64,000 bases of DNA from Lytechinus pictus (taxonomy: Eukaryota): positions 8,434,001 through 8,498,000 of the forward strand of contig NC_087251.1 in NCBI RefSeq assembly GCF_037042905.1. The letters are read 5' to 3'. The position numbers and the translations under genes were made by a program. The notes under the pieces were generated by a model. It made no database searches. It was not told where the DNA came from and saw only the letters and a list, made by a program, of their open reading frames with translations. This document shows, piece after piece, positions 1-64,000 of the stretch. The number at the start of each line of letters is the position of its first letter. The stretch's first letter is position 1.

Positions 1-347
1 AGTGATACTTGATTACTCTTATGTGATGTCCAAAATTTAAAAATCAGATCCATAAACTTTCATACATGTAGTTATGATGGTAATTCAGCAGATACCCCCA
101 ATTTGGCCAAAGTTCATTGACCCTAAGTGACCTTTGACCTTGGTCATGTGACTTGAAACTCAAGCAGGATCTTCAGTAATACTTGATTAACCTAATGTCC
201 AAGTTTCATTAACTAGGTCCATATCTTTTCTACGTTATGATGATATTTCTAAAACTTAACCTTGGTTAAGATTTCAATGTTGATGACGACACCGCCATTG
301 GAAAAGAGGTGCCTATAGTCTCGCTCTGCTATGCAAGCGAGACAAAA
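1..347 (+). mobile_element. 3' end of a pearl/HINE-like non-autonomous element with ~175-bp internal tandem units (5' part outside the window)
   Basis: Two similar units (atacttgatta at ~6 and ~179) containing tgacctttgacct, then a terminal hairpin gtctcgct/agcgagac (318-343) and an A-run. Architecture matches the elements at 8853 and 9926; a degraded copy lies at ~12250-12470. Confidence 0.65.
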
Positions 348-984
348 ATAAAATTAATTATTCAAAGAGAAAAATTAACAATGAAGGCACTTTCGTCAGT
401 AAGTGTCATGCGGTTTCAAAACTTAGAAATTTATCTCCTTTTAGCTCCTTTTTGTCAAAATAAAATTCTTCTCCAGAGCGCCCCTTTTCATCTCTGATTA
501 AGTACCCCAATTAAATGCCATTATTTACTTCTGATTAGGCACTACTTCTGATACGTGTCCCTTTTATTTTCTTGTTCGTTCAAAACTTTCAGTCTGTTAA
601 ATGAAAGGTAATTGCAATTTGAGCCCTTATGTTTCTGTAGGAGCAGCGTAATTCCCATAGGATTTACATTTACAATGTACTTTGAAATCTAATGATAAGT
701 GTAGTGTAGTGCCCCTTGAGGGGTGAAAATTTCTCAACTTTTCAGTTATAAAATTGACAAATTTTAGACAAAAGTCTCATTGTTTTGTTTTTCATAACTC
801 ATTATTTTCTAATTTTAAAGGGCACATACCAAAATTGTGCACGAAATCCTTTAATTTCATATTGGAAAATGCTGAAGTGCCCCATGACAAGCTCTGTCAC
901 TTTGCTCACTCACTTTCAAGTTTCTTCTTACATCTGTATGCATCTTACCCCAAGGAAAAATCCTGAGTACGAAAAACTTACTTA

Positions 985-1320
985 ATCGAATTTGACAAAC
1001 TAGGTTATTCGCTTGTTTATCAAATAACTCTGTTTTTCAAGTAAAAAACTCAGTTTATCATTCAATAAACTATGTTTTTCATATTTTCAATTGAAAAAAC
1101 TAAGTTTATCACTTGAAAAACCTAGTTTTATATGTACATGTACACCAATAAACTGAGTTTTTGGGCGAAAAACTGAGTTTATCACCAATAAACTTAGTTT
1201 TTCAAGCGATAACTAGGTTTTTCATGAAAAAATGTTTTTCGATGATAAACTGAGTTGCTCTCGATAAAATTCAGCGATAAAACTCGAGTTTATCAGCTGA
1301 AAAACTAAGTTTATCGCCTT
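985..1320. repeat. Imperfect minisatellite built on aaaactNagtttatc / aataaactNNgttttt words, in both orientations
   Basis: More than ten recurrences, e.g. aaaaactcagtttatc (~1023), aaaaactaagtttatc (~1096, ~1300), aaaaactgagtttatc (~1168). Confidence 0.7.
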
Positions 1321-3011
1321 TATGGGACAAATGGCGGGACATACGCAGGTGTAGTGGAGCAGTGCAAAATTTACAGGCCCATTTTCATTTTGTGGGTGAC
1401 CTCGAAATCGCTCTAAAGTAAACAAGAGTTTACCTGAAACCCTAAGAAAGTGTCGTAGTTACATGTAACCCACTCCCTGGTTAAACTGTCTGAACATTTG
1501 CAAATGACCATGAATCTGAGTGATATTTTTATTAAATTAGAAAAGAATAGTTCAATTTACTGCCCATTTTAATTTTTTTATTGTTTGTTGAGTAAAAAGA
1601 AGGAAGAAATGTCATAGAACTTGAGTCCAGAATTTCAGTTAATTTTCATACTTCCTATCCTTGTACAGGATGAAATTAGATATCAGAAAACAACAATCAA
1701 ATCATGGGCGGTTATCAGTCAAAAACAAATTCTACGATTCAGTCCTAGTCTTTTTTCACAAGCATTCAATAACCACTTTTATAGCCTACATGTACATGTA
1801 TGTACTGTACTTGTAGGCATACATGTAAATGTATAATGTAAATGTGTGTTCATAAGTAGATAAAAAACAAATAACCTAAATTAGTCAAGACTTTGCCTAC
1901 ATGTACAAATGTTTTTTTTTTTTTATTCACTTGCAGAGTACAGTATACTGTACTGGCCTAGATGTATTTGTGCATTATGAAGTTTCAGAATAAACGAACA
2001 CATTTCATTACAACTGAGGCCTTCAAGACTTTCTGAGGGGGAGTGTATGCATTCTACTTAATTCCCTAGTGTATTTGCAATATACAGTGAGCATACTGCA
2101 CCAAACTAAAAATAGGCTACAGTTGGCATGGATGTGGATACATGGATTGTTGGCAACTACTACACATACATGTAATGCATGCCTAGCAAAGCCTCAGACA
2201 AATCATCGAGTGAAGCCATAGGGCCCTTCAATTTTGCATGCAGATACTGATGGTACAATAAAAAGCTGAAAATCAATATCCAGATGACGAAAGAGGAAAA
2301 CATTAGGAAATTCATAAACTATAAGAGAAAAATTGGGCTTGTATCGCTTGCATCAATACTCATCAGCACACAGTATCAACACAGTATCAGTATCAATTGT
2401 ATGCATGTTTCATTTTATTCTTTCTAGGCAAATCAACTTTTCGATCTACAGTAAGGACGGTGTACCCAATAACATTTGAATTTCCACATTTTTTGCCAAT
2501 CTGTTATCTTGAATTCTGCTACTATGTACATGTACTATAGGCTACATGTACAGATGTACATGTATGCACCACATGGACGCAAAACCGATGATGAAGAGGA
2601 AGATGTGATATTTACATGTGTAAATTAATAACATGTTATTGTTTTATTGAAAAAGAATTACATTGTTGGATATTCCTGGCCTAAGATTCATTCTTTAAAG
2701 GACTATGTAGCCTACATATAGTCCACACGTGTGCTCTCAAACAGGATTACTTTTCCTATAAGGTCTATACGTGTACAGCATACATGAATATTGTGCATTC
2801 CGATGAGGTGCCTAATTAACATACACCATATCAGATGGAGATTTGGAGCACTGAAAGCACACCACAGGATATGCACTGCTCTTCTCTCAGCTACATGTAC
2901 ATGTAATGTATACTGTATCTGTAGAGTATAGTCCTCTATGTCTCTCAGTTAATACACAATAAAGCCTATCTGTACTGTACAGTCAACTTGGTTAGTACTA
3001 GTAATTATCAT

Positions 3012-4727
3012 TAGGAGTGGGCTATAAATGGGTGATTTTTGGTTTTACTGTGGGAACAGTTTTTTTGTGTTCCTTTTACCTTATCTCAACATGAAATGAC
3101 AATATTTTTTGTCTCGGGTCCGAGAAAAAAGTGTGCCGGGCCAAAATCCAAAATGGCCGCCAAAACCCCCCAAAATCACAGTTTTGGCCACAACTTTTTT
3201 ATTTGGTGGTCAATTTCTCTGGTTTTGATGTCTATTCATATGTTTTGGGGGGCAGGCAATATGTTTTTCCTATAATTAGTACTTTTAAACCATTATTTTT
3301 AGAGTTAAAAGGTAATATTACCTAAATTTCCCCATTTTTGTAGCCTTTTTTCAGCCAAAAAGTGGGTTTTATCATCCTGGGGTTCTGGGATATTAGATGG
3401 TACGAGGTCAACAATAGCAAGCAGCTTCATGTAGCTATATTGCTTTTATTACTCCACTTTGGGTTTTACGGATATTTGTGAAATATATCTTATCAAATAA
3501 AAGAAAATGTCATTTATCCATAGGGGCTATACGGTGTACAATGCACTGTACATACTACACTGCATATATCCATGCATTGACCACCATGGCATATGACAAG
3601 GCCTGTATATAAACTATAGTGTCATAGAAATGAGCTTCAAAGGTTTAGAATTAGATTGTGAATTTGATTCCTTGTCAGCCGATGTACATGGTGAAACCAG
3701 CAACGTAAATTACACTTACATGTAAATATCACAAACATGTATATATACGTACATCACATTTTTAGCCATATCTTCTTCATTTGGAGGGGTTTTTTTAACC
3801 TGGTTCTGGTGTCTAACTGGCCTATGTTTATGGGGTCAGGTAACTACTAGGTCTACTATCATGGTAACGCTGATCAACAGCCAATCAGAATAGAGGATTG
3901 CATGCAAGTTACCATTAAGTTAAGTTAACATAATGGTAAATTTTTATGCAACAGGGTCCAGAATAGCTACAGTGTAAATTACCTCTCTCCGCCCCCTGAA
4001 TTAGCATATTTGACAAAACATGTCCTCAATTTCTGAGACAAAACATATCTTCAATTTCTGAGGCATCTAATTCTAAACCTGAGAGCTCATTTCTATGACA
4101 TTATAGTTTATACAAGCCTTGTTATCTGTCATGGTGTCCAATGCATTTATGCAGTGCAGTATGTATGTATGTACAGTACATTGTACATATGTATACTGTA
4201 TAGCCCGAATGGATAATTGACATTTTTTTATTTAATAAGATATATTTCACAAATATCCGTAAAACCCAAAGTGGAGGAATAAAAGCAATATAGCTATATG
4301 AAGCTGCTTGCTATTGTTGACCTCGTACAATCTAATATCCCAGAACCCCAAGATGATAAAACCTACTTTTTGGCTGAACAAAGGCTACAAAAATGGGAAA
4401 ATTTAGGTATAATTACCTTTCAACTCTACAAATAATGGTTTAAAAGTACTAATTATAGGAAAAACAAATTGCCTGCCCCCCAAAACATATGAATAGACAC
4501 CAAAACCAGAGAAATTGACCACCAAATAAAAAAGTTGTGGCCAAAACTGTGATTTTGGGGGGTTTTGGCGGCCATTTTGGATTTTGGCCCGGCACACTTT
4601 TTTCTCGGACCCGAGACAAAAAATATTGTCATTTCATGTTGAGATACACTACAAGGAATAAAAAAAAACTGTTGTCATATTGAAATTACAAAAAAAGTAT
4701 TTTTGACCCATGTATAGCCCACTCCTA
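3012..4727. mobile_element. Foldback-like non-autonomous DNA element with ~640-bp inverted arms
   Basis: Ends are taggagtgggctata ... tatagcccactccta, and ~3012-3655 is the reverse complement of ~4065-4727. Flanks give a 7-bp TSD ttatcat (3005-3011/4728-4734), or 9-bp attatcatt if the ends are AGG..CCT. Confidence 0.9.
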
Positions 4728-5046
4728 TTATCATTGCACTATCTCAGGTTAAATAAGAATAATAAATGAGGGATCAGTATTCACCTATATCTGTAATATT
4801 TAACTAGTAATCATCATCAAATACAAACAATTGAAGATATCTTGCAAAATCCTGTCAATTTGGGCATTTTCTTAGTTCATGTACATGTACTAAAAATAAT
4901 TGTTTCAACATATTACAGTGTCTACAAGGATTATTTGAACACTCAATACAGCAATGCAAAATGAGAAGATGAACTATGTTGGAACCAAAAAATTCCTAAG
5001 TTGGCCATCATAAAATATAATGAATTATATAAAGAGGGAAGTATAC

Positions 5047-5799
5047 CAATTCTCGCTACCCCAAATAAGAACAAAAATCTCATAATGCGCGAGACGGGAT
5101 AATTTTCACTCCGTCGGGTCGTCATCACCACTTCCGGTTCAGAGTCATGCATGCTTGCGCGAGGTTCGCGATACTGAGTTTTCCACCACGCTGAAATCGA
5201 TGCCAATCAGCGTAATATGTACAGATTTTAATACTTTTTATCTAATTTGGTCAGTTTTGATTCCATTTGAATTATAAATAAAAATAGAAAATATATTTCA
5301 CGTGAAAATAATTTTTATTCATGTTTTTATTTGGTTATAAAAAAATAAAACAAAAAATGAATATCTTAAAATGTTGCATTTAGCGACCGGCCTGACATCA
5401 CGATCGTATTCGACTAGACGCTAAATATATACACTACATCATTCATTCCGTTCAATTTTTCGTCGATCACAAAATGGATAAAAAATCAGTTTCGGAACTT
5501 AAAAAAATCTTTACTGACAGAGGAATACCGTGCAATGGAAAGCGTCGGGCAGAATTAGTGACTTTAGCAGAAAAGGCCGTTAAACTGTATCGTGAAAGAG
5601 AGGGTTGTGATCACGAACTTTCCGAGCGAAAGCGACGTTGTGTTGTGGATGACGGCACTGTTGATCTGAATGGCAAAACAGCGCATTGGACTTCCGAACA
5701 GGAAGTTGTAATACCGAAAAGCTATCCCATAATGCAATGCGCGTAACAGGGATTTTTCCCGGATCTCGGCGAAAACGCTATTTGGGGAAGCGAGAATTG
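5047..5799 (+). mobile_element. Internally deleted TIR element carrying a truncated SAP-domain ORF
   Basis: caattctcgctaccccaaata (5047-5067) is inverted as tatttggggaagcgagaattg (5779-5799) with 1 mismatch; no TSD found. Confidence 0.6.
5474..5746 (+). pseudogene. Truncated transposon ORF with an N-terminal SAP-like DNA-binding motif
   Basis: MDKKSVSELKKIFTDRGIPCNGKRRAELVTLAEKA fits the SAP pattern (VxELKxxLxxRGxxxxGxK/RxELV). The ORF starts at a real ATG inside the TIR element and appears to run into terminal sequence after ...HWTSE. Confidence 0.5.
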
Positions 5800-5864
5800 T
5801 TTTGCACCTACATGTAGTTGGAAATTGTGATCGGTCACGCATGAGCGATTATAAATTATGAAAA

Positions 5865-6690
5865 GCAATAATGCATATTTTCACACCTCGCTGCTATTAT
5901 TGAAGCGTTGCACGCTTCATTTATCATGACTTATTTCCTATTTTTCCAAGAGATGAGATGATATGCTTTCATTTGATATACGATTCTTAATATTTCAGTC
6001 GGTTTTACAGAGTTTGTAAATGATTTTAAACAAATTGATGTCAGACTGGTGTTGCCTAATTGACTTTTGTAAATGGGTGTAATTAGATTCGTTTTTCATA
6101 TTTCATTTCCTGTCAAAATGAATATAAAAATGGAAAAGAAAGTATGGCCTTTATTTTGCAACTACTTCCAAATAGTGATCAGTCATGCACATGAATCATT
6201 ATGAATTGTTAAATGGAACAATGCATATTTTCAGACCTTGCTGTGATTATTGGAGCATAGCGTGCAACGCTTCATTGATCATGACTTATTTCCTTTTTTC
6301 CCCGAAAAATGAGATGCTATGCTTTCATTTGATATACAGTTCTTAATATTTTAGTCAGTATTACATATTTCATAAATGATTTCAAATGAATTGATGCCTG
6401 ACTGCTGTTGCCCCATTGACTTTTGTACAGGGGTGTAATTAGATTCATTTTTATAATTTCGTTTCCTGTCAAAATAAATAAAACAGGTGAAAAGGATCTG
6501 AATTTTATATGAAACGAAAGCATGTCCTCTCAAAAAATAAGAAAAAATTCATGATCATTGAAGCGTTACGAGTTACGCTTCAATGATCACAAAAAATATG
6601 AAAATATGCATTATCACACTATAATCATTCATGCTTGACCGATAACAATTTGCAACTAGATGGAAAACAGAGACTATACTTTTCTTTTTC
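5865..6690. repeat. ~350-bp tandem duplication plus a partial inverted third copy with a hairpin
   Basis: aatgcatattttcaNacct...atcatgacttatttcc occurs at ~5870 and ~6220. Hairpin arms tgatcattgaagcgt/acgcttcaatgatca lie at ~6552-6589. Confidence 0.75.
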
Positions 6691-7320
6691 TTATGATATA
6701 TAATTCATTAGAGTTTATGAAAGCCAGATTACAATTTTTTTTTACTTTTATCAAGTCCATCCACTAGGGCTGTCGATATCTCGCTAAAAATATCTCACCG
6801 ATATCGATAACTATCAACAAAAGAACATAATCAATACGCATTTTTTATCCATTATAGCGATGTCACATACTCGAATTGGTCAAAATTTTTATCTGTCACT
6901 GTACCAAGAACGCTTTAAAATCCGCGATCATCGGATGTAAATGATTACATAACATCTTTTAACAAACATATTCAGCATAAATACATCCTCACCTTTTCAT
7001 GTTATTACATGTAGCATTATTTTAGGGTTAGATGAAGTTTTATCGATAATTTTGGGGCTTTTTGGACATCGTTCTGAAACAGTGAACTTCTTTTGCCTAT
7101 CCGCCATTTTGATATCATGCTGTACATCTTCGAACACAGAGGGCAGCAACACATTGCTGTGCTGCCTTCTACACGTACGTTAGTTGGTACTAACTTGAAC
7201 TTGCGCTTGTGATGTTTTCCATTCGATTGAATGGAGTCGAGTGCGGTCACGAACTCACGATGTTTGGATTGTCATGATTATAGCGAAGTGGGGGTGAGAT
7301 CGAGTTTTGTGACTAGAAGG

Positions 7321-8119
7321 TAGGCCTGTTTCGGGTACACGTGTACACGCATGGTCAAGTCAGTGCACGTGTACTAAATTCCATCACCGTGTACACGGTA
7401 GCATCTGCATAAAGCTTGCATGGGAGTGTAAAGTCAGTGAATAAGCTCACAGCCTCACATTAATTCTTAGTTCTCAGACACTGCACATGTTTTAATCACT
7501 AATACGTCAATATATTTCAATTAACCTAGAGTGAGTTTACTTCCAAATCGCCAATTTAATCCACATTCATTCTGGAGACTTAAGTTTTTGTACCACGAAA
7601 TGGGTCTGCTCCGGTCTCGAAAGCTCGAAAGCGTTGTTCAATCACACTCAGAGCCAATTTGAGAATCACCAATTGCGACAGTTACGTGTTATACGCTCGT
7701 ACACATGTGCTACAAGCCTACGAAGAAACGCTCCTCAAATTGGCAATAAAATAATGAAAATCAATCGATAACTTTAGTTACACTTAATTCTGCAGCGATC
7801 TGTGCATGCATGTACGGTACAGTATGCAAAATGCGCATCCAACGAACGTCGGCGCTAGCTAGGGCCCTGCACTGATTTTTTTTTGCATTCTTTATTAATT
7901 TAATGCGCTGCTAAGCTGAGTAAACTTTTTAATTGCACCAATTTTTGTGGATTGATACTTCTAACTTCTCAGGTAAGCTTTAAAACCGCGGCTACATAGA
8001 CCCCTTTTTATATTATATTGACATGTTGATGCGGGTCCGTGTCGAAATGTCGGAAACACTGAAAACACAACTCGCTCTCAGTGTTTACAACGTGTACACG
8101 ACCGTAAAACACGGGCCTA
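7321..8119. mobile_element. hAT-like MITE nested in an older element
   Basis: Ends taggcctgttt..gtacacg / cgtgtac..acgggccta; exact 8-bp TSD ctagaagg (7313-7320, 8120-8127). It splits a copy of the family seen intact at 58974-59781. Confidence 0.85.
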
Positions 8120-8852
8120 CTAGAAGGTATTCGTATTTTGTTACTTTGGAGTAATCTCTGTTGCTGTTCTGAGCAGTTTGAAGAAAAATACGTTTTCCGT
8201 GATTTTCCGTTTGAAAAGCCACTTTCAAGAGGCTGTTACTGTGAATTCCATGAAATCGTGGAAAATCACTGTGTTCCTACAATAGCGGGTATTATCGACA
8301 ATGAAAGTTTATCTATATCGCTAAGTGGCAAATAACAAGCGATTATAAAAACTAGTGGTAAAGACGTTATCGATAACAGCCCTAAGCTCTAGTGAACAAC
8401 AAAGCGACGTGGATGAAGGATAGTTAGCGGAATACGCCAATGATGGTGAGTCGGACGAACTTGCAGAGTTGCTACCGACTCGCATGATATAACTGCATGC
8501 AACTGCATCTCCAAATCAATGAAAATCAAATCCACGACCACTTCCAGGCAGGGTCTGTTCACTCACTCAACAAATTTACTTCGAAATATAATACGAAAAG
8601 ATTGAAAATAATGCTTACACTGTACTAACAAACAAGGGAAATAATATGTCTGAACCAAATAATTTCTTAATTCAAATCGGCTCAGGAATAGCAGCAGACG
8701 ATATGCACCAACGACAAAGTTGTGACTCGCTCATTCTGTCTGAAATTCTATCACATTATTCTGACAAATTAAAAAATTTGAGGAATTCTTTTTTCATACA
8801 AAATAAAGTTACAATTAAAATAATTTTTCTTATAACGATTAATATTTTGTTT

Positions 8853-9528
8853 AACAAGGCAAAAGCGATTTTGTGTCTCGCCCACTTATGAAAATATCCA
8901 GAAATATCGTGATTTGTGAGGGCACGCAACAGAATTGTATAAAAACTTCATTGTGAAATGACTGGGATGGAATAACACTTGTGATAAGAGTCTTGCACAT
9001 GAACTTTAACGTTTTCCTGAAAATGACCTTTGACCTTATCATGTGACCTCCCACTGCAGCATAACATGCAGGTCCCCCAAGTCTATCTACCATCCAAGTT
9101 TGGTTGAAAAGTGACTTACGGTTGTGGAGTTCGATGTCATAAGTGAGTCTTGCATGTCAACTTTAACGTTGACCTGAAAATGACCTTTGACCTTACCATG
9201 TGACCTCCGACTACAGCATAACATGCAGGTCCCCCAAGTCCATCTACCATCCAAGTTTGGTTGAAAAGTGATTTACGGTTGCGGAGTTCGGTGTCATAAG
9301 AGAGTCTTGCATGTAAACTTTAACGTTGACCTGAAAATGACTTTTGACCTTACCATGTGACCTCCGACTACAGCATAACATACAGGTCCCCCAAGTCCAT
9401 TTACCATCCAAGTTTGGTTGAAAAGTGACTTACGGTTGTGGAGTTATGTGTCATTTATAAGGTTTGTGACGGACGGACGACATTTGGATCCCTAAGTCTT
9501 GCCTTCACCTCTGGTGGGCGAGACAATA
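8853..9528 (+). mobile_element. pearl/CvA/Tsp-like (Helentron-associated, HINE-type) element with three 157-bp core repeats
   Basis: Subterminal inverted repeat tgtctcgcccac (5') / gtgggcgagaca (3'). Units start at 8990, 9147 and 9304 (157-bp spacing), followed by a (GACG)n microsatellite at ~9468-9480 and a 3' hairpin. Confidence 0.85.
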
Positions 9529-9925
9529 AAATATTTCAGATGTAAAAGATCAACCACAACATGCATAGTAGCTAGATGTAAACCAGACTGCACTGCACGT
9601 GCATCTATCTGGAGCACAGTACAGTTGAAAATATCTGTGTGCACGATTACATTTTATTGTCACCGTGCCCCAATCGATCATCGTATAAAACATTTTTTTA
9701 CACCAAGGTAGAATTTGATTTCAGTCAATCCATCATGTAGAATATATCAAACAGTGTAAAATAACTGACTAACTTTAGAAACAACTAAATAGACCTAGAC
9801 ATACATGTAGATCTGGTCGTAGTAATTTTTGCTGAGCATTGCAATGGAATGTGCGAGGTACGTGTACATGTAAAGTTAGAATTGTTACTTATTCAGAGTT
9901 TACGACGTAATAGATTGCATCCTAA

Positions 9926-11921
9926 CACAAGGGAAAAGCGATTTTGTGTCTCGCCCACTTTAATATGAAAATAACCAGAAATATCGTGATATGCGAGGGC
10001 ACGCAACAGAATTGTATCGAAACTTCATTGTGAAATGACTGGGATGGAATAACACTTGTCATATGAGCCTTGCACATAAACTTTAATGTGGACCTGAAAA
10101 TGTCCTTTGACCTTACCATGTGACCTCTGACTGCAGCATAACATGCAGGTCCCCCAAGTCCATCTACCATCCAAGTTTGGTTGAAAAGTGACTTACGGTT
10201 GCGGAGTTAGGTGTCGTAAGAGGGTCTTGCATGTAAACTTTAACGTTGACCTAAAAATGACCTTTGACCTTATCATGTGACCTCCGACTGCAGCATAACA
10301 TACAGGTCCCCCCAAGTCCATCTACCATCCAAGTTTGGTTGAAAAGCGACTTACGGTTGCAGAGTTAGGTGTCATAAGAGAGTCTTGCATGTAAACTTTA
10401 ACGTTGACCTGAAAATGACCTTTGACCTTACCATGTGAACTCCGACTGCAGCATTTCGAATTGACTAAAGTGTGTAATTGGTTTAAAGCTAATAGACTCC
10501 TTATAAACAAAAAGAAGACCAATTTCATGATATTTTCTTTACATAACTTATCTGATATTTCAAACACATTGACTGATATTACCATTTCCATTGACTCCAT
10601 TCCTCTAAAGAGGGTAAATTTTGTAAATTTTCTTGGAATCTATATTGACTGTAATTTAAAATGGGATACCCATGTTAACAATGTTATTTGCAAAGTATCC
10701 AGATGTATTGGTATTTTATTTAAGCTTAAATACTATCTTTCAAATCATTCTTTGTTTTCATTATATAATGCTCTTATATTACCATACTTATCATATTGTG
10801 TCAGCGTTTGGGGTAATTGTACTAAGTTAAAAATAAACACCTTATTTAGATTACAAAAAAAAGCTTTGCGAATTTGCACCAACAGCCATTACCTTGCCCA
10901 TTCTGCTCCTCTCTTTATAAAACTCAAAACTTTGAATATAACTGATTTATATCAGTATCAAACAGCAGTGTTGGGTTACTTGTATTTTCACAATCTACTT
11001 CCATATAACATTTCCACAATGTTCTCTGCAAATCTTAACGTTCACAATTACAATACAAGAAATCGATATAATTTTCATCGTTGGAAAGTTTTATTTATGT
11101 ATGAAGAAAAATGTCCTCGATGTAGTATACCAATCATTTGGAATTCATTACCAAATTATATTTCTCTTTGTAATAACCAAAACTCATTTAAAAAACATTT
11201 GAAAACATTCTTTTTATCAAAATACTGACATGTACATGTACCCCAAGTTGTGCATGTATTGTTATATATATTTTTTTTTTGTCGATGTTCCTCTGACACA
11301 TTTCATTTTTGTTTCTTTTTTTTTTGTAAACATGTCTTTCAGTAACACATAATATATTTTATTGTATAAGATATAGATATAAGGGAACTTATTTTACAGG
11401 ACCACATGGCCTTATTTTAGTTTCCCTTTTTTTCATTTTCAAATGATTTAGCATGTATTACCCTTTCTTGTTTTTATTGAAAGGCATTCTGTATTAACTG
11501 TTTATATGTATTTTACTTTTATGAATGTATATTATTGCATGTATTTAATTTGTATTGTAATGAACTGTTTTTATATGATTATGGAAAATAAATGATCAAA
11601 CAAACAAACAAACAATAACATGCAGGTCCCCTAAGTCCATCTACCATCCAAGTTTGGTTGAAAAGCGACTTACGGTTGCGGAGTTAGGTGTCATAAGAGA
11701 GTCTTGCATGTAAACTTTAACGTTGACCTGAAAATGACCTTTGACCTTACCATGTGACCTCTGACTGCAGCATAACATGCAGGTCCCCCAAGTCCATCTA
11801 CCATCCAAGTTTGGTTGAAAAGCGACTTACGGTTGTGGAGTTATGTGTCATTATTTTTGTGACGGACGGACGACATTTGGATCCCTAAGTCTCGCCTTCA
11901 CCTCTGGTGGGCGAGACAAAA
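9926..11921 (+). mobile_element. Second pearl/HINE-like copy (about four 157-bp units) interrupted by a LINE fragment
   Basis: Same 5' end (gggaaaagcgattttgtgtctcgcccac) and 3' end (gacggacggacgac...gtctcgccttcacctctggtgggcgagacaaa). A unit breaks at 10454 (..ctgcagcat) and resumes at ~11615 (ataacatgcagg). Confidence 0.85.
10455..11614 (+). mobile_element. 5'-truncated non-LTR retrotransposon (CR1/L2 group, Crack/Daphne-like): RT C-terminus, 3'UTR and (CAAA)n tail
   Basis: Open frame to 11228 with WFKANRLLIN.KKT, FLGIYID.NLKW..H, LYNALILPYLSYC..VWG and IWNSLP; AATAAA then (CAAA)4 at ~11597-11614; no real TSD. Confidence 0.9.
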
Positions 11922-12479
11922 AGTAGGTCTATTTAATATCATCTCATAATGCTACTGCTCAACAAATATTATTTCCATTCCCATGAGTACAAAATGTAAA
12001 TCAATGTCAGTGAAAATCGCACAGCCTACTGCTATGCACGCATTGTCAATTTCCGCTCAGGGCCAGGGCCTGGGTATTGAACAAGCATTGATGTCATAAA
12101 AAATCAACGGTTTCACAAGTGGAATGTATCTTGTAGTCTCAACTGCATTACGCATTTTTAATATAACAGCGGGATTGAATTTAAAAACAACTACATGTAT
12201 TTAATAATTATTCACAAAAAAATTCATATCATAATTAAATACTATGCTCATTGACCCTGACCTCGATCATGTGACCTGGAACTCATACAAGATGTTCAAT
12301 AATACTTGATTACTCTTACATGTACATTTATGTCTATTAAAGTTTCATGAACTAGATCGATAAACTTGTTAGGACGGCATTTCAACAAATACCTCCAAGG
12401 CCGAAGTTCGTTGACCTTGGTCATGTGACCTGAAAATTGCAAAGGATGCTCAGTGATACTTGAATGGTCATCTCAGTCA

Positions 12480-12810
12480 TATGACCCTTTCTGGCTGAAA
12501 GCTAATGGTAAGAAAAGATTAGATGACCAATTCATTCAAAGTTGGTATTCTTCTATAGAAACATCCAGTGCTTGTGTCAATTTTCGAATCTTCAAAAAAA
12601 AGTTCATTCTCAAAAAATATTTGTTAATCCTGCAAGAAATAATGCCATTAATTTGACCAGATTTACACTAGCTAATACTCATCTTCCAGTAGTAGTAGTA
12701 GGAAGATTTAATAACACATGCTATGATGAAAGATATTGCATAGTGCAATATTTGCACGCTGTGGAGTGACAGTATTTGTGATGAATTCCATGCTGTCTTT
12801 GAATGCAGCT
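12480..12810 (+). pseudogene. Frameshifted C-terminal (zinc-knuckle region) fragment of a non-LTR retrotransposon ORF2
   Basis: Pieces in different frames: DQFIQSWYSSIETSSACVNFRIFKKKF, then LTRFTLANTHLPV..GRFNNTCYDERYC, then DEFHAVFEC. This resembles the post-RT CCHC region of LINEs. Confidence 0.55.
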
Positions 12811-12857
12811 TCTTTAAGACCACTACATGTACATGTAGGTCCAACTTATTGCCAATA

Positions 12858-13669
12858 CAGTGCGTCCCACAAAAAACGAAACCGAGATTTATCGATGATT
12901 TATCATGACTTAATCACAAAAACAATAGACAAATTACCTACCATTGTAAAGCTTAGAATCTCCTCTTTCATCTGAAATTACTTAGATTATTTCTCATTCA
13001 CGCATGAGTGAGCAAAAACAATTTGAAGAGGGGATACCGAAAATTCATTTGGCGGGCTGTATCTGTGTTTCAAAAAGAAAACCACATTTTTTTAAAGTTC
13101 AATATCTGCTCTTTAATTTGATACCTCAATTACAGAAAATGGTCAAGAAATAAAAAAGTTCTGGTTATTTGAAATAAGGCTTGAATTTCAATAATTTCAT
13201 AAAATGAAGAGGTTTTACAGGCTAGCGTTCAAACTCACTCGACACTCCGTTTTGTTGACGATCAGCCATGCATTTGTTAACCATGCGATAGCTTCTGTGG
13301 GAAACCGGTGAAAACACGTTTATTTAATGAAATTATGGAAATACAAGCATTGTTTCGAGTGAACATAACTTTTTTACTTCTTGACCATTTTTTGTGATTA
13401 AGGTGTCAAATAAAAGAGCAGATATTGAACTTTTTAGGCATGCGATTTTCTTTTTGAAATTCAGATACCCCCCGCCAAATGAGTTTTTGGTATCCTTTCT
13501 TCAAATTGTTTTTGCTCACTCATGCGTGAATGAGGAATAATCTAAGTAATATCAGATGAAAGAGGAGATTCTAAGCTTTACATTGGTAGGTCATTTGTCT
13601 ATTTTATTTGTGATTAAGTTATGATAAATCGTCGCTTAATCTCGGTTTCGTTTTTTCTGGGACGCACTG
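12858..13669. mobile_element. Tc1/mariner-type palindromic MITE
   Basis: TA|cagtgcgtcccacaaaaaacgaaaccgagatt ... aatctcggtttcgttttttctgggacgcactg|TA; arms are inverted over ~350 bp. Confidence 0.92.
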
Positions 13670-14159
13670 TATATTATTGTAACAAACCAAATACTTTTAA
13701 AATGGAAAAGGTGTTTACTGTAACTAATAGCAAACTCTTAATCAGGCTCGCTAAGTTTGCTTATGGTGGAATTTAAGTCCTCTAAGCCACCATTCTAACT
13801 TTCAAAATGACATGTACAGTTCAATAGGGGAGAGTGGGGTAATTAAGGCCACCTTTTTAATAATTCCAATCATATCAAATTCTTTTTAATGCATTGCAGT
13901 AGAAGTATGATTTGGATGTCTAATACTAGGTCTCCAGCAGACCTACATGTACATTTCCCAATAGAAATATGAGAACTAATCAATCTCATTTGCATTTTAA
14001 ATTTTAATGAGTATTTAACATTGTTGTCAGGGGGCCTTATTTGCCCCATCGATGTGGGGCAAATGAGGCCCCTTGATTAAAAACTATTTTTTGCTGCTCT
14101 ATTAGAAGTAAAACTAGTTCAGTTGATTTGGTACAACCACTGAACATTTACTACATGGA

Positions 14160-14560
14160 GTAAATTGGGAAACCTGCTTAAAAATGGCTGATTTTGTGGA
14201 CAACTCTCCATTTGTTTTGTACACAAATTTTCAGATTTCCCCTTATATTTTACATTACCACCTCCTGACCTTGACATTTATGTATTTGATGTGAATTATA
14301 TTTTCCATGCCATATGTTGTGCTCAGAAGGAGGCAAGAGGTAATTTGAAAGATAATATTAAGAAAGGAAAATATGAAAATTTGTGTACAAAACAAATGGA
14401 GAGTTGTCCACAAAATCAGTCGTTTTGAAGCACGTTTGCCAATTTGAGGATCCCCATAGAAAGTACAACAAGAGTTTTCAAACTCCCATAACTTGCTTAT
14501 TTCATAACCGATTTTGATGAAACTTTTTTTAATTGTTCCTCTAATTTTACTCTTTCCAAT
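14160..14560. mobile_element. Partial palindromic MITE remnant
   Basis: ctgattttgtggacaactctccatttgttttgtacacaaatttt (~14188) is inverted at ~14377-14420. It carries the ataacttNcttatt...ccgattttgatgaaa motif shared with the TTAA MITEs in this window. Confidence 0.6.
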
Positions 14561-14959
14561 AAGATTGCTTCTCTTTTGGGGTTTTGGTTTTGGTTGCACA
14601 AGATAGTAGCGCATGTGCACAATGTATTTTAGAATGCAAGATGGCAGCCCCCATAGGGTTCTTCGAACGAGTTACCTGGCGATGAATTATCGGTAAATTG
14701 GTGCTGATTTTACATGTTTCCACTGTTTTTAAATGGTGGGACATTGTATGAGAAATAACTGGTCGATAATTGTGATTTCTCCAAAAGTTGTTGAAATTTA
14801 CTTTCATTTTATTTTTATTTTTTCAAAACAACCACTTGCTATGCTTGCCTGATCAGGCAATTGCCTTTCAAAAATGCTTGCCTGCACATCATTTCACTTG
14901 CCCCAGGCAAGCGGGTTTGTCGCGCCCTGGTTCATTGTCTTCCATTCAGAAAAAAAAGG

Positions 14960-15123
14960 GAAAGTGGAAAAATCCTACCGGCTACCCATTCACCTCACCT
15001 GGGTCAAGTGCAGCACAATGTTGATAAATTTCTTGCCGAAGGAAATTACGCCATGGCTGGGATTCGAACCCACGACCCTCTGTTTCAAAGTCCGGAGACT
15101 AATCCACTGGGCCACAACGCTCC
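14960..15123 (-). mobile_element. tRNA-derived SINE (Gln-like head; central domain resembling Deu/Nin-type SINEs)
   Basis: Minus strand: ggagcgttgtggcccagtggattag (A box) ... ggttcgaatccc (B box), then tccttcggcaagaaatt...tgtgctgcacttgacccaggtgaggtgaatgggta. Domain assignment is from memory. Confidence 0.8.
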
Positions 15124-18118
15124 ACATGTTATACTTCTTTGATGTTTTTTTTCTTTATTCAAATCAACTTTCCTTGGGGTACACTAGCCCTTCAAGTCTC
15201 TTTTGGGGCATACTTTTACGTGTATCTTATTGGCATTTTACTTTTAGTTTTTATCTTGATGCTATACAAATTCTGTCATTCCTTGAAAAAAGACTATGTC
15301 TGAAATATCAGATAAATTAATCCAATTTTTATCTATTATTTTTTTGCAATTGTCTTTCATATATCATAAGTTAATTTTTGATGTTTTGATTTCTAATGTA
15401 ATATTTTGGAGGCCATCATAAATCAAATAATACGGTTTTGGTGGCCAGAACTGGCCAGTAATGGCCCAGTATGTTCATGTATTACCAAAGTATGGAGCTT
15501 TGTGTATGGAGCTCTGTGTTGTGTACATTACATGTACCTATAATTACTCCAAAAGCTACAAATCTTGAACATTTAAAGCTTGTGGTCAAATATTTCTGTG
15601 TCTCAGCAACTGTCTTGTCTCTTGATGATTCAGTCTTGCAAATTAAACATGCTGATAGTAAAGCAAGCTTTGTGAACAAGAACAATGTAATACAGATTGT
15701 GCTTGTTTATTTAGAGCATGTACATGTACATGTACCTGGTTCACTTGCCCACTCAAAAATTATTGACATTTCATTGGATGTACTATACACACTACAGTAC
15801 ACTGCATTGTGCAAGCAATGTAAATATTCTCGACATCAATGAACATATTTCATTTGCACCATAAGATGATGCTAGGCACTTGCAATGTCTGTAACTGAAT
15901 AATTGTGTGACTGCACGACTATACTGTGTGAATACCCATTCATGTAGGCCTACATGTGTCTAAAACTGTCTATCCACAAAGTTGGGAGAGAAATTGTGAC
16001 AACACAACTCAATACTAATTACATACACTGTAGTATAAACAGTAATCTATATGCTCACCACACATTTTACTGGAAATTTTGTGCCATTTAAGACTAATTT
16101 CTATATGAGGTTGTTATTAAGAATAAGTTATAACAGTCGTTGATTTTTTTTAAATGGACATATATATACACTGTACATGTAATGTCCAAGTACATGTACA
16201 TGTAGCATTGGTATGAAATATGTGTAATTACATCCTAAAAGTCAATTAATTATGGCAATTGAGTTGACAAAGATTCAATATAATATGCACACTTACTTGT
16301 GAAGTCCTACAGCTAAATAAGCATAGTTTTTATTATTTAAAATAAAATACAAAATTGTATGATACTGGTATCTACTAAATGTGATGGTTGGTGGACACCA
16401 GAAACAAAGGTACAATTTGGTCAACCTAAATTGCCATAATTAAGCTTTACGGACCAAAGGTACATATGTACCAGTGCTACTTGGACACTGTGTCCATGTA
16501 ACAGCACTACACATGTATGTTATTTGGTCAGCACGATGCTGTCACAAGCGTACATGTATGGTTACAATGGTTAATTAGAGGGTATAGTGACCCAAAGGGA
16601 CAGTCACATACATGTACATTGCCAGTTCAGATTGTCATAATACACTGATACAATTTTTCAGGCATGTTTGAAAATCATGATCATGGATGCTAAGGAAAAC
16701 ATACAAGAATGCACATGTAGCTGACCATGCCCACAGCCAGTCAGAAAAATGTGGTCAAACATTGGACTCTAACCCCCCCCCCCCCCCCATTCCATTACCT
16801 GCATCCACAGACATCCTCAATTCTTTACCTTGCCCAATATGCCCACTATTGAATATGCTGGTGGGGGGGGGGGTCTATATAGCATTGTACTTTGTTTTAT
16901 AACACTATGACAGTTTGAATATTCACTTCCCCTACATCACTTCAGATTGTTTTACTTAATTGTGTAGTGGTAAATATTCTTAAGATCATGAGACCTACCC
17001 AAGAAGAAAATAAACTAAAAAAATCAACAATATCTGAACACCTCTTGATTTCACCACTGGATTTTGAAGGGGTCCTAATGCTATGCAATCAGTTTGTAAT
17101 GCAGGGAAAAGCATGTTTGCTACATATCACAATTTCTCTAATCTATTCAGTTTTCAGATATTGTAGGGGGAAAATACTAGAAAGTAAAAATCTGTAAACA
17201 GTTGTACATGTAGGTAATCTCTTATTTTTTTTGTGTGTTTGTGATTATTACAGCCTACAAATGAATGTACTATACGCCCTAATATGGAAATTTTCAATAG
17301 TGTAGTTATCATTCAAATCACACTGGTCAATTTGTTATCTCCAATAGAGTGCATACTTTGTCATCAATTAATTATAATGCACCATGAGTGTGTGTAGCTT
17401 TAGGACCCGTGTCAAGAAATTATTTTCCTTGTATCACAATTCAATTTGCTCCCCATTTTTTATACTGCCAGAAGCCCAGATGAATACAAAAAGTCTTTTG
17501 TAATAATTATGTACTAAAATCTTACATAGGACTGTATGAAGGGGGCCCCATGTCTATGCATGTATGATTAAATATGAATTTATCTTTATTCCACAAAAAA
17601 TTTCAGTTGATAACCTGAAATTTTATAAAATTTTATAAATAATTTTTATAAATCTGGTGAAAATCTAATAGCAATATACAGTGTAAGAAAAAAAAAAAAA
17701 CAACATTTGGGGGGGGGGGGAAATTCGGGCCAGTCATTTTTAATCTAAATAAAAATTTGGTGCCCCATGTCTGTGCAACCATTCACTTTACACACGATTC
17801 AAGGATTTTGATAAAAAGGGCTGCATTTTGAGGCCGTCACATGAAATGCCTGAAATTCAATATTTTCCCACCATTTTATTTGCAGGTGTAGAGTTTGTGG
17901 TCGTTAGTAACTCGTTACGTCATACGTGTCTTCATTTATTGGAATCGCACAGATATATGTGCGAACAAGGGGCACTGTGCAGACTCAAGGCACCTTACCA
18001 CACTAAATACAAAAATTAATTGAGGGCTTTTCTCTTAACTTAAACTGTGAAGATACTGCCCAGACAAGGGGCACTGCGCAGACTTGGGACACCTTACCAT
18101 ACATTTATTCAATCTCAC

Positions 18119-18263
18119 CTTTCAGCAAACTAAGTTGCTGAATATCTGTGTTGTTACTCAGCCGATATTGTGAAGAACCTTGTGACTTCTTTTGCTTTCC
18201 CTTGCGTAAAGATTTCTTGGCAAAGGGATCTATCTTGTCCACTGCTGTTGACCCAGATGACAT
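18119..18263 (-). CDS. PPP2R5: PP2A 56-kDa regulatory subunit B' (B56 alpha/epsilon class, widerborst-like), first coding exon
   Basis: MSSGSTAVDKIDPFAKKSLRKGKQKKSQGSSQYRLSNNTDIQQLSLLK closely matches the recalled B56epsilon/widerborst N-terminus (D.IDPFAK.SL....KSQGSS.YR...QQL..LK). Acceptor ..tctacag precedes 18303 and a phase-1 donor G|gtgag follows 18119. No further exon was found in 1-18118. Confidence 0.9.
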
Positions 18264-18799
18264 TGTGGCCCAACAAGATGATAAAATTGCACAATGTTCA
18301 CAGCTGTAGATCAGGGACAAAAGTGATGCATTGATGATTTAAAAATCCTTTTCTGAAATGTTATCAGTTCTATCCTTAAAGTTGAATTGAATTTTCGGCA
18401 AACGAGCATCAGAACTACGGAGGCTAAACCCTGCCCAGACCATTGAAAGTCCAAGCATCAATTTAATAATTCTTCAAATTATGTACTTCTATCAAGTCAA
18501 GTCAAGTGTCAATGACAATCATTCTCTCTTTCTCTTTCTCCACAGGCAGTCTAACTGAGGGTTAGCAGGTTAGGCCTATTTTACAAATGAATAATCCTGT
18601 ACTGTAGTTACCAAACTTCTATCCACTATGACATATTCATCAAGCTGTTTTTATGAATTATTATACTTATAAAATGTCCAAAAACTCCAGATCCCCTAAC
18701 GTTACAAGTTCTGAGTCTGAATGACTTCACTTCAGTCTAATTAAATCTTGTCTTGACTTCAAGTTCAGCTCAGCTGCATGAAATTGCGGAAGATCTCAC

Positions 18800-19100
18800 C
18801 AATCTCGACTTCTGTCCTCTGATTTTCGCGGAAATTCGCCAATAAAGAGCTCAAAGGGATGTATAATCGTTCCTTATTACCATCATTGCTCTCCCTCGAA
18901 AATATTTCTTTCAAAATGGGCTGAAGTGATGGTAGATAGTCCTAAAAAAACATCCTCTGTCGCAAAACTCAGACTCAATCGGCGTTCGTTCATACAGCTC
19001 CGATCCGCAGAGCGCAGTATACACAGTGCATGCATGCAGCTAGCTAGCTAGCGTAGATCCGGGGTCGTTCGCATAATCAGCATAGGCTTTGCATGTGTTA
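18800..19100 (-). other. Probable non-coding first exon (5'UTR) of the PP2A B56 gene; upstream boundary approximate
   Basis: Donor TTG|gtgag at 18800/18799 at the edge of a CpG-rich patch, 0.5 kb upstream of the coding exon's acceptor. Confidence 0.55.
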
Positions 19101-19230
19101 CAGCGCCAGCGCTATCAGTCGAGGGCCATCGCGAGTTTGGGTTGCTAGCCGAGCTCTCTCTGTGACCTACTGATTGATCACGTGACCCTCTGAATAACGT
19201 CTTATTGGCCGACACATCGTCAGCAGAAGC
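19100..19230 (-). promoter_or_regulatory. Putative TATA-less promoter with a GTCACGTGAT E-box and a CCAAT box
   Basis: atcacgtgac at 19177-19186 and attgg at 19204-19208 (CCAAT on the gene strand), in CpG-rich sequence just upstream of the inferred first exon. Confidence 0.5.
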
Positions 19231-19439
19231 AAAAATCCCTCATATCTCGAACCAAAAGAGGACGCAATACCAAAATCTTCAACTTTCAACAAAACAGTGC
19301 GATTGAATTTCTCATTTTCTGACATTTGCCTTTTTAAACAAATTATAAAGTTTTTAGATACAAATGTTTTAATGCGTTTGATTCATCTTTGATATAGTAT
19401 CCACTTCTATGCTTCAAGGCAAAGTCCAGTCAGTGATAA

Positions 19440-19606
19440 CAGGGGCCGCGGAAGCGGGGGGGGGGGGGGGGGCTGGGGGGGCTTCAGCCCCCCCCCCCCA
19501 CTTTTTTCCAAAACCGTGTACAAAAATGTAAAAATTACCATGTGATTGTGATTTTTTGCATGGTCAGCCCCCCCCCCCCACTTTGAAAACCGTTCCGCGG
19601 CCCCTG
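19440..19606. mobile_element. Short hAT-like MITE with a 5-bp TSD
   Basis: 14-bp TIR caggggccgcggaa/ttccgcggcccctg; gataa on both flanks (19435-19439, 19607-19611). Confidence 0.8.
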
Positions 19607-21757
19607 GATAAAAAGGTAAAATAAAAACAAGCATATCACTGAAAATTTCCCCTCTACTATGAAAGAAAGTTATAGCATTCTACAGCTTAGTAAGGCAGTA
19701 TGCAAGTAAATGTGACACTATCTATTTTGTATTTTATTATCTGAAATATTTCGATCCCAAAGAAGAGTAAAACATGACACTAACTGAATATTTGAAGTTA
19801 AAATATTGTAACATATTTTAATAAATTTTGGGGCTTAAAAGCCCAAAATTGAAAAATATTTACTGACAATCTGCAGTTACAATAACAAACAAGTAAATGT
19901 TTCAATATTGCAAACACTAATAAAAAAAAAATGAAAAGTGTATCTGCATATTATGGCACCACTATATGTTGATATGGCGGGGGAGGAAAGACAACTAATG
20001 ATGTCTCATTCATACTTGTTTTCCTTCTAATTCCCTTTCTGTTTACCTTTGTTTTCACTACATGAAAACCTCTCTTGATCCCCCCTCCCCTCCTGTAGCA
20101 CCATCCCTGAGCGTATAAAATGTCAGTATCCATTTAAGGGATCCACTCTTTCATTACATTTCACCATGTGACAACTGCTTTATGAAATTAACAAAACTTT
20201 GCTTATTTTCTATCCCTGATTGATAGTATACTCTTGTTTGTTCGGGAGTAATATTTATCAGCTTACAACTGGGACTTTTAAGCTGCATGGCAATGAGAGC
20301 TTACAAATTTTGTCAAAGATGACATTAGAATATAAAAGCAATTTGAAAACTAAATAACACCCCCTCCCCCAAAAAAGTTAGGCCTAATACCATTCATGAT
20401 TATTTGTTATTGCTAATATCTATGTGTTTTTGCCCCAATTTGTAATTCTAGCATTTATTTTTGTATGTTTCATGCATTATGATTATTGTGATTCATGTGT
20501 TGAATGAATATAGAAACACATGCTAAGAAATATATCCAACAAATTTTTCATAAATTTGGTTCTCCTACATGTAAGAAATTGCAATTTATATTTTGGCATT
20601 AAAGCAACTGTCTTTAAATATATACATCACCATAAATTGCCTACTGACAAAACCCCCCTTTACTTTGTCAAATTTGCATTTTGGGATATAAAACATCCGA
20701 ATTCAGATAATATACTGAAGATCTGTACATGAGTGAAAAATCTTAAATCTGAATTATTTTGCAAGATTTGTAAAAATTACTATGCTTTTCAAATCATGAA
20801 ATTATATGCTACAGATTTTGCAACATCATGTCAAGAATAATTCCAATGGTAAAAAAAATGTTACAAAGCATGTGGCAAATGTGCTCCCATATCCCTCTTT
20901 TTGGGTGTGTTATTACTTCTCATCTTATTCCTCACTTAGTAATTGTCTCAATCTTGATTCATTCATTCTTAACCATTCTGAACAAATAAAAATCAAAGGC
21001 CAACATTCTTGCATCAGTTTAAAGTCACTTGGAAAATATAATTTTATTGAAGAATATTAATACATGACAGTGTAAAATGTCGGCTACAGCTCGATATTCC
21101 ACGTTCGTTATTCTAAAGATTCCAATACTTTGAAGGTTTAATATTCTTAAATTTCTTGTGGTTCAATATTTCAAAGGTTGATTAATCTGAAAAAAAAGCT
21201 TTGTTATTCCACAGGTTCAAAAGTCTGAAAATAAAGTAAGGTTCCTACAGTTTCATTAGATATTTTTGCAATGACAAACTTTATTTCATTTTCTGACCAT
21301 CAAACCTTCAAAATAATGGAATGTATTTCATTTTCAAATAAGGTAACCTCATTCCATTATCAGATTACAAACATCCAGAATACCAACTTAAAAAAAAAAT
21401 TCAGATTACCAATCCCTATTTTTTAGATAAATGATATCTATATGTAACAAACATCCTGGTTTATGCAACTGACATGTTTTGGTGTTTATAACAAACTTAA
21501 GGAGTATTCCAACAAAACAACAAAACATTACCCAACATGACATAACTATCAACAGTTGCAATGATAATAATACAAGAAATATTGATGAACCAGAATTACC
21601 CAATGTGAAAAGGTTATAAACTGAATCTTTTATGAATTTGAATACATGTACACACCAGGAGGGAGGGGGAGGGTTACTGCCATTAAAGAGACATCATCCG
21701 CGAGTATCGACCTGAAAAAAGCACCCTAAACGAGGATTCAAGGGCAGGCTGCTAGGG

Positions 21758-21882
21758 CACTCTAAACACAGATCTTGTGCAGATGTCCCAAATTTGCACA
21801 CTCTAAACAAGGATTTTTGTGCAGATGTCCCAAATTTGCACACTCTAAACAAGGATTTTTGTGCAGATGTCCCATATTTGCA
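21758..21882 (+). repeat. ~42-bp tandem repeat (three copies) inside a degraded MITE
   Basis: cactctaaacaaggatttttgtgcagatgtcccaaatttgca repeated. Confidence 0.85.
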
Positions 21883-22115
21883 AATTACATACTCTATTCG
21901 AGTTAAACCATCATAATTTAGGGTGCTTTTTTTGCATGAATTATGCACTGAGTTACTTGTGCTAAACATTTTATCAAGACTATCTTTTTGAAAGTGTCAA
22001 TCAAAACTACATTCTGAAGATGCTACAAAAGCAACACTTTGGGTGGATCATGTATGGATAAATGCATGTGTCCTTTTTTTTTTGGGGGGGGGGGGTTTTC
22101 ATACATGTAAGTTAA

Positions 22116-22713
22116 AGGAGAATGAAACTCTTGGAGCAAGTTAGCTTTTGTGAAAGCAGAAAAATCAAAGAATAAGATCAACAAAAGTTTGAGTAAAATA
22201 GGACTAGCAATAGAAGAATTATGAGCATTTGAATGTCGAGATCACTAATGCTATGGAGATCCTCCCATTGGCAATGCGACCAAGATCTATGATGTCACAG
22301 ATGAACAACTCTCCCCTTTTGGACACTGAAAATATACCCCAAAACATCTCTTTTTGCTCATTCTAATCATATATGACAAACGATTCATCAATGATATATT
22401 GTTGTGAAACCTCTGTACTTGTCCTCTCATAACATGCATAAAGAGAACACCTCACCTTGTGATAGACTCTATAAAAGTGAGAATATAAGTGAAATAAGTA
22501 CTAAAGTAATCATGAGGGAGTTGTACGTGTGTGACATCACAGATCTTGGCCGCATTGCCAATGGGAGGATCTACATGGCATTAGTGATCTCAATATTCAA
22601 ATGCTCATAACTTTCTTATTATTTATTCAATCTTTCTCAAACTTTTAACAATATGTTTCTTTGATTTTTCTCTTTGATATGGATTCAGCTGGTTTCAAGG
22701 GTTTCATTCTCCT
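22116..22713. mobile_element. TTAA-flanked MITE with AGG..CCT ends (Kolobok-type)
   Basis: TTAA|aggagaatgaaac ... gtttcattctcct|TTAA, with long imperfect internal inverted arms. Confidence 0.9.
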
Positions 22714-24183
22714 TTAAGATCCTGAAAACATTACACGTTCGAAGAGATGACAGACCCACACCACTAAATAAATCGGTCTCAATATTGGTCGATAGAATTC
22801 GCTATTTATACGTATTTCAACATATTTTGAGTGTAAAATAATCCCCAAAATATGTTAAGAGTAAACCCTTTGCAAAATGACATCATAAATTGTTTGATCA
22901 CACGAATGTCCACACAAATATGAGGAAAAAACACCCTATCAAGTGAATAAGTTCACTCTGCAAACATAATGTACATGTACCATTCTATCCTGAAACATAC
23001 ACTTTTTCTTAACAAAAGGTATGTTATTTTATTTGTATTCTAGTGTTCCCTAATATGACATACCTTATTGTGCCATATGTATTTATATTGTCTATTTACA
23101 TAATTGATGACATGTAGAGAAGTTTTTACTGCCTTTATGGTACATGATTGAGATGGGTAATATCATCCTCCCTTCTATACCAAGATTACCCCCACATTTG
23201 TATGATTCAGAACAAAACGCAACTACAACAACAAGTTCCTTTACCTAAAAAAAAATAACAACAATAATTTGTGTAAATAGGATGAAAAATATGTATATGG
23301 CAAGCGGGGGTAGTCATGCAAAATGGAAATGAAAGTATGAAACTAATCAAATTGATATTTATAAGTCTAATAAGAAATGTGTAAATTTGACTTTAAAATG
23401 GTGACTACAAAATTCTCCTAACATGCTAAAATCACAGGGCAACAATTTCTCTGCCATTTTACTAAATGATTTTGCACCACCATGTAAGTGAAATATCTTA
23501 AAGAAGTTGCTATTATATCATCTCAATTAAAGTTGTCAATTGTCATGAATTTATAATAATTAATATTTAAAAGAAAACAACATAGTAAAATCTGAGTTTT
23601 TAATTCAGAAAAAAATATCAAATTGCCAACAGCACTGGCAAAAAAAGAGACATATATATCAGCTAGCATTAATGATATATCTTTGTTCAAAATAATTTTA
23701 ATAATTGCACATTGTTAAATATATATAATTTATATTATATTGTAAATATATCAAGTGGCTTTATATCTATCAAACAAGTTAAACATGCTTTGTTAAAATA
23801 GTTTTTAAAAAATATATGAATATACACTGTAATTAAAAACAAGACATTAAAAAATATGAGACATGAATAACTCAAATAAAATTGAGAGTAGGAAGTACAT
23901 ACATGTAGATAAAATATCTACAGGATAAAATATTGTGTCACTGACAATCTTCATAAAACCTAAGCATTCGATGCCTGGAAAATCTGCAATCCATAAAACA
24001 CATACATTTAGTGGCATGAGGGGGGGGGGGCATGAACAAAAGCATAAGACCAGAAGATGCATCTTTTACAGTGGGAACAAAAAATACATATATCAAGAAG
24101 TATGTCCAAAATGTAGGTGGATCTGCATGACAAATCTCTTAAGACCACAGAAATTATGTTTTACTAGGTTGACATATTGTTGG

Positions 24184-24481
24184 TGGGCTATTAAAACCCT
24201 GTATCTCAAAATTAAAAATTTTGAGGCCATTTCAGAAAAAACTTTTTATTAGAATTTATTATGACATAAAATTAAAAATTTTGAGGCCATTTCAGAAAAA
24301 AAAACTGTTTCTTAGAATTTATTATGACATAAGTGGGAACCTTCTTTTACTTAGAGGGTTCTTTATATGAATTAGGAGACTGCTTTCAGTCAATACAGTG
24401 TATGATACTGCCATCATTACATAATATCTGACCTGTCCTTGAAATATCTAAGTTTTGAGATGTAAGGTTTTAACAGCCCAC
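24184..24481. mobile_element. Small TIR element containing a ~60-bp internal tandem duplication
   Basis: tgggctattaaaaccctgtatctcaaaatt versus aagttttgagatgtaaggttttaacagccca; aaaattaaaaattttgaggccatttcagaaaaa occurs twice. Confidence 0.65.
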
Positions 24482-24911
24482 AATCAGACATTTACGGCTC
24501 CCGGGTCCCCCCCCCTCCCCCTCCCCCCGACTCACCTGTGATTTCTTAAATCTTTATTTTGAGGGGATCAGGAGTAGGGGAAATCCAGTGCTTGCTCAAG
24601 GCATAACTACAGATAGGCTACTAAATACAATTCTAATTTGCATGTTTTATTTAAAGTTTCCACACATCATAAAGCAATGAAAATACACTCATGTATCATA
24701 ACAGCAGTGATACACTACAATCTTTCCATGTATGAGTATCAATGAGAGCTTCTGTCAAGATTGTTTGTTTGAGAGCTTCTGTCAAGATTGTTTGTTATGG
24801 CATAGATAACTCATCCATATAAAAAAAATAAGACATCACAATGAACACTGAACATGATATTGATGCAGCAATTGACTACAGGTTTCTACAATGTCCAGAT
24901 TATCTAGATGA

Positions 24912-25073
24912 TTATCTTTTTAGCTCAAGTTCGAATATCTCTCCCCATTGGTGTTTATCCATGATGCACATAATTCGTGGAGGCAAGTCTCCGTAGGATT
25001 TGAAGTTACTGAAATCCCCTCTCAACCATTTCCTCCTAATAGCATGATGCTTAAAATTTCGCTGCAAAGTTTC
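24912..25073 (-). CDS. FBXO48: F-box only protein 48, last coding exon
   Basis: Acceptor tgtgcag| then ETLQRNFKHHAIRRKWLRGDFSNFKSYGDLPPRIMCIMDKHQWGEIFELELKR*, matching the recalled FBXO48 C-terminus (WL.G..SN.....LP..IM..MD...WGEI.E.EL.R). Phase 0 is compatible with the upstream exon. Confidence 0.9.
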   Translation of the reverse strand, partial: ETLQRNFKHHAIRRKWLRGDFSNFKSYGDLPPRIMCIMDKHQWGEIFELELKR

Positions 25074-25349
25074 CTGCACATAACAAAAACATTGAAATAA
25101 ATTAATTATTAGGTCAGTACAAGTTTTAAGTTCATTTTCTTGAGTGTTGAGAAATAAGAATATGACAATAGAAAAATCACAAATGCAACATGTATCTTGA
25201 TGACAAGAAGTCGTGCATCCTGGAACACTGTGCAAAATACTTTTTTTCTGTTTTGATTTTTCCTTCTGTGCATCTCATCTACATCAGAATCCTATTTGGG
25301 ACTTCATCAAATTCCAAATACTTGTATTTTATAGCTTGTAGCAACTTAA

Positions 25350-26024
25350 AGGAGAATGAAACCCTTAATGTGAGGAAGTTAGGTTACATTTAGATTGTGA
25401 AAAGTATGAGTATAATTGGACAAGAAATAAGAGTGTTATCAGCATTTGAATGTCGTAATCACTAATGCTATGGAAATCCTCCCTTTGGAAATGCAAATAA
25501 GAACTGTGATGTTGCAAATGTACAACTCTCCCACTTGGACACTGGAAATATACCCCCAAACCAGGGGCAGATCCAGAATTTTCCAAAGGGGGGGGGGGGC
25601 TGGTATTTTTCCAAGAAAAATTTGAGAAGCAAAAAAAAAGGGGGTTTCACCTAAAATTGAAGGATACATGTATTTCACTCACATAAACTTTTTTAATAGA
25701 AAAAAAAGTCCTCACTTGTACATTATGTATGTTGTGACTTTCGAAGGGGGGGGGGGCACACTTATTTAAAAACAGCATATTACATTTAAAAAATTTCTCT
25801 TCTTACTGATTCTAATATGACAAACAATAATCCATGATATAATACTGTCGAAAGTAATGGGTGTGACATCACAGATCTTGGTCACATTGCAGTGGGAGGA
25901 CCTACATGGCATTAGTGATCTCAATACTCAAAAGCTCATAAATTTCTAATTATTCATACTGTAATCTTTCTCAAACTTTCATTGATCTGTTTCTGTGATT
26001 TGTCTCTTTTATATGATTTCTCCT
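25350..26024. mobile_element. Degraded TTAA/Kolobok-type MITE (same family as 22116) with a nested insert, in the FBXO48 intron
   Basis: TTAA|aggagaatgaaac start; shares atcactaatgctatgga and gtgtgacatcacagatcttgg; interrupted at ~25562 by caggggcagatccag plus poly-G sequence. Confidence 0.75.
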
Positions 26025-26151
26025 TTACATATGTAAGTGACAGAAATCTATAAAGAATATGTCCCCAAAAAAAACAGACAAATCTGTAAATTGACTATGT
26101 ATAACTCATGAATGCACATGTATAGACTTTGATTTAATTTCAACTATTTAA

Positions 26152-26747
26152 AGGGGAATCCAACCCACATAAAAACTTGTTTTTATAAGAAAAAGAAAAA
26201 TCAGACAAGTTGATAGGTGAAAGTTTGAACAATATTGGACAAACAACAAGAAAGTTATGATTTTTTAAAAGTTGTAAATATTGGTAATCAATATACCCAT
26301 GGAGACTTCAAATTGGCCGCATATGGGATGTCATAGTGATGTAAGGCAATGACTACTTTTCCATGTACTCCAATACATATTATGGCTAAATGTCATTTTC
26401 CCCAAAAGTTTCATTTCAAATTATAATTTTCTTTCATGACATAAAACAATATACTACCTTGGTTATATTTAGATTACTGCCCAAGGGGAATGGGTACTTA
26501 GGAGAAAACCACAAATCCCTGATAATAAAGTGCATGGCCTATGGGAAAGTTGTCCTTGCCCCTTGTCATAGTTTACTTACCCGGCCCAGTTGCCAATTTG
26601 AAATCTACATACTATTAGTGATCTCAATTTTAAAGCAGCTATAACTTTCTTATTGCTTGTCCGATTTCTTTCAAACTTTCACCATTCTGTTTAATTTATT
26701 TTTCTTCTTCCCAACACAACATTTTATGACCAAGGCTGGATTCCCCT
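26152..26747. mobile_element. TTAA-flanked Kolobok-type MITE in the FBXO48 intron
   Basis: TTAA|aggggaatcca ... tggattcccct|TTAA. Confidence 0.88.
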
Positions 26748-26808
26748 TTAACTAAAAGGTAAAAAATAATTTGAATCCATGAAAATAATCAGATAATTCT
26801 ATTCTAAC

Positions 26809-27057
26809 CTTCCACGAAAAACCACTTGCCCTATCCTCCACAACATCTCTCCAGTCCTCACAGTGGACCTGACAAAGAAGTTTCCACAGGTAGTCAGTGT
26901 TCTCTATTATATCATTCCACTTTTTACATGTTTTGGAAGCAGCACAAAGACTCTCCACATCTACAATGGAAAGGATATATAGGCTTAGCTCTGGCGGAAG
27001 AGTCTGTAGAAAGTTGGTGGATGTAGTTAAGTGTTGCTCACTTCTTTGGCAATCCAT
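26809..27057 (-). CDS. FBXO48: F-box only protein 48, first coding exon (F-box domain); 136 aa in total with the last exon
   Basis: MDCQRS...NFLQTLPPELSLYILSIVDVESLCAASKTCKKWNDIIENTDYLWK...SGFSWK|gttag: F-box motif LP.EL...I...L...S.TCK.W. 249 nt, phase 0. Strong upstream acceptor ttttctttcacag at 27133-27135 implies an upstream exon. Confidence 0.9.
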
Positions 27058-27419
27058 AATGAATGATCTGAAAAATGTCCCAACAGAATATGCACTTGAA
27101 GTCAACACGATCAACTTGTTGGTGATACAAAACTGTGAAAGAAAAAAAATAGAGTATGCCTATTATCAATAACCCTCTAAATGTTATTCATGCTCAATAA
27201 GAACGTAGTATTCTGAAACAATTGAATGATAAGTTTTGGAAAGTGAAACAGTCAAAAATAAATCTTCTTAAACATGGGAAAGTTAAATTGTACAGGTACC
27301 GATGATGATTACAACATTTCAATTCATAGTTTTTGTTAAATCCAAATATAAAAGAGGATGCCTCACTAATTTCTAGTGTCAGAGCACCCAACCCCCATAT
27401 TTTGTAGACCTCCCTCTAC

Positions 27420-27985
27420 CCCGGGGGGGGGGGGGGCACTCGACCAATAAAGTAGTGGGTATGTGCCGCGGGCGAGACAAAAAACGGGGGCCTTGGAGCG
27501 GGCATATTGTAAAAAGGAGGGTCCTCGGAACGGGCTTCGGAACTACAAATATTTGTGAAAACGGGGGTCCTTGGAACGGGTCGCCTGTGAATGAGTGCGT
27601 TTTCATCCCTATGGAACGGGCATACGTGCATGCAGCTAGCCCGGCGGCACGGGCGCCGGGTGCGCTAAAGCAGATGCGATGGACGGACAGCGCTCTGCGG
27701 CCGCTTTTCACCAAAATTGCGGCTCATTGAAGCAGATCAATACGGCTGGAACGGCGTAACGGAAAATTTGCGAAGCTTTGGAGCGGATTTCTCTCTTCTT
27801 TTTTCTCGATAAGAAGAAAATGCTATGCTTTGGGGCGGCTTTCTTTGTTCTTTTTCTCAATAAGACAAAAATGCTATGCCTTGGAACGGAAATTTGAGTG
27901 TAAAAACGGGGGTCCCCTCCGCGGCACATACCCACTATGCATTATGTACTGAGTGCCCCCCCCCCCCCCCCCCCCCCCCCCCGGG
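27420..27985. mobile_element. MITE with CCCGGG(G)n-CACTC ends and an 8-bp TSD
   Basis: ccctctac at 27412-27419 and 27986-27993; inner inverted repeat gggtatgtgccgcgg/ccgcggcacataccc. Confidence 0.9.
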
Positions 27986-28160
27986 CCCTCTACATGTCGA
28001 CCCATGTGAAGACTAGTCTACACTACATGTAGTCTGATAAATCCGCTGTTTCAGGAGTTTTCTGATTTTTTTTTCCTCCTCCTACACAGACGGATGACGG
28101 CCATTGGCCTCATAATGGTGGAGCAAACAACCGCCGCTGAACTACAGCGTCAATGGAGAA

Positions 28161-28599
28161 AGGGTGCACTTTTGCAACCTCCTCGATTACTCCTAAATTT
28201 TGCTTTTTGACAGGGGAAAAAGGAAGAAATAATATAAATTTATATCAAATACAATCAGCTTACCACCTTTCTGAAAAATATGCTGGAAAATAACGTATGT
28301 TGATAACAAACAGATCGGGATCAGCCAGATTCTTCTTTAATTGCCGTCAGCTACAGCTGAGCGAACGGAGGCGCCAGTGGATTGGCTGGCACGTTCTTCC
28401 GCTCAGCTGTAGCTGCGCTGACGGCGATCGAAGTAGAACCTGGCTGATCCTTATCTGTTTGTCATCAAAATTTGCTATTTTCCGGCATATTTTTCAGAAA
28501 GGTGGTAATTCATCTTTATTATTTCTTCCCTTTTACCCCATCAAAAAGAAAAATTTAGGAGTAATGGAGGAGGCCGAGGGTGCAAAACAAAAGCCACCC
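28161..28599. mobile_element. Palindromic MITE
   Basis: Arms inverted about a centre near 28385 (cgtcagctacagctgagcg / cgctcagctgtagctg; attactcctaaattt / aaatttaggagtaat). Ends are gggtg..caccc; TSD unclear. Confidence 0.75.
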
Positions 28600-29597
28600 T
28601 TTGCCAAAATGCCAAGGCTTAATTGCTTCACGTACGCATACAGGAGAAAAAATATTGAGGAATGTGTAATTTCTTCAAAATTCACATGCAAAGGACAAGA
28701 GTTAGACTCGCAAAAGAGTAGCATATAACCAGTCTATCGTCTCTTAAATCTAAAATATTAGAGTTCCATAGTGTTCCGCCGCAGAAATGCAAACACACAT
28801 TTAAAATTAAATGGTCATTAAATATGCACACGCACAAGCACTACACAGACGGGGATTCGCACAGCTGCAGCCCTGGCCTGACGACTCAAAGTCAAACACG
28901 GTCGGTCACGCGGCTGCATTCATCACGTTTTTTAAACTATCTTTTCATAAAAAACAGATACTTAATTGGCATGCCCACTTGATCATACATCATATTGTAA
29001 ACTACCTCTTAAAATGATTCCATCCTACTAATATAGATAGAAATGCAACTTTCTCGGCCCGGGCAATTTCCTGGCTGTGTGATCCGAGCATTCCAGTTGT
29101 TTGTTGACAAAATGAACGACAGACGCGAAGAATGGGCGTGGTCAGACCCACTTTAGCCTTATCACAAGAACAGGTGGGTCAATCTTGGAAAGAAATATTG
29201 CTTAATATTAATCATCTAATGGTCAAAAGTCATTCAATCTAATAATTAAAATTGTAATATGAATATTAAAAATATGAAAAGATTTGAATGACAGCAGTAA
29301 TTTTGTAAAAACTCTTCAACATATATATTTTTTTTTTACTCCCGTGAAGAAGGTTCGGCATTGTTGTGCAGTTGTGCTCAACAATCTCTAGTCTAATTTC
29401 AAAGACCCGTTTCACTGTTTCAAGGCCGGTTTGGGTGTCAACATCACAGTATTTCCACCCCGATTTCCACATATCCAAAACAAATTTCACGAAACTGAAT
29501 CCCAAATTTCCCGACATTCATAGAAATTCCCTGGAATTTTAAAGTTTGATTTTTAACAAAAATCAGACAATACAGCGAGCCTAATTTTGGTCCAAGT

Positions 29598-29928
29598 CAG
29601 GGGCGGAAATCTCTCCCAAAAGGTACTAAGGGGGGGACAAGGGGCTGGAAAATTTGACAAGCAAAAAAAAAAAAAAAAAAAGGTTATTACCCCAAATTTA
29701 AAGTCATTTCGACGAAAATAAATTTGACAAGCAAAAAAAAATGGTTATCATCCCAAAAGTAAGGTCATCTCGTCCTAAAATACATGTTTTATTTCGTTTT
29801 TCAATGATGTATTTCTTACCATCATAAAAGACCACAAATAGTAGGGGGAAATTTGATATTGTGGCCCCCCCTACTATTTTGAGTAGGGGGACACGTCCCC
29901 CCTGTCCCCCCTGGGATTTCCGCCCATG
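29598..29928. mobile_element. hAT-like MITE with an 8-bp TSD
   Basis: caggggcggaaatc / gatttccgcccatg; gtccaagt at 29590-29597 and 29929-29936. Confidence 0.88.
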
Positions 29929-29982
29929 GTCCAAGTGACCAAAATCAATGAATTTAACATTTTTTGTTCACGCCTTCATTAA

Positions 29983-30581
29983 AGTTCAAGTCCACCTCAA
30001 ATAGTTGATTTGAATCAATAAAGAAAAATCAGACAAACGTTATGCTGAAATTTTCATTAAAATCGGATGTAAAATAAGAAAGTCATAACATTTTAAAGTT
30101 TCGCTTATTTTTCACAAAATATAGTTATATGCACAATTTAGTCACATGCAAATGAAAGAGTTGATGATGTCCCTCACTCACTATTTCTTTTTTTTTATTG
30201 TTTGAATTAGACAATATTTCAATTTTTACCAATTTGACATCAAGGACCAACGTAACTGAACTATAAAATATTATAACAATGGTAATGCCACATGTTCAGG
30301 GAGGAATGTTTCACAGGACAATGAGGAGAAAATTAGAATATTTCATATTTCATGTAATAAAATACAAAAGAAATGGTGAGTGAGTGATGTCATCAGTCCC
30401 ATCATTTGCATACCAGCCAGGATTATGCATGTAACTGTTTTGTGAATTTAAGCGAAACGGTTAAAAATGTTATAACTTTCTTATTTTACATCCGATTTTG
30501 ATGAAATTTTCATTGTTATGCCTGTTGGATTTTTCTTTTTTTATTCAAATCAACTTTTTTGTTGGGGTGGAGACTTGTCCT
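29983..30581. mobile_element. TTAA-flanked Kolobok-type MITE
   Basis: TTAA|agttcaagtccacc ... ggtggagacttgtcct|TTAA with long inverted arms; same family as 43874. Confidence 0.85.
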
Positions 30582-30642
30582 TTAAAAAGTGGTAGGCCTA
30601 TTACATCATAATTTTTCATGCACTCTAAAAAGTTTACCCAAC

Positions 30643-31490
30643 ATTCAATTCAATTTATTTATTCAACCACCATCAGGTATACAATAATTACATAAATACA
30701 TACAAAATAATATAACAATAAAATGATGGTTTGGTGACCCCGGAAAAAGCAGAGCTTATAAAAAGGGGCCACCGAGTTAAAATTTACACTGAAAATATAC
30801 AATAACTAATGATAATTACACTATAAGTACACCGATGCAACAGCCGGGAAAAAAAGGGGGAGGGGGATTTTCAATGATATAAAAACAAATAATTGACTGA
30901 AGGTTTTTTAAACACAGGTTAATAATTTTCTAATAAGTCTCTTGAACCTAGCAAGAGTTGAACTGGATTATATATATCAGAGGGGAGGTTATTCCATAAC
31001 TTAGGAAAACAAGTTTTAAAGGAATTTAAAGACATAGTTGATCGAGCTAAGGGTAGATGAATTTGATTGCTTTGACGAGTCTAATGAGAGTGTATCGTGA
31101 GTTTTGAACAAAAATGTCATTGAAAAGGAGAGGCAAGATTTTGGCATAAAATTTATATATAAATACGAGGGAATTAAAATGATATCAAGTCCTGTAATGG
31201 CATTATGTTCAGTTGATAAAATAGAGGCTTTGTATGAGTGCGGTAGGGAGCGTTTGACATAATGCGAACTACTTTTTTTTTTGTAAAATACATTTATCTA
31301 AGTGTGATTTGAAGGTGTAGCCCCAGACAACATTGCAATAGTTCAAATGGGGTATGTATGATGCTATTATATAAAGTAATCAAAATTGATTTGGGAACAT
31401 AATGTCGTAACTTGGACAGAACATAATGGATCTTGATATCTTTGTACTAATAGAAATAATATGAGATTTCCAAGACAGATGGATGAAATG
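30643..31490 (-). mobile_element. Degenerate 5'-truncated LINE (CR1/L2 group) 3' end
   Basis: Minus-strand fragments HLSWKSHI, IPHLNYCNVVWGYTF and FPKLWNNLPSDI with frameshifts; aataaa plus a (TTGAA)n tail at ~30643-30665. Confidence 0.8.
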
Positions 31491-32035
31491 GGATCATAAA
31501 TGTTTGCTAAACTACACACTTAAAAATAGGTAGTCAAAATTTGACTAGTTTGGGTGGTCATTTCAAAATAACCCTGGATGTAGTCAAATTTGACTGCATA
31601 TGGGGTCAACCTTTCACTGTTTACTTTGCCTTTTGGCTTTTTGACTGCGCCGGAAGTTAAAAATGACTAGGTGTATGAAGTGGAAAAATAACTTGCCTAA
31701 AGAGTCATCATCAAAATGACTGCAATGCAAGTTGAACGGCGGAGGGATATATTACTGTGTGCAGTGTTCAATAATCAATAGTTATTTTGCTAATACTTGT
31801 AATGTTGTAATAGCAAACAAATTTAATCAGTGTGAAAGAAACAACATTTTAAAACTTTCCATGTATTTCACTTCATTTGCGTTGTGATATATATTATTTT
31901 TATCAAAGAACTATTTTACTTTAGGTCGAATCACTCAATGTATGGTGAGTATGATTTCGAATTTCCCGGCGCGCGCGGCCGCCGCGTCTGCGAATTTTTT
32001 ACTGCAGTCTGCATGCGACCGCTTAGTTGGTGTTG

Positions 32036-32093
32036 ATGATGGAGAGGCTCCTAAATAAGTGGGGATTAGGTGGTTTAGTTGCTTTGTTTGAAG
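32036..32093 (+). CDS. Candidate first exon of the transposon accessory gene (start of a SAM-like domain)
   Basis: MMERLLNKWGLGGLVALFE G|gtaag follows a GC-rich patch, and L..WGL..L...F resembles SAM helix 1-2. Its phase-1 end does not join the phase-0 exon at 34892, so a linking exon would be missing. Confidence 0.45.
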
Positions 32094-34084
32094 GTAAGAA
32101 ATTTGTCTTGATCGAGTGTCAAACATATTTGTGTCTTTACTATGTAAACTTACATGATTGTAGTATTTCGTTAAGCTTAAGTAATTTCACAAAATAACAC
32201 GTTGACATTGGCATTGCCATTGCAGTGTATGGCATCATTGTAAGTGTAACCCAGAGAGCTCCCGCCCGCTGCGCGGGCGGGAGCCCAGAATCTAAGACTT
32301 AGACAAGTAACACTTAACATAACAGACATTAATGCTAAGTCAATCGTATTTCAACACTGATTATTCTGAAGTAAAGCGTTCCTGAATAAAAGAAACTGCT
32401 GAGAATTATACTTATTCATATGAAGATGAAATAGAGGGGACGGACTAGGCCTAAACTTCAACTTTCAAGCTTGAAGTTTGGGCCTAGTCCGTCCCCGCTA
32501 TTTTCATACCCCATGACTACATCGACAATCTCGCTAGCCGGCTAGCACCGGCGATATCAAAGGCCGGATCCCGCTCTGACCATATCCCTACATTGACCTA
32601 AATTTGAATAGGCCTAAAATCGACAGTTTGTCGTTACTAAAAAACAGGAGGTCGGAAACAAGTCCACATCTACCCCTGATAATTGTCTAATCACAATAAA
32701 ACTGAAATAAAGGTTTACTTTGGACCTACATGAAGCATTCCGATGAATGTCTAGATCTACGACAAACTATATAGACCCCTAGATATAGTATTTTTTGAGA
32801 AACTCAATGATCACACTTATTTGGAAGTCAGGCAAAAGAAATATTGAAATTGAGGTTTACATAGTGCGTAATACAGGATGAGCCCCGAACCCCGGCAAAC
32901 ACATTACAATTTGCAAGTGAGATCAAAACATGAAAATGAGCGTAATTTACTTTTATTCCTATGGAATGTCATTAGAATAGTATTGATGTTCCCTCCAAGA
33001 TTTTCCGCTCCAATGAAGTTCACTCAGAAACCATGATTTCGAACATCAATTCTATAAACAGATAATTAGTCTAGCTATTTCGTTTCAGAAACTTCAAATT
33101 CGCAGAGTCCAAAAGAACGACACTTCGCACAGATATCGTAGGGAATTGTGGGACGGAAAAAAATGTTTAATGCATGAGTACATGAATAAAACATTAGCGT
33201 TTAATCCAATCATACAAGTGCATTATGCATATTTTGACGTCATTCTCATGAAGAAAACATTGACCCTCCAAAATCATCCTTCAAATTGTCCGCCGGCAGC
33301 CATGTTGGCTATGTACAAAACCTATGGGAAATAAAAACACGCGGAAAGAGTTCCCTCTCTAGTATACGTAAGATCGTATCTCTGTGCCTACAACACACAG
33401 TACAATGTCCCATGCAATGTCTATGTGCTTGTGTGCTTTACGCATACACACAACCCAGTGTGTAAGCACTGCGCGCATATCATATGCAAATAGGTAGACA
33501 GGCCAGTCTATTCTCAAGCAGGGTAGAGTAAGTTACTTACAAAGATAATCAAAGAGTTGCCTAAATTTTAGCAATATCAGTTTTAGGAAGAAAACAAACT
33601 GAACAATCATGCCTTTAGAATCTATTATAATGCAATGAAAATGATATTTAGCCACTGTATCTTCTGTTTGACATATTTCCCCATTATGTTGATACCCCTA
33701 TTCCGAAATTGATGAACCTATATGGTATGATAAGTTTATTGAACTTTATTGAACCCTGTATGTCTAGACTATTCCATTTTCAGTTAGGTATGTGGTGCAT
33801 CATAAATGACTTGGAAGTACTAATAATTGTTTTTCTCACAAGTAAAATGTATTCTTATAACTGCAGGAATTTATTTTTTCATAAAGATGTTATTTCTTAA
33901 GATTTATGTCTATCATTCATCCCATGTAAAGCTCCTACAGGTTGCATAGGGCCAATGTCTTATTACTCTGAAATCATATATCCCCATAAGTAAGTGCTGT
34001 GTTCCACACTAAGTATAGATTAGACTCTCAAGTTGCCAATGGGAAGAGTGGTCATTGAAATCCTCTCTGACAGGCCCTCTGTCG

Positions 34085-34500
34085 CGAATGAGTTAAATCG
34101 TAAGCACAGCTTACATCGCAAAATTGGATGTTCAGTTGAATTTTTGGACAGTTGAAAATTAACGCAAAAAATTGCATTTTGAAAATGAATAGAGTTTTGT
34201 GTCTGATATGAAGACAAATATTGGATTTTGGACCCTGAAAATTTTTTTTGATGTTAAGCCGGCATGTACAATTTTGTACGCCAATGTTAGAAAAGACGCG
34301 CAAGCGTCGTTTTAAATCGTAAGCACAGCTTACATCGCAAAATTGGACGTTCGGTCAGATTTTTGGACAGTTGAAAATTAACGCAAAAAATTGCATTTTG
34401 AAAATGAATAGAGTTTTGACAAATAGACAAATATTGGATTTGGGTCCCTGAAATTTTTAGAATTGGATGTTTAGAATTGCAAAATTGGACGTTCATTTAA
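34085..34500 (+). repeat. ~220-bp tandem duplication (MITE remnant)
   Basis: ttaaatcgtaagcacagcttacatcgcaaaattgga...gaaaatgaatagagttttg at ~34093 and ~34312. Confidence 0.8.
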
Positions 34501-34891
34501 ATTTTTTAGAGGACTGCCTTTCAATAAAAAAAAATACTAATCAATAATAAAAACCCAATATTTTGAGCAAAATAGGAGTCATGCTGAATAATAGGCCTAC
34601 AAAATCAGATTGATGTAAACATTTTGTATTTCGTTATTCATTGCACTATACATAATTACATGTACATATCAACTCGTTAACAAAAACTTTTGATAACAAA
34701 AAGTATTTTTGTCAAATCTCAAGAAAATGCCTCACATGGTATAAATTTAAACAGTTCTGACAAGAAGTAAATTCTAATTCCCATGTACTTTAACGAGTAA
34801 CAAATAATTTTTTTCTGGCCTAACTGATAAAAAATACTGGTATAATAAAAATAACCGTTCAAATTTTTTTTTTTTCTTTACCAAATTCTAG

Positions 34892-37800
34892 GACATAAGT
34901 GCTATTCTGGAAAAGGCTGCTGGTGGCCAGTCCATTCTCGGTGAACTTGAAGAAGGTGGACCACAGAGTGCCTCTAACAGACGAAGAATGGTGAGAATAG
35001 TTGTATCCCACCTCATGGAGAAATATGGAAACAAGTAAGAAAATACTCAAAAATTTCCAAACAACTAACAAAATCAATAGACCAGGGTTGGAGCTTAGAC
35101 CAGTCAAAAGCTATTTTTCACAAAAGTGGTGAAATGCAGGTTTGCTGCCAGCTTATGCATGCCCTGTCTGGGGATATATGAGGGATGGATATAAGTTCTC
35201 AACCTTCAGGTAGAAGGAGAAAAGATAAATTGATGATTTTCATATCCCTGATATGATTCAACAACTCTTAAAATTGGGGGGGGGGGAAGTTTCATTAAAG
35301 AAATTAACTGAAATATTTGCTTTGTTACAAAACTTTGACTGTTTCAGGTTTCTGAAGATAACTTTTCAATAGAAAATGAAAAGACAGTTACAATCAATAT
35401 TCATCTCCAAACTTGTTCAGATGCATGAGGGTCATGGTGCAGTGACATCACTGGAAGATGATTGCCCTTGCTGTGCTGCTAAAAAGTATGCAGCATAGTT
35501 TAAAGGCAGCAGGGAGCATCTGGAAGATGAATGAGTGCAAAATCTATTTACTAATAAAAGACAAATTTGTTCTTATATTATCTTATAGGTATCTGTAGTA
35601 GATCATTATTTTTTTCCTTTCTTCTTGGATCTTTATAATAATAGACCATCTGCTGAACAGAAGGTGGGCATGGCAATATCCATGATTCAACAATTTCCAG
35701 CACTGAAAGATGTTGAAGGACCTGGTTATGTAAGTATAAGTTTAATCACGTTAAAAGAACATCATTTGAAGCAGAAAATTGTGTTGTTATCAACAAGTTG
35801 TTTTTGTCCCATTGTACCATATGGCTTTCCCATTAACAATAACTTTGAACAGAAGAGAAAATACCGGACTCATCTAACGCTTATTGGTGGCATTTCGGTT
35901 TCTCTCGTGCCATATTCTTTCTGTTGTTCGATAACAACAATATGCGTTGTCAACTATTTTGCACCATCATAAGTGTTTAAATACTGAATTGAACAAAACT
36001 TTTACACTTAAATGTTACACTTTTTTAGGTTGTACTGTAAAGTAGGTGCTGTATATTCACTCATTGCTGTTACATGTATTTCTTTGTATAAATTTCGCAC
36101 ATAGGAAGCATGGTATACACCAGCAGTAGAGGGTGAACATGCAAAGGGCTTCATCGAAGAAAGGTTGAAAAATGTGAGAAAGAGAATGCCAAAGCAAGGG
36201 TGGACATCTTTGGAACCTTCAAGTTCAAGTGAGGAGAACCAGAAAGAACCATCAACCAAGGAAAAAATTGAAGAACTAAAATCTAAAGGTATGTTAATGT
36301 GCCTTGTTTAAGTTTTGTTGCATGCTTTGTGAACATTGAATGTTTAATTATTACTGGCTCATCTTCAAGTTCAAGTTGGGTTTGGTAGGCTTACTTGATT
36401 ACAATCTTCAGAATTATCAGATGATTTATAATGTTCCACATTCCACAGGGACCAGTCTTTGGTCTACCAATTTTCACCTCATGATGCTCAGCAGATTGCT
36501 TGTGATCAAGTTAGCTCAATCGGTAGGGCATTGTACTCCAGATCTTAAGGTTGTGTGTTCAAGTCCCAGCGCAGCCATGATTTGTATGTTTGATTGAAAT
36601 TCCCTTGGCCACGGAACTAATTGCTTATTGTCTCAGCTACCGGTATAATATTCGGGGACTCCGAGAGCTGGTCCCAGTTGCAATATTGTTCTTCTAGATG
36701 TAGGCTGAATAGGGTTCTGTGCCCAATAGCAGCTGCATCCCTGGATGATGCTAAATGGAGTGTCTTTTGGGTGAAAGTGATCAATGCCATTTCTCTCAAA
36801 GTGTGTTGAGGCTGTGAGTTTACGCTTTAAATTTGTAGAGCGCACTTTAAAATCATCTGCATGGTTTTTTTTTTTTTTGTTGTTGCTTGTAACACTTAAT
36901 CAACTTGCATCAAAGGCATGTTCCAACCTCTTACAAGAAACCTATAACTAGTTTAGATAAATTTGTACAGGAAGCTTAGTCTGATTCCTGCAGTGCATCT
37001 GGTCAGGAACTTACATCCCAGGGGGGGTCTGTCCTCATTGAAAGGGGGGTATCATGCATGACCAAGGACTTGCCAAAAGCATCCTAAACAAGTATTTACA
37101 AATGCAAAAATATACACCCTAAATAAGTATGATTATCGGTAATTTGCTACCCTAAGTAAGTAATCCCCAAAGCAAGTAATAACTATTTTCAAACCAAGCA
37201 AATAGTGATATATGTTTTGCTTTCCGTGCATGAGGTCGGGCTAATTCAAGTGTTGCGGGCATGTGCAAAGTGTTTTTGGCTGGGATTTGGGAATATTCCA
37301 TCATTGTGATAAACTGTAGTGTTAAATGAACATGCAATTAGCCCTAAGTACACAGGTAAGGTGAATTTTGTTTTAAGACACTGAATGCGTAACTCATCGG
37401 TTTAAAAAAAGTGACCCTTTTTCTTGATTTTTGGTGATTTTGAGACCCTATTTAAGTTACGCACGTAACGTGCATGATTGTAAAAAACACCCTTTTTACG
37501 TGAATTCTTGGTCAAGCATGATACCCCCCCTTTCAATGAGGACAGACCCCCCCCCCCCCGGGACTTACATCAGTGCACTAGATCTTAGGATTGATTGCCG
37601 TCAAATTTTAGAGCCTTAAACAGGTGTCACCGGCATGGTGGCCTAGTGGTTAGAGCGTCCGCCTCATGATCGGGGGGTTGTGGGTTTGAACCCCAGCCGG
37701 GCCATACCAAAGGCTTTAAAAATGGTACCTACTGCTTTCTTGTCAGGCACTCGACATTAGAAGAATGGAGTAGGGAAGTTAAACACATGGCTACCAGTGG

Positions 37801-40565
37801 ACTAACCCCCTGTTGTAGTTTCTCTACTTTCCAGTAGACATGTGGCCTAGGTTTATTGAAATGGAGATAGGCGCCGCTCTATGGGCCGAAAGGCTTGAGA
37901 AGGACTTTAACATTTTGTAAAAGGTAGTTTAGGGTTTGCTGTAGGTAGCCTACTATTGATTTAGTTTTTTATCACCTTGTCTTTTTCAGAAAAAGATATG
38001 GAGCCGGAGAACTCGGAAGAAATGAAGCAATGGCTTCAACATAATAATAGCCCTATCCCTAAAGTGGTGGAATTCATGAAGAAGACTGCACTGAAAAGAC
38101 AAGAAGAAATTCACTCAGAGAAGAAATCTACCGTGCATGACATCGAGTTGCAATGGCCTCGACTCTTTGATGTCCCTAACATGGTATGGGGTAACTTTTG
38201 TTTTCTTGGTTTATGTCAAAAGTACAGTAAAGCATTAATTCTTGAGGTGTGCTTCTCAAAAACCCAAATAAAATTCCTCATTGATCTTTTTTGCCTGCCA
38301 GGACCAGTAACAAAAGTCTACCAAATTCTGCCTGTTTTTATTTGGTACTACTGATAATAATATACTTCCCTACATGTATCTTTTGCCAGGTGTCATTAAC
38401 ATAATCAAGGCCTAGCTCCTTGGTTGCTGGATATTCATTTTGCAATTAGACATTACACATGTGCCCACCCCAAAATTACCATACTGAATCAAGGTTTTAC
38501 AATCCTTCTTTATGCATTTTAATTTGCATCACAGATAGATGGTGATTTCAGAGCAGTTCATGGGGATGTGTCTGACAGATTAATCATGAAATGGACTCAA
38601 GAACTGGCAAAAAAACTACTGCAGTATGGAGAAAAGCAAAGTCCACAAGTGCAAGCCGGTACATATTTTCCCCGGGGGGAGGGGCACTCAATATGAAAGT
38701 GACGTACGAGTAAGATCACACATCTCGAACATAGGGGTCTTTCGGTGATGCGTTCAAATGAAAAATAGGGGGTCTTTGGGTGACAAATGAAAAATAGGGG
38801 GTCTTTGGGTGACAAGTAAAAAAATAGGGTGTCTTTCAGTGACAGTCTAAAATCTGGGTTTTTCGGTGACACACCAAGCTAAAAAATGGGCTCTTTTTTA
38901 GTGTGATTAAATGGCATTTTTCTGAAAATCAAAAATTTGGGCAATTTTTGGGTCAGAGAGTGCAAAATTCATGGGTCTTTGGGTGACAGATAAAAATTGG
39001 GTCATCAAATGGAAAAAACGGGGGTCTTTGGGTGACAGCAGTCCAAAAAAGGGGGTCTTTTTGATTGCACATGGTGCGAACTTCAATATTGAGTGCCCCC
39101 ACCACCACCACCCCCACCCGGGGTATTTTCTGTAATATTTTGCTTTTCAATAATTTTGTATACTGTTGTAAAAAAGATGCGATTCAGTGTTAAAATATTT
39201 ACCATGGAATTGCTCTATTTTAATTGAAGTTTGTTTTCCTTTCAGATATAGATTATCAAAGTGCACAGGATGCAGGTCTGACAGCACTGCCCTTGATACT
39301 GCCTACAGGAAAACTGTCAAACGCAAAGAAATCCAGGGCTACGGTGAAAGAAGCAATGGAGTCCTTCATTGATTTTCAGCCGGTAAGTATGGAGTAAATT
39401 TTAGTGCCTACTAAATGAAATGTTTGGGTATAGAGGTGGGATGCAGATGGGATATATCCAATTGGAGGATGTTTTTGTATATCTTCTTGCACATAAAATG
39501 AAAGAAATGCCTCAAGTACTCCATTTGGTTGAAAGTGATATGTAAAGAATGGGACACGTTCATCAAGACAACAACAGTTTGGCTGATGTGATGCTCACAC
39601 AGTTTGTATTGCATAGATCTGTTTTACTTAATTGTTATCATTGGAGATGCCAGACTTCAGGAAAAAATTTTCAGCATCTCCAGTACAAAACAAGATTAAA
39701 AATTCATATTTTCAAGAAATTTTATTAGCGTTTCAGGAAAATGTGACCAAAGTCACTGGCATCTCTGTATCATTTTGATTATGGTTCGATTAACTGCAGA
39801 ATTTGCATGCTTGTCGCACTACAACATTTGTAGCACATCCCACATGCAGCCCAAACTTTCCATGTTTGCTAATTGAAGTTCAGCTGACAGGTCCCTAATA
39901 GAACTCGACTCTCATTCTACACCTAGATCTGTGATAGATCTTTAGAACTGTGATATAAAGAAAGGTTAAGTTTATATGACAACTTCTATCATGATCATGG
40001 TCAAGTTACAGTAGTTACCCTCACTATATAGATTTGACAGACTGACCCATGATGTCAAACGCCAGGCAGTATAGTCAAATATTGTTCCTCGACCAGCAAA
40101 GTGTGTGCACACAATGTACATCAGGACCATGCTAAAGCTATATCTATCTACAACCCACTTACCAGTAAGAATTAAGTACGCAGACAGAAAATATCTAGAT
40201 TTATTTTTTAAATGTAAATTAATCAGTAGATTTATTTTCTCTTTTTACAGATAGGGACAAACCTCCCTCAATACTTGGATGGACTCATGTCAAAGAGGCG
40301 GCAACCATTTGTCCTGGCCCTTGGCCCACAGAAAGCGCCAGCACAATATTTTGCTGTGGTTGAGGGCCGTGCCCTTAAGCAAGACAGCCTTCTGAAGGCT
40401 GTTGATGTGTGTTTCAAGTTGTTTTATGTACTTGACCTGGAGTATCCATCTGCGTGCTATACTACATGGGAGTTTATTCAAAAAGTTCTGTACCAGGTAA
40501 ATGCCAAAGACAGGAACACCTCCTCCTGTGTGAGGTCATTAAGGACATATGTCCTTCATACTTAA
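34892..40565 (+). CDS. Spliced SAMD3-like / EnSpm-associated accessory protein (393 aa from 7 exons; N-terminus unresolved)
   Basis: Exons 34892-35034, 35645-35729, 36105-36288, 37990-38183, 38535-38658, 39246-39382 and 40251-40565 all have AG/GT boundaries, compatible phases and no stops. Motifs FPALKD..GYEAWY..GFIEERLKNVRKR, WPRLFD, QPFVLALG and AVDVCFKLFYVLDLEYP..WEFIQKVLY resemble the SAMD3-like family. Confidence 0.82.
36502..36860 (+). mobile_element. tRNA(Trp)-like-derived SINE
   Basis: ttagctcaatcggtagggca (A box), ctCCAga loop, gttcaagtccc (B box), followed by a SINE-like body (ttcccttggccacggaacta...). The acceptor and anticodon stems pair poorly. Confidence 0.7.
37017..37562. mobile_element. 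MITE with CCC(A/G)GGG ends and an 8-bp TSD
   Basis: acttacat at 37009-37016 and 37563-37570; TIR of ~45 bp (gtctgtcctcattgaaaggggggtatcatgc). Confidence 0.9.
37629..37915 (+). mobile_element. tRNA-derived SINE (possibly Meta-SINE-type central domain)
   Basis: tggtggcctagtggttagagcg (A box), gggtttgaaccc (B box), then cataccaaaggctttaaaaatggtacc, and a tail gagaaggactttaacattt. Domain name is from memory. Confidence 0.75.
38671..39122. mobile_element. MITE with CCCGGG..CACTC ends, an 8-bp TSD (1 mismatch) and internal ~30-bp repeats
   Basis: atattttc (38663-70) versus gtattttc (39123-30); repeated ggggtctttgggtgaca. Inserted 12 bp into the intron after the exon ending at 38658. Confidence 0.85.
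39642..39767. mobile_element. Tiny MITE of the CAGRGATGCCAG family with a 6-bp TSD
   Basis: (tg)gagatgccag ... ctggcatctctg, flanked by tatcat (39636-41, 39768-73). Confidence 0.7.
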
Positions 40566-41734
40566 TTTTCAACCATTTAATGGTCAATGTCAGTTCAGCA
40601 GAACTCAAAATTCTGATGTGTCTCCTAATTTGGATATGTCTGTATGCCATGTATGAAATTCAATACTAAAATGGATTTTACAAGTTCAGGTATCGAGGTA
40701 CGTCAATTCCTCAAGGCAGCAGCTCCACGTGCGTACTTAAGCAGCATCTTCAATTGCTTGCGTGTGTACGCATGCGCCTTTAGGGTTCCTTTGTGGCATC
40801 AGATAAATGCGTATCAATTTCACAGCCTATCCTTTTCAAATCTATTTTAGTCATTCGTATACAGGGGGGTACAAAGGGTATCCAAATTCCAATACCACAT
40901 TTTGATTTTAAATTTTGCAAGCAACAAAACAAACAAAATTGCAAAGTGGCAAGTATGCCAACATTTTCATTTTGTCTGCTAAATACCTCTGCGTTTTAAA
41001 TTGTATCTCTGCAAATTAATGCTAGTGGCTTTAGAAGATGGGTTTGTGACAAAAAGCTCAAACTTGTCATTTTTGTGGCAAATTATGTTTTTTCGATCAG
41101 TTAAATTTATAGACTAGGTTTAAGCCAAAATGTTTGCACAGATAACATTTAATGTACATAAGTTAATATATAGCAGACACATTAAGCAAGTTTTGACATA
41201 ATTACCACTGTGTGATATTGTTTTCTTGACATTAATATTCTGGTAGCAGAATTCAAAGACCTTAGCCCTCATTCATTATACTATGCCATTTATTATACTA
41301 TGCCATAACCAAGGCGCATATCCAAATTGTGATTCGTATTTTGAGTTCCGCGAGTTGATGTTATTTATACCACTGGATGTACTGAACTACATAGGCCCTT
41401 CAAACTAGAATTTAATGAAAATGAAAATAATATGCTGAACTGCATACTTATCAATGTTTAGCTTGGGATCATTGTACTAACCTTGGTGTGATTGTGAGAG
41501 GAGAGGGTGGCCACTCATGTGTATACTTTCAAAAATGACCCCAAGCTAGGATTCACCAAAAGTGGTCAAATTTACCCCAAACAAGGATTTTAATTGACAA
41601 AAAACACCCCAAACAAGGGGTAAAATACCATGTGATCACAAGGTGTGATTGCGCCAGTGAAATGACTAGAATCTATGAATAAGTGATGTAATGTGTGGTA
41701 ATTGAGTTGTATTGCCTTTTTACAATTGAAGTGT

Positions 41735-41955
41735 TACAAATAGCAAGTTTTACTTTTACTGATGGAATTATAATACACGGCAAGTTTAAATTTAACTGAT
41801 ATTACTGCAAATAGCAAGTTTGAATTTAACTGATACATTATTAGAATTTGATTAATTTCAACTTTGAATTTAACTGATAGAATGACAACTATTAACTGAT
41901 TAAAAAAAATGATGTAACTGATAGAATTGTAAATTATAGCAAGTTTCAGTTTAAG
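41735..41955 (+). repeat. Degenerate ~30-40-bp tandem repeat
   Basis: Recurring gcaagtttNaatttaactgata. Confidence 0.6.
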
Positions 41956-42546
41956 AATTGGTGTGACCCTTGGTACATTGCTGTTTGCTGACAAAGCATT
42001 TTTCAGATGTTGGACTTGCAGCTGCTGCTCCCGAGTTGCAATAGAGTTACATAGAATGTGTAGAAGTATTTCTTTGAAATAGTTACAAATAGAATTTTAT
42101 AGAGGGAATTTTCCAAAAGGTCCTTCCTGTTCAAAAACCCAATGTAAATACATTAATATGACTTTAAAATGGTACATGTGTAAAACCCATTGAAATGAGC
42201 CCGATACATAGTGTTTATGGATCGATCAGCAATACAGCTTGATTGGTGGCGAACACAAGTGAAGAAATTCATGTTTTAATTCGTACTTTTTCGATATGAA
42301 CTGAAATTGAATTTGTTTTAAATTAATTAAGCAAATTGACTTCCATGTTATCCTGTAACTTATTCAGTATTAATGTACATCAGTGTAAAAAAATTGGGTA
42401 AACAGGAATGCAGATGATATGCAGCTTTTCTTGGGACAATTCATGTAATAACATCTAGGTGTCAGATGTAGTGTATCATATGCGTGTGTAAATGCCATCA
42501 TTCCATGTGAATCTGATGCAGACACTTTGTAGATGGCATACAGATC

Positions 42547-42762
42547 TTCAATAGAGAAGATTCATCTTGACAAAACCAATATCAATTACTGACCTGACAG
42601 TTTCGGCCATCCTGGTCGAAAGCCATCTTCTCTAGAGGGCGTTCCGACGAGAATTGGATCATAACTGTCAGGTCAGTAATTGATAATTGGTTTTGTCAAG
42701 ATGAATCTTCTCTATTTATGATGTCAATGCAGTCAAACCAGATGAATTTATTCAAGAAAAAA
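42547..42762. mobile_element. 216-bp Penelope-like insertion with a 5' inversion and an 11-bp TSD
   Basis: gcatacagatc at 42536-46 and 42763-73; ~52-bp inverted arms at 42550-42601 and 42663-42716; hammerhead-like core on the minus strand at 42591-42640. Confidence 0.6.
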
Positions 42763-43873
42763 GCATACAGATCAGATATTTGGCCTACTACCACATCATT
42801 GATCAATCAAGGTCAATTATTTGAAAAGCAAATTATAAAATCTGTAATGTCTTAATAATGTTAGAAAATGCTTCAGTGCTTTTCAATTTGACAGTGTACT
42901 TTTTAGAATCAAATTTTAAATGTTACCACTCTTGTATTGCTATTTAGTGTTTTGGAAGCATCTAATATGTTCTTTATAAATAAATTATTTGTTTATGCAC
43001 AATAATCTTTTAGTTTTTGTGTCTAATTAATGTGTTAAGCTTACAAGTAGTCGGATACAACTAACCACTGAAGTCAAAATCTGACTACATTGAAGTTGAA
43101 ATTGACTACATTGAAGTGAAAGGATGGAGGAATGAAATGACCCTACTGTCTATTGCATTTGACCCCTTTTCATTTAAATGTAGTCAAATTTTGACCTTTT
43201 TGTAGTAATTTTTTACTTCATTTGGGCCATTTGTTGACTACCATTGTAGTCAAAATCATTTGACTACATCTAGTGGGTCATAAATGACCCCAATGGGTTC
43301 GGTGTATAGTTGACCCTGAGAATGGGGTCAAAAATGACTGTTATAGGGTCATTTTTGACTACCTATTTTTAAGTGTGTATGGGTAAAATGATATCAAATA
43401 CGTTGTAACATTTACCCTTAATATTGGGGGAAACTTACCCAACAAACGTGCAAATTCCCTCTCTAGGCCTATTGAAAAAAAATTACTCATTCTTTTGAGA
43501 GTGTGGATATTTTTTTTCATGAACACGTCTCTGTTTTTATCGTGAATAGATGAATTGGTTACTCTGTATAAAGATGTGAAATATAAAATAAATGAATAAA
43601 ACTAGAAAACTCGTGTACCAATAAAATCCATGTTATGCCTTTTCATGATTATGAGACCAAAAAAAATCATCATAGGCGTCGTTATGGGGAAAAAGGGGAA
43701 TTAAAGAGAGGAGAAGGAGAATGAAAACGAAAAAAACCTGGATCGATACAAGGAAAGTATAACAGAGAAAAGGAATAAGAAAAATCTCGTGTAATGATGC
43801 GAGTACGAAGAATGGAATATTTTTAGCACCATGTTATTCTCGTAAGCACTTATTCCCCACTATAAATACTTAA

Positions 43874-44465
43874 AGGACAAGTCCACCCCAACAAAAAGTT
43901 GATTTGAATAAAAAGAGAAAAATCCAACAAGCATAACACTGAAAATTTCATCAAAATCGGATGTAAAATAAGAAAGTTATGACATTTTAAAGTTTCGCTT
44001 AATTTCACAAGACAGAAATACGCACATCCTGGCTGGTATGCAAATGAGGAGACTATGACGTCATCCACTCACTATTTCTTTTGTATTTTATTATATGAAA
44101 TATGAAATATTCTAATTTTCTCCTGCATTGTCAAGTGATATATACAACGATTAATTCCTCCCTGAACACGTGGAATTAGCATTGTTTAATACTATATGGT
44201 TCAGTCAAGTTGGTCCTTATTGTCAAATCTATAAAAAATGAAATATTGTATAATTCAAACAATAAAAAACAAAAGAAATAGTGAGTGGTGGACGTCATCG
44301 ACTGAGTCACCTATAGTTGTGTATATCACTGTTTTGTGAAAAATAAGCGAAACTTTAAAATGTCATAACTTTCTTATTTTCCATCTGATTTTGATGAAAT
44401 TTTCAGCACTATATGCTAGTTTGATTTTTCTCTATTTATTCAAGTCAGTATTTTCCTGGGGTGGA
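43874..44465. mobile_element. TTAA/Kolobok-type MITE with a damaged right end
   Basis: TTAA|aggacaagtccacccca ... tggggtggag; homologous to 29983-30581. Confidence 0.8.
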
Positions 44466-44855
44466 GCATGAAGGGCGAGCAACCGTTTTTGGGTCATAAC
44501 GACATTTAAGTTTTGTTGTTTTCCACTTATTCTCCTCCCCTTGTTTAATTAACTTTTCTTATCATTTTTAGGAGAGTATATATTGGGAACCAGAGAGACG
44601 TGATCGGGAGATGGCAGAGAGAACATCTCCGATGTCTGGGTACGGTCGATGCTCAGTATACCGGTACCAAATTACGGTACTTGTAGTACGTACCGGTACC
44701 AGTACCAGTGGACGACGCGACGTTAGCGTTGTCGAGATATCTAGACGATTCAATTTCCATCGAGTGCAGTGATCAGTGATCTTTATTAACATCTCTATGG
44801 TATTTTACCAATAACGTGTTGCCTTGCCCTTGCCTTGATCGCAGAATAGCTGGAG

Positions 44856-44913
44856 ATGGACTGGGTGAAAAGCTTGAAAGAATACAATGCTGCAAAGAAA
44901 AGGGATTTAGTCG
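44856..44913 (+). CDS. Candidate first coding exon of an unidentified gene
   Basis: gagATGG Kozak context, MDWVKSLKEYNAAKKRDLV, and a consensus donor G|gtaagt, within a CpG-rich non-repeat patch (44590-45060). No downstream exon was recognised. Confidence 0.35.
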
Positions 44914-45066
44914 GTAAGTTTATTCATTATTTTATTATCTAGTTGGCCAGTTTGGCAGTTTAGCTAGTTTGGTGTTGAAATAACTTGAGTTGAAATACCG
45001 CGGCGGCGCGGCCTATCCATCGCCATCGGCGCTCCGAGCTCGGCCCCGTCTGTCTGCATCTGGTGG

Positions 45067-48009
45067 TAGGGAATTCGGTGAAAATGCCATTTTCAGAATT
45101 AAGAATTTGTATCTGTCTGTGCACCCATGTATAAAACAAATGTGAAGCCTTTAAAGGAGGAGGAAAAACCCTATAGAAACCTATACCATGAGAAACTTTG
45201 AAGTTTTATGAATAAAATGATGTATAAACTAGTAATAATTCAAGGGCATGCCTAGACAGGAATAACCGTCGTTTCTGGGGATTTATTCAACAATTTCTGA
45301 CATTTTACTGTAATCCCCATTTACCGAGGGTAGGGTGTACGTGTGGGCTCGCATGTTTTCTCATTCCCTCCCTTTTGTCAATTCACAGTCCAAAGTTTGA
45401 TGTAATTTTACACATCGAATTTACAATCTAAGGATGTATAAACAACAAACTTTTAAAACTTGATATTTAAATGTTTAAATACTTTAAACGATATAGATGA
45501 AAAAGGCATGAAAAATATACTTTACCGATGTTTAATTGGGTTGAACACGATAAAAATGGTCAAAATGGCAGCCACACTATAAAATATTTACAAACGAACG
45601 TCAACAATCACGAATGTGATATCGATATTGCTTTCGATATTATACGATCTGCTCCATATGCGAACGAAACCGAAGATAAACGATACTACTTATACTAGTA
45701 CTAGTACTAGTTATAATCGCGATATATCGATTCGAGACATTAAGTTAATAATGATAATGACGTCATTCAAGATGGCAACTTGCAAGAAAAACCGTCAGGT
45801 CAGGTGAAAATGTCTTAGATGACAGATTTCTCAATCATCCAGAGGATTTTTTTCAATAACTCCGGCCCAAGGTATGCAATTACTTAAGTTTTTTATATTT
45901 CCCTGATAATGGAAACCATGAAACTTTCAATTTTGCTTAAAAAACAGTTTTAAATCGCGATCTATAAAACGCTAGTTCACTATACGTTGGCTGTAGGTAC
46001 GGGGCCCCATCCCCTTCAGTCTATGTATGGTGAGTGGAGCCAACGTAGTTCAGCTGAACAACCAAAATACAGAGACTGAAGCTTTTGGTCTAGGGCATGC
46101 CTAGAAGTAGAAGAAGCTAGACCAAAAGCTTCGGTCTCTGTTATGTTACTAGTTGTTCAGCTGAACTCCGTTGGCTTCACTCACCAAATACAGAGACCGA
46201 AGTTCTAGAGCGATCTGTACAGGGGACAGGGTTGTTTGATTTAAATCATGTCGATTTAAATCATGATTTAAATCGCGATTTAAATCACTTGATTTTTTTC
46301 AAAAAAATCACTGATTTAAATCAACTTTTATGAAAAAAATTAGTTTTCTCTATTTTCTCTTCTTCTTAACAGATTCTTTCAATGTAATCATTTTCATTTC
46401 TGTTCCACATGCTTTAGAGAAACTTTAAAAGAATGATACACCCTCATGGAGTCTGATTTAACACCACTGTTTTATTTTCAAATTGTAAAACAAGCAAAAC
46501 TGATGAAAACAACAAGTTTCCAACGAAGTAATGATAAATAACTCTCTGTATGTACACCAAACTGTTAAATCTTCAATAAAATAATATATAAAATCTACAA
46601 AGGTGCTCAAAGTCCACAACTTGGATACTTTTACAAAACAGCTGAACTACTTGTATGTACCTCCTTCTTGTTAGAAATGTTACTATTAATACCCATTCTC
46701 TCAAGTTAAGTTGAAGGCATATGTGTACATTTGATAAGAATTACATGTATATTTGCATGCCTTTGTTGGAAATTCTCAAGTTCTTTGAGTACTTCATGCA
46801 TTGGAGTAACACTTCGGATGTTTTGAACTGACTGATATAAAAATTTCAAGAGTTTAAATGTATACATAATACATAACATTACTTGGGCTTCCATAAAATG
46901 TCCCTCTCTATAATGCAAATAAATAAATAAAAAAATAAAAAAAATTACCTGTATATAAGTGGATTATTGTGTCAAATAGTACAATACACAATGTTCAAAA
47001 GACTACTTGACCACTATTATTGGTGTAAAACAGTTTAAATATAGTTTAAAACTTGTTAAGTGTGACCATTATTTTTCGTTGGAAAAAAAAAAAAAAAATC
47101 TGATTTAAATCATAAAAATCCGATTTAAATTTAAAAAAAATCAGATTTTTTTTATTTAAAAAAAAAAATCAAAAAAATCAACAACCCTGGCCTGACAGGG
47201 GACTCAATGGCCATATGTTTATGTGTATTAAGTTTGGATAAAACAGGGCAGTGAAGTTGCGCGACAGCCGAGGTAAGTCACTGTTTTTGTTCCTTTTAAC
47301 TTGATTTTCCCCGTTTTTTTGGCAATTAATGCCAAGAGGGAATATTAATTTGCATTTCGGTCGCGTTAATTTTCAAAAGTTTGATTCATTAAAGACAAAA
47401 ATTGAAGAGCCCCGATGGGGGGATTTTGCATTGTAAGTCCCCTAATGGTGGCTGCACGATAGCGAGCCGTCTGTGTATGAGGAGAAATTTAAAAAATAAA
47501 AAAATGTTAAAAAACTCCTCGAAACAGACGGCTGCCAGCTGTCTAGGGCATGCCTTGCCCCGCATAGCAGCGCATTGCACTTAAAAAAAAGTATTATACA
47601 GTCCCATTCGTTGCATTTTGTGTAAGTTATGAAAATCTACTTTTTGCTGTAAAAAAATCTGCACATTCTCCTGTTTAAACAGAAATATCTCTGTCAATAT
47701 TTGACATCATGAGTTGATTTATGCACCATTCTTTTTTTTTTATTTCACAAGCTTTCCAATGGTACCAAATTTGTTGGGATTCCTTCAAGATTTCAAAAAG
47801 CAACTGTCTCCCCCACTCAAACAAGCCTTTAATATTTTTTTTGACAGAACAAAATCTGCATATTTTCCCCTGTAAATTGGAATATCTCCGTCAATATATC
47901 AGACAATGAGTTGAATGAAGCACCATTATTTTTCTTATTTCACAAGCTTTCCAATGATATCAAATTTGTTGGGATTCTTCAAGATTTCAAAAAGTCACCG
48001 AACTCCCTA
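45067..48009. mobile_element. 2.9-kb TAGGG-ended non-autonomous element with a 7-bp TSD and nested insertions
   Basis: tagggaattcggtga / tcaccgaactcccta (1 mismatch); ctggtgg at 45060-66 and 48010-16; ~190-bp subterminal duplication at 47680-47995. Confidence 0.72.
46227..47189. mobile_element. hAT-derived non-autonomous element
   Basis: cagggttg..tgatt / aatcaacaaccctg ends with many subterminal gatttaaatc palindromes. The TSD is not adjacent (acagggga recurs 5 bp beyond the right end). Confidence 0.8.
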
Positions 48010-48058
48010 CTGGTGGTGTATTAGTATTACTAATACTATACCGGTAGTCTAATAGTAA

Positions 48059-49499
48059 CAGGCCTCTCGATTAACTTTAATTTTTGGAAGTCAGCCGGGC
48101 ACCCTGGACTGAACTTTAGGTGGTCAAATGGCAGTTTAGGTGGTCATCACATGCAGATTGAAAATATTGTATCATGACAAATTGTAAAGTGTATCAACTC
48201 TGTATGTGTAATTTAAGTTTGCTGCGAAACACTACCGGTACATTACTGGTGGAACCTTTCTGTGGATTAAAAAGGACAAACTCAAGCCTTTGTTTCAAAG
48301 GAGATAAAAAAAAATTACTCATGATCCTTTTCTCTTTCTCTCTTTTTCTCTGTCCATGTTCTCTCTCTCCCTCTGTGTGTAACTGTCTCTCTCTGTCCCT
48401 GTCCCTTTCTCTCTGTCACTCTCTAAGGACTTAAGGTAAACTCTGAGTCTCTGTGCTTAATTTGTTTTCTTTTAATGCATGATATCCTGTACTCATAGTT
48501 AGTTTTTGGATATCATATTAGTATTTTAATTTTGCATTGTGTAATTATGTAATTATTTATGATGTTTATGTAATGTTTATATTTGTAAAAGATTCCACAA
48601 TTCAGCCTCTGGCTGCGAAAAAATTTATAGCAACTTTTTATGAAATGGGCCCCAGAAGTATACATTACAGAAAGAGTGGGAACAAAACCACAAGTGGCTT
48701 GGATGAGGCAAAACATAAACAAGTGATCATGTCGTTGTCCATTCCCCAACTCACAAAATGTGTCCTTGATCACCAAATTACACACAACAAGCTCACCACA
48801 CGTTGAATTTGATACTATAATGAAATGACTTAACTTTATTCAAGTTCAATGGGCCGAGTCGGCCGTGTCGAAAACATTCACATGCAAACAACACGGTCGT
48901 GTGTTGCTGCCCTCTGCGTTTCAAGATGTAACAGCACGATAATCCGGTCTTGAAATTCAAAATGGCGGATAGGCTAAAGTCGTTGACTGGTCGAAACGAT
49001 GTCCAAAAACCCCAAAAATGATCAATAAAAATTAATTCAACAAAAAAATGATGCTAAAATAATGTGAAAGGTAAGGATGTATCTATGTCAAATGTGTTTT
49101 TCAAAATATTTTGTGTACCCGCATAGATCCGATTAGAGCGGATTCTACTGCGTTGTTGGTACAGTGGCCGATACAAATTTTGACCAGTGCGAGTGATATA
49201 TTGCTACTGAATGGTAAACAGAATTGCCAATTTTCCGTGTACACAAAGTCTATGGGGGAAACAGAATTTCCGTTTTCTGGCATGCTGAAATGGAATTTAC
49301 GATTTTCTGAAACGGGAAAGGCAATTTTTTGAAACGGAAAATCACTGTCCCTACAATTCGTTTTAGACCTTCTCATTTTCGGTTTTCTACATTTATTTTT
49401 TCTGGTGGTCAGCCCGGGCACTATTACCTGACTTTTAGGGTGCCCGACGGAGCCTTAGGCGGTCAATTGACCCCGGACCGCCACCAATTTCGAGCCCTG
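48059..49499. mobile_element. Degenerate CAG..CTG element with a 5-bp TSD, containing a partial reversed copy of the 58974 family
   Basis: Right end aatttcgagccctg, left end caggcctctcgatt (degenerate); agtaa at 48054-58 and 49500-04; gtcagcc(c)gggcac near both ends. Confidence 0.55.
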
Positions 49500-50159
49500 A
49501 GTAATACTAGTACAGTGAGCCACTGCATTTTTGTCGCCCTTTTTAAACCGTTTTGTGTGTTATAACCTATGGGAAATTCAAAGTTGCAGTTTTTTCGCCG
49601 TTTTGAAAACGGCTAGAAAAGGGCGATGCCAATGAAAGGGAGAATTTTTTGAGAAAAAACGGCTACATGATTATTAGGTTTCCTACGTAAACCCACTCAC
49701 ATCACACAAGCATGCGAGGTTAGCTATACTAACCTCGCACAAAGCATGTGATTTCATAGTGCATTTTGACGTTTTCATTCATCACACGAATGTCAGGGAA
49801 TAAAACACGCCAAAAAGTTCAACATATATCCACTACGTAATTTACATCAATCACTTTACTTAATTTTATAAATATATTCAAAATTATTTATAAAAATCAT
49901 TTTTTAATGCTTAGGCCTACCTCCAAATTTTGGCCAAGATACTCCGTCTGTCCGTCCAAATACTGCGGTGGAAATCACGCAAACAAGAATTGAAATGCGA
50001 ATTTTTCCTATCGAACAGTCTTGATTTAATTCGTCGGCGCATAATAGGAAATTGTACAAAGAAATCAACAGTTTACATTTCATGTATATATACTTATAGG
50101 TAAAGTATGCCATCTTTTGACAAGATGATGATGAAAGTGGATTGAACGAGCAAGAAAAT

Positions 50160-53100
50160 AATGCTGAGCGCCTAGAATGCAGCTAGCAGTACAAGCTACA
50201 GAACTGTAAACAAACGGTACAAACCGGCTTATGAATAAGAAGAAGAAATTTGAAACTGATAAGGCCCATGTGAGAGAAGTCAACCTTTTGAATACTCTCC
50301 TAATTTTGGCTTGTTTTAACTGGATCCCTACATTTGTGTTGGTTCATTTTTATACCAAGCCTTCTAATAAGTGTTGAGGATCTTGCAGGACAAGGATTGT
50401 GCTTTCATATGTGTTATTTCGGGAGAACCAGCAACTTTTTGTTTTCTGACTCCTGTTCTCAAAGCTACATGGTAGCCATACTTGATTTTCACCATGCACA
50501 TTTACTTCACACTCCACAACTTATAGCCTGCATTCAACTTCAACTTTAAGAGGATTACCTGTGTGATTACCTCCGTGTGAACACAAACAATTCCACTCAC
50601 GGTCATTGTTATCTCTTTTTCACAATGGAGTGGTTTAAGTGTCTTCCTTTTGTCATCCTGACTTTATCTGTGTGTACTAGACTACAGGATGATCATGTAA
50701 CTCACTACTCTTGTTTTATGCATAACTCCAGTACCTTCGACAACATTAATGTGACCAAGCACTTTCGATCTCGTATACCCTACTACAGTAACACCACAGC
50801 AACTTTTCAAGTTGCTTTACTGGTTTGTGGTGATATACAGTCAAACCCAGGCCCCCCAGTCAACAACGAAAGAGAACATTGTGTAAACTCACATAGGACA
50901 ATGTTAAACTGCCGACTGCTTAATGCTCGGAGTTTGGGTAACAAACTGCAGGAATTACAAGTCTTGGCTAAAACTGAAAACTTGGATACAATTTGCATCA
51001 CCGAAACATGGTTAAACTCAGATTTTCATGATAGTGAGCTTTTAGACACGGATGCTTATCAAATCTATCGGAAAGATAGAAATCGAAATGGAGGTGGGGT
51101 ACTGTTTGCCTGTAAATCTGACTACCAGGCCACTCGACGGGAAGATTTTGAAATACCCAATTGTGAACTACTGTGGGTTCAAATTGCTATGCCAAATTCT
51201 CAAGGAAAATTGCTGTTTGGGGTATGCTATAGACCTCCATCTTCTAAGGTGCAATTTAATGAAGCTTTTGAAAACTCTCTCAATCGTGTTCTCCCATATA
51301 TTTCTTCCTACAAGGCAATTCTCTTATGTGGAGATTTTAATCTCCAGCTACCGATTACCACTTCTGAAGATGATGTACCTAATTTGAATAAAAACACAAG
51401 GGAAATAATAGACATAACCTCCTCACTTGGCATGTCTCAGTTGGTATCCTTTCCCACTCGTTCTGATTCCCTACTAGATCTTGTTTTCTGCAACGACCCC
51501 GACCTGATATCCAATATGAACCCTGGTCCACACATTGGCAATAGTGACCACGAAGCCGTTTGTTTCTCTATCAACTTTCAACATTCTAGGCAAACGCTTC
51601 CTCGTCTGTTTCATCAGTTTCACAAGGCCGACAAGGATGACTTTCAGAGGACAATAGAATGTATCCCATGGGATCTTCTTTTTGACAAAGATAATATTAA
51701 CGATACGTACGATAACTTTAAGTTACTGATCCACGCAGCTGTTAAAGATGTTGTTCCCATAGCAGTATCAAAAGGGAAACGCCGAACTCCCTGGATTACC
51801 CAAGACATTGTTAACCTCTCAAGAAAAAAGAAACGTGCGTACAGAAAAGTGAAGAGATGTAAATCTGCAAATGGAAATCCTACTGTAATCGAAAAAAACA
51901 AGAAACTCTGGACTAAATATCAAGAGATTTCTCGAGAAGTGAAGCGCACATGCAAATATTCCTACAATGACTATGTACACAACCTTGCCATCAATGCCAA
52001 CAATGATCCGAAACGGTTTTGGTCATTCGTTAAGGCGAAACGTCGAACTTCTAATGTTAACAACTTTGTTTTTAATGGTAACTCGTATGATTCTGCTGAT
52101 ATGATCGCAAAGGCGTTTAATGAGTTTTTCTGTAGCAATTTTTCTGATTGTACTGGACCTGTCGTCGATATTAATGACTTGACAAATAATTGTAATGCCC
52201 AACATGTTGGTATAACCCCTTTCTCACAAATTCAGATTGAAAATGCAGATGTTAAAAAATCAATTGAGAATCTGAAATCCTCCAAACCTCCTGGCCCAGA
52301 CGGTGTTTCCCCGGCATTTCTCAAACTTGCCGGTAACTCAGTTGTCCCCATTCTAACTCGCATTTTTAATCTCAGTTTAAATCTAGGCACTGTACCGAAT
52401 GATTGGAAAGCTGCTCATGTTATCCCTCTGCATAAGAGTGGCAAACGGTCTTCAATTAAAAATTACCGACCTATCTCACTCACTTCTGTACCATGTAAAC
52501 TCCTTGAAAAGATTATAGTGCGCAAACTAATTGATTTCTCTTTAGACCATAAAATCATCCCTGACACTCAACATGGGTTTCTACCTAAGCGGTCTTGTGC
52601 TACGCAAGCCGCGATTCTCTTTCATACTTGGGCAAAAACTTTAGATCGCACCTCACCGCCGAGAGTAGATGCAATATTTCTAGACTGGTCGAAAGCGTTC
52701 GATAAAGTGAGTCATTCGGTACTTATTTGTAAACTACATAGTTTTGGGGTATGTCAGAATGCTTTGAAATGGATCTGTTCTTTTCTTACAAACCGGGTCC
52801 AGCGTGTTCTGTTCCAAGGTAGTCAGTCGGATTGGAGTTCTGTAACCTCTGGAGTCCCCCAGGGGAGTGTCATTGGGCCTATTCTTTTTGATTTGTTTAC
52901 TGCAGACCTACCCAACTTAATTTCTGCAGGTACTTGCTTGCCCCAATATGCTGACGACACAGTGCTGTATCGTACAATATGTACCCAGAATGACACTGAA
53001 GTTCTCCAATCTGACCTTGACTCCATAATCCTCTGGTGCAATAATAATTCCATGGAACTGAATGCGTTGAAATGTAAGATAATGCACATCACTAGATCTC

Positions 53101-54725
53101 GAAAGGTTGTTACAGTTCAATACTTTGCTGGTAACCATACTCTCGATGTTGTTGATTCTTACAAATACCTTGGCTTGGTCTTTTCGCATGATTTGACTTG
53201 GTCAAAGCATGTGAATCTTGTTGTATCCAAATGTTCCAAACTGTCAGGATTCATCCGCAGGATCGTGAATTCACGAAATCCTTTCATTTTGAAACGTTTG
53301 TTCTGTTCACTTTGTCGACCTATAATTGAATACGGTATACCAGTCTGGCTACCCCATCAAAAAAACCACATATCCTCTCTTGAAGCAGTTCAACGTCGAT
53401 TCACACGTTTCTGCTTTCCTTATGATCGGGCAAATTCACTATCTTATGATGAAAGATTACACAGCTTAGAACTCCCACCATTGTATAACAGACTGGTCTA
53501 CCTATCTACCGCCTTTGTTGTAAAATCGTTGTTTAGAACTTACGACATACCTACTCATATCTTACCCAGGCCAAGAACTCGGAACTCTCACAAGTTACTC
53601 TTCATCCATGAATTCACACGATGTAATGCCCTGAAATTTTCTTGTTTCTTTTCTTTCCCCAGATTCTGGGAAGCTATCCCTTCAGAGATCAGAGATCTTT
53701 GCCTTGGTGTATCTGTGACTCCTTTCCTTAATGCTCTACGTGAACACTTATTCTCCATGCCTCCAATTGAAAATGCGTTTTAATGAGACATGCAGAGTAT
53801 TGTTTTCGTCTTGTCTCCTTTTAGACCTCTAATTTCTCTCTCTTTCCCCTTCTTCATTCGTCTTACTTTTCTCTGTTTTCTCACTCTGTGCAGGCTAAAT
53901 GGCCATGTATTTAGCCTTATATTCTTAGCTTAAATATTGTGCCCTTTTTTATGCATTTTGTTAATTACCGTACTGTTATGCAGTTATTTGCTCTTGTACT
54001 GTTCATAATGTTTATTCCTGTATGTTAGGTTATCAACTGTATTCATGGTAGTAGAATTTGCATTTTTGTATGTCATGCTTCGTCTCTTTTATTGCCTCTC
54101 TCTCTTTCTTTTCATTCTACCCCAGTTCTCTAAACTCTTTGTTCCCCATCCTCCTTCCCCTCCTCTTCTTTCTCTTCCTCTTCTTCTTTTCGCTCTTCTT
54201 CTCTCTCCCTCCCCACTTTTATCTCTTTCTCTCTCTCTGAGTATTGTATACATGCATATGACAATTATTTTGATACTATATTTTACTGTTGTGTTACTTT
54301 GTAGCATGATCATTGTTGTCACGTTCGACTATATTGCTTATTCTCTGCTTATGTAACATTGAAGTTCTCACAATATATGCAACTCCATCTCCATAGGCTT
54401 GACTATCTGATAATAACATAAAGTTGTTTATTTAAATACGTTAACACTTCATATTGACTGGATATTATAATTGCACATGGAAACAAACACTCTTTATTAT
54501 TAAGTTCTTTGTTTTATTAAGTAATGCATCTAAACATATATTGCCATTTTATCTGATTTTATTTTGTATATTTGTAAACCCCGACTAGTGAGGAGAGCTT
54601 CATAACAGAAACTAGTTTTTCTTTTAGTCATCCTCAGGCACTAGTCGGTGGTAATTTATTCCTCTTGTATATATTCTTATTGTCTTTTGCCTGGAAATAA
54701 AATAAATAAAAAATAAAATAAAAAA
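50160..54725 (+). mobile_element. Apparently intact single-ORF CR1-type non-LTR retrotransposon (5' boundary uncertain)
   Basis: Uninterrupted APE+RT ORF, ~900-bp 3'UTR with CT-rich tracts, and an (AAAT/AAAAT)n tail at ~54695-54725. No ORF1 or TSD found. Confidence 0.88.
50625..53783 (+). CDS. LINE polyprotein: hydrophobic leader, 2A-like peptide, APE endonuclease and reverse transcriptase (1052 aa from the first ATG)
   Basis: acaATGG start. APE motifs LNARSL, ITETWL, GGGV, YRPP, GDFN, LDL and SDH. RT motifs YRPISLTS, QHGF, FLDWSKAFDKV, SGVPQGS, YADD and YKYLG. CR1-like EAVQRRFTR; LLVCGDIQSNPGP near the N-terminus. Confidence 0.95.
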   Translation: MEWFKCLPFVILTLSVCTRLQDDHVTHYSCFMHNSSTFDNINVTKHFRSRIPYYSNTTATFQVALLVCGDIQSNPGPPVNNEREHCVNSHRTMLNCRLLNARSLGNKLQELQVLAKTENLDTICITETWLNSDFHDSELLDTDAYQIYRKDRNRNGGGVLFACKSDYQATRREDFEIPNCELLWVQIAMPNSQGKLLFGVCYRPPSSKVQFNEAFENSLNRVLPYISSYKAILLCGDFNLQLPITTSEDDVPNLNKNTREIIDITSSLGMSQLVSFPTRSDSLLDLVFCNDPDLISNMNPGPHIGNSDHEAVCFSINFQHSRQTLPRLFHQFHKADKDDFQRTIECIPWDLLFDKDNINDTYDNFKLLIHAAVKDVVPIAVSKGKRRTPWITQDIVNLSRKKKRAYRKVKRCKSANGNPTVIEKNKKLWTKYQEISREVKRTCKYSYNDYVHNLAINANNDPKRFWSFVKAKRRTSNVNNFVFNGNSYDSADMIAKAFNEFFCSNFSDCTGPVVDINDLTNNCNAQHVGITPFSQIQIENADVKKSIENLKSSKPPGPDGVSPAFLKLAGNSVVPILTRIFNLSLNLGTVPNDWKAAHVIPLHKSGKRSSIKNYRPISLTSVPCKLLEKIIVRKLIDFSLDHKIIPDTQHGFLPKRSCATQAAILFHTWAKTLDRTSPPRVDAIFLDWSKAFDKVSHSVLICKLHSFGVCQNALKWICSFLTNRVQRVLFQGSQSDWSSVTSGVPQGSVIGPILFDLFTADLPNLISAGTCLPQYADDTVLYRTICTQNDTEVLQSDLDSIILWCNNNSMELNALKCKIMHITRSRKVVTVQYFAGNHTLDVVDSYKYLGLVFSHDLTWSKHVNLVVSKCSKLSGFIRRIVNSRNPFILKRLFCSLCRPIIEYGIPVWLPHQKNHISSLEAVQRRFTRFCFPYDRANSLSYDERLHSLELPPLYNRLVYLSTAFVVKSLFRTYDIPTHILPRPRTRNSHKLLFIHEFTRCNALKFSCFFSFPRFWEAIPSEIRDLCLGVSVTPFLNALREHLFSMPPIENAF

Positions 54726-55274
54726 TATCGCACGCCCTCTTTAGGCAAAAATTGATATCTACGCTGATCGACGTGAAGATCAAGAAAAAAAATCGTTTAT
54801 TTATTTAAAAAAAACAGCAAAGAGAAGTCAACAAACGATCCATATGGTTCGGTAAGTGTCATAGCACAATTAGAAATCTTAGCTAGAATGTAATGTCATA
54901 GTTATTTGAGCAAAAAGGGTGTGAAAGAGTCGTGTGCACCAGGTGCATATCCTTCGCACGCGAGATGAATTGAACCCATTGGTGACGTAAACCTTGAATT
55001 ATTATGGAGTGCCATCATTGTCCTATTAGACATATTTGACTATTACCGCCAACTCGTTAGGCCTATTATCATTTTCTTTCTTTTCTACGACGTGCCCTAT
55101 AAAAATATTCCTCTCCTTCTTTCTTTGTGTTTTTTTTCTAATTATTATTATTATTATAAAGACTATCGTATCTTACAGGTTACCGCATGATCCCGTCCCT
55201 TCTTACGACCCCGTCCAGACATCGTCCTGTCTCTCAGGTGTAGACAGGGGGCTCCCTTTGGGATACTCTATATA

Positions 55275-56237
55275 CCGTAAGTAATGGACTATAAACCGCA
55301 CCCGTGTATTAACCGCACCCCCAACTTCCGGTATGCGGAAATCTGCTGTTCTTGATCAATTCATCTACAAATATTTGCAAGAAAGAAAGGTCCTGACAAT
55401 ATTGGACACTTACACACTCACTCACCTCACAGTCACAGTGTACACACACACAGCACTGCCGTTCTTGTACATTGCAAACTACTATACGGTACCAGTACAT
55501 CTTATCAAATAATGATCTGTGTCTTTCCCGCCGTAGGAGGAAGAAACATTCACATTTCTTGCATCACAAACTTACAATCACTTTTAGAATTTGTCTAGCA
55601 TTCGATGTCTTAGCATGAATTTTGGACAGGAAGGGTAAAGAAACAAAGAAATTTGCATTTTTACAGTTGTTTTGACGGCTTCGTGCTGTCTCTCTCGTTG
55701 CGTGGTGTACATGGTATCTTATGAAAAGCAAACGGGAAAGAAAAAATAAGCTGGCGCGAAACGGGACTTTGGAGGGGATCGAGGGTTAAAATGAATAGCG
55801 CAAGCTTAAGTCGCACTACAACCACAATACAACGCAAGCTAGCTCAGCTAACTCAACTCTCGCGCTCGCTCAGCTGTTACAAAATATTACAAGTATGCTT
55901 GGCTTCTCTTTGAACTTAGCCAGGGAACTTCGGTGCTTTGAATCGAGAATATAGTCGAAATTAGTGTCATGAAGGTGGGTGCGTTTGTTATAGACAATAT
56001 TTGATAAGATCGTAATAATCGCTTCTCATTACCCGCGGCTCATACCCCTCTAAACGACATTGCCCTGGGCGGCTACGCCCGGCCACTCGATGTGTTGTGA
56101 ACTGGCAGACGTCTTGTCATGTTCGGGAGGGGTTACGACGGGCTGGCTCAGACCCGTCACCGTGGATAAACCGCACCCCCGACTTTTGCTTCTATCCCGC
56201 CGAGAAAAAGGTGCGGTTAATAGACCGTTACTTACGG
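55275..56237. mobile_element. pogo/Tigger-like non-autonomous element (TA TSD)
   Basis: TA|ccgtaagtaatggactataaaccgcacc ... ggtgcggttaatagaccgttacttacgg|TA, with extra aaccgcaccc subterminal copies. Confidence 0.88.
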
Positions 56238-56944
56238 TAGTCTTGAAACTCGGAAAAGAAATAGAGAAATAAACTGTTAAAAGAATCTTTTCCCGTGAAA
56301 TGATCTCGCATATATACCAATCAAATACATGTATGTCCGTTTTGTTTTGTAAAGAAAAAAGATAAAATTTTATATGGGGAGATTCGGATGATTCAAAATT
56401 TATGGGGGCATCCAAAATGAGGGCTTTAATAAATGATATATATATATATACACACATATATACACACATGCATATGCATATCTTTTTTTCCCCCTTTCTT
56501 CCATTTCTTCATCTTTATTCTTTATCCTTTCATTTCTTCTCCTCTTCCTTCCATTCTTCTTTTTTTTCCTTCCTTTCCTTTTCCTTTCATTTTCTCTTTC
56601 TTTCCTTTGTCTTTCTTTTTTTGTCTTTTTCTTTTTTCAAAATGGATAATAAGCTCTACTAAATACAAAGAATATAACCTAGAGAGAAGAGAGATATATC
56701 TTATTCTAAAACAAACATAACAATGACCATCGTCCTATGTGGTCATCATACTCATATAAATGACATATATATATACACACATATGTATCTATATGAACAA
56801 ATAAGTAATTAGATACTAATGAAATAGATATTTTTCTCTCTTTCCTTCACGGATAAAGAAAAAAAAATTCTTTTTAGAAGCGTTTCGTTCTTTGAACGAA
56901 ACGAAACAGTGCATTTTGGACACCAATATAAGCGGTGCTATTTA

Positions 56945-57450
56945 TTTCCCCATGAAAATGGCGAGAAAATGGCGAATGTTAAGGCCGAGGATCCTGTTAG
57001 AGGAGTGAAGATACTGAAAGAAAACGGCTAATAAACGGAGAGAAAAGGGCAAGAAAATGGAGAAAAAAAGGCGAATGAGTAGTAAGGCATGCATTGCATA
57101 AAACGGAGACAAAGGGGCGAATGGGTAGTAAGGCTTGCAGGGCATAAAATGGAGAGAAAAGGGCGAGAAAACAGAGAGAAAAGGGTGAATGGGTTGCAAG
57201 GAGTGCATTGTATGAAACGGAGAGAAAATGGTGAGAAAACGGAGAGAAAAGGGCGAAAAAAACAGAAAGGAAAGGGCGAAAAAAACAGAAAGGGCGGATG
57301 GGTAGTAAGAGGTGAGAGCATGAAACGGAGAAAAAAGGGTTAGAAAAAAAATAAAAGGGCGAATAGGTAGTACGAAGTGCATTGCATAAAATGGCTAAAA
57401 AATTGTGAAAATGTGTGATATGCATTCCATAAAACAGGAAAAAGCGACTA
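56945..57450 (+). repeat. Purine-rich degenerate minisatellite (aaacggagagaaaagggcgaat..)
   Basis: Repeated aaacggagagaaaa and gggcgaatgggtagtaag words. Confidence 0.8.
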
Positions 57451-58973
57451 TAGAAAACGTAGAATATATATTTTTAACATTTCTATAAACTTAAGATTTT
57501 CTTAAGAACTCCTTTTGGAAATAAGCTCTCGTTTTCATGGGTAATATTTAGTAATAATTCTCATTTCATACATATAAAAATATTGTTATTTTACCCGGGG
57601 TAGCCACTTCAGCTCTTATGAACTATACTCCCATCGGGCCCTGCGCATAACATACCTGCTTTCTGTGGGGGGGTTGGGGTTACGCCTTCTTTCATAAATC
57701 TAATTTTCATATATGGTATAGGCCTACATTCATTGTTTTATTTCAATATTTTTGATATTTCATGTGAAATTTTATAAAATGTCAATCAGAAGAAAATAAA
57801 ATTTAATTGAATACGATTGAAACTTCATTGAATACTTTATTCTTTACTCTTATTTTCCCTTCTTCATGGGCGGGAACCCAAGGGGGACGCGTCCCTCACT
57901 TTTTGGAAAGGGGGGCATAATATCAAATCCCCCTGTACTATTTGTGGTCTTTTATGATGGAGAACACTAAATCATTCAAAGTCGAATGTAGTCAAAGAGC
58001 TTAAATTTGCCCTATTTACTAAAAATGCAAAATTTCTCGCGTGGTCGCTCCGCTCCAGCGCTCCATCTAATCTTAGAATTAACCCTATCTAGGCCGGGGT
58101 ATTTTGGGAGGTTATATGGCCGGGGAGGGGCTACCTCCCATGCCCCTCCCCCCTTGAGATCTCGGCCGCGTGATCACGCCGAAAATTGGCACGCAGTATG
58201 CGTGGGACATAATTTACAAAATTGGGTGGTTATTTATTTCATGCAAATCGCTATAAGTAATTATGCTAATTCATGCGTAATTAGTATGCAAAATCATACT
58301 TTTCCCTCCAACTCCCATAATAAAGCTCAGAATGTTCTATTTTTTGGTATAAAACTCTTTGTGGTGATCATATCAAGTGTACGGTACATGAAAAAAATTG
58401 CGATATCAGATCAATGACTTTTAAATGTATTACAAATTTAATCATGAACCAATAAAAACATCCTTCGAATAAACTGGCATGAAGGGAGGGGCACATCCCA
58501 GAATCTTTGTGGAAGTGAGGTATTTTATACAAATATATACAGGCATACCCTCTACTTCTAGTTAAGTGTACGATGAGTTACTGATGACATTGACCGAATC
58601 AATGTCGTTAATGAAACACAGAGGCAAGTAAAGGCAGCAATATTAATTCCCACACACTTAACAATTTATTTCATCCGTTTATTATACTTATAGGGCACTG
58701 TAAATCACATCCTATAATAAATATTTCATTTATGAATTTTTGGCTCAGAATTGTTATGTTGCATCTTTCTCCAGTGGTTCTCTATTGCGCTTTCTGTCCT
58801 TTCATCTACGAACACACTGACCCCTCCTAAAAACTTCACCCCGGTATGCACTTGCCTCCCACTTGGTATTTAGGCATTTTATGTTAATTCAGATACTCAC
58901 ATGATAATGCATCTCAATGCATTTTTTCATGTTCCTGATGCTGCAGTCACATTTTCCCTACCGCGGCGTATGG

Positions 58974-59781
58974 AGGGACAGTGATTTTCCATTTCAAAAA
59001 ATTGCCTTTCCCGTTTCAGAAAATCTCAAATTCCGTTTCAGCTTGTCAGAAAACGGAAATTCCGTTTCTCCATAGACTTTGTGTACATAAAAAAATGGGA
59101 ATTCCGTTTACCCATTGAATAGCAATATCACACTCGCACTAGTCAAAACTTGTATCTGCCACTGTACCAGCAATGCAATAGAATCCGTTCTAATCGGATC
59201 TATGCGGGTACACAAAATATTTTGACAAACATATTTAACATAACTACATCCTCACCTTCCGAATTAATAGCATTATTTTACGATTAAATGAAATTTTATC
59301 GATAATTTGGGGGGTTTTTGGACATTGTTTCCAGCAGTCAACGAGTTTCGCCTACATGTATCCGCCATTTTGGATTTTAAGACTGTTACATCTTTGAATG
59401 TAGAGGGCAGCAACACATGACCGTGTTGTTGAAATCAAGTGTGTGCATGTGAATGTTTACGATAAGCCCAATACAACCCCGCCCAGGCTGGCGCCGGGTA
59501 CAGGCGGCGAGTGGTTCGATTGAGTGAGATGAAGTCGAGTGCAGTCACGATGTGTGAATTGTCATGATTGTATCGAAGTGAGATCGTGTTTTCTTGGGTT
59601 TTGTGGCCATTTAATATTCATATTTTGTTGAGATTTTGAGTAATTTCTATTGCTGTTCTGTGTATTTTGAGAAAAAATATGTTTTCTGTGATTTTCCGTT
59701 TGAAATGCCACTTTCCGTTTCAAAATGCCCTTTCCGTGATTTCCTAGCGTTTTCCGCGATCGCGGAAAATCACTGTCCCTA
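58974..59781. mobile_element. (T)AGGG..CCCTA MITE with a 7-bp TSD; family with three copies in the window
   Basis: agggacagtgattttcc / ggaaaatcactgtcccta; cgtatgg at 58967-73 and 59782-88. Homologous to ~6955-8280 and, reversed, to ~48790-49353. Confidence 0.85.
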
Positions 59782-60580
59782 CGTATGGCGAGTCGAAAAC
59801 AGCCGGCCGTTTTATTAATGTGTAGGTGGTATAAAAAAGTCTTAACGGACGTTTTTGACCCGCCGTAAGGGAAATGTGACTGGGCCATTGGTCATGTACA
59901 TGTAAGTAGTATCCAACATAGATATATAATATGTACACCACTTCGATATACTTTAATTACTTGGGAGAGGCATACATCATGCAGCCTCCATGATGACATG
60001 AACTGGTTCTCGTTGGTATATTGGTCAAAACTGTGTTTTATAGTGTTAAAGACCCCAATGCACTTGAGCTACTTCGTTTTATTTAGGAAAGATAACTCTT
60101 AAAATCTATAACAGAAGCTTTGGAGTGAACGCCCTAGCTGTAGCGACTTGAATGGAATCAATTAATTACACCGTCTCGCACGTTTTGTGGACAATGGATG
60201 AAGGCGTGAAAATTGCAGTTAACACCTAACAATAGGAAGAATCTGTTTCAACTTAAGTTACGTAATGATCTCTTATGATCTCTCGTTGCGTTTCTTCAAC
60301 CCGGATGAATCCCCCAAACCACATTGTCCAATCACGGACCTACTACAATAGTCAGCGTTTGTGAAAACGGAATGATGATGGAGGATGATAGTGGTATTTG
60401 TGATGTTAATAATGATGGTGGTGATAATGAAGGGGGATGAAGAGGAAGAAGAGGACGAGAATGGTGTGGTGGTGGTGGTGCCCCGGTAGTTGTGTGCATG
60501 TCTCCTCCAAGAGAGCCTGTACACAGCTTGCACGCAACTGAACACTAAACAAAGTCAAAGCAATTAAACAATGCATGTAT

Positions 60581-61445
60581 CAGGGATGCCAGAGTTCCGG
60601 CTATAGCCGGAATTCCGGCTTTTTCATTTTGTTTAACTTGAGTTCCGGCTGGTCAAGTTTTCTCAGGCCGGACAGAACTGTCAACGGCCAGATCCGGCCG
60701 TTCAATGAGATGTCTTTGCTCCGTACGGCTGTTATATGTACCTAAGCTATTGTGCAAGAAAAAATCCTGTGATATAATGGAATTAGACTCGTACGAGCCG
60801 GTCAGTTAAACGCTTGTTTTAATCAAGGTTTTTTGTGCGTGTGTGTGTATATGGTCGCATTTTGCTAGACTGCGCTGTATGTATGTGATTGATGGTGACT
60901 GATTGCCGTACATTATAACGTGTATGGATTCTGAACTTAACTTTGAATTTTGATAAAACGACTGTATTTGCCTATACCGGCCGTACACGGTGTCTTCGCG
61001 CTCCCGTTCAATTCACGTTGTTCTACTGAGCTGATTCTCCGTTTCGATAGTGGATTTAATCATAATTTTTCAACAAGTGTGGATGTTGAAAGAGGAAGCA
61101 ACATTAAACAAATAAACAGTGGAATCAAGAACAAATTCCAGTGGAAGTGGTTGAAGAACAAAGACAATAGTGGAACGTTTCTCTCGGATTATTTTGCATG
61201 AATTAATTGTAAGTTGAGGCTCTGCAACATAAAAAAATGCCCAAAACTGGAGCTAAATTTTTGGAAAATGATCCCTAAAATAGGCTCAGATTGCATCAGA
61301 GACCATTTAGAACCCTAGAGCTTCCAGGGCCCTTGGGCGGGCCCCGGCCGAATGGGACTTCGCGCTCGTCATGTGCGCTTTGCGCACATAATTTCCCTTC
61401 CAAAAAAAGTTCAGGCCCTGGGACCATTTGCCACTGGCATCCCTG
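60581..61445 (+). mobile_element. hAT-like deletion derivative with a 6-bp TSD and a possible transposase N-terminal remnant
   Basis: cagggatgccag / ctggcatccctg; atgtat on both flanks; subterminal ttccggct repeats; internal peptide VERGSNIKQINSGIKNKFQWKWLKNKDNSGTFLSDYF. Confidence 0.8.
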
Positions 61446-61530
61446 ATGTATACCTGTTCCATTACTGAATTTCTAAGTTAAACGGAATTGTCGAGGAGAC
61501 AATTTCCGAACTCCTTTATGCAGCATCTAA

Positions 61531-61921
61531 TACCCCTTTCATAAACCCAATAAAACACAATTATGCGGCTAATAGCAGCATAATTTTGTCGTAAAATCAG
61601 AGGAGGACAAGAGTTATCCGCATTATTCTGATGCTGCTATTATCCGCATAATAGCGGCATCGGGACAAGATTTTGAGTTTATGAACGTATTTCCAAATAA
61701 TGCGGATAATTGCCATGGTGCGGTCACAAGGTCACCCTTTTCCAACACAACCGCATTGGAGGGGGCGTGTCCAGTTGTCATGACGATTATCCGCCTTTTT
61801 CAGGACGGGCGCTCGTAAAAATAATTTATGGAGTTTGTGAACGCAATTTTTATTGAATTATCCGCATTACTCTTAGGCGGCTAATTGGAGGATATGTTTT
61901 ATTGGGTTTATGAAAGGGGTA
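61531..61921. mobile_element. PIF/Harbinger-type MITE (TAA TSD)
   Basis: TAA|tacccctttcataaacccaataaaac ... gttttattgggtttatgaaaggggta|TAA; internal ttatccgcat repeats. Confidence 0.88.
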
Positions 61922-63369
61922 TAAGTTCCCTTACATTAGTTACCATGTATTTAATTCCTTGATCATGGTATTGGTCATATGATAAAACTCAAGGATCGCT
62001 TCATCTTCAAGGCTTATGACAAAAAAAAATACTTGACAAATCAATGAAAATTATTAAAGTGTGTGTGTTTTACTTTTTACAAACATGCATCAATCTTGCA
62101 TCTTATTGGCTGCATGAAGAGTGCCGATGTAGCTGATGTGATATTTATTGATATTTATTGATAAATAGATTATCTAACAAAAATATCATTACAGCATCTA
62201 AGTTTTCAAATGTTATGAAATGCTACGGGTGTCTTCTCGTTTACATCAAATGTCAACATAAAAAAGTCTTAATTTTTGCTCGCTTACAACTTTTTTTCAA
62301 TTTTGCCCGATATGCCATATCTAGTCCCTTCAAAATCTTTGGCTCATTACACCACTGATATGTTTCATCACACTTCTATGCAAATGCTAATATACTAAAC
62401 GTTGTGAGCGAGGAAGCATTAAAAAAATTTCAATGTTTTCATTTTAAAAAGATCAAATTTTGTATAGTAGATTTTGACATAAAAGTATTTGGAAAACGAT
62501 ATCATATTTCACCTTTCTCTTCTTTTCTTTCCTTTTTTAGTCGTCATTTTTAGGGGGAAGCCCCCCAAGCCCACCCCCCCCCCCCCCATATGTGCACTTC
62601 TACCAATAGCCTATTAATATTATGTTGTTATTATTTGATGAATAATTTTCATAGAAACAACTGGCTCAGAAAACTATTAAACACAGCCTTTCGTGAAAAG
62701 CTCCCCCGGTTGTCCCGAAAAGGTGCGTTTATTTGACTCCCCTCCCTCAACCCACCCTTTCCAGAAAAGCTATCCTGGTTTTCTCGAAAGGGTGCAGCCA
62801 TCCCTGCTCCACGAACGCAAACGATCGTAACAAGCCCAAGAAGATAAAGAAAATAATACAGTACAGTATATTGCATACATTTAGCACTTTGCAACATCTT
62901 TCCAAAAGAAAAAGATGATGAAAAAAAAATCATATTTATGAAGTATCGATTTTCTAAAAATAACAAAATATGGTGAAAATTAGTTAATCATAGATTTTTG
63001 TTAATATACCAAACACATGTTTGGTATACAAACCACAAGTGAAAATCATTTCACATGCGAAGAGGGGCGCAATCGGAAGCTGATAAGTTTTTTTTTTTTA
63101 GATATAGGCCGATTGATTTCAGCCATTTATAAATCTTCAAATTTTGTAGGTATTTGTGATTACTTTATGGTGGAAGTTTGATGAATTGAAAGAAAAGGTT
63201 TGATATGATTGAAAAATATGAAGATCGTTTGGTATTATATATCCACTACCATACATTACGGCAGTATCAATGTTATTCCAAGTTGTCACAATTGTACACT
63301 CACCCGCTTGTGTGGTACAACATTATTTGCTGATTTGTACTTGTTTAGTCCTATTTATTATTACTTTTG

Positions 63370-63750
63370 TGCCTTTCGCCATTTATTAGCAGTTTTGAAG
63401 GCTTTTTCCCGAGGGAGGTATCACCCTTATATTAGCCATTTTGAAACCGTTTCCGCAAGGGAGATATTCTCCCTTTAGCCATTTTGTAGCCGTTTTCCAC
63501 AAGGAAGGTATTCGCCATTTATTAGCCGTTTTGTAGCCTTTTTCCACGAGGGAGGTATTCGCCCTTTATTAGCCATTTTCCCCAAGGGAGGTATTCGCCA
63601 TTTAATTCTGATAAAAATCATTGTTGCATGGAGTTAGCTTTCAATAGTCGGTACACTTTTTTTGTCACAGTTTTTTAGCCATTTTCTCGCTTTTTTCTAG
63701 CCGTTTCCTGTGGGGAAAAAGGGAGAAAAAAGAGAAAAAACGGCGAATCA
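63370..63750 (+). repeat. ~46-bp degenerate tandem repeat, related in reverse to the 56945-57450 array
   Basis: Repeated ggaggtattcgccatttattagccgttttg words. Confidence 0.75.
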
Positions 63751-64000
63751 CCCAAACCAGCCTGGCTCACTGTGTAGGGTGTCTGGGTAAAAAATTATTT
63801 TTCTTATTTCAAGAAAATATCATATTTTCTTTGTGAATTTGAAGAGAAATGACCTTCAGACTGACAGAAATGTAACATTTTTGAAAAAATCCAATTATTG
63901 GCTGCAAAAAAGAAGAATGAAATTAGGTCAATTTTCTCATTTCTCTGCCATACCGTCCATATATATAGACTGTGTAGTTAAGAAATGGACACACACAATT

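Follow-up and report, generated by a model that had tools for sequence, protein, structure and literature searches.

2A-like (StopGo) sequences occur in APE-type non-LTR retrotransposons, those of sea urchins included (PMC3708506), as the first-pass annotation of this locus had noted. In published single-ORF APE LINEs, the 2A-like site lies 40–80 aa into ORF2 (Odon et al. 2013, PMC3708506). The elements of that study and of Luke et al. 2013 (PMC3894237) resemble the one described here: the 2A-like sequence sits near the ORF2 N-terminus, directly before the APE domain; most elements have a single ORF; the CR1 clade and sea urchins are represented; and the E position of the motif is often substituted. 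Here and below, statements about a cited paper refer to the parts of it that were available. In the available main text of PMC3708506, the terms signal, hydrophobic, transmembrane, secret and membrane have no occurrences and the peptide upstream of the motif is given no function; Fig. 2A and supplementary file 1 aside, that text does not describe the 32-residue YYxN..TF block reported below. Word searches for a signal-like start or this block found neither in the available parts of PMC3708506, PMC3894237, PMC13405545, PMC12338488 and PMC12846837, and the available part of PMC8623073 has no retrotransposon content. A search of the full-text literature, with subscription journals, theses and Repbase Reports outside its scope, found no report of either feature in such LINEs.

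Several other systems share parts of the arrangement. The '2A-like signal sequences' of sea-urchin NLR genes (Roulston et al. 2016, PMC4981915) combine a signal with StopGo to split a product between the cytosol and the secretory pathway, as we propose here. In these host immune genes, a single 26-aa peptide is both signal and 2A, whereas in the retrotransposon found in our window (the whole 64,000-nt stretch of Lytechinus pictus DNA analysed) a 76-aa leader carries the signal-like segment and the motif as distinct elements at a distance of about 58 aa; the window leader does not hold both in one ~26-aa N-terminal peptide. Viral 2A/StopGo peptides, with the core (D/G/C/N)(V/I)ExNPGP (Li et al. 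2026, PMC12846837), share the G-D-[IV]-x-x-N-P-G|P core and a short hydrophobic stretch ending in (A/S/C)G, like the L-rich motifs 2 and 6 of that study. They differ in that E is almost invariant, while it is a minority residue in the window family; in the latter, conservation reaches back to position −32, and the upstream motifs listed in the available part of PMC12846837 do not include YYxN. The XBP1u arrest peptide with HR2 may serve as an analogy only: a hydrophobic segment lies ~52 aa upstream of a tunnel-length element and SRP brings the mRNA to the ER, but XBP1u pauses without skipping and does so at its C-terminus (PMC6624018). Yeast Ty1 offers another case of a retrotransposon whose RNA is translated at the ER by ribosomes bound to SRP (Doh et al. 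2014, PMC3945221), but Ty1 is an LTR element whose Gag enters the ER and returns, and the available text mentions no 2A. Against this background, neither the element nor its 2A-like site stands out within the group; what would not be expected is a conserved start of signal-like character at a fixed spacing, together with the 32-residue block.

A young single-ORF LINE, probably of CR1 type

The element at ~50268–54725 is a young, full-length, single-ORF LINE, probably of CR1 type (Table 1). Its 5′ end is placed at ~50268/50270, where copies C15 and C8 also start, and its 3′ end at ~54725, many copies stopping at ~54720–54727. A DNA search of the 811.7-Mb genome with the element returned 55 matches from 40 scored candidates, the majority 5′-truncated and stopping near 54725 and two starting at 50268–50270. 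The 5′-truncated copies, with their common 3′ end and simple-repeat tail, are as expected of the CR1 clade. Copy C15 is also intact, with 27 differences over about 4,454 bases (99.4% identity to the window element), and recent activity is the best explanation. The insertion site is another dispersed repeat, three uninterrupted copies of which join window position 50238 to 54718. No clear target-site duplication is present at the element's junctions.

Table 1. Features of the LINE and its leader, in window coordinates.
Feature	Position	Strand	Remarks
Extra 29 bases at 5′ junction	50239..50267	.	Absent from empty site and from both other full-length copies
Full-length single-ORF LINE, likely CR1 type, ~4.46 kb	50268..54725	+	Ends fixed by other copies
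5′ UTR, ~356 nt, without ORF1	50268..50624	+	Longest Met-started ORF upstream, 46 aa
46-aa uORF, in frame with main ORF	50409..50549	+	TAA 75 nt before main ATG
Single ORF, 1052 aa, start context ACAATGG	50625..53783	+	Endonuclease and RT motifs intact
Signal-peptide-like hydrophobic region, C6–T18	50640..50678	+	KD 2.40; helix 3–19/23 in both models
Variable spacer R19–T44, N-glycosylation sequons N34 and N42	50679..50756	+	No conserved sequence or fold
Conserved 32-residue block K45–G76 plus P77	50757..50855	+	From aligned leaders
2A/StopGo-like core GDIQSNPG|P	50829..50855	+	Putative skip between 50852 and 50853
APE-type endonuclease, aa 95–312	50907..51560	+	Pfam PF03372, PF14529
Reverse transcriptase, aa 606–852	52440..53180	+	Pfam PF00078, E 2.8e-36
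3′ UTR with AAAT-type A-rich tail	53784..54725	+

The single ORF lies in a stop-to-stop frame (50550–53783) and is taken from the first in-frame ATG. This is the first ATG of the main ORF, not of the element: ATGs at 50409, 50469 (the second in the 46-aa uORF) and 50494 (the start of a 10-aa uORF) precede it. Positions −3 and +4 of the main ATG are A and G, and A at −3 recurs in 17 of the 21 leader starts examined. As in the CR1 clade, APE is followed by RT within one ORF, and the AlphaFold model of the endonuclease has pLDDT mostly >90 for residues 91 to 320. Pfam gives no match for aa 1–77 at E≤0.1. The initial description of an intact CR1-type LINE without ORF1 therefore holds in both respects, the ORF being free of stops with APE and RT present, and 46 aa being the longest ORF in the ~356-nt 5′ UTR. 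No hidden ORF1 was found: nothing longer than 46 aa is present in that UTR, and three copies have the same 5′ end.

The CR1 assignment is likely, on the basis of RT motif look-ups and a tree containing no labelled references. In this tree, the element groups with L043 at 94/93, slightly below the tool's threshold; we take L043 to have a CR1-like C-terminus. Three sequences of the same tree (P0154, P0158 and P0159) lie on long branches. The window's RT motifs, looked up exactly and with one single-residue variant, matched in the RTclass1 file only entries that are CR1-labelled or are STR-28/32, and both STR-28 and STR-32 belong to CR1 (PMC3708506). Named relatives of the element come from sea urchins, a brittle star, a sea star and a crinoid; ten library matches may be non-echinoderm.

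In three raw RNA runs, of which about 6% of each was read, 85, 55 and 15 reads fall on the element. Reads of two of these runs carry the 50966–51171 joint of the deleted copy C20, one run also containing C20's 5′ loose end. The sampled ~6% of the three runs contains no reads over 52714–53900, the 3′ half of the RT. Contigs of one run span 50284–53818; this run is guessed to be RNA and may be DNA.

The leader is composed of three parts

The 76-residue leader begins with a hydrophobic stretch, continues through a variable spacer and closes with a conserved block of 32 residues. It ends at G76|P77 as originally described, with the G76 codon at 50850–50852 and the P77 codon at 50853–50855, and the endonuclease domain begins at aa 95; with no ORF1 present, the placement matches that of the elements of Odon et al. 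2013 (motif 40–80 aa in, before APE). The leader opens with a 5-residue n-region and an h-region within the first 30 aa that includes the uncharged run F9–T18. Signal-peptidase sites follow the −3/−1 rule, and the small residues S15/C17 or V16/T18 are compatible with it, as judged by eye without a control. The spacer sequons are not significantly enriched (22 observed versus 16.1 in shuffled sequences, p=0.077). An obligatory glycosylation site at the conserved Asn was considered and rejected, since N-x-S/T occurs in 64 of 119 sequences and the spacer sequons are unenriched.

The consensus of the block is K-[YF]-x-[GK]-x-R-[IV]-x-Y-Y-x-N-[ST]-x-A-T-F-Q-x-x-L-L-x-x-G-D-[IV]-x-x-N-P-G|P. The first-pass annotation had noted the 2A-like motif in front of APE, which stands, and had missed that the conserved unit extends beyond the octamer to 32 residues. 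Gln72 (50838–50840) occupies the position of the canonical E, so the sequence departs from the (D/G/C/N)(V/I)ExNPGP core. In the AlphaFold model the N-terminus is helical, the leader as a whole has low confidence and the endonuclease is modelled confidently from residue 91 on; block means of pLDDT are 31–56 for residues 21–90, on which ground we rejected the leader as a part of the endonuclease fold. The leader modelled alone has a pTM of 0.29. A search of the ESM Atlas with the leader gave no match at 0.9 or above, the best score (0.84) being a lead only.

The 32-residue block is conserved across diverged families

Searching the genome with a DNA pattern for GD[IV]xxNPGP gave 305 matches, whereas the pattern reversed gave 0, indicating that the motif is not due to chance. 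Twenty of the 305 sites were taken for a leader survey, chosen by the DNA motif alone. In an alignment of 20 leaders of this genome, 27–40% identical to that of the window, Y53, Y54, G69, D70, N74, P75, G76 and P77 are invariant. Word-index protein searches gave no match with aa 1–130 and two with the leader alignment; an unfiltered HMM search with a profile of the 20 aligned leaders, run against 1.84 billion representatives, found 1,083 clusters at E≤0.001. Endonuclease Pfam domains were found in 25 of the 47 library matches scanned, which are mostly the longer ones of 152, and most of the others are short. In 89 leaders aligned in fixed register, the conserved columns begin at K(−32), take in [YF], R, YY-x-N and TF and end at P(+1), with no conservation upstream of −32. 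The YY, N, F and core columns of this set were fixed by the selection pattern, while the K, [YF], R, [IV], A, T and two L columns were not.

The leader is under purifying selection between diverged subfamilies. For L044 versus L048, the leader has dN 0.32 and dS about 2.1 (dN/dS about 0.15); over its final 33 codons dN falls to 0.10 and dS is saturated. In the informative pairs dS is near saturation. The leader of the close pair L021/L023 has a ratio of 1.16 on 9 changes. The dN/dS check suggested for genomic copies thus pointed to purifying selection between these subfamilies, while the window's close copies are too alike to be informative (1 change versus C15, 3 versus C20). The expectation that leader and NPGP would be conserved among family copies is borne out in part: the motif is kept in C15 and in the leader of C20, but the decayed copy C8 has lost D70 and N74 and also contains stops.

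A signal-like start recurs in related elements

Hydrophobicity was used as a proxy for a signal peptide and scored as the best 10-residue Kyte–Doolittle (KD) mean in the first 30 aa, with a cut-off of ≥2.0. This cut-off is reached by 20 of the 22 Met-started families with leaders of at least 60 aa (7 of 29 families, short or Met-less, were excluded) versus 23.7% of 249 control ORFs (p=2.7e-9), and 14 of the 22 lie above within-leader shuffles at p<0.05. The window leader taken alone is moderate (2.40, about the 90th percentile of the 249 control ORFs; shuffle p=0.045), and the case for a signal-like start therefore rests on its conservation across families. The library leaders are not independent in this respect, as the profile that found them includes the hydrophobic part.

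Two further sets avoid this circularity. The 20 loci selected by the motif alone yield 13 complete leaders, 12 of them hydrophobic, the other 7 being short or lacking a Met. Selection by RT similarity alone gave 120 proteins, 48 of which are ≥950 aa long; 23 of these have the motif. All 17 RT-selected proteins with the skip site at ≥70 aa have an upstream hydrophobic segment separate from the 2A helix, versus 0 of 25 without a detected motif, many of whose predictions begin at an internal Met. Since 13 of the 17 long-leader relatives lack the YYxN block, the signal-like start is wider than the window subfamily. Neither the motif nor a hydrophobic start is present in the two-ORF families L042 and L043/L045. 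The hydrophobic, signal-like start noted in the initial annotation is thus real and conserved far beyond the family. Across 114 leaders pre-filtered for KD≥2, the median h-region is 13 aa, the median distance from its end to G|P is 58 aa (5–95%: 52–71) and the median leader length is 78 aa. The recurrence of such a start in many related elements suggests, from sequence, use of the cell's secretory machinery.

Skipping and the E position

The residue at the E position is variable: E 10, N 6, S 4, Q 3, H 3, D 2 and A 1 among 29 non-redundant families, and E 37, N 36, H 19, Q 18, S 16, D 11, A 2 and K 1 among the 140 motif-bearing sequences of the 152 library matches, that is, non-E in 103 of 140. 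The Q-bearing sea-urchin STR-69 peptide is active and is not improved by a Q-to-E change, and several CR1-clade peptides are weak or inactive in reticulocyte lysate (PMC3708506). A published 20-mer library tested in human cells contained E-restored variants (PMC13405545; file 3, with classes assigned by an SVM that re-called 86% of its training set). In nine family-like pairs differing solely by E, E gave skipping in 0 of 9. The proposal that the E-to-Q change acts as a tuning switch thus finds no support in either the family counts or the peptide data.

We took as family-like all rows of this file that end in GD[IV]xxNPGP and in which [TS]F[QN] begins at one of residues 1–5. By hand tally, 26 of these 29 20-mers are non-skipping (2 of them with reduced protein), 2 skipping and 1 fall-off; with five [TS]FR rows added, the counts are 27, 5 and 2 of 34. 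The P0112 20-mer is itself represented by one non-skipping row, and one skipping row matches the P0140 20-mer at 18 of 20 positions. Among GD[IV]QxNPGP 20-mers, 6 of 19 skipped, all with leucine-rich upstream parts; the window 20-mer has 2 leucines in −19..−10, where activity has been linked to 3 or more. The window's own 20-mer is not among the rows returned from PMC13405545, and YYxNS strings are absent from file 4 of that paper. Taken together, these published results tend to speak against strong skipping when the core acts alone. Because the 20-mers omit positions −32 to −20 and any membrane, the data leave room for skipping in the native context.

Proposed mechanism and alternatives

We propose, as the best explanation and at somewhat less than an even chance, that the leader combines an SRP-type signal, a spacer and a tunnel-length pause/StopGo element, that capture by SRP keeps the mRNA at the ER, and that partial, context-dependent skipping rations the cytosolic APE-RT. 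This reading is favoured by the tunnel-length block, the SRP-timed spacing and the translocon and NLR precedents. Counting against it are the mostly non-skipping family-like 20-mers, the low leucine content of the window 20-mer, a non-E residue where viral sites almost always have E, the moderate hydrophobicity of the window leader by itself and the lack of sampled RNA reads over 52714–53900. The ribosomal tunnel holds 30–40 aa and the ribosome plus translocon 65–70 aa (PMC2978324); the conserved −32 to +1 span is about equal to the former. Translocon engagement alters 2A efficiency and carries unskipped fusions into the ER (PMC2978324), and in XBP1u the hydrophobic segment, at a 52-aa distance, binds SRP but does not gate Sec61 (PMC6624018).

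We infer the start at 50625 and every step that follows initiation. Translation would begin at 50625, and with the ribosome at G76 the hydrophobic region, by then 58 residues from the P site, would have emerged from the tunnel, where SRP could bind it and dock the ribosome with its LINE mRNA on the ER. If G|P is skipped, the leader would pass into the translocon and the APE-RT, starting at Pro77, would be made in the cytosol beside its own mRNA; if not, the fusion would be drawn into the ER and lost to retrotransposition. An ER-routed unskipped fusion, raised as a possibility in the initial annotation, has precedents in PMC4981915 and PMC2978324. The leader would thereby limit the dose of active enzyme, and in this ORF1-less element it may also place the RNP at the ER or nuclear envelope. 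What would decide the split is the 32-residue block in its entirety, along with translocon engagement, and not whether E or Q is present. Because the family is intact and young, some ORF2p presumably escapes the ER.

Two other readings we consider unlikely. The block could stall the ribosome without skipping, much as in XBP1u, with SRP carrying the mRNA to the ER and full-length ORF2p staying on the cytosolic face, either because Sec61 is not productively opened or because the segment anchors with its C-terminus in the cytosol. The 26 non-skipping 20-mers, the non-E residue in most matches and a 58-aa spacing near the 52 aa at which XBP1u leaves Sec61 ungated (PMC6624018) are all in line with this. 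The invariance of NPG|P and G-D in 20 of 20 aligned leaders, however, is the StopGo signature; the 20-mers were tested without block positions −32 to −20, and one 18/20 identical to that of P0140 was classed as skipping (PMC13405545); and h-regions of ≥18 residues occur in 8 of 114 leaders, most being short for an anchor. About equally doubtful is 'self-restraint' without ER targeting, in which the motif would cut ORF2p output by stalling, fall-off or low-level skipping, and the hydrophobic start would act not through SRP but as a degradation signal on the released leader or the unskipped fusion. Down-regulation of ORF2p has been proposed (PMC3708506, PMC3894237), and 59% of ORF2p-linked peptides lowered protein abundance (PMC13405545), but the 'reduced' class covers just 2 of the 29 family-like 20-mers in that file, and the fixed N-terminal position, 11–17 aa length and ≥52-aa spacing of the hydrophobic segment are left unexplained.

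Two further readings are less likely still. That the leader, once released, works as a secreted or membrane micro-protein in place of ORF1, for example in packaging the RNP into vesicles, would agree with its occupying the position of ORF1 (PMC3708506) and with the conserved aromatic and basic residues of the C-terminal block; we regard it as quite improbable, since the spacer is unconserved in sequence and length, conservation ends at about tunnel length, and the leader has no Pfam family, Atlas match ≥0.9 or confident fold. A functionless vestige, or a chance product of AT-rich DNA, is the least credible reading and already largely refuted. About a quarter of control ORFs do attain KD 2.0, and the older C8 copy lacks D70 and N74; against this stand the 305 versus 0 motif matches, the 1,083 clusters, the low dN at saturated dS and the conserved start context, and the stops in C8 indicate that this copy has simply decayed.

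A more far-reaching possibility is that those CR1-type LINEs of marine invertebrates that lack ORF1 encode a true signal peptide coupled to a 32-residue extended StopGo not recognised before, that skipping depends on engagement of SRP or Sec61 and that RNP assembly on the ER membrane replaces ORF1p, the secretory route being optional. We hold this version as a whole to be rather unlikely.

Implications for single-ORF LINEs

The papers that found 2A-like sites in LINEs left open the role of the peptide upstream of them. A signal peptide on an enzyme that acts in the nucleus would be paradoxical, and skipping or escape from the translocon would then be essential for transposition. Many LINE 2A-like peptides seem inactive as short pieces or in membrane-free lysates. 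Such assays remove the upstream 12 conserved residues and the ER context, and this loss of the block and of the ER is a possible reason for the inactivity. The arrangement described here bears on the question of how single-ORF LINEs may control and position their ORF2 protein without an ORF1.

Organization of related LINE families

Many of the families related to the CR1-type LINE carry a second common module between the 2A-like motif and the endonuclease, positioned just 3' of the motif (families L044, L048, L055-L061, L063, L066, L067 and L070). This module consists of a Tyr..Leu segment, followed by W..I..LGI and a basic RRxRTHRG-like stretch, and is not present in the window's element. The same genome also contains intact two-ORF LINE families that lack the motif (L043/L045 and L042); the ORF1 and ORF2 frames overlap in L043/L045. 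A further copy of the window's family, L006/L008 on sequence C20, is 5'-truncated and has a 204-base deletion. This copy appears to be transcribed, probably in the antisense direction as judged from mate direction.

Several CR1-like LINE proteins, including P0202, P0205, P0240 and P0289, are labelled as originating from bacterial symbiont MAGs; we infer that these most likely represent host DNA within the bins.

2A-like motifs in other contexts

A DNA pattern search of the genome (G000) located 12 canonical GDVExNPGP matches grouped within ~2.1 Mb (C4:23851473-25936155). Instead of LINEs, this cluster may represent a family of host genes that encode 2A-like sequences, NLRs being one example. 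Proteins P0004 and P0096, matched by the leader profile, contain several tandem canonical 2A-like motifs. In Pfam, P0004 also matches Dam methyltransferase, but only weakly and short of the cut-off.

Features surrounding the element

Additional features within the window
Feature	Position	Strand	Description
Upstream ORF	50409-50549		46 aa; in frame with main ORF, ending 75 nt before its ATG
Junction segment	50239-50267		29 bases at 5' junction of LINE
Dispersed repeat	48861-49355 and 58964-59469		~500 bp, two inverted copies
Open frame	10419-11228	+	269 codons

The inverted repeat copies are 80-91% alike and lie ~10 kb apart on either side of the LINE region. A Pfam scan of the 269-codon frame returned zero matches. 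The junction bases are absent from the empty site and from the other full-length copies compared. All 21 leaders examined are preceded by 1-12 ATGs in upstream stretches of 246-360 nt; together with the upstream ORF, these could provide an extra layer of translational control.
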